Assembly (NCBI GenBank): GCA_034780895.1
Contig: JAUZTB010000076.1
Location: forward strand, 89,281,332 to 89,345,331
Reading direction: 5' to 3'
DNA: 64,000 nucleotides
From: Rhynchobatus australiae
Lineage: Eukaryota
Shown one piece after another: positions 1 through 64,000 of the stretch (its first letter is position 1; every line of letters starts with the position of its first letter). Below the pieces are notes generated by a model. The model searched no databases and was not told where the DNA came from. It was given only the letters and a program-made list of their open reading frames with translations. The position numbers and the translations under genes were made by a program.

Positions 1-13400: not shown

Positions 13401-16400
13401 AATCGCATCAGATGAAAGCAGGATATTAAGAAAGTAGGTTTGGGCCAAGTCCGCATGGACTTTTGGAAATAAATCTGTNNNNNNNNNNTAGGCTCTACAA
13501 TGGTCCGCACTCTGGGACAGATTGCTTTCCAAAATGCAGCCTGAAGCTATTTTTCTTGTCATATGCTGCTATGTAAGCTTTACATATACAACATAAATTG
13601 TTTTTTTTTACTTTCTGTTATTTTAATTATCGCCCAGTATTTTCAACATGTACCTGATAATAACCAGATGTGACCAGTGTACCATGAAGCATTGTGCTCC
13701 ATGCTACCTTCCACAGTGTGTGACAAATTTAGAAACATTGTGCAAACTAGGTCTTCTGGATAATGCTTCAGAGAACAAGTTCTATAACACATAAAGCAAT
13801 ACTTTGTGGGTAATTATACATCATGGCAATTTCCCAATTTTACCTTTCATCCAAAAATACTGTAACTTACTGGCATCCCATGATAGAATTGAAGGAATAC
13901 TAGAGCATTGAGCTTTGTATCATTCTTTTTTAAGGATGAGGTAAATTTAAAAGATTTTTAACTGAACTCATCTAATTAAGAAATGCACAATGAATTTGTT
14001 CCCTTTTTTTAGACTAAGACTAAACCTTTTTTTCCTGAAGGAATTTTGTTTGAAAAGTAAACACTTAGAATCTAGATTTACTATTTTTGAGTTCACAAGT
14101 CATGACTCAACCTTCAAAAGCAAGAACTCAAATACAGACAGCACCAGTCACCAAATAGATAACAGGCTTCTACAGAAAAAAATACTGTAAGACAAATGCT
14201 GCAGATTTTGGATCAATAGTTTTAATTTAATAAGGTACAATTGTGTACTCTCAGTTTAAAATATAAGGAAGCCTCAAAGAGAAATGGCCTATTATCCCTT
14301 TGAGGCTGCTCTTTTCAATACACCACATACAATTTGCACTACATAGAGTCTTTCTAACTTACTTAACTTCCTGAAAGTGAATAACCACGGGTAAAACCTC
14401 TATAGCCTGCAATGGCAATTAAACTAAACTAAAATATCAGTCTTGCAATAAGACATATATCATTCAATACAGAGCTGTATAATGAGATATAAGACCAGCA
14501 ACTGACCAGAATTTAGATTTTACTTTACAAGTTAATTAATTTCCAATAAATCTTTGCAAAATTAAAGACACAATTATGCAAGTTTGGTTTTTAAAAAATC
14601 ATTCTATTTTACTTCCCAGCTAAATTTTGAACTAAAAATTATATTGACTAGTGCCTTAAATGTAAAATATCCAACTTAAAAAGACTGGCACAGACTATTT
14701 TTATTTGTTACACCTACATGATTGCATTGTGACCTATTCTACATTTCAATTTTTTCCTTCACAAAATGTCATAAAAATAATTATGTTGTAAAAGATTATT
14801 AATAAGAAACAATGCCTTTGCTTTGACCTGTTCAGCCTGTAAAAACTGGATAACTCTGTAGCACTGATGGCAGAATATCTTCAATTCAAAAAGTAGCCAA
14901 GAAGCTGCAAACTGCACAGCAAGAAACATCCCGCTTTGGATAATAAACTGTTGCAAGTATGTGGTCTGTCTTACAAATGTCATATTGAAATTTCTTAATT
15001 TTGTGATCTACCCATGAAAGTTTAAAATAAAAAAAAACAAAGCACCAATCATCATGTGTGAATGTTTATATCTCTGAACAAGATCAGATCACAACAGAAA
15101 ATGGAAAACCAAACAAGCATGAAAATGAATACTGAGATATGGTGCAAACTTAGCGAGAAAAAACAATGACTAGGTTTGCTACCATGAAATAATATACAAG
15201 AGATTAAAAAAAGCAATCTGAGGAATAACTTTTGTAGCAAATTAAGTATTAAATGAACAAAGATGTAAAATGAACACAGTTTATGCAGACTGTTGTCTCC
15301 ACTGTGCTGTGAAAATTAGCAGCGGAACACCACTTTTTCAACAAAATACTTTCCATCATTGCAAGCTGCTCCACACCCCAGCTCCTTCTCCTTTAGACAT
15401 ACTTTGACAAAATAATAAAATAGAAATACACCACCACACAAGACAAACACTTTTATGCATATTTAAATGTACTGTCAACATTCAGATATCCTAAATATAA
15501 AATAAAACTCTCTGAAATATTCACCCAAACCCTTATCAAATTGGGAAGACAGTCAAATTAGAACATGTCACTACGTTTTTCAAAAAAAAAGTGCAGAAAC
15601 ACAAGGCAGATCCAGAAATGACTCCATTCAAAATCAGTTTTAATTTCAGGCTTTTAACAAATAATATCATTCTCTGATTAGAGTTCAAATAGAGTACCAC
15701 GTGTATCTATCTGTTTCAAAACCTTTCGGTTATGTAGTGAGGTCCACTCACTGTTTAAGTATGATATCACATGATAACTCCATGTGGAATTCTCCAGCTA
15801 ATATGCAAACACATTACTCGAGCAAAAGCTCTAAATATTTCACAAACCATCATCCTTCTTGCTCTGATTATAAAATTGTATTTGCAGTTCTGAAACTAAT
15901 ATTTACCACCTGATTCTTTTAAAATTTTATTTCTCAAAATAATATCTAAAATGGCATAAAATTTCTATAAAACAAACATTATAATATTGTTGGAAAGAAA
16001 AAAAATATATTTATATTTTATTATCACTATTCTAGTTAATAGTCAATTCCCATAAAAACTCCACAAAGTGTAAAATGCAAGGACTTTCAAAGCAGGGAAA
16101 CAAATTACAATGCAACAAATAATTTTAATAATATTTAGCCACTAGAATAAATAAAAAGTTTAATTATAATTTTACAGTTAACATATATATTCAACCAAAA
16201 AGCTAACATTCAAGACTAATCTAAATGTCTATGTGTGATCTCAGCTGCTAACTACATACTACCTATAATGGGGAAAATGTCTTAATTTTAGAGTTCCTTA
16301 CAACACAATTTTCTGGGGATTTTATAAAATAAAATAAATAAATAAGTGGGGAAAAAACAGAAAAAGAAAGAATGAAAGACCATTCATTTGGAATAAAATA

Positions 16401-18189
16401 ACTACTGGAAATAGAATAATGGAGTATATATAGTTAAGAGCCATTTGAAATTATTTGCTACCTGATATNNNNNNNNNNNNNNNNNNNNNNNNNNNNNNNN
16501 TATATTTTTACAAGGATTATTCTATGTTTTCCTTCAGCCATACATGGGCTGTATAAACTAGACTTCAGGTATTTTATATCAGTTTAAGCTTAAGGATTTT
16601 GCACAAAATCAGGAGGCTACAAATCCATACTTGTTCAATAACTCACTGGGAAAATAAATAGTAATTAAACCAAAACACATCTTATGAATTTATCCAATTA
16701 TCACTGAACAAAACTGTAACCACAAAGTCACAAGAAAACTTTTGGAATATGTGACAATGATGTATTTAAGTACACAGAAAAACTCTCATTAAAATTAACT
16801 AAAACCTTTATCACAACTCTAATTATCTTATATCACTAAAGTTATCATTGTGCATTATGTTAATAAAATTCATTGCGAGAGACATCCATTTCCCCTTGTG
16901 CGTTATTGTAATTTCTTCATTGTTAAAACACTATTGAGTATTCAAACATTCCATTATGTAGACACATTAGAAAAGTTGGAACTTCACTTCCAATAATCTA
17001 CAACTAGGATATACTCTGTCATACCAATCAAGAGATCCTATATACATTCAATTCCATGATCAGTGGATCTTAATAACCCTCTCTACTACATCGCATTATT
17101 CTACAAAGCAGAGCAAGTTGAAACATTGGAAAAGGTGAATAAAAATCAAGAAGACTTTAAGTTGTCTAATAAATATATTATAGGTACAAATTCTGACTCA
17201 AACCCCTGCTGACCTTCTTAAGGCACATGAGTTTTATTCTTGTGATTTATGTCATTATTAGAACTGTTAGATTGAACTATTCAATACCTAAAGCATATTA
17301 TGCAAATTCAATTCATGCTAAATGTTAAAACATTTTATTAACTGACATCACAGAATGAGGCCAACTTAAGTATATTTGCTCTGTAGACTTGTGTTTATCT
17401 TCTCTATACAACCCAGAAAAAAAAAGCTTTTGCAGGTACATTCCATGCAATGCAGCAATGATCATATGTTCTCTGAAAACACTATTGACTTTTATTTCTG
17501 AATAAGTACAACATGCCATGCCAGGATAGTAACTTCAATGAAGAATGGGCCATCGACTGGAGCAAGCTGCTGAAGGCCAAGTGTGAAATATACAGGGAGA
17601 GTGGGGAAGTTCAACAATCCAGGGACAAGTGTGAGAACAAGGCTAGAGACAAGAGTCAGATTGGGAGAAGAAACAGAGTTAGCTAGGCAGTGAACACTAC
17701 GGCCACAGTCAACTAATTCTCCCTTGTCCTATCAGCAAGACATGGAGACACATGACAGGGCCTGCCACTGGAGCAATGGGCAATGTGATGTCACATGGCA
17801 GTGCCAGCCAATGCAACAATGGGCAGCATGAGGTCATGTGGCATTCTCAGTAATTGCAACAGTGAGCAAGATGGGTCAAATTGTGGTGNNNNNNNNNNNN
17901 NNNNNNNNNNNNNNNNNNNNNNNNNNNNNNNNNNNNNNNNNNNNNNNNNNNNNNNNNNNNNNNNNNNNNNNNNNNNNNNNNNNNNNNNNNNNNNNNNNNN
18001 NNNNNNNNNNNNNNNNNNNNNNNNNNNNNNNNNNNNNNNNNNNNNNNNCTCAGGAATCTGCACTTTAGCTTACCTGCAGACCAAGGATTGGATTAGAGGT
18101 TTTTTTTTGTTCGGTGACTCTTTGGGGGTAAAAAATGGTGCACCGAAACAAAGTCTGGGAATCCAGTTCCAATTTATTAGCAACCCAGT

Positions 18190-18840
18190 TTTCCCTTATC
18201 TAGCCAACCTTTGCAAACAAGCGCTGAGGCTATATTGGGCAGTAATGGGCACCAATCAACGCCAAATGCAACCAGCGCAATCTTAGGGTGAGGGTGAGGG
18301 GGGGGGGAGTGAGCTTTGAGCACAAGGTCCACCGACCACCTTTCATTTAGTGCAACTTTTTTGCTGTTTCCTCCAGGTAGGTAAGAGACCTCAGCTCACG
18401 TGATCCTGGACGGATCAAATGTTTGTTGGAGGTTCACATCGAAGCCGAGGTCTGAAACCGGATCAGCCACATTCAGGAGCAGTGTGCCGCTTCTCACCCC
18501 AACCCAATGATAGCTGAGACCAGCGTGCAGGGGGAGAGCTCCTCACTCGCCCACATCCGAAGCCCGCCGCTCCAGACAGAAATTCAAGGGAAAACCGTGT
18601 GTGTTTACCAAATACCTCCCCGTCTGCTGGCGTTGTTGGGAAGAACACAACAGATTGTTTTTTTTTCCCCCCCAGTAGCAGCCAGAGAACAGATATTAAA
18701 AATACATATGGGGCGGGATGATCTGGAGGTGACACATCAGTAGTGTCACGGATCACTACTGAACACACAGAGACCAGGAGTCTTTCACGGAAAAAAAGAA
18801 AGCGAGGAGCGAGAGAGGGAGGGGCCACAGCCATCGCCTT
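18190..18840. promoter_or_regulatory. Second CpG-enriched intronic block with promoter motifs
   Basis: ATTGG 18234, CCAAT 18252 and 18504, GT/G boxes 18286-18308, E-box TCACGTGA 18396, plus-strand splice donors at 18377/18381. Confidence 0.4.
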
Positions 18841-19639
18841 TAAACTTTTCTCATGACCTGTTCTTATTTTTACATATAGTATATAAAAACTTTCCTTAAC
18901 AAACGCGCCCTCGTGAAATCGAAACCGCAGTTACAAATAAGCCTGATTTCTGCTGTGTGCAGAGTCAGGCAGAACATTAATAATTATTCGCTGTAGAAAA
19001 CGAGTATAAATCTTAATTTTCGAGGCAATTAACGTGTTGATTTCACTCATGGCCTCCGGCAATCCGTGTATTTTTTTTCGTAGATAGCTCTCATGTTCAG
19101 CGAGGTCTCGACCCTTAACCAGTAGACTCTTAACAGAGTGTATGTGGCGATTTAAAATTCACAGCGGCGCTCAAAACAGAATGCGGTCCAAAATGTACTT
19201 TTCTTTTCCCCTAAAGCAATCTAGCAACGCGAGCGGGTCCCAAATAACTCGTTTTTGAATAATGGTTATTTTCTCGTCATTTAGAAAGCCGCAGAAGAGT
19301 GTATTTCACTTTAAAGCAACGCATTTTTTTTTAGAAAGCTTCCAATTACCTTTCCGTCTAGTAAGATGGACTATAAGAAATGATTAGGCGTCCTAACACA
19401 TTCTAATTATATGGTTAGTCTGACCTGACCGTTCAATTCCCATGATTTAGTCTATTAAGCGCCAGAGCGAAGCCAGTTCCTAATTGTTTTAATCATCTTG
19501 CAGCGCGATATCAACCCACCTTTTTAAGCTGTTTTCTGAACTTTACTGTCTCACATCAGGAGCTCGATAAATAAACCCCTTGGAAAAGTAGGGCGTTCTA
19601 TTTAAGTACATGCAACCCTTTCCACACTGTGGAAAGTCA

Positions 19640-20420
19640 ACACATTCGCAAACAGTCCAGCAGAGTGGGGAGAAGGGCTGGGGCGGGGGGCGTTGGTGGC
19701 GTGGGTGCGCTCCCTCACGGAGGAGGGGTGGGGAAGGAATCAGAATCAAAATATGTATTAAATAAACCAGGGGGTCCGAAATGGCTGGGTGTGAGGGCGG
19801 CGAGCAGACCCATGCAGCTGGCTGCGTCTGACCACTGGGGCGGGCAGGCACTGAATTTGATGCATTCTCTGCGGTGGCTGCTGCCCCATCAGGGAGCCAA
19901 AGCCCGGGCGGCGGTGAACGTTGCAAATAGCCGCGTTCCCATGGCGCCGACTCTTTGCTGAGACTCTCGCCGGGTCCGCTGCGCCCTGGGCGGACCGGCA
20001 TTGCAACAGACCCCCGCCCCCTTCCCTTCGTTTCAGCGAAGCCGCCGTTGGGAAATGGAGGGGGGGGGGGTGGGGTGAAAAATATAAACGAGTCAGATCG
20101 GCTGCGGCGAGTCTTTCAGACCAAGTGTTTTTGTCTACTTTTATTTTGTTCGTGATTCTCGCTTCTCTTCGGGCGGCGAGTCTCGAACTTGCAAAGTGCG
20201 ATCTCTCTCTCTCTCTCTCTCTCTCTAATATATTGGAGCAGCGGCCCGCAAGCCGCCTGCATGAAGCGGCTCTGCGCGGCGAGGGGAGACCGGCAGAACC
20301 GCAGGGCGAAGAGGCAGGGGAGAAACTTCCCAACTCGTCCTCTCCACTCAGCCAGCTCGCTTTCCCTACAAAACAAAAAGCCGCGTCTCCTTCTCCATGC
20401 AGCCTCGAGCGTAACAATCG
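19640..20420. promoter_or_regulatory. Intronic CpG island near the start of intron 6
   Basis: Sharp rise in GC and CpG against AT-rich flanks, with G-runs and a CT microsatellite inside. Confidence 0.7.
20202..20226. repeat. (TC)n microsatellite
   Basis: Direct observation. Confidence 0.9.
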
Positions 20421-20687
20421 CGTCCCTTTTATTTTATTTAGCAAAACAAAAAGAAATTTAAAAAAATTAAAAGCGACAAGGAGGGGCTCAACTTTCCAGC
20501 CATCACTCTTGAAGGTATTCTGCCGCGTCCCTGACTGAGATCCATCCTTAATGAGCACATAGTAGGTACGGGGGAAAGATATTCATTTCCATGGGAATTC
20601 ATATAGCAGGGCTTGACAATAAGCGAATAATACTGCCATAGTATTGCCGTAGCAGGCATTCCAAATGCAAATCCAATGGTTCCATAC

Positions 20688-20840
20688 CTGATCTGTAATG
20701 TTAACAGAGGACGATCGAGTGATTTCCTCGCTGTCTGATTTCGAGCCGCCTTCTCTTTCATCAATAACCAAATCGATGGGCATTTTCCCTTTCAAGCAGC
20801 TTATATACCGATGGCAAAAATTGTCACATAATTCGTGTAC
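20688..20840 (-). CDS. MEIS1: MEIS1 coding exon 6 (153 bp)
   Basis: attgtag|GTA CAC...GAT CAG|gtatgg encodes [51 protein letters not shown]. Confidence 0.95.
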
Positions 20841-21758
20841 CTACAATTGGAGGGAGCGGAAAATAATAAGGCGAAAACATAAAGACCCAAATGGAAGTGA
20901 CAAGTGCACGTTCGGCCTATGACATGAGCTTCAAAATAGTTGGAAGCACTCGGGAACATTACAATTATCCTCCAGAGACATACGCATCAAGAATTTGGAA
21001 GAACTTCTGCAAAATAGAGATATCGCTGAAAATTGACAGTGACAAGATGATTCACAGCTACAACATATTCAACACCCGTGTTAAATTCATCTGCTCCCGG
21101 GTTGTGGCCATTAGAGGATTGACCTGCATGAGTGACATTTAAGGTAAACAGTTTAATTTCATCTAGTTATTTCATTATAACCTTTGAGGAACTCTGAACG
21201 CACAAAGGAGATGAGCAGAATTTGAATATGGCCCAGATGTCTATCACTAGAGAGCCCTCATATACACTGCCTGAGTCTTCAAAGAATTATATTTATTGTG
21301 GTGAGGCAGAGCAGATTTTAAGCATGGTAAAAATAAACACGCGGTGCTCACAGTTTCCGTCACACGTGTATGATATCTCCTTTTATATTTCATTAAAATA
21401 TTCCCCGTGGACTAATGGGACAAAATATTATGATTTGCCGTCTAATTAGTCATAATCGGCAGATTGTTTTCGCCTTTAGACTGTTTAAAATGTTTAACCT
21501 CAATAGGAAAAAGAGGATTTATGTTAAAAGATGATCAAAATTAAATCCCACCGCGAGATTAAAAATGAACAAAACGCCGGGGCGTTTGTGGTCAGGGTTT
21601 TAGTGGCATAAATTGTAATTAAACAGCAAGAGAAATGTGCGCCAGCATTGGCTTTGACACTAATTACAATGGGGCAGAAACCAAGACAGTTATGCAAATC
21701 TACTCGCACTAAGAACTACTTGGAACACACTCTTTTTAAAAAAAACATGAAAAAGTAC

Positions 21759-21809
21759 CTTCTCTAATTCCAAAAGGTGAAACCTTAATACTTGTATGGC
21801 TTGAATCAT
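21759..21809 (-). CDS. MEIS1: MEIS1 coding exon 5 (51 bp; HM2 region)
   Basis: tttgctttcag|ATG ATT CAA...GAG AAG|gtactt encodes MIQAIQVLRFHLLELEK, the conserved Meis/Hth segment. Confidence 0.96.
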
Positions 21810-22714
21810 CTGAAAGCAAAGGTGTACACATCCATTAGCGCCCAGGATACAAAAAAAAACGTTGATATTGTGTTTGCTAAGTCTACTAGTTGAACTGGCA
21901 AAAGCCTTAATATTCCAAAAACGTTTGTGTCTTTCTTTATGTGTTTGTGCGTTTGTCCATGTGCGTGTGTCTGTGTGTGCCGTTGGGGGCGGGGGGGGGG
22001 AGAGAGATTGTGGGNNNNNNNNNNNNNNNNNNNNNNNNNNNNNNNNNNNNNNNNNNNNNNNNNNNNNNNNNNNNNNNNNNNNNNNNNNNNNNNNNNNNNN
22101 NNNNNNNNNNNNNNGGGGGGGGCGGGGGGGGAGAGAGATTGTTGGGGGCGCACAGTAGTTAGGTGTGCCGTAAAAGCAGTAAAATATAATCATTGCCTAC
22201 TCATTTTTTTTCATCCCACATATGTACTGATTTTAACGTCAAAAGTTTACACCGAACGCACACACAGCTGTCAGAGAATACCACCAGGTACAAGTCCCAG
22301 ACATTCCCGACAAGCGTGCATGCATTTCCTATATCTGCACCCTCCCAACAATTATGTAAACTTTATTTTCTAAGGCACTGGAAGTCAGTTAAGGTTTGGG
22401 CAGCGCCTTACATTTTAAAAGCAGCTCTGAATTCTTTAGGTACATTCAGAGTCGATCGCGATTTATATTAGTGGACTTCGAGTTTCAGGGGAGGGTTGTT
22501 ATAAACCGGGGACTCGTTAGCGTTTTCCGTGACTTTGATAGAAACGGTCACAACCCCACACAGACACACACAAATAAATAAAAATCGCGCATCATCTTAA
22601 ATAGGGTGACAGCCGTACAATAACTAAACGCGATGGTTATCGCCTGTGACAGTCAACGCTATCATAAAATCAAAAGCACAGATTTGCAATGGATTGTAGC
22701 GATCATTGTCCTTG

Positions 22715-23183
22715 NNNNNNNNNNNNNNNNNNNNNNNNNNNNNNNNNNNNNNNNNNNNNNNNNNNNNNNNNNNNNNNNNNNNNNNNNNNNNNNNNNNNNN
22801 NNNNNNNNNNNNNNNNNNNNNNNNNNNNNNNNNNNNNNNNNNNNNNNNNNNNNNNNNNNNNNNNNNNNNNNNNNNNNNNNNNNNNNNNNNNNNNNNNNNN
22901 NNNNNNNNNNNNNNNNNNNNNNNNNNNNNNNNNNNNNNNNNNNNNNNNNNNNNNNNNNNNNNNNNNNNNNNNNNNNNNNNNNNNNNNNNNNNNNNNNNNN
23001 NNNNNNNNNNNNNNNNNNNNNNNNNNNNNNNNNNNNNNNNNNNNNNNNNNNNNNNNNNNNNNNNNNNNNNNNNNNNNNNNNNNNNNNNNNNNNNNNNNNN
23101 NNNNNNNNNNNNNNNNNNNNNNNNNNNNNNNNNNNNNNNNNNNNNNNNNNNNNNNNNNNNNNNNNNNNNNNNNNNNNNNNNNN
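22715..23183 (-). other. MEIS1: Assembly gap inferred to contain MEIS1 exon 4 (expected ~51 bp, IRAEKPLFSSNPELDNL-like)
   Basis: Exon 4 is not found in the called bases between exon 3 and exon 5. This 469-N gap is the largest unsequenced stretch there. Inference only. Confidence 0.6.
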
Positions 23184-23496
23184 CTCTTTAATATAAAGCA
23201 TATTTTTTTAACAATAAAGCTAAATTGACCATGTTTCCACTGGCATTTGCAGCCTCGGACTCAATATGCTCCGGTTACATCTAGTTTGTAGAATTGTTCA
23301 TTTCACTCTTTTATTCTGGGCAAGCGTTCTGAGGTAGTTCAATTTTGTTATGAATATGCAATATCTTTAATTATTTTGCTTATCGTGTGACAATTTTTTG
23401 TGTGTTTGGCTGTGAGTTTCAGAAGACATGCTGCCGTCCAGGGGAAACATTAGTTTAGCCACTTAAATTACTGGTAGTTGTTTTTAAACGGTCTTA

Positions 23497-23688
<192 letters not shown>

Positions 23689-24273
23689 TCAAAACAGTAT
23701 AAAAAGTAGAGGGAGAGTTTCTTTTATTTTCTCTTGTAAGCGAGTGGCAGAAACGACACGAAGAACTTCAGCATGAAATACTTGTTGATTTCTGGCTTTA
23801 CATAAATTACAGTCGTAAATGGTGGCAAAAATAGTTACTGGAGATTCACCGCAGCCCTTTCTCATCGCTGAAAATTTCAACAGTACCTTTCTAAACGTAT
23901 CGATTAACGCAAACAAAAATCACTGAAAATTTGGTAGTTAAATACCCCNNNNNNNNNNNNNNNNNNNNNNNNNNNNNNNNNNNNNNNNNNNNNNNNNNNN
24001 NNNNNNNNNNNNNNNNNNNNNNNNNNNNNNNNNNAACATTATCAGCGATGAGCCATTTTGTTATCTACAATTGCAAATTAAATTAAACCGACTCATTATT
24101 CGAAAACATCGGCTCCAAATATCTTCCATAAAAAAGAAACTAAATCTCAAAGACCTTTCAGGTCCACATGTTAATTAAAGTTTCTTCTAAATTAAAAAAA
24201 ATCGTGTCACACATCCTCTGCCGCAGATGAGAAATAATTTTAAGAACAATGATAAAATTTGCCAGCAACCCAC

Positions 24274-24500
24274 CCGTAAATGGAATCTTTATCTCTCTTT
24301 AATGCATCGTTTACTGAGGATCCCATGCTTGGCGGCATTGTATTAGCATGGTTTGTGTGCGGGTATTGGTGACTGTGTAACGGCGGCCCGTGATTGAGGT
24401 GGTGTACGGGCTGCATAGACCTGGGGGCGTGAGGATCACCATACATAGTAGTCGGTATCCCTACTCCATCCATACCACCGTAATGTGAGATTTCATCGTA
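24274..24500 (-). CDS. MEIS1: MEIS1 coding exon 2 (227 bp)
   Basis: CT-rich tract then gtgcag|TAC...; encodes [76 protein letters not shown]; ends GG|gtgggt. RSMQPVHH...HSHQY is the MEIS1 form, not MEIS2. Confidence 0.96.
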
Positions 24501-24750
24501 CTGCACGGCAACAAACAGAGAGAAAGAGAGAGAGAGAGAAAGAAAACGTAAGGGGNNNNNNNNNNCAAACTTAACACTACGAAACGCACCATACAACTTT
24601 ATTCTCGAAGTTCTTGACAGAACAGGGCACACAAAATTACGTGAACGGTTTGCAGAGCCAGTAAGTACCGCGCCGTGCTGTCGAAGCAACCCGCAACTCG
24701 GTTTCATCGCGTTTGGCAATTGTTTTACAAACTGCACCATAAATACTTAC

Positions 24751-24762
24751 CCTCTGCGCCAT
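24751..24762 (-). CDS. MEIS1: MEIS1 coding exon 1 (M-A-Q-R)
   Basis: Minus strand reads gcaggccg-ATG GCG CAG AGG-gtaagt: a 12-nt coding exon with a perfect donor. MAQR is the Meis1/2 N-terminus and joins in frame to exon 2. Confidence 0.95.
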
Positions 24763-25043
24763 CGGCCTGCCTCGAAGCCTTCTCTCTGTGGCACTTTTAG
24801 CTGTACTCTATGGGGCCAATATTAGAAAGGAATAAACACGCCACTCCAAAGCCAGATCAAGATCCTTGTAGTCCTTGTGGATGAGCAGCCCCAGAGTATT
24901 CGGCTTAACTTGGATGCACTCAAGGAAAATATTTCTAATCAGCGAAGATATATGTATATATATCGATATGTAGATATTGTTTTTCACCACAGCAACTCGG
25001 CGGATAGAGAATCTCGTCCCCCAAAAGCGAGCAAAAGCGCCCC

Positions 25044-25067
25044 TCAAACAAAACTGCCGAGTCTCAT
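25044..25067 (-). CDS. Upstream ORF, 7 codons (MRLGSFV*)
   Basis: gcc ATG AGA CTC GGC AGT TTT GTT TGA. It is the only ATG on the minus strand between 25140 and the MEIS1 start. Translation is not demonstrated. Confidence 0.6.
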   Translation of the reverse strand: MRLGSFV

Positions 25068-25085
25068 GGCTTTTTGCCACTCTAG

Positions 25086-25095
25086 CTGTCAATCA
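25086..25095 (-). promoter_or_regulatory. PBX-MEIS/PREP decamer TGATTGACAG
   Basis: Exact match (plus strand ctgtcaatca) within the MEIS1 leader. Confidence 0.7.
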
Positions 25096-38477: not shown

Positions 38478-38700
38478 TGAATGATAGAAAAATAGGGGTC
38501 TATGTGGGAGGGAAGGGTTTGATAGATCTTAGAGCAGGATAAAATGTCGGCACAACATTGTGGGCCGAAGGGCCTGTACTGTGCTGCAGTTTTCTATGTC
38601 TACAAGGGAGTCAAGGGATTTGGGAAGAAAGTTGGAATATGGTGTCGAGGCCAGGATTGGATCAGCCATTATCTTAATAGTGGAGCAGGCTCAAGAGACT
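38478..38700 (+). mobile_element. CR1-type LINE 3' ends (young fragment followed by older fragment)
   Basis: gtgggccgaagggcctgtactgtgctgcagttttctatg tail, followed by gatcagccattatcttaatagtggagcaggctcaagag. Confidence 0.7.
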
Positions 38701-40059
38701 GCTGTTGGCAAACACCTGGCCAAGGAGGAACGAAAGACAGAGGTTGAGGGAGGCAATTCCAGAATAGTTTCTAGTTGGTCAACCAATGGTGGGAATGATG
38801 AAATTCAGGGAGGAGAAAGAGGGCAGAATTGGAGGAGTTCAGATTCTTCAGGGATGGAGGGAATTACAAGGTGAAGAAGGGGAGATACCATGGAGAGAGT
38901 TGAAAACCAGGATCAGAACTTTAAAATTTATGGCAGCATCTTTGTAATGAGAGGAACACCCAGTGTTAGTGATGCATCAGCTGCTGCTGTCACTCTTGAT
39001 CCCATCACTCACTCAGTCTCTCTGGTACTTTTTAATACTGGTGCATTCCATCTAAACACCCCCATTTGTGAATGGAGAACCATCCCTGCTGGCACCACAC
39101 AGCAAGGCCTAGATTGACACTTCCCGGCACCCGCGCATCAGTGAGACTATGCAGAATTTGGACTGCATTGAAGCCATCAGTTCCAATATTAAAGAATTAA
39201 TTTAAAATTAATATCAAGGCTTCTAAAACAAGGATTAAGCTATCACTTCAGACTCACTGTGTTAAGAGTGAGTATCCCAGCTGTGATAACGCTGGTCGAT
39301 AGCACCTCTGTTGTTCCTGATCTGTTTGTTTAGATGAAGCACTGTTTATTTTGCTTCCCCAGTGGAACACTGCAAGGAATTTCAGAGCACAAGAGGTTTC
39401 CCCAGCTGCTGATAGTTTGTTTCTTGAACCAGAAATAGCGATAAAATAGAGAGGGTTGGTGGGGTTTGAAAAAGCACAGATCAGGCTTCATGGACATCAC
39501 TGCAGTAGGTTTCTGATAAAATCACTTCTTTACATAGGAGGTGAAAGTTGTTTCTCTATGCTGTTGATTTTATTAAATGGAGTTTTTATGGTGTGACAAG
39601 ATTACTATTGTGAAAACCAAAAACCACACAAAAAGCTGCTTTATTGAAATGTCTCAATGGTGGAAGCACATAATCCTTAACATTGAGACATAGTTCAACT
39701 ATGTTTACATTGCAAAGCAAATATACAGCTCACTTAAAGGTAATCTGGATATCTGTGTGAGATGTCTTTTACTGGGATAGCAATTCACTGCTCATACTGG
39801 AGTAAATGTATTCCTTAACCAAACCATGCAATAAAAGAATCATGAAATATGACTGGATAATAGCTACTATTTGGCATTATACAGACCTCAAGAGAACAAA
39901 TTGAAAATGAGGCCCTTTGTGGCAAAGTTGATCCTTTTTTGGATTGGATTAAATAAATAAATACATTTTAGGGAAATAAATGATACAAAAAGGCATGTAA
40001 CAGTGTGCTACCTTCAATACCATCAAGGCAAGCAGATGAATTTTGTTTTGGAGGATGTG

Positions 40060-40345
40060 GAGTTCCCAATTTGAGCACAGCAAGGTACTACAAACACCAA
40101 TGTCATTATGGCTCAGTGTTGTGTTTTAGTGATGTGAAAACACTAAGGAGCGGTACTCCTCAGTGAGGTGGGGCTGTGGGGTCTTCTACATCCATCTGAG
40201 AAGGCAATTCTCAAACAGTTGCACCCTCAGCCCTCAGTTTACCATTGGAGTGCTAGCCCAGAAATTTTATTGGGTGTTTATTTGCACGTGTTCCTGGATT
40301 GGAGCGTTCTGATTTAGCATGAGGAGCACTACCCACTGAGTCACT
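40060..40345 (-). mobile_element. Degenerate DeuSINE
   Basis: ggggtcttctacatccatctgag, gcacagcaaggtactacaaacaccaatg and a tRNA-like head (ctacccactgagtcac); collinear with the 5915 copy. Confidence 0.6.
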
Positions 40346-41859
40346 GTTGACACTAATGAGCAGGAAGTCATTTCTCTTGACTAGGCAAGTTCCTGTATGA
40401 CATATGATATGATTGTGTATTGATTGTAGTGCTGAGGTCCCTTGGGCAGTTTTGCCACATTAGAGGAAGGATATAAGTGCTTGTTGTTCTTGTTAGTAAT
40501 GAACTAACAACCCCAAGTTCAAATCCAAACAAGGCAAATGAAAACTTCATTTTGAGAGTACTGTGGGGTCATTTGACATGGTTCTTGATGAGCCAGCCAT
40601 GCTATTACCTTATGTGATTTTTGTATGCGTGTATGAGTTCAATTAGTCTGGTCATTTGGGGGGGGAGGGGGTTAACAGCAGGAAATAATGACAACAAAAA
40701 AATTGCTAGGTTGTTGTAAAAACCTAGTTAGTTTACTGGTTTATTAATGAACTTCAGGATAGGAAACCTGCCATCTCTACCTGGTCTGACCCACATGTGG
40801 TTCCAATCATACACGGCGTGACAGAGTCAGAGCTTCCTTTGATGCGGTCTTGCAAAGCATCTAGTTGCTGCTCCTCAAATAAAAGGTCCACCACCTTCCC
40901 CAAGGCTTTCATAAGTGCCAATAAGTGAGTCCAAGAGACCAAACAATAAAATAAAAATCAATTTCGCAGGTACAAAGCCAAAATGTAGTAAATCTACAGG
41001 ACAAAACTGCCCTTAATTCAACACAATTTGGTACTAAAATAACAGATGATTTCTGGTGATGTTTAGCAGNNNNNNNNNNNNNNNNNNNNNNNNNNNNNNN
41101 NNNNNNNNNNNNNNNNNNNNNNNNNNNNNNNNNNNNNNNNNNNNNNNNNNNNNNNNNNNNNNNNNNNNNTGAGGTGTTCCCTTTTACTGCTGTAAGGGTA
41201 AACAAATTTGTGACATTTACACGGTGCATTTTAATGAGGAACAGCTGCAAACTGGATACAAAAACTGAATTAGTCGCTGCTGTGTAAATGGCTCTTTAAT
41301 ACCCCTATTTTACTGATTAAGTGCTAACTCCCCTAAGGATATAATTTCACGTTAATAGTTGTGGGACATTCTTCAAGGTAACCAAATTTGTGTAAAAAAA
41401 CAATTTGGGAAAATATTTTAGTTAATTCATCCATTGAACAAACCTTATGAATAAAATATTTACGAAATATCCTGCCTTTTAAAGCTATTGTTATTTCTGT
41501 GTTCTTTATATTGCTTTAGTCTTGCGGCTGAATGTTTGGAAATATTTGATGCAAGAGCTGGAAATATTATTGGACTCCTGTTTCAAGACATTAGTGAAGC
41601 TGACAGTGTATCATCAATAAGGAATCACCAAGATTTTCCAAGGGAGTTGGAGCAGTTGCTTAACCACTGATTATTTCCTTTGTCATACAACCATGCTTTC
41701 TTGATTCAGAGATATATTTAGACAAGAAAGCCTTTACCAAAGACTTTAATAATGATGGCATTTCCTTTAACTTAGATATTCCCTGTTTAATTTTCTTCCT
41801 TCTCCCTCTGCAAAAGGGTATAGACTNNNNNNNNNNNNNNNNATCATGCCTTTGATGCA

Positions 41860-42110
41860 GGAAGCATCAAAAGGTGCTTCACAGCAGTGATTATCAAATA
41901 AAATTTGGCACCAAGACAGGTAAAGAGTTTTGAGAAAACAGGTCAAATGGCTTGGTCAAAGAGGTAGGTTTTAAGGAGTACCTTACATGGGGTGGAATAG
42001 AGAGAGAAGTTGAGAGATAGGGCCCTGCCAGCTTAAGGCACAGTTGGCTGGGGTGCAGAGTCTGAAACCAGAGACCGAAATTGGAATGGATCAGAATTGG
42101 AATGCTACGG
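41860..42110 (-). mobile_element. L2-type LINE 3' fragment
   Basis: aaggtgcttcacag...gcttggtcaaagaggtaggttttaaggag resembles the reverse complement of L2 tails. Pyrimidine-rich L2-like decay also at ~59050-59340 and ~63400-63740. Confidence 0.5.
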
Positions 42111-45100
42111 ATGGCAGGCACCACCTTACTTAAGTGGCCATTCATCATCCTCGATTCCAAATCATCAGCACTAGCAAATTATTGAACTGTAAAAGGCATT
42201 CTGGCTGAGACTGAACCTTTCCTTTACCTGATGTCCACAAATCATACAGTTTCCAGGCAGAGTCTTTGTGTCTCCCCCACCCAATGGTTCTGAGGTCAAT
42301 CAGAAAGCTCTGTTATCACCTGAGTTAGGCCGAGTGTTTAGTGCTAAGTGAGCAAAGTCCAACAGTTTGTGGTTTCTATGGTTTAACCACAGACCGCTTC
42401 TACCAGCCGCAGCAGATTCTTTTCTTTCAAATACTTTAACTCCCTTGCAGTGACTCATTGAAATTTCCAGCTGAGATTATCAGCAGTTACTGTTTAAATC
42501 AAGCTATTAAAAACATTCCCATAAAAAGGCGCTATGTTGATGGGAAGGTTTCCATCGCTTGTTACTTTAGCAAAGCTGTAAACACATTCTTTATACTTTT
42601 ACGATTTTGTTACAAATAGTCAAAAAAAGAATCTTTCCTTATGCGTTTGTAATTGTCAATCATTTTTAAAAGTAGCACTATGGACACAAAGTCTTAAGTA
42701 GGTATTTTACCATTATTTAAAAGAAAAACAGATTATTTAGCACCCAATCTGTGTTCTTAATACAGATTTTTTTTAATTGAGTTTGTATAGCTTAGAAAAT
42801 TAGAAAGGTGCATCAGAAATGTTTTGTTCTATTTAAGTTAGACTTAGATAGAANNNNNNNNNNNNNNNNNNNNNNNNNNNNNNNNNNNNNNNNNNNNNNN
42901 NNNNNNNNNNNNNNNNNNNNNNNNNNNNNNNNNNNNNNNNNNNNNNNNNNNNNNNNNNNNNNNNNNNNNNNNNNNNNNNNNNNNNNNNNNNNNNNNNNNN
43001 NNNNNNNNNNNNNNNNNNNNNNNNNNNNNNNNNNNNNNNNNNNNNNNNNNNNNNNNNNNNNNNNNNNNNNNNNNNNNNNNNNNNNNNNNNNNNNNNNNNN
43101 NNNNNNNNNNNNNNNNNNNNNNNNNNNNNNNNNNNNNNNNNNNNNNNNNNNNNNNNNNNNNNNNNNNNNNNNNNNNNNNNNNNNNNNNNNNNNNNNNNNN
43201 NNNNNNNNNNNNNNNNNNNNNNNNNNNNNNNNNNNNNNNNNNNNNNNNNNNNNNNNNNNNNNNNNNNNNNNNNNNNNNNNNNNNNNNNNNNNNNNNNNNN
43301 NNNNNNNNNNNNNNNNNNNNNNNNNNNNNNNNNNNNNNNNNNNNNNNNNNNNNNNNNNNNNNNNNNNNNNNNNNNNNNNNNNNNNNNNNNNNNNNNNNNN
43401 NNNNNNNNNNNNNNNNNNNNNNNNNNNNNNNNNNNNNNNNNNNNNNNNNNNNNNNNNNNNNNNNNNNNNNNNNNNNNNNNNNNNNNNNNNNNNNNNNNNN
43501 NNNNNNNNNNNNNNNNNNNNNNNNNNNNNNNACTGTATTAAAATAGATTTAAAAACTTTTAACATGTTGCAGTTGGGTTGCTCACACCGAAGGAGACAGC
43601 TTCATTTGAAGAGGATCCCCGAATGTCCGCAAATGAGCCCCACTTGTGAAAATCCCCCTACGGGTGAATAACTCCACCCCGGCATAGCCAGTTTCGGGGT
43701 TGAACCAGTTTCTTTCGCAATGTTATTTAAATCGCCGCAAAACATCATGAAAATGCATCTACCGCATTTTCTTCAGGGTATGCCGGTTTTAAATGGTCCG
43801 CACCTTGAAAATCAGTTCGCTGAGAATTCAGTCTTTAATGTTTCACGGCCCTTTTTTGTACGCGGCAATGAGATTGTGATTCACATTTCAATCTGAAATC
43901 GCAGGAGAGCCAAACTTCTGTAGTGGTCATTGGAACTGTGGAGGTGACTTTATGACATTCGCGTTGAGACGACTACAAGGATATCGGAGTAAGTTACAGC
44001 ACGAATTACAAGCTGCCAACACTTTGCCGTGCATTTAGATTATTGCATGTCCAAAGACATTCAATGTTTCCGATTTCACTGTAGGTGTGGATTTACTTTA
44101 AAGTAACAGATCATTGAGACCCACAAGTTTCCCTCCGAAGGTTCTGTTGCATCATTGATAGCGGTGTGATTCCGTGCTCGGATCGGAACCATGCCGCACA
44201 GATTTTTCACATCCCTTTGATTCGAAAAATCCTTCCAGCTTTCCGATGGACTTTTTTCACAGTAAGAACTAACCCCTCCAACCGCCAGTGAGGAATAAAG
44301 CAAAATTAGAGGAGTGTTCGGGACCTTAAGGTGATATTTCAAAATGTTCAACATGGCCCATTCAGTGGTTAAGGAGAAAGAGCAAAGTGCAGAAATAAAA
44401 ATAGCAAATGATGGAAATATCCCATACAGCTACTAGCTTCAGAAAATGAGGGAGATGTGCTCTGGATCATGAGGAAGTCCTTCCCATAAAGAAGCTGTGA
44501 CACAGAGGCTGGGTGTAAATTAATTTTCCCTGCGCATGATCCCCTGCAATCTCACCAGATGTCAAATGGCAGAGAAAGGGCATCATGACACCTCAGCATC
44601 ATGATGTAATTACTGAGCACTGCATCGCATCAAAGGAGTGTGGCAGAGCAGGTGGTGGCTGCGGGGGATGCCGTGGAGTCTTACAGCGTGGAAGCAGGCC
44701 CAGTGAGNNNNNNNNNNNNNNNNNNNNNNNNNNNNNNNNNNNNNNNNNNNNNNNNNNNNNNNNNNNNNNNNNNNNNNNNNNNNNNNNNNNNNNNNNNNNN
44801 NNNNNNNNNNNNNNNNNNNNNNNNNNNNNNNNNNNNNNNNNNNNNNNNNNNNNNNNNNNNNNNNNNNNNNNNNNNNNNNNNNNNNNNNNNNNNNNNNNNN
44901 NNNNNNNNNNNNNNNNNNNNNNNNNNNNNNNNNNNNNNNNNNNNNNNNNNNNNNNNNNNNNNNNNNNNNNNNNNNNNNNNNNNNNNNNNNNNNNNNNNNN
45001 NNNNNNNNNNNNNNNNNNNNNNNNNNNNNNNNNNNNNNNCCCAAAAGTGAACGGACAAATCACGTGAGGTCTTCGATGCACACACACAGACATGTTTGCC

Positions 45101-46414
45101 ATTTAACAGTATGAGTACATATATTTGCCCTTCCAAACCCTGGGGAACTTTACTCTGTACTCAATAACAGAGTACAGAGTACAGTTTTTTACCTGTACTA
45201 ACTCAATGTATCTGCACTGTGTAGTGAATTGATCTGTACAAACGGAATGCAAGACAAGCTTTTCACTGTACCTCTGTACAAATGACAATAATAAACCAAT
45301 ACCAATCTCAAAGTCCTGTGAAGGTCACTGGAGAATAGGAACAGGGGGGGAAGCCATTCACTCTCTTGAGCCTGTGCTACCATTCACTTAGGCAATGAAT
45401 GATCTGTATCCCAACTCATTCTAACCAGTGGGGATCATTCTACAGCTCATGTGAAGTGCGATCGATGCATGATCCTATTTACACAAAGGTTCGCCCTGAA
45501 TATATTTTTTGAGTCAGAATTTTTTTCCGGTTGGTTACACGTTGAAAGGAATTGGAGAATTAACCCACATTTCGGATGGATTGTAAATTAAAGTCTGGAA
45601 TTGGTGAAGGGTGATGTGAGGAATCCACTGTGATACAGAGATAGGTTTGTAATTTTTGTTTTAAGGCTATATTATTTACTGATAGTGTAGTCAGAATGGT
45701 GCCATTAATGGGGCCAGACAGACTGATTTCCTCAGGGAGATTCAAGTCAGCAATGCAAACTCTGCCAACATCTAGTTAGTGCATTTACTTAATATTTCCC
45801 AGTGGCCAGTTGTGAACTCCTATATCAGAAGCTAACAACAATATAAATGCTGCTTCAAATGATTCAAGTGGTTTCACTCCCAGGTTTGGAAGACAGGACC
45901 ATGCATTGATTGCACTTCACATGAGCCCTACTGGATAGACTGAACTGGGATACAGATCAGCCATTATTCAAGTGAATGGTGGCAGAGGCCCAAGGGAGTG
46001 AATGCCTTCCCCCTGTTCATATACTCCAGTGACCTTAACAGAACTTTAAATTCCGAGAATTGGTCTTTTTTTTGTTTTTATGCTGCCAGCTCTGATTTGC
46101 AGTTCCTAGTCAAACTGCTATGGAAATACCCTGGGTTTATTTTCTATTTCTTTTGCTTTTTATCATCCTAGTTTGCAAATCAACTCAATGAAGACTGACA
46201 TTGATCATGAGATTCACCAATGCTTCCAGTGCACCAACAAAGACTTCAGCTACTGAGGGAAAACGTGTGAGGAGCAAGACTTCAGATCTGGTATCATGCT
46301 CGTGGTTTACAGTTCCATGTTCTCTTGCACACCTCAGAGAGATGGACAACCTGCAGCAAGCAACTCAAAGCACTGGAAGTCTTATCAACACTGCATCATC
46401 CAAATCCAATACGA

Positions 46415-46556
46415 TTTAAGATTAAGATATTTATTTATTAGTCTCATGTCAATCACACAGTGAAATGCGTCTTTTTGCATTACTGGGAATGTGCTGCCCG
46501 CAAGTGTCACCACTCTTCCAGCGCTAACATAGCACGCCCATAACTCCTAACATGTA
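46415..46556 (-). mobile_element. V-SINE 3' fragment
   Basis: gcccgcaagtgtcaccactcttcc is a near-exact reverse complement of 3690-3713, with the same ATCTT/AATCTT tail. Confidence 0.75.
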
Positions 46557-46589
46557 CTGGAAGAATATATCAATATCAATGACCTTTTC

Positions 46590-47030
46590 CAGGCCAACAC
46601 CTTCACACTGGTTGTGCCCAAGCAGCACCGACGGGTGGGCTATGTTGCCTGCATCCCTGACACCAGATCGCCGAAATGAGCAACCAACTCAGAGCTCTGT
46701 CACGGCAGTGACTCCAGCAGGGCAGAGAAAATGCTCCACGGATGTTCTCAGAATCATCCATGAAGATATACGAGCTTGTCAGCGACACCCTGGCTTGTAG
46801 CTTCTTTCATTGGAGAATGAGTATCTAGGAAGCCATGGATCGCCTCAATTCTCGACAACAGGAACATGTGCAGGCCAACGGAAGGTGAGGGCAAAATGAT
46901 CCAAAGACTTTGACCCCCGCCCCGTCCCATATATGGCAGACTCTGTGTGCCCTGCATTGGACTCTTCAGCACACAGAATTGGAATGGAAGCAAATCACCC
47001 TCAATCCCAAGAGACTGTCTAAGAAGAAAA
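46590..47030 (+). mobile_element. RTE-clade LINE 3' fragment (decayed)
   Basis: tgggtgggctatgtt-like...cctgacaccagatcgccgaaa...tcagagctctgtcacggc...gggcagagaaaatgc preserves traces of the RTE C-terminal W.GHV..MPD.R.PK...SEL..G...GGQRKR motif, and ends in a short aagaagaa tail. Confidence 0.6.
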
Positions 47031-48976
47031 CCTTTGCAATTTCTTATAAGTGGCTCTTACAATGCAACAATGCAAGAAATTAAGACTGTAATTTAATAGG
47101 CAGGATTGAATCCAACTCCAAAGGAAACCCTTCCACACAATCACATGGACCCAAAGCAGTGGTGTGCACATTTCAGAAAGTGCTCAGAAATCCATTACAC
47201 CCATAAGAGGAAGTACAGATCATTTCAATTTTTTTAAAAGCCACAGATGGTTCAATACATCTAAAAAAAATCACCGGCAGTGATGTGGATATCTGTGTAC
47301 AGGAGTAAGAAGATTTGCAGAGAGCTCTGTATGGGATGGGCANNNNNNNNNNNNNNNNNNNNNNNNNNNNNNNNNNNNNNNNNNNNNNNNNNNNNNNNNN
47401 NNNNNNNNNNNNNNNNNNNNNNNNNNNNNNNNNNNNNNNNNNGCAGAGAGCTCTGTATGGGATGGGCAAGTCAGATTTATGTTTTGGCAAGATACAGCCA
47501 AACAGCAATTAATACATAATTATACCAATTATAACCCTGTACTAAATTTACTTTTAATTACTTCCTTTTAAGACTGAAAGCTGCAATTCCCCACCTCCCC
47601 ACCCTCCCAAACTCTATAACATTGCTTCTGGAAACGTCATAGTGGGTTCTTCTGATTGGCTGCTCTAAGTCTGTGGTTTGTATTTATCTTCTACTGAAGT
47701 TACAGCATCTTGTGGACAGCGTGTGAGGAAATTTTGGGGGGGGGGGGTAGGCCAGTTAACCTTAGATCTCTGCTTCACACCACGTGCAAACCCTGCAGAG
47801 TGACCTGGTGGCACAGTGACCCACGGTGGTCGAGATGTACCTTGAGAGACCTGGAGTTCAAACATGGCTTTCTTTGCTGTATTCTGCAGTGTTTTGAATA
47901 CTATTTAATTTGCCAGTTGCTGGTACTCACTGATTGCACCTGGAAAATATAGCAGGTAAGTATCAAGGCTTCTTGTCTCACATGGATTTCAGTGCTGAGA
48001 CTCTCAATAAGGCACTGGACTTCTACCGCTTTTGCAGGATCAGGGTAATTGGAACAGAAATTACCATGTTCCAGCGTTTAACTGCTCAGATGTGCTTGCT
48101 GAAGTCGTCTTATTTACCCAATAATAGCAGTAAGAGCTGATTAAGTCTCTATTACTTTAAATCAGAAATGAGCCATTGGGTCTAAAGTAGGATGAGGACA
48201 CTTGTCAGTCCATTTTTCTTTGTGTAAGTGGCAAACATCATCCAATTCTGTTCTACACTACGGACTACAGTGCAACCGATGAAGATTTTCTTCAGTATAA
48301 CGTCACTCAGTTAACACATTTGGAACAGCTCTTTGTCCTTTACTATTACAGTGCACCATTTGATTTAAAACATTAAAAAATATATGGCCACACTCTGTAG
48401 TTAAGTATGTTATCTAGGTAATGGATTGAAGCTTCATNNNNNNNNNNNNNNNNNNNNNNNNNNNNNNNNNNNNNNNNNNNNNNNNNNNNNNNNNNNNNNN
48501 NNNNNNNNNNNNNNNNNNNNNNNNNNNNNNNNNNNNNNNNNNNNNNNNNNNNNNNNNNNNNNNNNNNNNNNNNNNNNNNNNNNNNNNNNNNCAAGCTCAT
48601 TCCATTAATATGGCATTGATTAAGCATCTTTGTCTCCATATCACTACTCTTATTCACTGCCCTATGAATCAGTCTGAGAACAACACCAGTTCCAACAGGG
48701 TGAACCCAACCAATACAGTTAACTACTTGCTTAACACATTCAGTACTAGAAATGACTATCTATTTTCTCCAGTTTTATGTTCATTTGAAATGGTCCTGGA
48801 GTAGAAATGAGCCTAACAGGGCAGCATAATAACAGGTGTTCTCATATTTGATGATTATTACATGCCCTGATATTCACTCTCATTCACTTTCATAGACCTG
48901 CCACAAACAGAGCAGATTTTGAATGGACTGATATTTTCTAATCTGGCCCCACTATGTCACACTTGGGTCCGTATAT

Positions 48977-49216
48977 ATGATAAGATATCCTCATTAGTCA
49001 CATGTACATCAAAACACACAGTGAAATGTATCTTTTTTGCGTAGTGTGTTTTGGGCACAGCCCATAAGGGTTGCCATGCTTCCAGCACCAACATAGCATG
49101 CACAGAACTTCCTAACCCGTACGTCTTTGGAATATGGGAGGAAACCGGAGCACCTGGAGGAAAGCCCTGCAGACACGGGGGGAACATACAAACTCCTTAC
49201 AGGCAGCAGCCGGAAT
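48977..49216 (-). mobile_element. V-SINE copy, 5'-truncated, same family as 3465
   Basis: Reverse complement shares the tail (tgtacatgtgact...atatcttatc) and V domain (ctgtaaggagtttgtatgttc) with the 3465 copy. Confidence 0.8.
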
Positions 49217-51398
49217 ATATCAGCAACTCTCTAAAACCATTCTAATCAGCCAAGCTTTATGAATGGAGCATTTTAAATGTCTTTTTCCCTCATATTCAGC
49301 AACTGAAAGTATTTGTAAAAAAGCTCATTCATGCTCCAACCTGGCCCCTTTCTCAATTGTATTTTCTCACTCAGCTTTTTACAACAGCAGCTATTAAGCA
49401 ATAATTGTGATGAGAATGCTGGTTGAATTTCCATCTCTCTAACTCAGAACAAGTGAGATCAGTTCTTTTCATAGCTGATGCCAGCCAGGAATCACTGGCA
49501 CGAGGGGTGCCTTTTGTTACAAGGGCATGGTAAGAGGATGAAAATGAACTTATTATTATCACTGCATAAGGTGCAGGGTAGTTGCAGGACATTGGTAAGG
49601 TAGGTGAAAATTATACACAGAGCACTAGTGTTTAATATAGTGTGTGACTTTAGCATGACTCTTTCAGTTTGACTTACAGTTATTGCTCTACATGGTAAGA
49701 TTTTACATTTGGTACTTTGACAAATACATNNNNNNNNNNNNNNNNNNNNNNNNNNNNNNNNNNNNNNNNNNNNNNNNNNNNNNNNNNNNNNNNNNNNNNN
49801 NNNNNNNNNNNNNNNNNNNNNNNNNNNNNNNNNNNNNNNNNNNNNNNNNNNNNNNNNNNNNNNNNNNNNNNNNNNNNNNNNNNNNNNNNNNNNNNNNNNN
49901 NNNNNNNNNNNNNNNNNNNNNNNNNNNNNNNNNNNNNNNNNNNNNNNNNNNNNNNNNNNNNNNNNNNNNNNNNNNNNNNNNNNNNNNNNNNNNNNNNNNN
50001 NNNNNNNNNNNNNNNNNNNNNNNNNNNNNNNNNNNNNNNNNNNNNNNNNNNNNNNNNNNNNNNNNNNNNNNNNNNNNNNNNNNNNNNNNNNNNNNNNNNN
50101 NNNCTTCTATACTACAAGATATTCTATACTGTACATATAGGAGTGATCTTATTACTCTTAGAAGTGTATTATAACAGGAACATTATTTAAAAAGCACTCT
50201 TGACTCTGTCCCTGACTTTGAATGCTTTGTCAAACTATAGTTTCCTTACAACACATATTTTAATGCATACAGTATATTAAATATGAATTAAGAAAAATGT
50301 TGCAGAGTATCTTTGGCTACATTCAATAGGAAAGTAGGCTTGCATCTGATGCCCTGTTACTAAATTTACAATGTATAGAAACATACAACAAAAATAATAC
50401 ACAAATGTAAAAAAAAAGTTTCTCTGATTATATTTTACGTCCTCATCCAGAATTACTGTGGCCAGTATTAAAGACCACTATTTAATTAGTGGATGAAATA
50501 ATTTACATACAAATACATTGAGCTTTTGGATGCACTTAATTTCTAAGTCAACACCTCATTTCTTTTGGAAGCATAACAAAAATGATAGTGTCAGCCCTTG
50601 GACATGTAATATTTTGGAATACAATAATCATTTTAGCTATCATTTAAAATAACATTGCCATTTTAATTTAGTCTGATATTTGCTTTTCTTCCCACTGTCC
50701 TGAAGGTGGTGGCACGTGCTATACTTATGCTATGAAATTGTGTCAGCTGCTTGGTAGCTTACTAAGTGCTGATTCCTGAGCCTAGAAACTGGATCGATTG
50801 GTGCCCACCTTTTATGTGCAAATTGCACTTAAATCAATGTAAGCTTGATGTAGATTGGTATTGTGATAATATTCTGGTGAAATTAGCCTTTAGCAAAATT
50901 GTACAGGTTACCACACCTGATATTTTTCCAGCATTGGCATGCAGTGTCCCTTTATTCCCTATTGACATAAATTAGAGCTGAAAGGCTCAAGTTATGACCA
51001 TTGAACAGCAGTCTCACTTGAAACGGAGAAGTGCACTACTTGTTGCTTTTCTCATTATTTAAAGGGACACTCCGCTGACATTCGGAGATCTGGCCAAGCG
51101 CTCAAACACCTTCCAATGTCCAGAGAGCATGCTCAAACTGATAGTGGGTGTTTCTTCAGCTGAAGTCTTNNNNNNNNNNGTCTTTGTCATAAGGGCTGCA
51201 CTTCATTACTGGAGGTGTTGTTATGACTATGGCTGGCCAATTAAGGTGGATCAGGGGTGTCAGTGCATGAGGCAAAGACATCAGTGAAGAACTTACCCTC
51301 ACAAGCTCTTCAGAGACAACATATCTGTATTAGAACTGACTGATGAACAATGTATTTGCAGGAGCAGGTTTTCCAAGGCTGTCATCCCTCGGATGTGT

Positions 51399-52600
51399 GC
51401 TCTCTCCATGGAGGTGAAGGTCACATTAACGCTTGGTTATCTCACCACAAGATCTTTCTAAACACCCACTGCATGTCTCCACTGTATCTCCCAATTTGCT
51501 GCTCACCTTTGCATCAAGGAGATCACCTAGATGTTTTGATCTCCTTTGATCACAGTGTAGAGCAAATGGCATCTTGGACACTGCCACTTGACTTCCCATG
51601 AGTGTAGTCAGCCACTGAGTGCAATCGAGTCCACAAGGGAGTCCATTAACAAGCTGGACCTTTTCATGATGTAAGAGGATTCCATTCCCTCAATGTACAT
51701 ATGGCTGTGGACCATCAGAAGAATTTCCTCATGGTCGATGCGCTGTTTCCAGGAAGCACACATCACTCCTTCTTTCTCAGAGGGAATGCACCGCAAGACA
51801 GCTTCATTGGCTGCACTACTAGGAGGGATAGATCCTGGGTGGCAAAAGTTACCCTCGTTCNNNNNNNNNNNNNNNNNNNNNNNNNNNNNNNNNNNNNNNN
51901 NNNNNNNNNNNNNNNNNNNNNNNNNNNNNNNNNNNNNNNNNNNNNNNNNNNNNNNNNNNNNNNNNNNNNNNNNNNNNNNNNNNNNNNNNNNNNNNNNNNN
52001 NNNNNNNNNNNNNNNNNNNNNNNNNNNNNNNNNNNNNNNNNNNNNNNNNNNNNNNNNNNNNNNNNNNNNNNNNNNNNNNNNNNNNNNNNNNNNNNNNNNN
52101 NNNNNNNNNNNNNNNNNNNNNNNNNNNNNNNNNNNNNNNNNNNNNNNNNNNNNNNNNNNNNNNNNNNNNNNNNNNNNNNNNNNNNNNNNNNNNNNNNNNN
52201 NNNNNNNNNNNNNNNNNNNNNNNNNNNNNNNNNNNNNNNNNNNNNNNNNNNNNNNNNNNNNNNNNNNNNNNNNNNNNNNNNNNNNNNNNNNNNNNNNNNN
52301 NNNNCAAAAGTTACCCTCGTTCTTCACACTACTTTGTACTACTGACACATCAACTGACCACCAATAACTACAAAAGCTGTACTAGTACCAGAATGTGCGC
52401 AAAGCACTTTTTGAGTTTCTAAAAATGAGCCTTCAGTCACACCAACCAGGTTCAGAGACTTCATGAAAGTGTGCTCATACCTGTCCAACCAATGACAACA
52501 GCCAGTGCAGGGAGAAGAACAACATGCAGACCAAGTGGCATAGCCTGAACAATGCCCAGGGGAAGAGGAGGAGGAAGAAGAAGAAGAGAAATAGGGGTGG
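51399..52600 (+). mobile_element. PIF/Harbinger transposase fossil (stops, frameshifts, central gap)
   Basis: From 51399: ALSMEVKVTLTLGYLTTRSF*...CISQFAAHLCIKEIT* (HTH-like). From 51677, in another frame: GFHSLNVHMAVDHQKNFLMVDALFPGSTHHSFFLR (Harbinger DDE core). An LKM remnant and poly-Glu-coding tract follow the gap. Confidence 0.8.
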
Positions 52601-53559
52601 TCCCACTTAACGGTCACAGTTTCATCTCCCAGCAGAGTGCAGGAGGCAGTCATTGTGTGCATGGGTTATAAGGGGCTCACATATAGGGTGATACTTCCTG
52701 CAAAATCATAATCCTCACCACACTCCAAAGGTTACCTACAGTATTGTACACCAATAATCAGGTGGGGAAGCAAAGAGAACACTTACTATTCCCACAATAA
52801 GTCCACCTGCTATAAGGCATCAATAATAGAATTACTGGTTCGATTATCAAAGTAGCTTGCCCCAGATATTTTCTGTGGTCTGCAACTCGCCCTGACATGG
52901 TTTTAGGATGTGATATTAATCTGTGCATGGTCAATTGAGTCTTGACCCCTCACTAGCTCCTGCCAGGATCTTCTTATTTTGGCCTAGCAAGTCTGTTGGC
53001 CCTCCCACAGAGGACCTTCCTCCTGACATTTATCTCACCATTGTGATTGACCAGGTCACTTTCACTAAATCTTGTCTTGTTGCTCCCCTGCAATCTTCCT
53101 TTCCTCAGTGGAAGCCATTGTGTGTGTGGCTGTGTCCAGTTGACTTGGGGAGTATGCCTTTAAGGGCTAATGCAAAATGATCAAAGTAAAAGCTAAATTG
53201 AGCATGGTCTTGTCAGGACCTATGCAGGGCCCCTTTTAGCCCAAGTGTTTGAGTGTAAATCCCCTTGCGCTGTTTCAAATGTCTTTTTGGCCATTTTTGG
53301 GTCTTTTTTGCAGGAGACCCAAACAAGCTATAGTGATAAACACAAACCCGGTGTAGTACATAACATAAGAGCGGAATCCAATTTCTGGGCAGAATTGTGA
53401 GCGTTCATTAATTTGCATCCCTATTTAAAAGTCAGTTCAACTTGCTGATTACAATTTTGGATTGTAAAAGCTATTGGGTGACATTGGCAGCTCCTTTATC
53501 CAACGCCTGTCTATAATCGCTCTAAGTACAATAATGGTAAGCCCCTTTCTTGAGATTCT

Positions 53560-54300
53560 GTACTTCATGTGAGGATGGTTTTCACACAATGCTGTTGGGT
53601 AAAGTAAGGAATTCACAGGATTTTGATCTAATAATGATGAAGGAATCAGGACCCCGTGTGACTTGGATGGGAATTCAGAAGCAGTGAGATTCTTGTGTGC
53701 CTGCTACTGTTGTTCTTCTAGCTAGAACAGAGCTTGAGTAGCCAGGTTAAAGAAGCTTTAGTGTAGTGCACCTTGTGGATAGTAGGCAATGCAGCCATGG
53801 CATGTTGGTGATAGAGGGGGAAAATAATTTAAGATGGTGCGTGCCACTCAAAGCTGGCTGCCTTCCCTTGGGTGGTGTCGAACTTCTTGAGTCTTGTTGG
53901 AGCTGCGCTTATTCGGGCGTGTGGATAGCATTCCATCACATGCTTGACTTAAGTCTTGTAAGTCGTGGAAAGCCTGAGAGAATCAGCAGATGAGTCACCC
54001 TTCAGAGGTTACCCAGCCTCTGACCTGCTCTTGTAGATATTTATTTGAGTCAGTCAGTTAAATTTCTGACTTCCAGGATGATGATCATGAGGAATTCATC
54101 AATGTTAAATCCATTTGATTCTTAATATCACGTATAAGGAGGCCAGACTTTCTCTTCTTGGAAATGATCAATACCTGACACTTCAGGAGCATGAAGAATA
54201 CTTGCCACTTATCAGCCCAGGTCTTGTTGCATGTGTGCAAGGTGTGGTTCATTATGAGTATTTTCAAGTAGAATAGCATACTGTGCAAAGATCAGCAAAC
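53560..54300 (-). mobile_element. Decayed LINE (CR1/L2 group) fragment
   Basis: Shares sequence with ~2790-2990 and ~60020-60300 (e.g. gtgcctgctactgttgttcttcta, gaacttcttgagt). No intact ORF. Confidence 0.45.
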
Positions 54301-57300
54301 TTTCTCATTTCGAATTGTTTGGGGATACAGAAGAAGGCATTCAGCCCATTACTCCATGCCAGCTCCAAGTAACAGAACCTTTGTTAGCCCTGTTCTCCCA
54401 TTATTTCCCTGGAGCTCTGAAAATTATTATCCCTCAAGTACTTATCCAAGTTCCTCTTGAAAGCCCTTGTTGGCTTTTACTACACTACCCTTATGGATAC
54501 TGAGCTCCTGGTCTTAACTAACCATGGCATGAAACTCTCCTTTGCATCTTCCTCTCATCCAAGCACTAATGGAGACAATTTCTCCAAGTTTAACATGCAT
54601 AAACCAGTCAAAATTTTCTACACATTTATCAAATTTCTGCTTAATCCTTTTAGCTATAAAGAGAAAAATTCCAGTTTCTCCAATCTAACCTTATAATTGA
54701 AATTCTAACCTTAGAACTGAAATTTTAACCTTCTGTTCTTATGGTGTAGGGAAGGTCATTAATCATGAAGCTAAATTGGTTGGACCCAGGGCACTGCTCA
54801 GAGTACTTTCTATAGTGACATTCCGGAGCTGGGATGATTGGCTTCCATTAGTCACAAGTACCTTCCTCTGTGTTAGGTGTGACTCCAAATTGGGGAGAGT
54901 TTTCCCACTGATTCATGTTGACTTCAAATTTACTGGGCCATGATGTCACACGCTGTCATGGACTTGGCCAAAGAGGGATGTAAATACTTCAGTCTCGTTC
55001 TTTGGCACTCAAGCATAAAGTTGGTATGCGCCAACATTGAAGACAGGGATGTCCTTGTGCAATCTTCTCTTTCCTGGAATTACTTGGTAAAACATATTAA
55101 AGATAGATGAATAAGACACATAAAAATATCTTCAAACATGTAAATAAACACAGAAATAACAAACTATTACAGTTTCTGGAGAATTGGAACTTCACGCTCA
55201 GCTGCTGGACTATAATGAGTTCAGCATCAGAGCATTAATAGGAAATGGCTGATGAATGTCTGTCGTCCAAACCTGGAATCATGTGTTCACACATGCATAC
55301 CCAGAAATTCCAAACGCTGAGATTTATGCACAGAACTCAGCTGTTCCTTGCAAAAATCCATGTCAGCAATAATGCTTCAGGGCAAAGGTCTTTCACTGGA
55401 ACATGAGTCATTGATCTGAGATGTTACATTTGTCCTTCTCTCCACAGATGCTGCCTGGCCTCCTGTGTTTCCTGCACTCTCCAGTTTTATTTCAGATTTG
55501 CACCATCCCCTGCACTTTGCTTTTCCATTTGTCTTGGAGTAGAAAATGCTGCAAGGTTTGTGTTGCAAAAGTGCGTTAAAGCCACAGAATTTATAAAATG
55601 GAGATGACTATATATTCCTTCTGCATTCCCTTCAATTTTCCTCCCTAATTTCTGTTTACTTTAACCCCATTCAATGAACAGTGATTCATTTTTCCTGGGC
55701 AATTTTCCACTTTAGATGCCTGTGTTGCAACAGTACTAAAACAGATTGGCCAGAGGTTCAGTTGTTTCTAAGCATGAGCATTTAGCACAGAGCTGGGATG
55801 TTGTCAAGTAAAAAAAAACCTCAATACTTCAATCAAGTGCTTTGCAACGTGTGAGCGAATATTGACAGACTCTTCAGCAATGCCAACTTTCAATAGAAAA
55901 TTCCAGTCTTTATCCAACATTATTGCTTTCGCACTTCCAGCAGAGTTCATTGGCCAGTAATCTACTGCCTGGCCTTCGGCCAGTTTGTTTTGCCTGTTTT
56001 CTGAGTCCAATTGTAATACACTCACTTCCTCACTGTCTGAAATCAACAAGGACAGTTCAGTGTAGGCATTAAATATAGAGCCTACCTGGTCCATGTGGCA
56101 CAGTGCCACACCATGCAGTACATCTTCTTACTGAGACAGGAGGTTGGTGCCTCTGCATCTTTATACCATTACTTCAGAACTACCTTTCCTTCATTTTGAA
56201 CTTGCTGAAATTCACTACATAATTCAGAATTATTTAACATATACTACGTAGTCAGTTTTCCAGAAGAGTTATAAAATTAACAGAAATCCCCTGACCTTAC
56301 ATATATTATTAATATTTGGAAAGAAAATGAAAAAATCTTGGAACATTGTTTTACAAGTGCCATTCAGTAAAGACACTGAAAATGTTAACCTTGTCACATT
56401 TAACTAGGGACAGATTATCTTTCATTAATTTCTCAATAGGATAATATATTCTTATGCTAAATTGTGCATTAGCTAAAAGCATTTCTATAAATCTTTTCTG
56501 CTCTAAAACTGTTTCATCACTTCATTAATTTATAGTACTCTGATAGTCATGAGTGACATCATTTTAAACATTATTGTATGATTAGATTTTAAACTGCAGC
56601 AATCATGTGTGGCCACTTTTGGAATTTATTAGTTCAGATCTTGAACATTTCAGGTTATTTGCAACTTTAAAATATGAACATTTGAGGCCAGAAATCACAG
56701 TTTCATTTATTAGAGTCTGAATATTGAAATTGTTGGTGTAACTTTCCTCCATTCACTATTCTGATGGAAACATGAGCTCATTTATTTCAAATGATAAATG
56801 TCTAGAAAGTGATCCCTGGTCAGTGGTGCTGAATGCACTGTGTGTCTATGCATCCTCCTCCACTTCTTAAATTGAAGTCAGTTCTGTACATGGAATAGAA
56901 CACACAGCCACCATGATATAGGATCTGGCACTAATGTCCAAGGATGAATCTCTAGATGATAATTCTTTCCAGCAAAATAGTGAATGAAGGAGATTCATGT
57001 AAAATACCTTAAAGATTAATACCAATATTATAACTAGTGACTCCCCATTGTTTCTTTCTTATTTATTTTAAAGTGANNNNNNNNNNNNNNNNNNNNNNNN
57101 NNNNNNNNNNNNNNNNNNNNNNNNNNNNNNNNNNNNNNNNNNNNNNNNNNNNNNNNNNNNNNNNNNNNNNNNNNNNAAGTGATTTCAGCAAGATTACATA
57201 GAGAGTCAGTAACAAATAATGTCAAATATTACCAAATACAAAATACTCCCTTGACTAACTTTAAGCTCCTTTTTAAAATTGAGCTATCATACAATAGGTT

Positions 57301-57932
57301 TAATTGCAAAAGATAACAACATTTGAAGACTAAGCTGACAATTTAAGTTTTTTTGAAATTTCACTACAATAATCAGAACTGAATGTTTTTACAAGCAGTC
57401 TTTTTAAGAAGTGGATACAATAGTTAATCATAATATCAATTGCTATTGATCCACAATCACTTCTCCATATTTGTAGGAATTTGATACTTTCCTTTGAGGA
57501 ACAGGAAACAGGAAAGGCAAAAAAAAAGCTATCCATTTAAGTCAGTGGCGTTGGCCTTTCTAAGATGGAAGTGGTTAATATTCAGCCAATAGGATTATGA
57601 CTTTTGCACAATCTACATGCAATCTGTGTCTCAAATGTTACACTTTTGCACAATACTATACATTAGAATTAATTTTCAGAGCTACTTGTACTTGTAGACT
57701 TGGGAGTATCAATAGCTTTCTAAACTGCTGTGGTCATGTTAGTCAATCTGCATGTGGAGGAAAACTGGGACACAGAGCAATTGGCAGACATTACCACTTT
57801 ATAACAGTCTCCACTCTTCATATGTCCTAAGGAAACACAAGCGTGGGAAACACACAAAGAGAATTTGCTCATCCTAAAGGCATTCAAAGTGTTTTGCTTT
57901 TTCCTTTGCCATTTTAACAACTTACCTCAAAG

Positions 57933-57948
57933 ATTGACAGGTGTCAAT
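57933..57948. promoter_or_regulatory. Palindromic MEIS/TGIF/PKNOX dimer site
   Basis: ATTGACAGGTGTCAAT, with core TGACAGGTGTCA. Confidence 0.5.
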
Positions 57949-60001
57949 AAGTCACAAGAAAGAGGGTTGATGATCACTTGCAGCTCAGTTCTCAATCAAA
58001 TGCAAATGGTTTGCACTGGCACCATGTTGTGGATGCTTTTATCCACGACAAACTTTTTTATTTACCTGTTACCCTTAAACTTGAAGTTGGTAAAAGAAAT
58101 GAAAATAAGGAGTTTCACAGATCAGTTCTCATGGTGCTTCTGTAATTAACAGCAACAGTGGTTGAAAACAAAAGTTACCTTCAAAAAGTGCATCAGCTCT
58201 GCTCATGCATCTGAATTTGTGAAATAACTGAGGAAAAATAAACAAAAGTTAATTTGAAACACTGCCTGATTTGCTGAGAGCTAGTAAATGTAAATCAGAG
58301 TTGCTGCAAGAATTCTTGACAGAACCAAAACTGTTTCAATGCTGAAGGTTGAGATATTTTATGGATTCTGAGGTGACAATATTTTAGAGATTGCAAATTT
58401 TCAGTCTGTTGATAAACAGCAGTTTTCAACACAGCAGGTGGAATTTTTCAATCGTCTCATGGCATTTGTCTACACAACATCTCTTGAATACCTTGACTTA
58501 CGTTAGACATCTAAGAAGCATGAAAGCTAATTTATAAAGAGCAATGCATTACTTTCACTTTGAATGAAACATTCAGATTGTGCTTAAACAACAGGGACAT
58601 GTAATGTTGAATTCCATTGTCACAGTTTCGGAAACTTTCAGGGACTCATTAATCTCTCTTGCTGATTGTAATGCAGATTTCCCAAGATCAAAGAGGAAGA
58701 GAATTCTAATGAAGCTGATAGTCATGGAACTTACAATTAAATGTGTGGATTTTTAAAAAAGAGTGCTGAGGGTAAGATGATTGCTTGGTCTGGATGAAGA
58801 GCAGAATACCCCAGGTTGACACAGCCTACATTCTTTCTCTGTGAGCTTAGCTGGTCAGCTTTGGTCAATGCTATTCCAATGCATTGTCCACACCCAACAA
58901 TTCTGTAGTTGGGCTTAAGTGACTGCAATTGGTTACAAAACACCCTACTACCACTCACCTTTAACTTTCTTACTGACATTTCTACTTAGTATCCTTGCTG
59001 CTAACTTTAGGAGCCCGATAGAATACTCTCTACTTGCCTGGACGAGTGCAACTTTAACAGCCTTAACGTCACTTCAATAGTAACAACCTTTCCGCCTTCT
59101 CAATCTTTATGCTCCTCCTGTCAGCTAAATCTCAACATGCTTACTGCCAACTCTATCTTAACAATCTCACTGTCACCTAGTTGTCATCTCAATCTTTACA
59201 CTCTTACATTTCCCACTATTTTGAAACCCTTACTATCCTACCAATTTTAATACCTTCACAGCCAGCCTAATTTTACCATCTTCTGGCTAACTTTGTGCCA
59301 CACTGTCATCCTAATTGAATTCAGCTGATATATCATGGATGGATAACCATGTCTGTTACCCTCAGGTNNNNNNNNNNNNNNNNNNNNNNNNNNNNNNNNN
59401 NNNNNNNNNNNNNNNNNNNNNNNNNNNNNNNNNNNNNNNNNNNNNNNNNNNNNNNNNNNNNNNNNNNNNNNNNNNNNNNNNNNNNNNNNNNNNNNNNNNN
59501 NNNNNNNNNNNNNNNNNNNNNNNNNNNNNNNNNNNNNNNNNNNNNNNNNNNNNNNNNNNNNNNNNNNNNNNNNNNNNNNNNNNNNNNNNNNNNNNNNNNN
59601 NNNNNNNNNNNNNNNNNNNNNNNNNNNNNNNNNNNNNNNNNNNNNNNNNNNNNNNNNNNNNNNNNNNNNNNNNNNNNNNNNNNNNNNNNNNNNNNNNNNN
59701 NNNNNNNNNNNNNNNNNNNNNNNNNNNNNNNNNNNNNNNNNNNNNNNNNNNNNNNNNNNNNNNNNNNNNNNNNNNNNNNNNNNNNNNNNNNNNNNNNNNN
59801 NNNNNNNNNNNNNNNNNNNNNNNNNNNNNNNNNNNNNNNNNNNNNNNNNNNNNNNNNNNNNNNNNNNNNNNNNNNNNNNNNNNNNNNNNNNNNNNNNNNN
59901 NNNNNNNNNNNNNNNNNNNNNNNNNNNNNNNNNNNNNNNNNNNNNNNNNNNNNNNNNNNNNNNNNNNNNNNNNNNNNNNNNNNNNNNNNNNNNNNNNNNN
60001 N

Positions 60002-61800
60002 GATTTAGACCCAGCGAGGATGGAGGATTCTTCCAAGTTAGAATGCTGGACTTGGAGAACATGTTGCTATGGTGTCCCCCATCTGCCTGAATCCCTGTTG
60101 CTCTTGGTAGTAGAGATCACTGGTTTGGCAAGTACTGTTGGAGTAGCCTTGGTGAATAACTGCCATTCATTTTGTAGATGGTGCATACTGAAACCACTCT
60201 GTGCTGCTTATGCAAGGAATGAGTATTTAAGGTGGTGAGAGGGATACAAATCAAGCAGGCTGCTTTATCCTGGATGATGCTGAGCTCCTTGAGTGTTCCT
60301 CTTATCTACTAGGCCCTGCTGTCATCGAGGATGGGGACTTAAATATTCCTTATTTCAAGAAAGAGGTCATTCAACCCATCAAGTCAATGCCAGCTTGCAG
60401 AGCAATCCCGTCAGTCTTTTCCCCAAATTGTTCCCTGCAATCTAATTTCTTTCACATGTCCTTCAACCCAGCCCTAAGTCTCCTGCCATTCACCTTCCTA
60501 CACAGGCATTAGTTTATGGTAGCTAATTAACCTACCGACTAGCATATGTTTGGGATGTGAGAAGAAGCCAGAGCACTCAGGGGAAATCCGGTGGTCACAG
60601 GGAGAATGTGCAATCTCCGCAAAGACAGCAGTGGAGGTGAGGATTGAACCTGGGTCACTGGAGTTGTAAGGAAGCAGCTCTGCTCTTTATTCACTGTGCT
60701 GCCCTCTGCTGGGATGTTCTTGGAGCATCCTTCTCCTGTCAGCTGCTTAATTGTACACCACCATTCACCAGATGTGGCAGGACTGCCAAGCATTGATCTG
60801 AGCAGTTGACCATGCAATTGCTTAGTTCTGTCTATTGAATACTGTTTATGGTATTTAGTCAACATGCAATCCTGTGCTGTACCTTCACCAGGTTGGCATC
60901 TCATTTTGAATATGCTTAATGTTACTCCTGGCAAGACCTTCTGCACTTCTGATTGAAGCAAGGTTGACTCCCTGGCTTGATAGCGATGGTAGAGTGAGGG
61001 TTATGCCAGACCTAGAGGTTACAGATTGGGGAGGTGTACATTTCTGGTCCATAGTACCTCACAGGTGCCCAGTTCTGAGCATCCAGAACTGTTCTGAGCC
61101 TTCATTATTATTATGCCACCAAACACAGTACTTTGTCATCACAAGTACTGTCCAGTGGTCACTTATGCCAATGCCATTATGGACAGATGCAGCTGCCAGA
61201 GGTAGATTGGTGAGGACAAGGATAAGTGTGATTATCCTTGGTGTTTTCTGTCAGGGCTCGGGCAGCTCGGTCAGTGGCAGTTCTGTGTTGGATGCTGAAA
61301 TCTCCCACCCAAAGTATATTCTGTGCCCTTATTATTTTTTTTCAGTGCTTCTTCCTAGTGTTATTCAACACGGAGGAACACTTATTCATCAGCTGTAGAA
61401 GGACAGTGGGTGGTAATCAGGAGGACATTTCTTTATCCATGTTGGATCAGATACCATGAAACTTCTTGCGATCTGGAGTTAATATTGAGGACTCCCAGGG
61501 TTATTCCTTTCACCCTTATATCAGTATCCAACCTTCGCTGGTAGTCCACCTTGCCTCTGCGACAAGGCACACCCAGGGATTGTAATGGAGGAACCTGGCA
61601 CATTGTCTATAAAATATCACTCTGCGAGTACGAGTGGTTTGTGGGAAAACTCTCCCGTTTGTGACCAAGTCAGCAAATGTTTGCGGGGACAGCTTTTCAA
61701 AGTCGACTGATTTTGGAGGGCCTCTGCCATGTGTGAATATGGTGCCCAGGTTAATGTTGGATGACTTGTCCTGTTTTATTATTTTATTGCACTGAAATGT
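60002..61800 (-). mobile_element. Long decayed LINE fragment, interrupted by the V-SINE at 60361
   Basis: Same family as 53560-54300 (aatcaagcaggctgctttatcctggatg; ttaattgtacaccaccattcac). Many stops. Confidence 0.45.
60361..60684 (-). mobile_element. Older V-SINE with CR1-type tail
   Basis: B box (rc of gattgaacctgggtc), V domain (tttgggatgtgagaagaagccagagcac...gggagaatgtgcaatctcc) and a LINE-like tail. Confidence 0.7.
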
Positions 61801-64000
61801 TGGTGTCTGTGATAATCTTTAGGAGGCCTGAGGGTCAGTGCCATCTACAGTGCTGTCTCAGGTTCCCATCAGTACACGCATGGTTGCGCCTGACTGCCTG
61901 TCTGATGAACTGTGCTTCTTCCTTCCACCATTGATGTTATTGTTTCAGGCCCAACTGTAAGGGCTGGTGCCCGTTGGGGGTCTTGTGACAAGAAGGAAAA
62001 GCGGAGACAGTGATGGATTGGTCACCAAGTGTAGGGGGTANNNNNNNNNNNNNNNNNNNNNNNNNNNNNNNNNNNNNNNNNNNNNNNNNNNNNNNNNNNN
62101 NNNNNNTCAAGTTAAGTATCACGCAAGGAAACACGATGCTTAGTTATTAGTGACTCGTTATTTCTTTCAAATGATCTTATTGATTTGTTGGTGATTACCT
62201 ACACAGAAACATACAATACGAAAGGATCCCATTCAGGCTACTGTGTCTGTGCCAGGTTTGTGAAGAAGACATTAATCCTGTTCCGATGTTCTTTCTCCAT
62301 GGCTCTTCAGAGTTTTCCTCTTCGGGTTGTCCATCTAAATACCTTTGAAAATCTGGAAATTCCCATTCAGGCAATGCGTTCCATAAAGTAACTTCTTCCA
62401 TCATATTTATTCATAAGTAAATGACTGGAAGTAGAAAAGGGCAATGTGAAAGCACAAAAAGAATAGACACAGCTTTAGAATGGCTATGCTGATGAATGCA
62501 AACTAGAAGAAAGTGACTGTGGAGATAGCACAATTTCCAATATCTTCAATGACTGGGGTCCAACAGAAATATAGGACACACCCCACCACCAACACATCCA
62601 CAGGATATCCAGTTCAAATCATCAAACAAATTCCAAGTGAAATGTACTGCAAAATGGATTCAAAACCACAAATAAAATAAGCAAAACATCATTTCGTCAA
62701 ACCATGATGAACCCACAAAGTCTCAGATGTGATTTAGCGTTATGGGAAATTGGACAGAGTGAGAAGAGTAAGAATAGTTATTTGACAAATGGTTAAGGAA
62801 ATCTTCTCTAAAGAACTCTGAAGAAGATCTACATCCTGGCTATACAATAATATATCCACAGAATCCTCAATAGCAATATTCTAACTACTGAGCATTTAAC
62901 AAAGGGCAGTTTCCCCCATTGAAAGTTTCTTCACCCTCTCTCCCATTCAGTAAGTAAAATACAATTTTTGTCCATTTCACCCTTTCAATCTTTGACCAAA
63001 TCTAGAAGTAGCTCAGCTCCTACAAAAAAGCATATTTTATTTCTTAAAAAAACAACTTAAGTCAATAACCTTGTCATAGTCAACATGCGACCTTCACGTC
63101 ATGAATACGGATTGGGAAGTGTCCTCTATCACCAGTCATGGAGTCTGAAATATAAACCAGCACTGCATCTACCCACCCCTATCCCAGTGAGACTAACCTT
63201 CCTTTCCATCCTTCCAGGAAGAATGTTTTTCCACCAGAGGGATCTAAATGTGTTTTGGTCTATTGTATCTCCATACCCCTGGACCCTAGNNNNNNNNNNN
63301 NNNNNNNNNNNNNNNNNNNNNNNNNNNNNNNNNNNNNNNNNNNNNNNNNNNNNNNNNNNNNNNNNNNNNNNNNNNNNNNNNNNNNNNNNCTAGACCCTTG
63401 CATCTCCCTTTCTATTGAGGACAATCTCAAAGCTAAATCAGTTCCACCTTGCTCTTCTCTGTTCCGTTTCACTCAACTATTTCCACTCATGCACCTCTTC
63501 TCTACCCCTTCCTCTCCTTCCTGTTTACCTGTCCTACTATGATGAAAATGGGCACTTGATCGTGGCACCCTTCCTCCCTGTCCTCAACCCACCCTCTCCT
63601 CTGTGTCTTACTCTTATTCATAGCCTTCCTCAATACTTCTTCCCCACTTGTATCACACCTTCCTTTCTGCCTCCCCTCAGTCTTGCTCGAGCGCAATCCT
63701 GCTGTTCCCTGCATGCCCTCCTTCTCCCTCACTCTTTTTTCCAACTCAATTTGGTAAACTTGGACTTGATGACTAGTGGAGGTGGGGTTGACTAAAGGTG
63801 GTACGATTATGGTGAGATTCTGTCAGGCTATCTCAGCAATGACACTGGCTCTACAAGTATCAGAAGTGCAACATATCTGTCACTAGCNNNNNNNNNNTTG
63901 CAGATAGTCCACAGCAGTTCAACCTTCATATATTGCATTCAATTCTTCCAGGTAAGGCAGTGCGGCCATCACTGTGAGCACTGTGTCTCCATTTTGCTGC

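Follow-up and report, generated by a model that had tools for sequence, protein, structure and literature searches.

Introduction

In the leader of the MEIS1 gene of Rhynchobatus australiae, a short upstream open reading frame (uORF) of only seven codons (MRLGSFV, followed by TGA) precedes the coding sequence, and the question raised by this locus is whether such an ORF has been kept because ribosomes make use of it, because of the peptide it encodes or because of the DNA in which it is embedded. In the first instance, the matter is one of dosage, since the amount of MEIS1 counts in patterning and haematopoiesis as well as in leukaemia and restless legs syndrome (PMC2707216). More generally, if its start has been retained in MEIS1 and its paralogue MEIS2 from the vertebrate duplications on, the ultraconserved block around the uORF would allow DNA-level constraint to be told apart cleanly from RNA-level constraint, and would be a place where 5'-leader variants can be sought. 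The window analysed here is a stretch of 64,000 nucleotides, to which all positions refer unless stated otherwise. What is attributed below to PMC2707216, PMC3140891, PMC3538684, PMC3581578, PMC3308983, PMC6023610, PMC6547434, PMC7530721, PMC8892498 and PMC10032668 holds for the parts of these sources that were covered.

The uORF and the Leader of Shark MEIS1

The uORF occupies 25044..25067 on the minus strand, where it opens with an ATG at 25067, closes with a TGA at 25046-25044 and is out of frame with the main ORF. The gene was assigned to MEIS1 because its exon 2 (24274..24500, minus strand), delineated by protein match and RNA read cover, matches two shark Meis1 proteins at 100% identity and mammalian ones at 87% (among the best 120 of 363 matches). 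Coding exon 1 (24751..24762, minus strand) encodes MAQR, from the main ATG at 24762 to the GT donor immediately next to it, and is separated from the uORF stop by a spacer of 281 nt free of any ATG (24763..25043, minus strand). Respective to initiation contexts, the uORF ATG (AAAGCC-ATG-A) exhibits a G at -3 and an A at +4, which is suboptimal by the definition of PMC8892498 and recurs with the same two bases in a MEIS2-type leader of metagenomic origin, L067, described below. The main ATG (AGGCCG-ATG-G) exhibits a C at -3 and a G at +4; this C was read directly in shark and L067 and deduced from the Pro preceding Met in two further sequences, i.e., P0074 and the lamprey P0078, while in Danionella (P0116) an Ala precedes Met, implying a G at -3, which was counted against a damping role of the uORF. 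The seven-codon ORF, the purine at -3, the C at -3 of the main ATG and the stop 281 nt before the coding sequence, all claimed in the initial annotation, were confirmed, the strand being the minus one.

From 25330 to 24763 on the minus strand, i.e., 568 nt, the ATG of the uORF is the only one, where a mean of 9.2 would be expected (sd 2.3, P 0.001, 2000 dinucleotide shuffles), so that other upstream ATGs are avoided in this part of the shark leader, and this was counted in favour of damping. The shortness of the uORF taken alone is unremarkable, since an ATG would meet a stop within seven codons in about 27% of cases at the composition of this leader. The initial annotation had also presented this ATG as the sole upstream one in about 380 nt, which stands and extends to those 568 nt. 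Further up, another ATG lies 318 nt above that of the uORF and opens an ORF of 37 codons (25272..25385, minus strand); given this upper ORF, the statement may not hold for the longest transcripts, and the start of the upper ORF may double as a site for a promoter factor. Downstream, in the spliced MEIS1 frame, an out-of-frame ATG is encountered 16 nt past the main ATG at 24762 and opens 11 codons. Met14 of MEIS1 (24473, minus strand) sits in a strong context, with G at both -3 and +4, and leaky scanning down to it, as read from the sequence, could yield a MEIS1 short of 13 residues.

Transcription of the Leader

Of 23 runs, four, namely X19, X20, X21 and X23, were compared with 24200-25330. 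From a related species, hereafter species C, 19 (X21) and 32 (X23) raw reads were aligned, spanning exon 2 and the leader with none in 24504-24731, that is, in intron 1; no splice joint rose above threshold. Depth at the uORF reaches about 6 in X23, much as in the leader below it, and about 2 in X21, with the first mate always on the plus strand, which in most stranded libraries denotes minus-strand RNA. That the uORF start lies within the mRNA leader, as initially annotated, is thus borne out both by the species C reads that cover it and by the annotated mouse start some 80 nt above it. Between 25005 and 25194, uORF included, no difference is listed between species C and the shark, the rest of the leader showing 12 substitution rows and 2 insertions, several of them in noisy reads or in a TA run. 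Three species C differences at 24794-24823 occur only in reads carrying 10-12 further differences and perhaps stem from misalignment, from a paralogue or from an allele that has diverged. No contig from X19 was found on 24200-25330, and the metatranscriptome X20 provided a single short contig of 97 nt, matching 25046-25096 only, with 6 differences. At the loose end of this contig, the TGACA block introduced below is diverged yet recognisable, and the source suggested by its sequence is a more distant vertebrate or a paralogue. The fall in depth towards 25330 was considered as a mark of the transcription start and rejected, as the read filter can itself produce such dips.

In the mouse, PMC3581578 places the end of one reporter primer at +47 relative to the exon-1 start; this primer matches 25115-25100 at 13 of 16 positions, 10 of them contiguous, which would set the mouse start near 25146 and the uORF ATG near +80, assuming no indels. 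Several starts are used by mouse Meis1, the majority close to the RefSeq 5' end, and the mouse leader seems, from a primer of the same paper, to hold a second ATG in a poor context (PMC3538684). Another mouse primer, the reverse one used in chromatin immunoprecipitation (ChIP) by PMC2707216, matches 25057-25039 at 15 of 19 positions, a match unique at that quality within the scanned part of the window, and covers codons 4-8, reading Ser-Trp-Val-stop for the Ser-Phe-Val-stop of the shark with the stop in register. The putative human MEIS1 leader put forward in the initial annotation agrees with this primer in frame, stop and flank over its last 19 nt, the part that the primer covers. The flank in question, a G-rich run following the uORF stop (25039..25043, minus strand), is identical in mouse MEIS1 and absent from the MEIS2-type leader.

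A Conserved Island Around the uORF Start

L067 was retrieved by scanning metagenomes with two motifs situated upstream of the ATG, hence without bias for the ATG itself. At least 120 stretches were returned; among the 120 listed, L067 alone runs on into the shark sequence (score 60 vs. a mean of 13.3, sd 4.9), the other 119 being discarded as chance matches. It corresponds to a vertebrate MEIS leader that is not human, complete with the MAQR of exon 1, and aligns to the window at 25047-25126 and at exon 1 only, the remainder of the leader, above and below, scoring at shuffled level. This island (25047..25126, minus strand) comprises 82 aligned columns at 89% identity (E 4e-25), of which the most conserved part, running from a decamer through a spacer to the context of the uORF ATG (25068..25096, minus strand), is identical to L067 at 28 of 29 nt. 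Compared with this 28/29 from the decamer to the ATG, identity amounts to 24/25 in the upper block and 15/18 over codons 2-7; since it is so high, and higher above the ATG than in the ORF, retention of the ATG would be expected even without translational selection.

The decamer, TGATTGACAG (25086..25095, minus strand), is an exact PBX-MEIS/PREP site 19 nt above the uORF ATG and belongs to the DECA motif class of PBX-PREP/MEIS (PMC6023610). It occurs as one exact copy in the 64-kb window, where 0.001 would be expected per 568 nt, and the same motif is present in L067; at one mismatch, 13 matches are found in the window against 6.8 expected. The decamer is likely an autoregulatory site. Next to it stands a TGACA-containing block (25101..25110, minus strand), which falls close to +47 in the mouse transcript as annotated, within the 13/16 primer match, and whose sequence is that of a putative MEIS-type half-site. 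A conserved octamer on the plus strand (25116..25123), which we take to be of the Capicua-site type, occupies the same place in L067, there being 22 such octamers in the window, and a literature search linking it with this leader returned no paper. Used as a DNA query against its own genome, the island matched itself only; both other MEIS loci were found in the Rhynchobatus genome, with exon 1 and the leader consisting of N in each. Scans for the island pattern gave no match in genome contigs nor in viral contigs, and no match was obtained when the antisense frame across the island served as a protein query.

Age of the Start Site

On the minus strand of L067, at 533-583 of that stretch, the island opens a 16-codon ORF, MRHDSLVTCRLLMGRL, in which the position of the shark stop is not a stop. 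Two human MEIS2 uORFs have been catalogued from Ribo-seq, namely c15riboseqorf11 (16 aa) and c15norep17 (37 aa) (PMC10032668), the comparison resting on 2 of the 6 MEIS rows there. By eye, MRHDSLVTCRLLMGRL shares 11 of 16 residues with c15riboseqorf11, from which it differs at positions 2, 6, 10, 13 and 16, with the same length and the stop in place. As for c15norep17, 13 of 20 residues are identical in a 20-codon ORF of L067 and 9 of 20 in the shark upper ORF, the first ten residues of the latter agreeing by eye at 8 with c15norep17 and at 7 with the L067 ORF. The distance from the upper to the lower uORF is 536 nt in human MEIS2, 390 nt in L067 and 318 nt in shark MEIS1. Since both peptide comparisons favour MEIS2, L067 is most likely a MEIS2 leader, on the strength of these two matches; its reading as a fish MEIS1 having lost the stop was overturned by the match to the human MEIS2 uORF. 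Between the two upstream ORFs of L067, around 745-775 (minus strand), a pyrimidine run ending in CAG resembles a splice acceptor, a hint in the sequence of alternative first exons in the MEIS2-type leader. The L067 leader contains 5 ATGs in 535 nt and is not depleted in them (P 0.18), which was counted against damping.

The three vertebrate Meis paralogues date back to two whole-genome duplications (PMC3140891) and, because the island and its ATG are common to MEIS1 and MEIS2, both would predate the split of these paralogues. As judged from the sequences, the uORF start is therefore likely older than the gnathostome ancestor. The conservation since that ancestor proposed in the initial annotation thereby gains support and is probably an underestimate of the age, the stop with its flank being in register between shark and mouse and the start being common to MEIS2. 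By contrast, c15riboseqorf11 is labelled "primatomorpha - young, de novo" (PMC10032668), with which the L067 and shark MEIS1 starts are hard to reconcile, as these sequences argue against a recent origin; this suggests that an ORF of great age can go unnoticed under such a label in a widely consulted table. The sharing of the start site between MEIS1 and MEIS2 is new here: no paper on a MEIS1 uORF or on its sharing with MEIS2 was found in the open literature, searched mostly by title and abstract and with the pairing of MEIS2 and uORF left unsearched, and the table of the ESUCA study (PMC7530721) may hold a MEIS1 uORF. If true, the retention of one uORF start by two paralogues would offer a rare, precisely testable handle on translational dosage control.

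Ribosome Evidence

Because the L067 ORF matches c15riboseqorf11, the homologous MEIS2 start can be considered as catalogued as translated in human (PMC10032668). For MEIS1, no row was present in six supplement files of the same catalogue, including 221 human ORFs of 3-15 aa, in which the control gene MTMR3 was found, and in the RibORF supplement (PMC4739776), where more than 10 reads are demanded of each ORF, the sole MEIS1 entry is a dORF, with no MEIS1 uORF; both lists apply thresholds on reads or quality below which short ORFs can fall. In mouse fibroblasts without DENR, the translation efficiency of Meis1 was unchanged (log2FC 0.05, adjusted P 0.95) in the data covered from PMC6547434, and the supplements of zebrafish 5' UTR libraries contained no meis1 row. 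Taken as a translational control element, as initially annotated, the MEIS1 uORF is plausible.

DNA, Peptide or RNA as the Object of Constraint

The uORF is situated at the 3' margin of a group of transcription factor sites, a competing cause of conservation that the earlier reading overlooked, and these motifs provide an independent reason for constraint, so that a DNA-level cause alone could explain the conservation. According to this explanation, a cluster of transcription factor sites where exon 1 begins is what selection maintains, the ATG and the stop being mere passengers with little effect on the protein. The exact decamer is indeed retained in shark, L067 and mouse, and in mouse P19 cells MEIS1, PBX1 and TORC2 were found by ChIP on the amplicon holding it (PMC2707216). 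Distal elements are the subject of PMC3308983. Moreover, identity between shark and L067 peaks above the ATG and fades across the ORF, 17 of the 18 nt from the decamer to the ATG are kept, which goes beyond what a start context needs, and the two Ribo-seq lists are silent on the MEIS1 uORF in the files covered. Passengers would nonetheless leave unexplained the avoidance of all other ATGs in the shark leader, the cataloguing of the homologous MEIS2 start as translated and the fact that each paralogue has its stop in register across distant species without any frameshift. Constraint on the DNA alone is thus regarded as a possible explanation that is on balance unlikely.

Conversely, the peptide itself could be under selection, in which case a nascent chain of the pattern Met-basic-x-x-Ser-x-Val would slow or stall the ribosomes. 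Ser5 and Val7 recur in all four sequences, i.e., shark MEIS1, the available part of mouse MEIS1, L067 and human MEIS2, Arg or Lys occupies position 2 in each of the three sequences that cover it, the change of the Val codon between shark and mouse is synonymous, and a MEIS2 ORF was picked as a conserved-peptide uORF (CPuORF) by ESUCA (PMC7530721). The codons themselves speak against it: none of the three changes to L067 in codons 2-7 is synonymous and, with the mouse added, two of seven are (one of them assuming the first base of the Gly codon), against a neutral share of 24%, the probability of two or fewer being 0.78 at omega 1, 0.08 at 0.2 and 0.01 at 0.1, in a tiny sample of seven changes that mixes paralogue and orthologue pairs. 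Amino-acid conservation beyond that of the nucleotides, with a Ka/Ks far below 1, by which CPuORFs are recognised, was not observed in this small sample. An alternative frame opening at a near-cognate TTG, in which two of the L067 changes would be synonymous, was discarded, as the mouse primer reads a stop there. Seven residues, besides, barely fill the exit tunnel of the ribosome, which also weighs against any dependence on the peptide. In the mammals, the human MEIS2 ORF c15riboseqorf11 has a PhyloCSF of -25.4, and the other MEIS2 ORF one of -92.8 (PMC10032668); the frameshift test of PMC7530721 included a MEIS2 CPuORF as one of 17 and, in the part covered, the eight named as sequence-dependent do not include it. 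With the paralogous uORFs differing in length as well (7 vs. 16 codons), the peptide dependence entertained in the initial annotation found weak support and is considered very unlikely. Least probable, by a little, is an RNA-level element, i.e., a block maintained because the mRNA leader folds or binds a protein there, irrespective of uORF translation: although it lies inside the transcript and is conserved base by base, no stable fold is predicted (z of +1.9 in shark and +0.07 in L067, with differing structures) and Rfam gives no match at E up to 1.

Proposed Mechanism

On the whole, a slight preference is given to a sequence-independent, leaky and reinitiation-permissive uORF that would damp MEIS1 translation from within a dual-use element. 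This proposal builds on the ORF, its transcript cover, the shared block and the decamer as observed, and borrows the damping itself from the scanning model and the precedent of the Hoxa genes (PMC8892498). Some of the scanning ribosomes would initiate at the uORF AUG, the context of which is intermediate (G at -3, A at +4), while others would scan past it; those initiating would stop after seven codons and then either drop off or reinitiate across the 281-nt ATG-free spacer. As the main AUG is also in an intermediate context (C at -3, G at +4), a modest trimming of the output would be expected, and in the Hoxa cases the effects are of 1.2-2.5-fold (PMC8892498). The output would be predicted to react to how stringently start codons are chosen (eIF1/eIF5), independently of the peptide.

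As regards its history, the start and the surrounding block would already have existed in the ancestral Meis gene ahead of its duplication into MEIS1 and MEIS2, after which the stop would have been fixed separately, at codon 8 in MEIS1 and codon 17 in MEIS2. In parallel, occupancy of the same 80 nt by PBX-MEIS would provide transcriptional autoregulation, as reported in the mouse (PMC2707216). In a broader and rather improbable version, the whole would form a dosage module of two layers predating the duplication, where about 80 nt would combine the PBX-MEIS DNA site with the uORF, a second uORF would stand above, the choice of the transcription start site would set the number of uORFs and the Met-basic-x-x-Ser-x-Val pattern would act in the ribosome. 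Were this module true, the human uORF filed as primate de novo would rank among the oldest uORFs of vertebrates.

Comparison with Known Systems

In ATF4/GCN4, uORF1 is the element permissive for reinitiation, and MEIS1 resembles it in combining a very short ORF with a long spacer behind it (7 codons, 281 nt). In contrast to ATF4/GCN4, shark MEIS1 lacks a second, inhibitory uORF, no other ATG being found in 25066-24763, so that a stress switch of that design is not predicted in the shark. With the MEIS2 CPuORF of ESUCA (PMC7530721), the shark element has in common to be a uORF of a MEIS leader kept across taxa, and differs from the ESUCA CPuORFs by being devoid of an amino-acid-level signature. 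With the human MEIS2 uORFs (PMC10032668), it shares paralogous start sites arranged in the same order and at similar spacing, except that in MEIS1 the stop comes at codon 8, where the ORF of human MEIS2 extends over 16 aa.

The DECA element of mouse Meis1 (PMC2707216) is the same decamer in the same block, and the reverse primer used there sits on the last codons of the uORF; in the sections covered, it is treated as promoter DNA with no mention of a uORF. The exact and conserved decamer that characterises this element is found in the shark.

The closest parallel is offered by the uORFs of Hoxa1, Hoxa9 and Hoxa11 (PMC8892498), which are likewise short and deeply conserved uORFs of homeobox genes, that of Hoxa9 also numbering 7 codons and that of Hoxa11 also exhibiting a suboptimal uORF AUG with a purine at -3 and no G at +4. 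MEIS is mentioned nowhere in the main text of that work as covered, and its supplement includes MEIS in the gene universe only. Compared to the Hox uORFs, that of MEIS1 has a long spacer (281 nt), a start common to paralogues and an adjoining, probably autoregulatory DNA site. Of the conservation of the start between mammalian and fish orthologues that marks the Hox uORFs, what was observed for MEIS is the stop and flank in mouse MEIS1 and the start itself in the MEIS2 paralogues. By analogy, the MEIS1 uORF may work like the conserved Hox uORFs, as a candidate member of that group.
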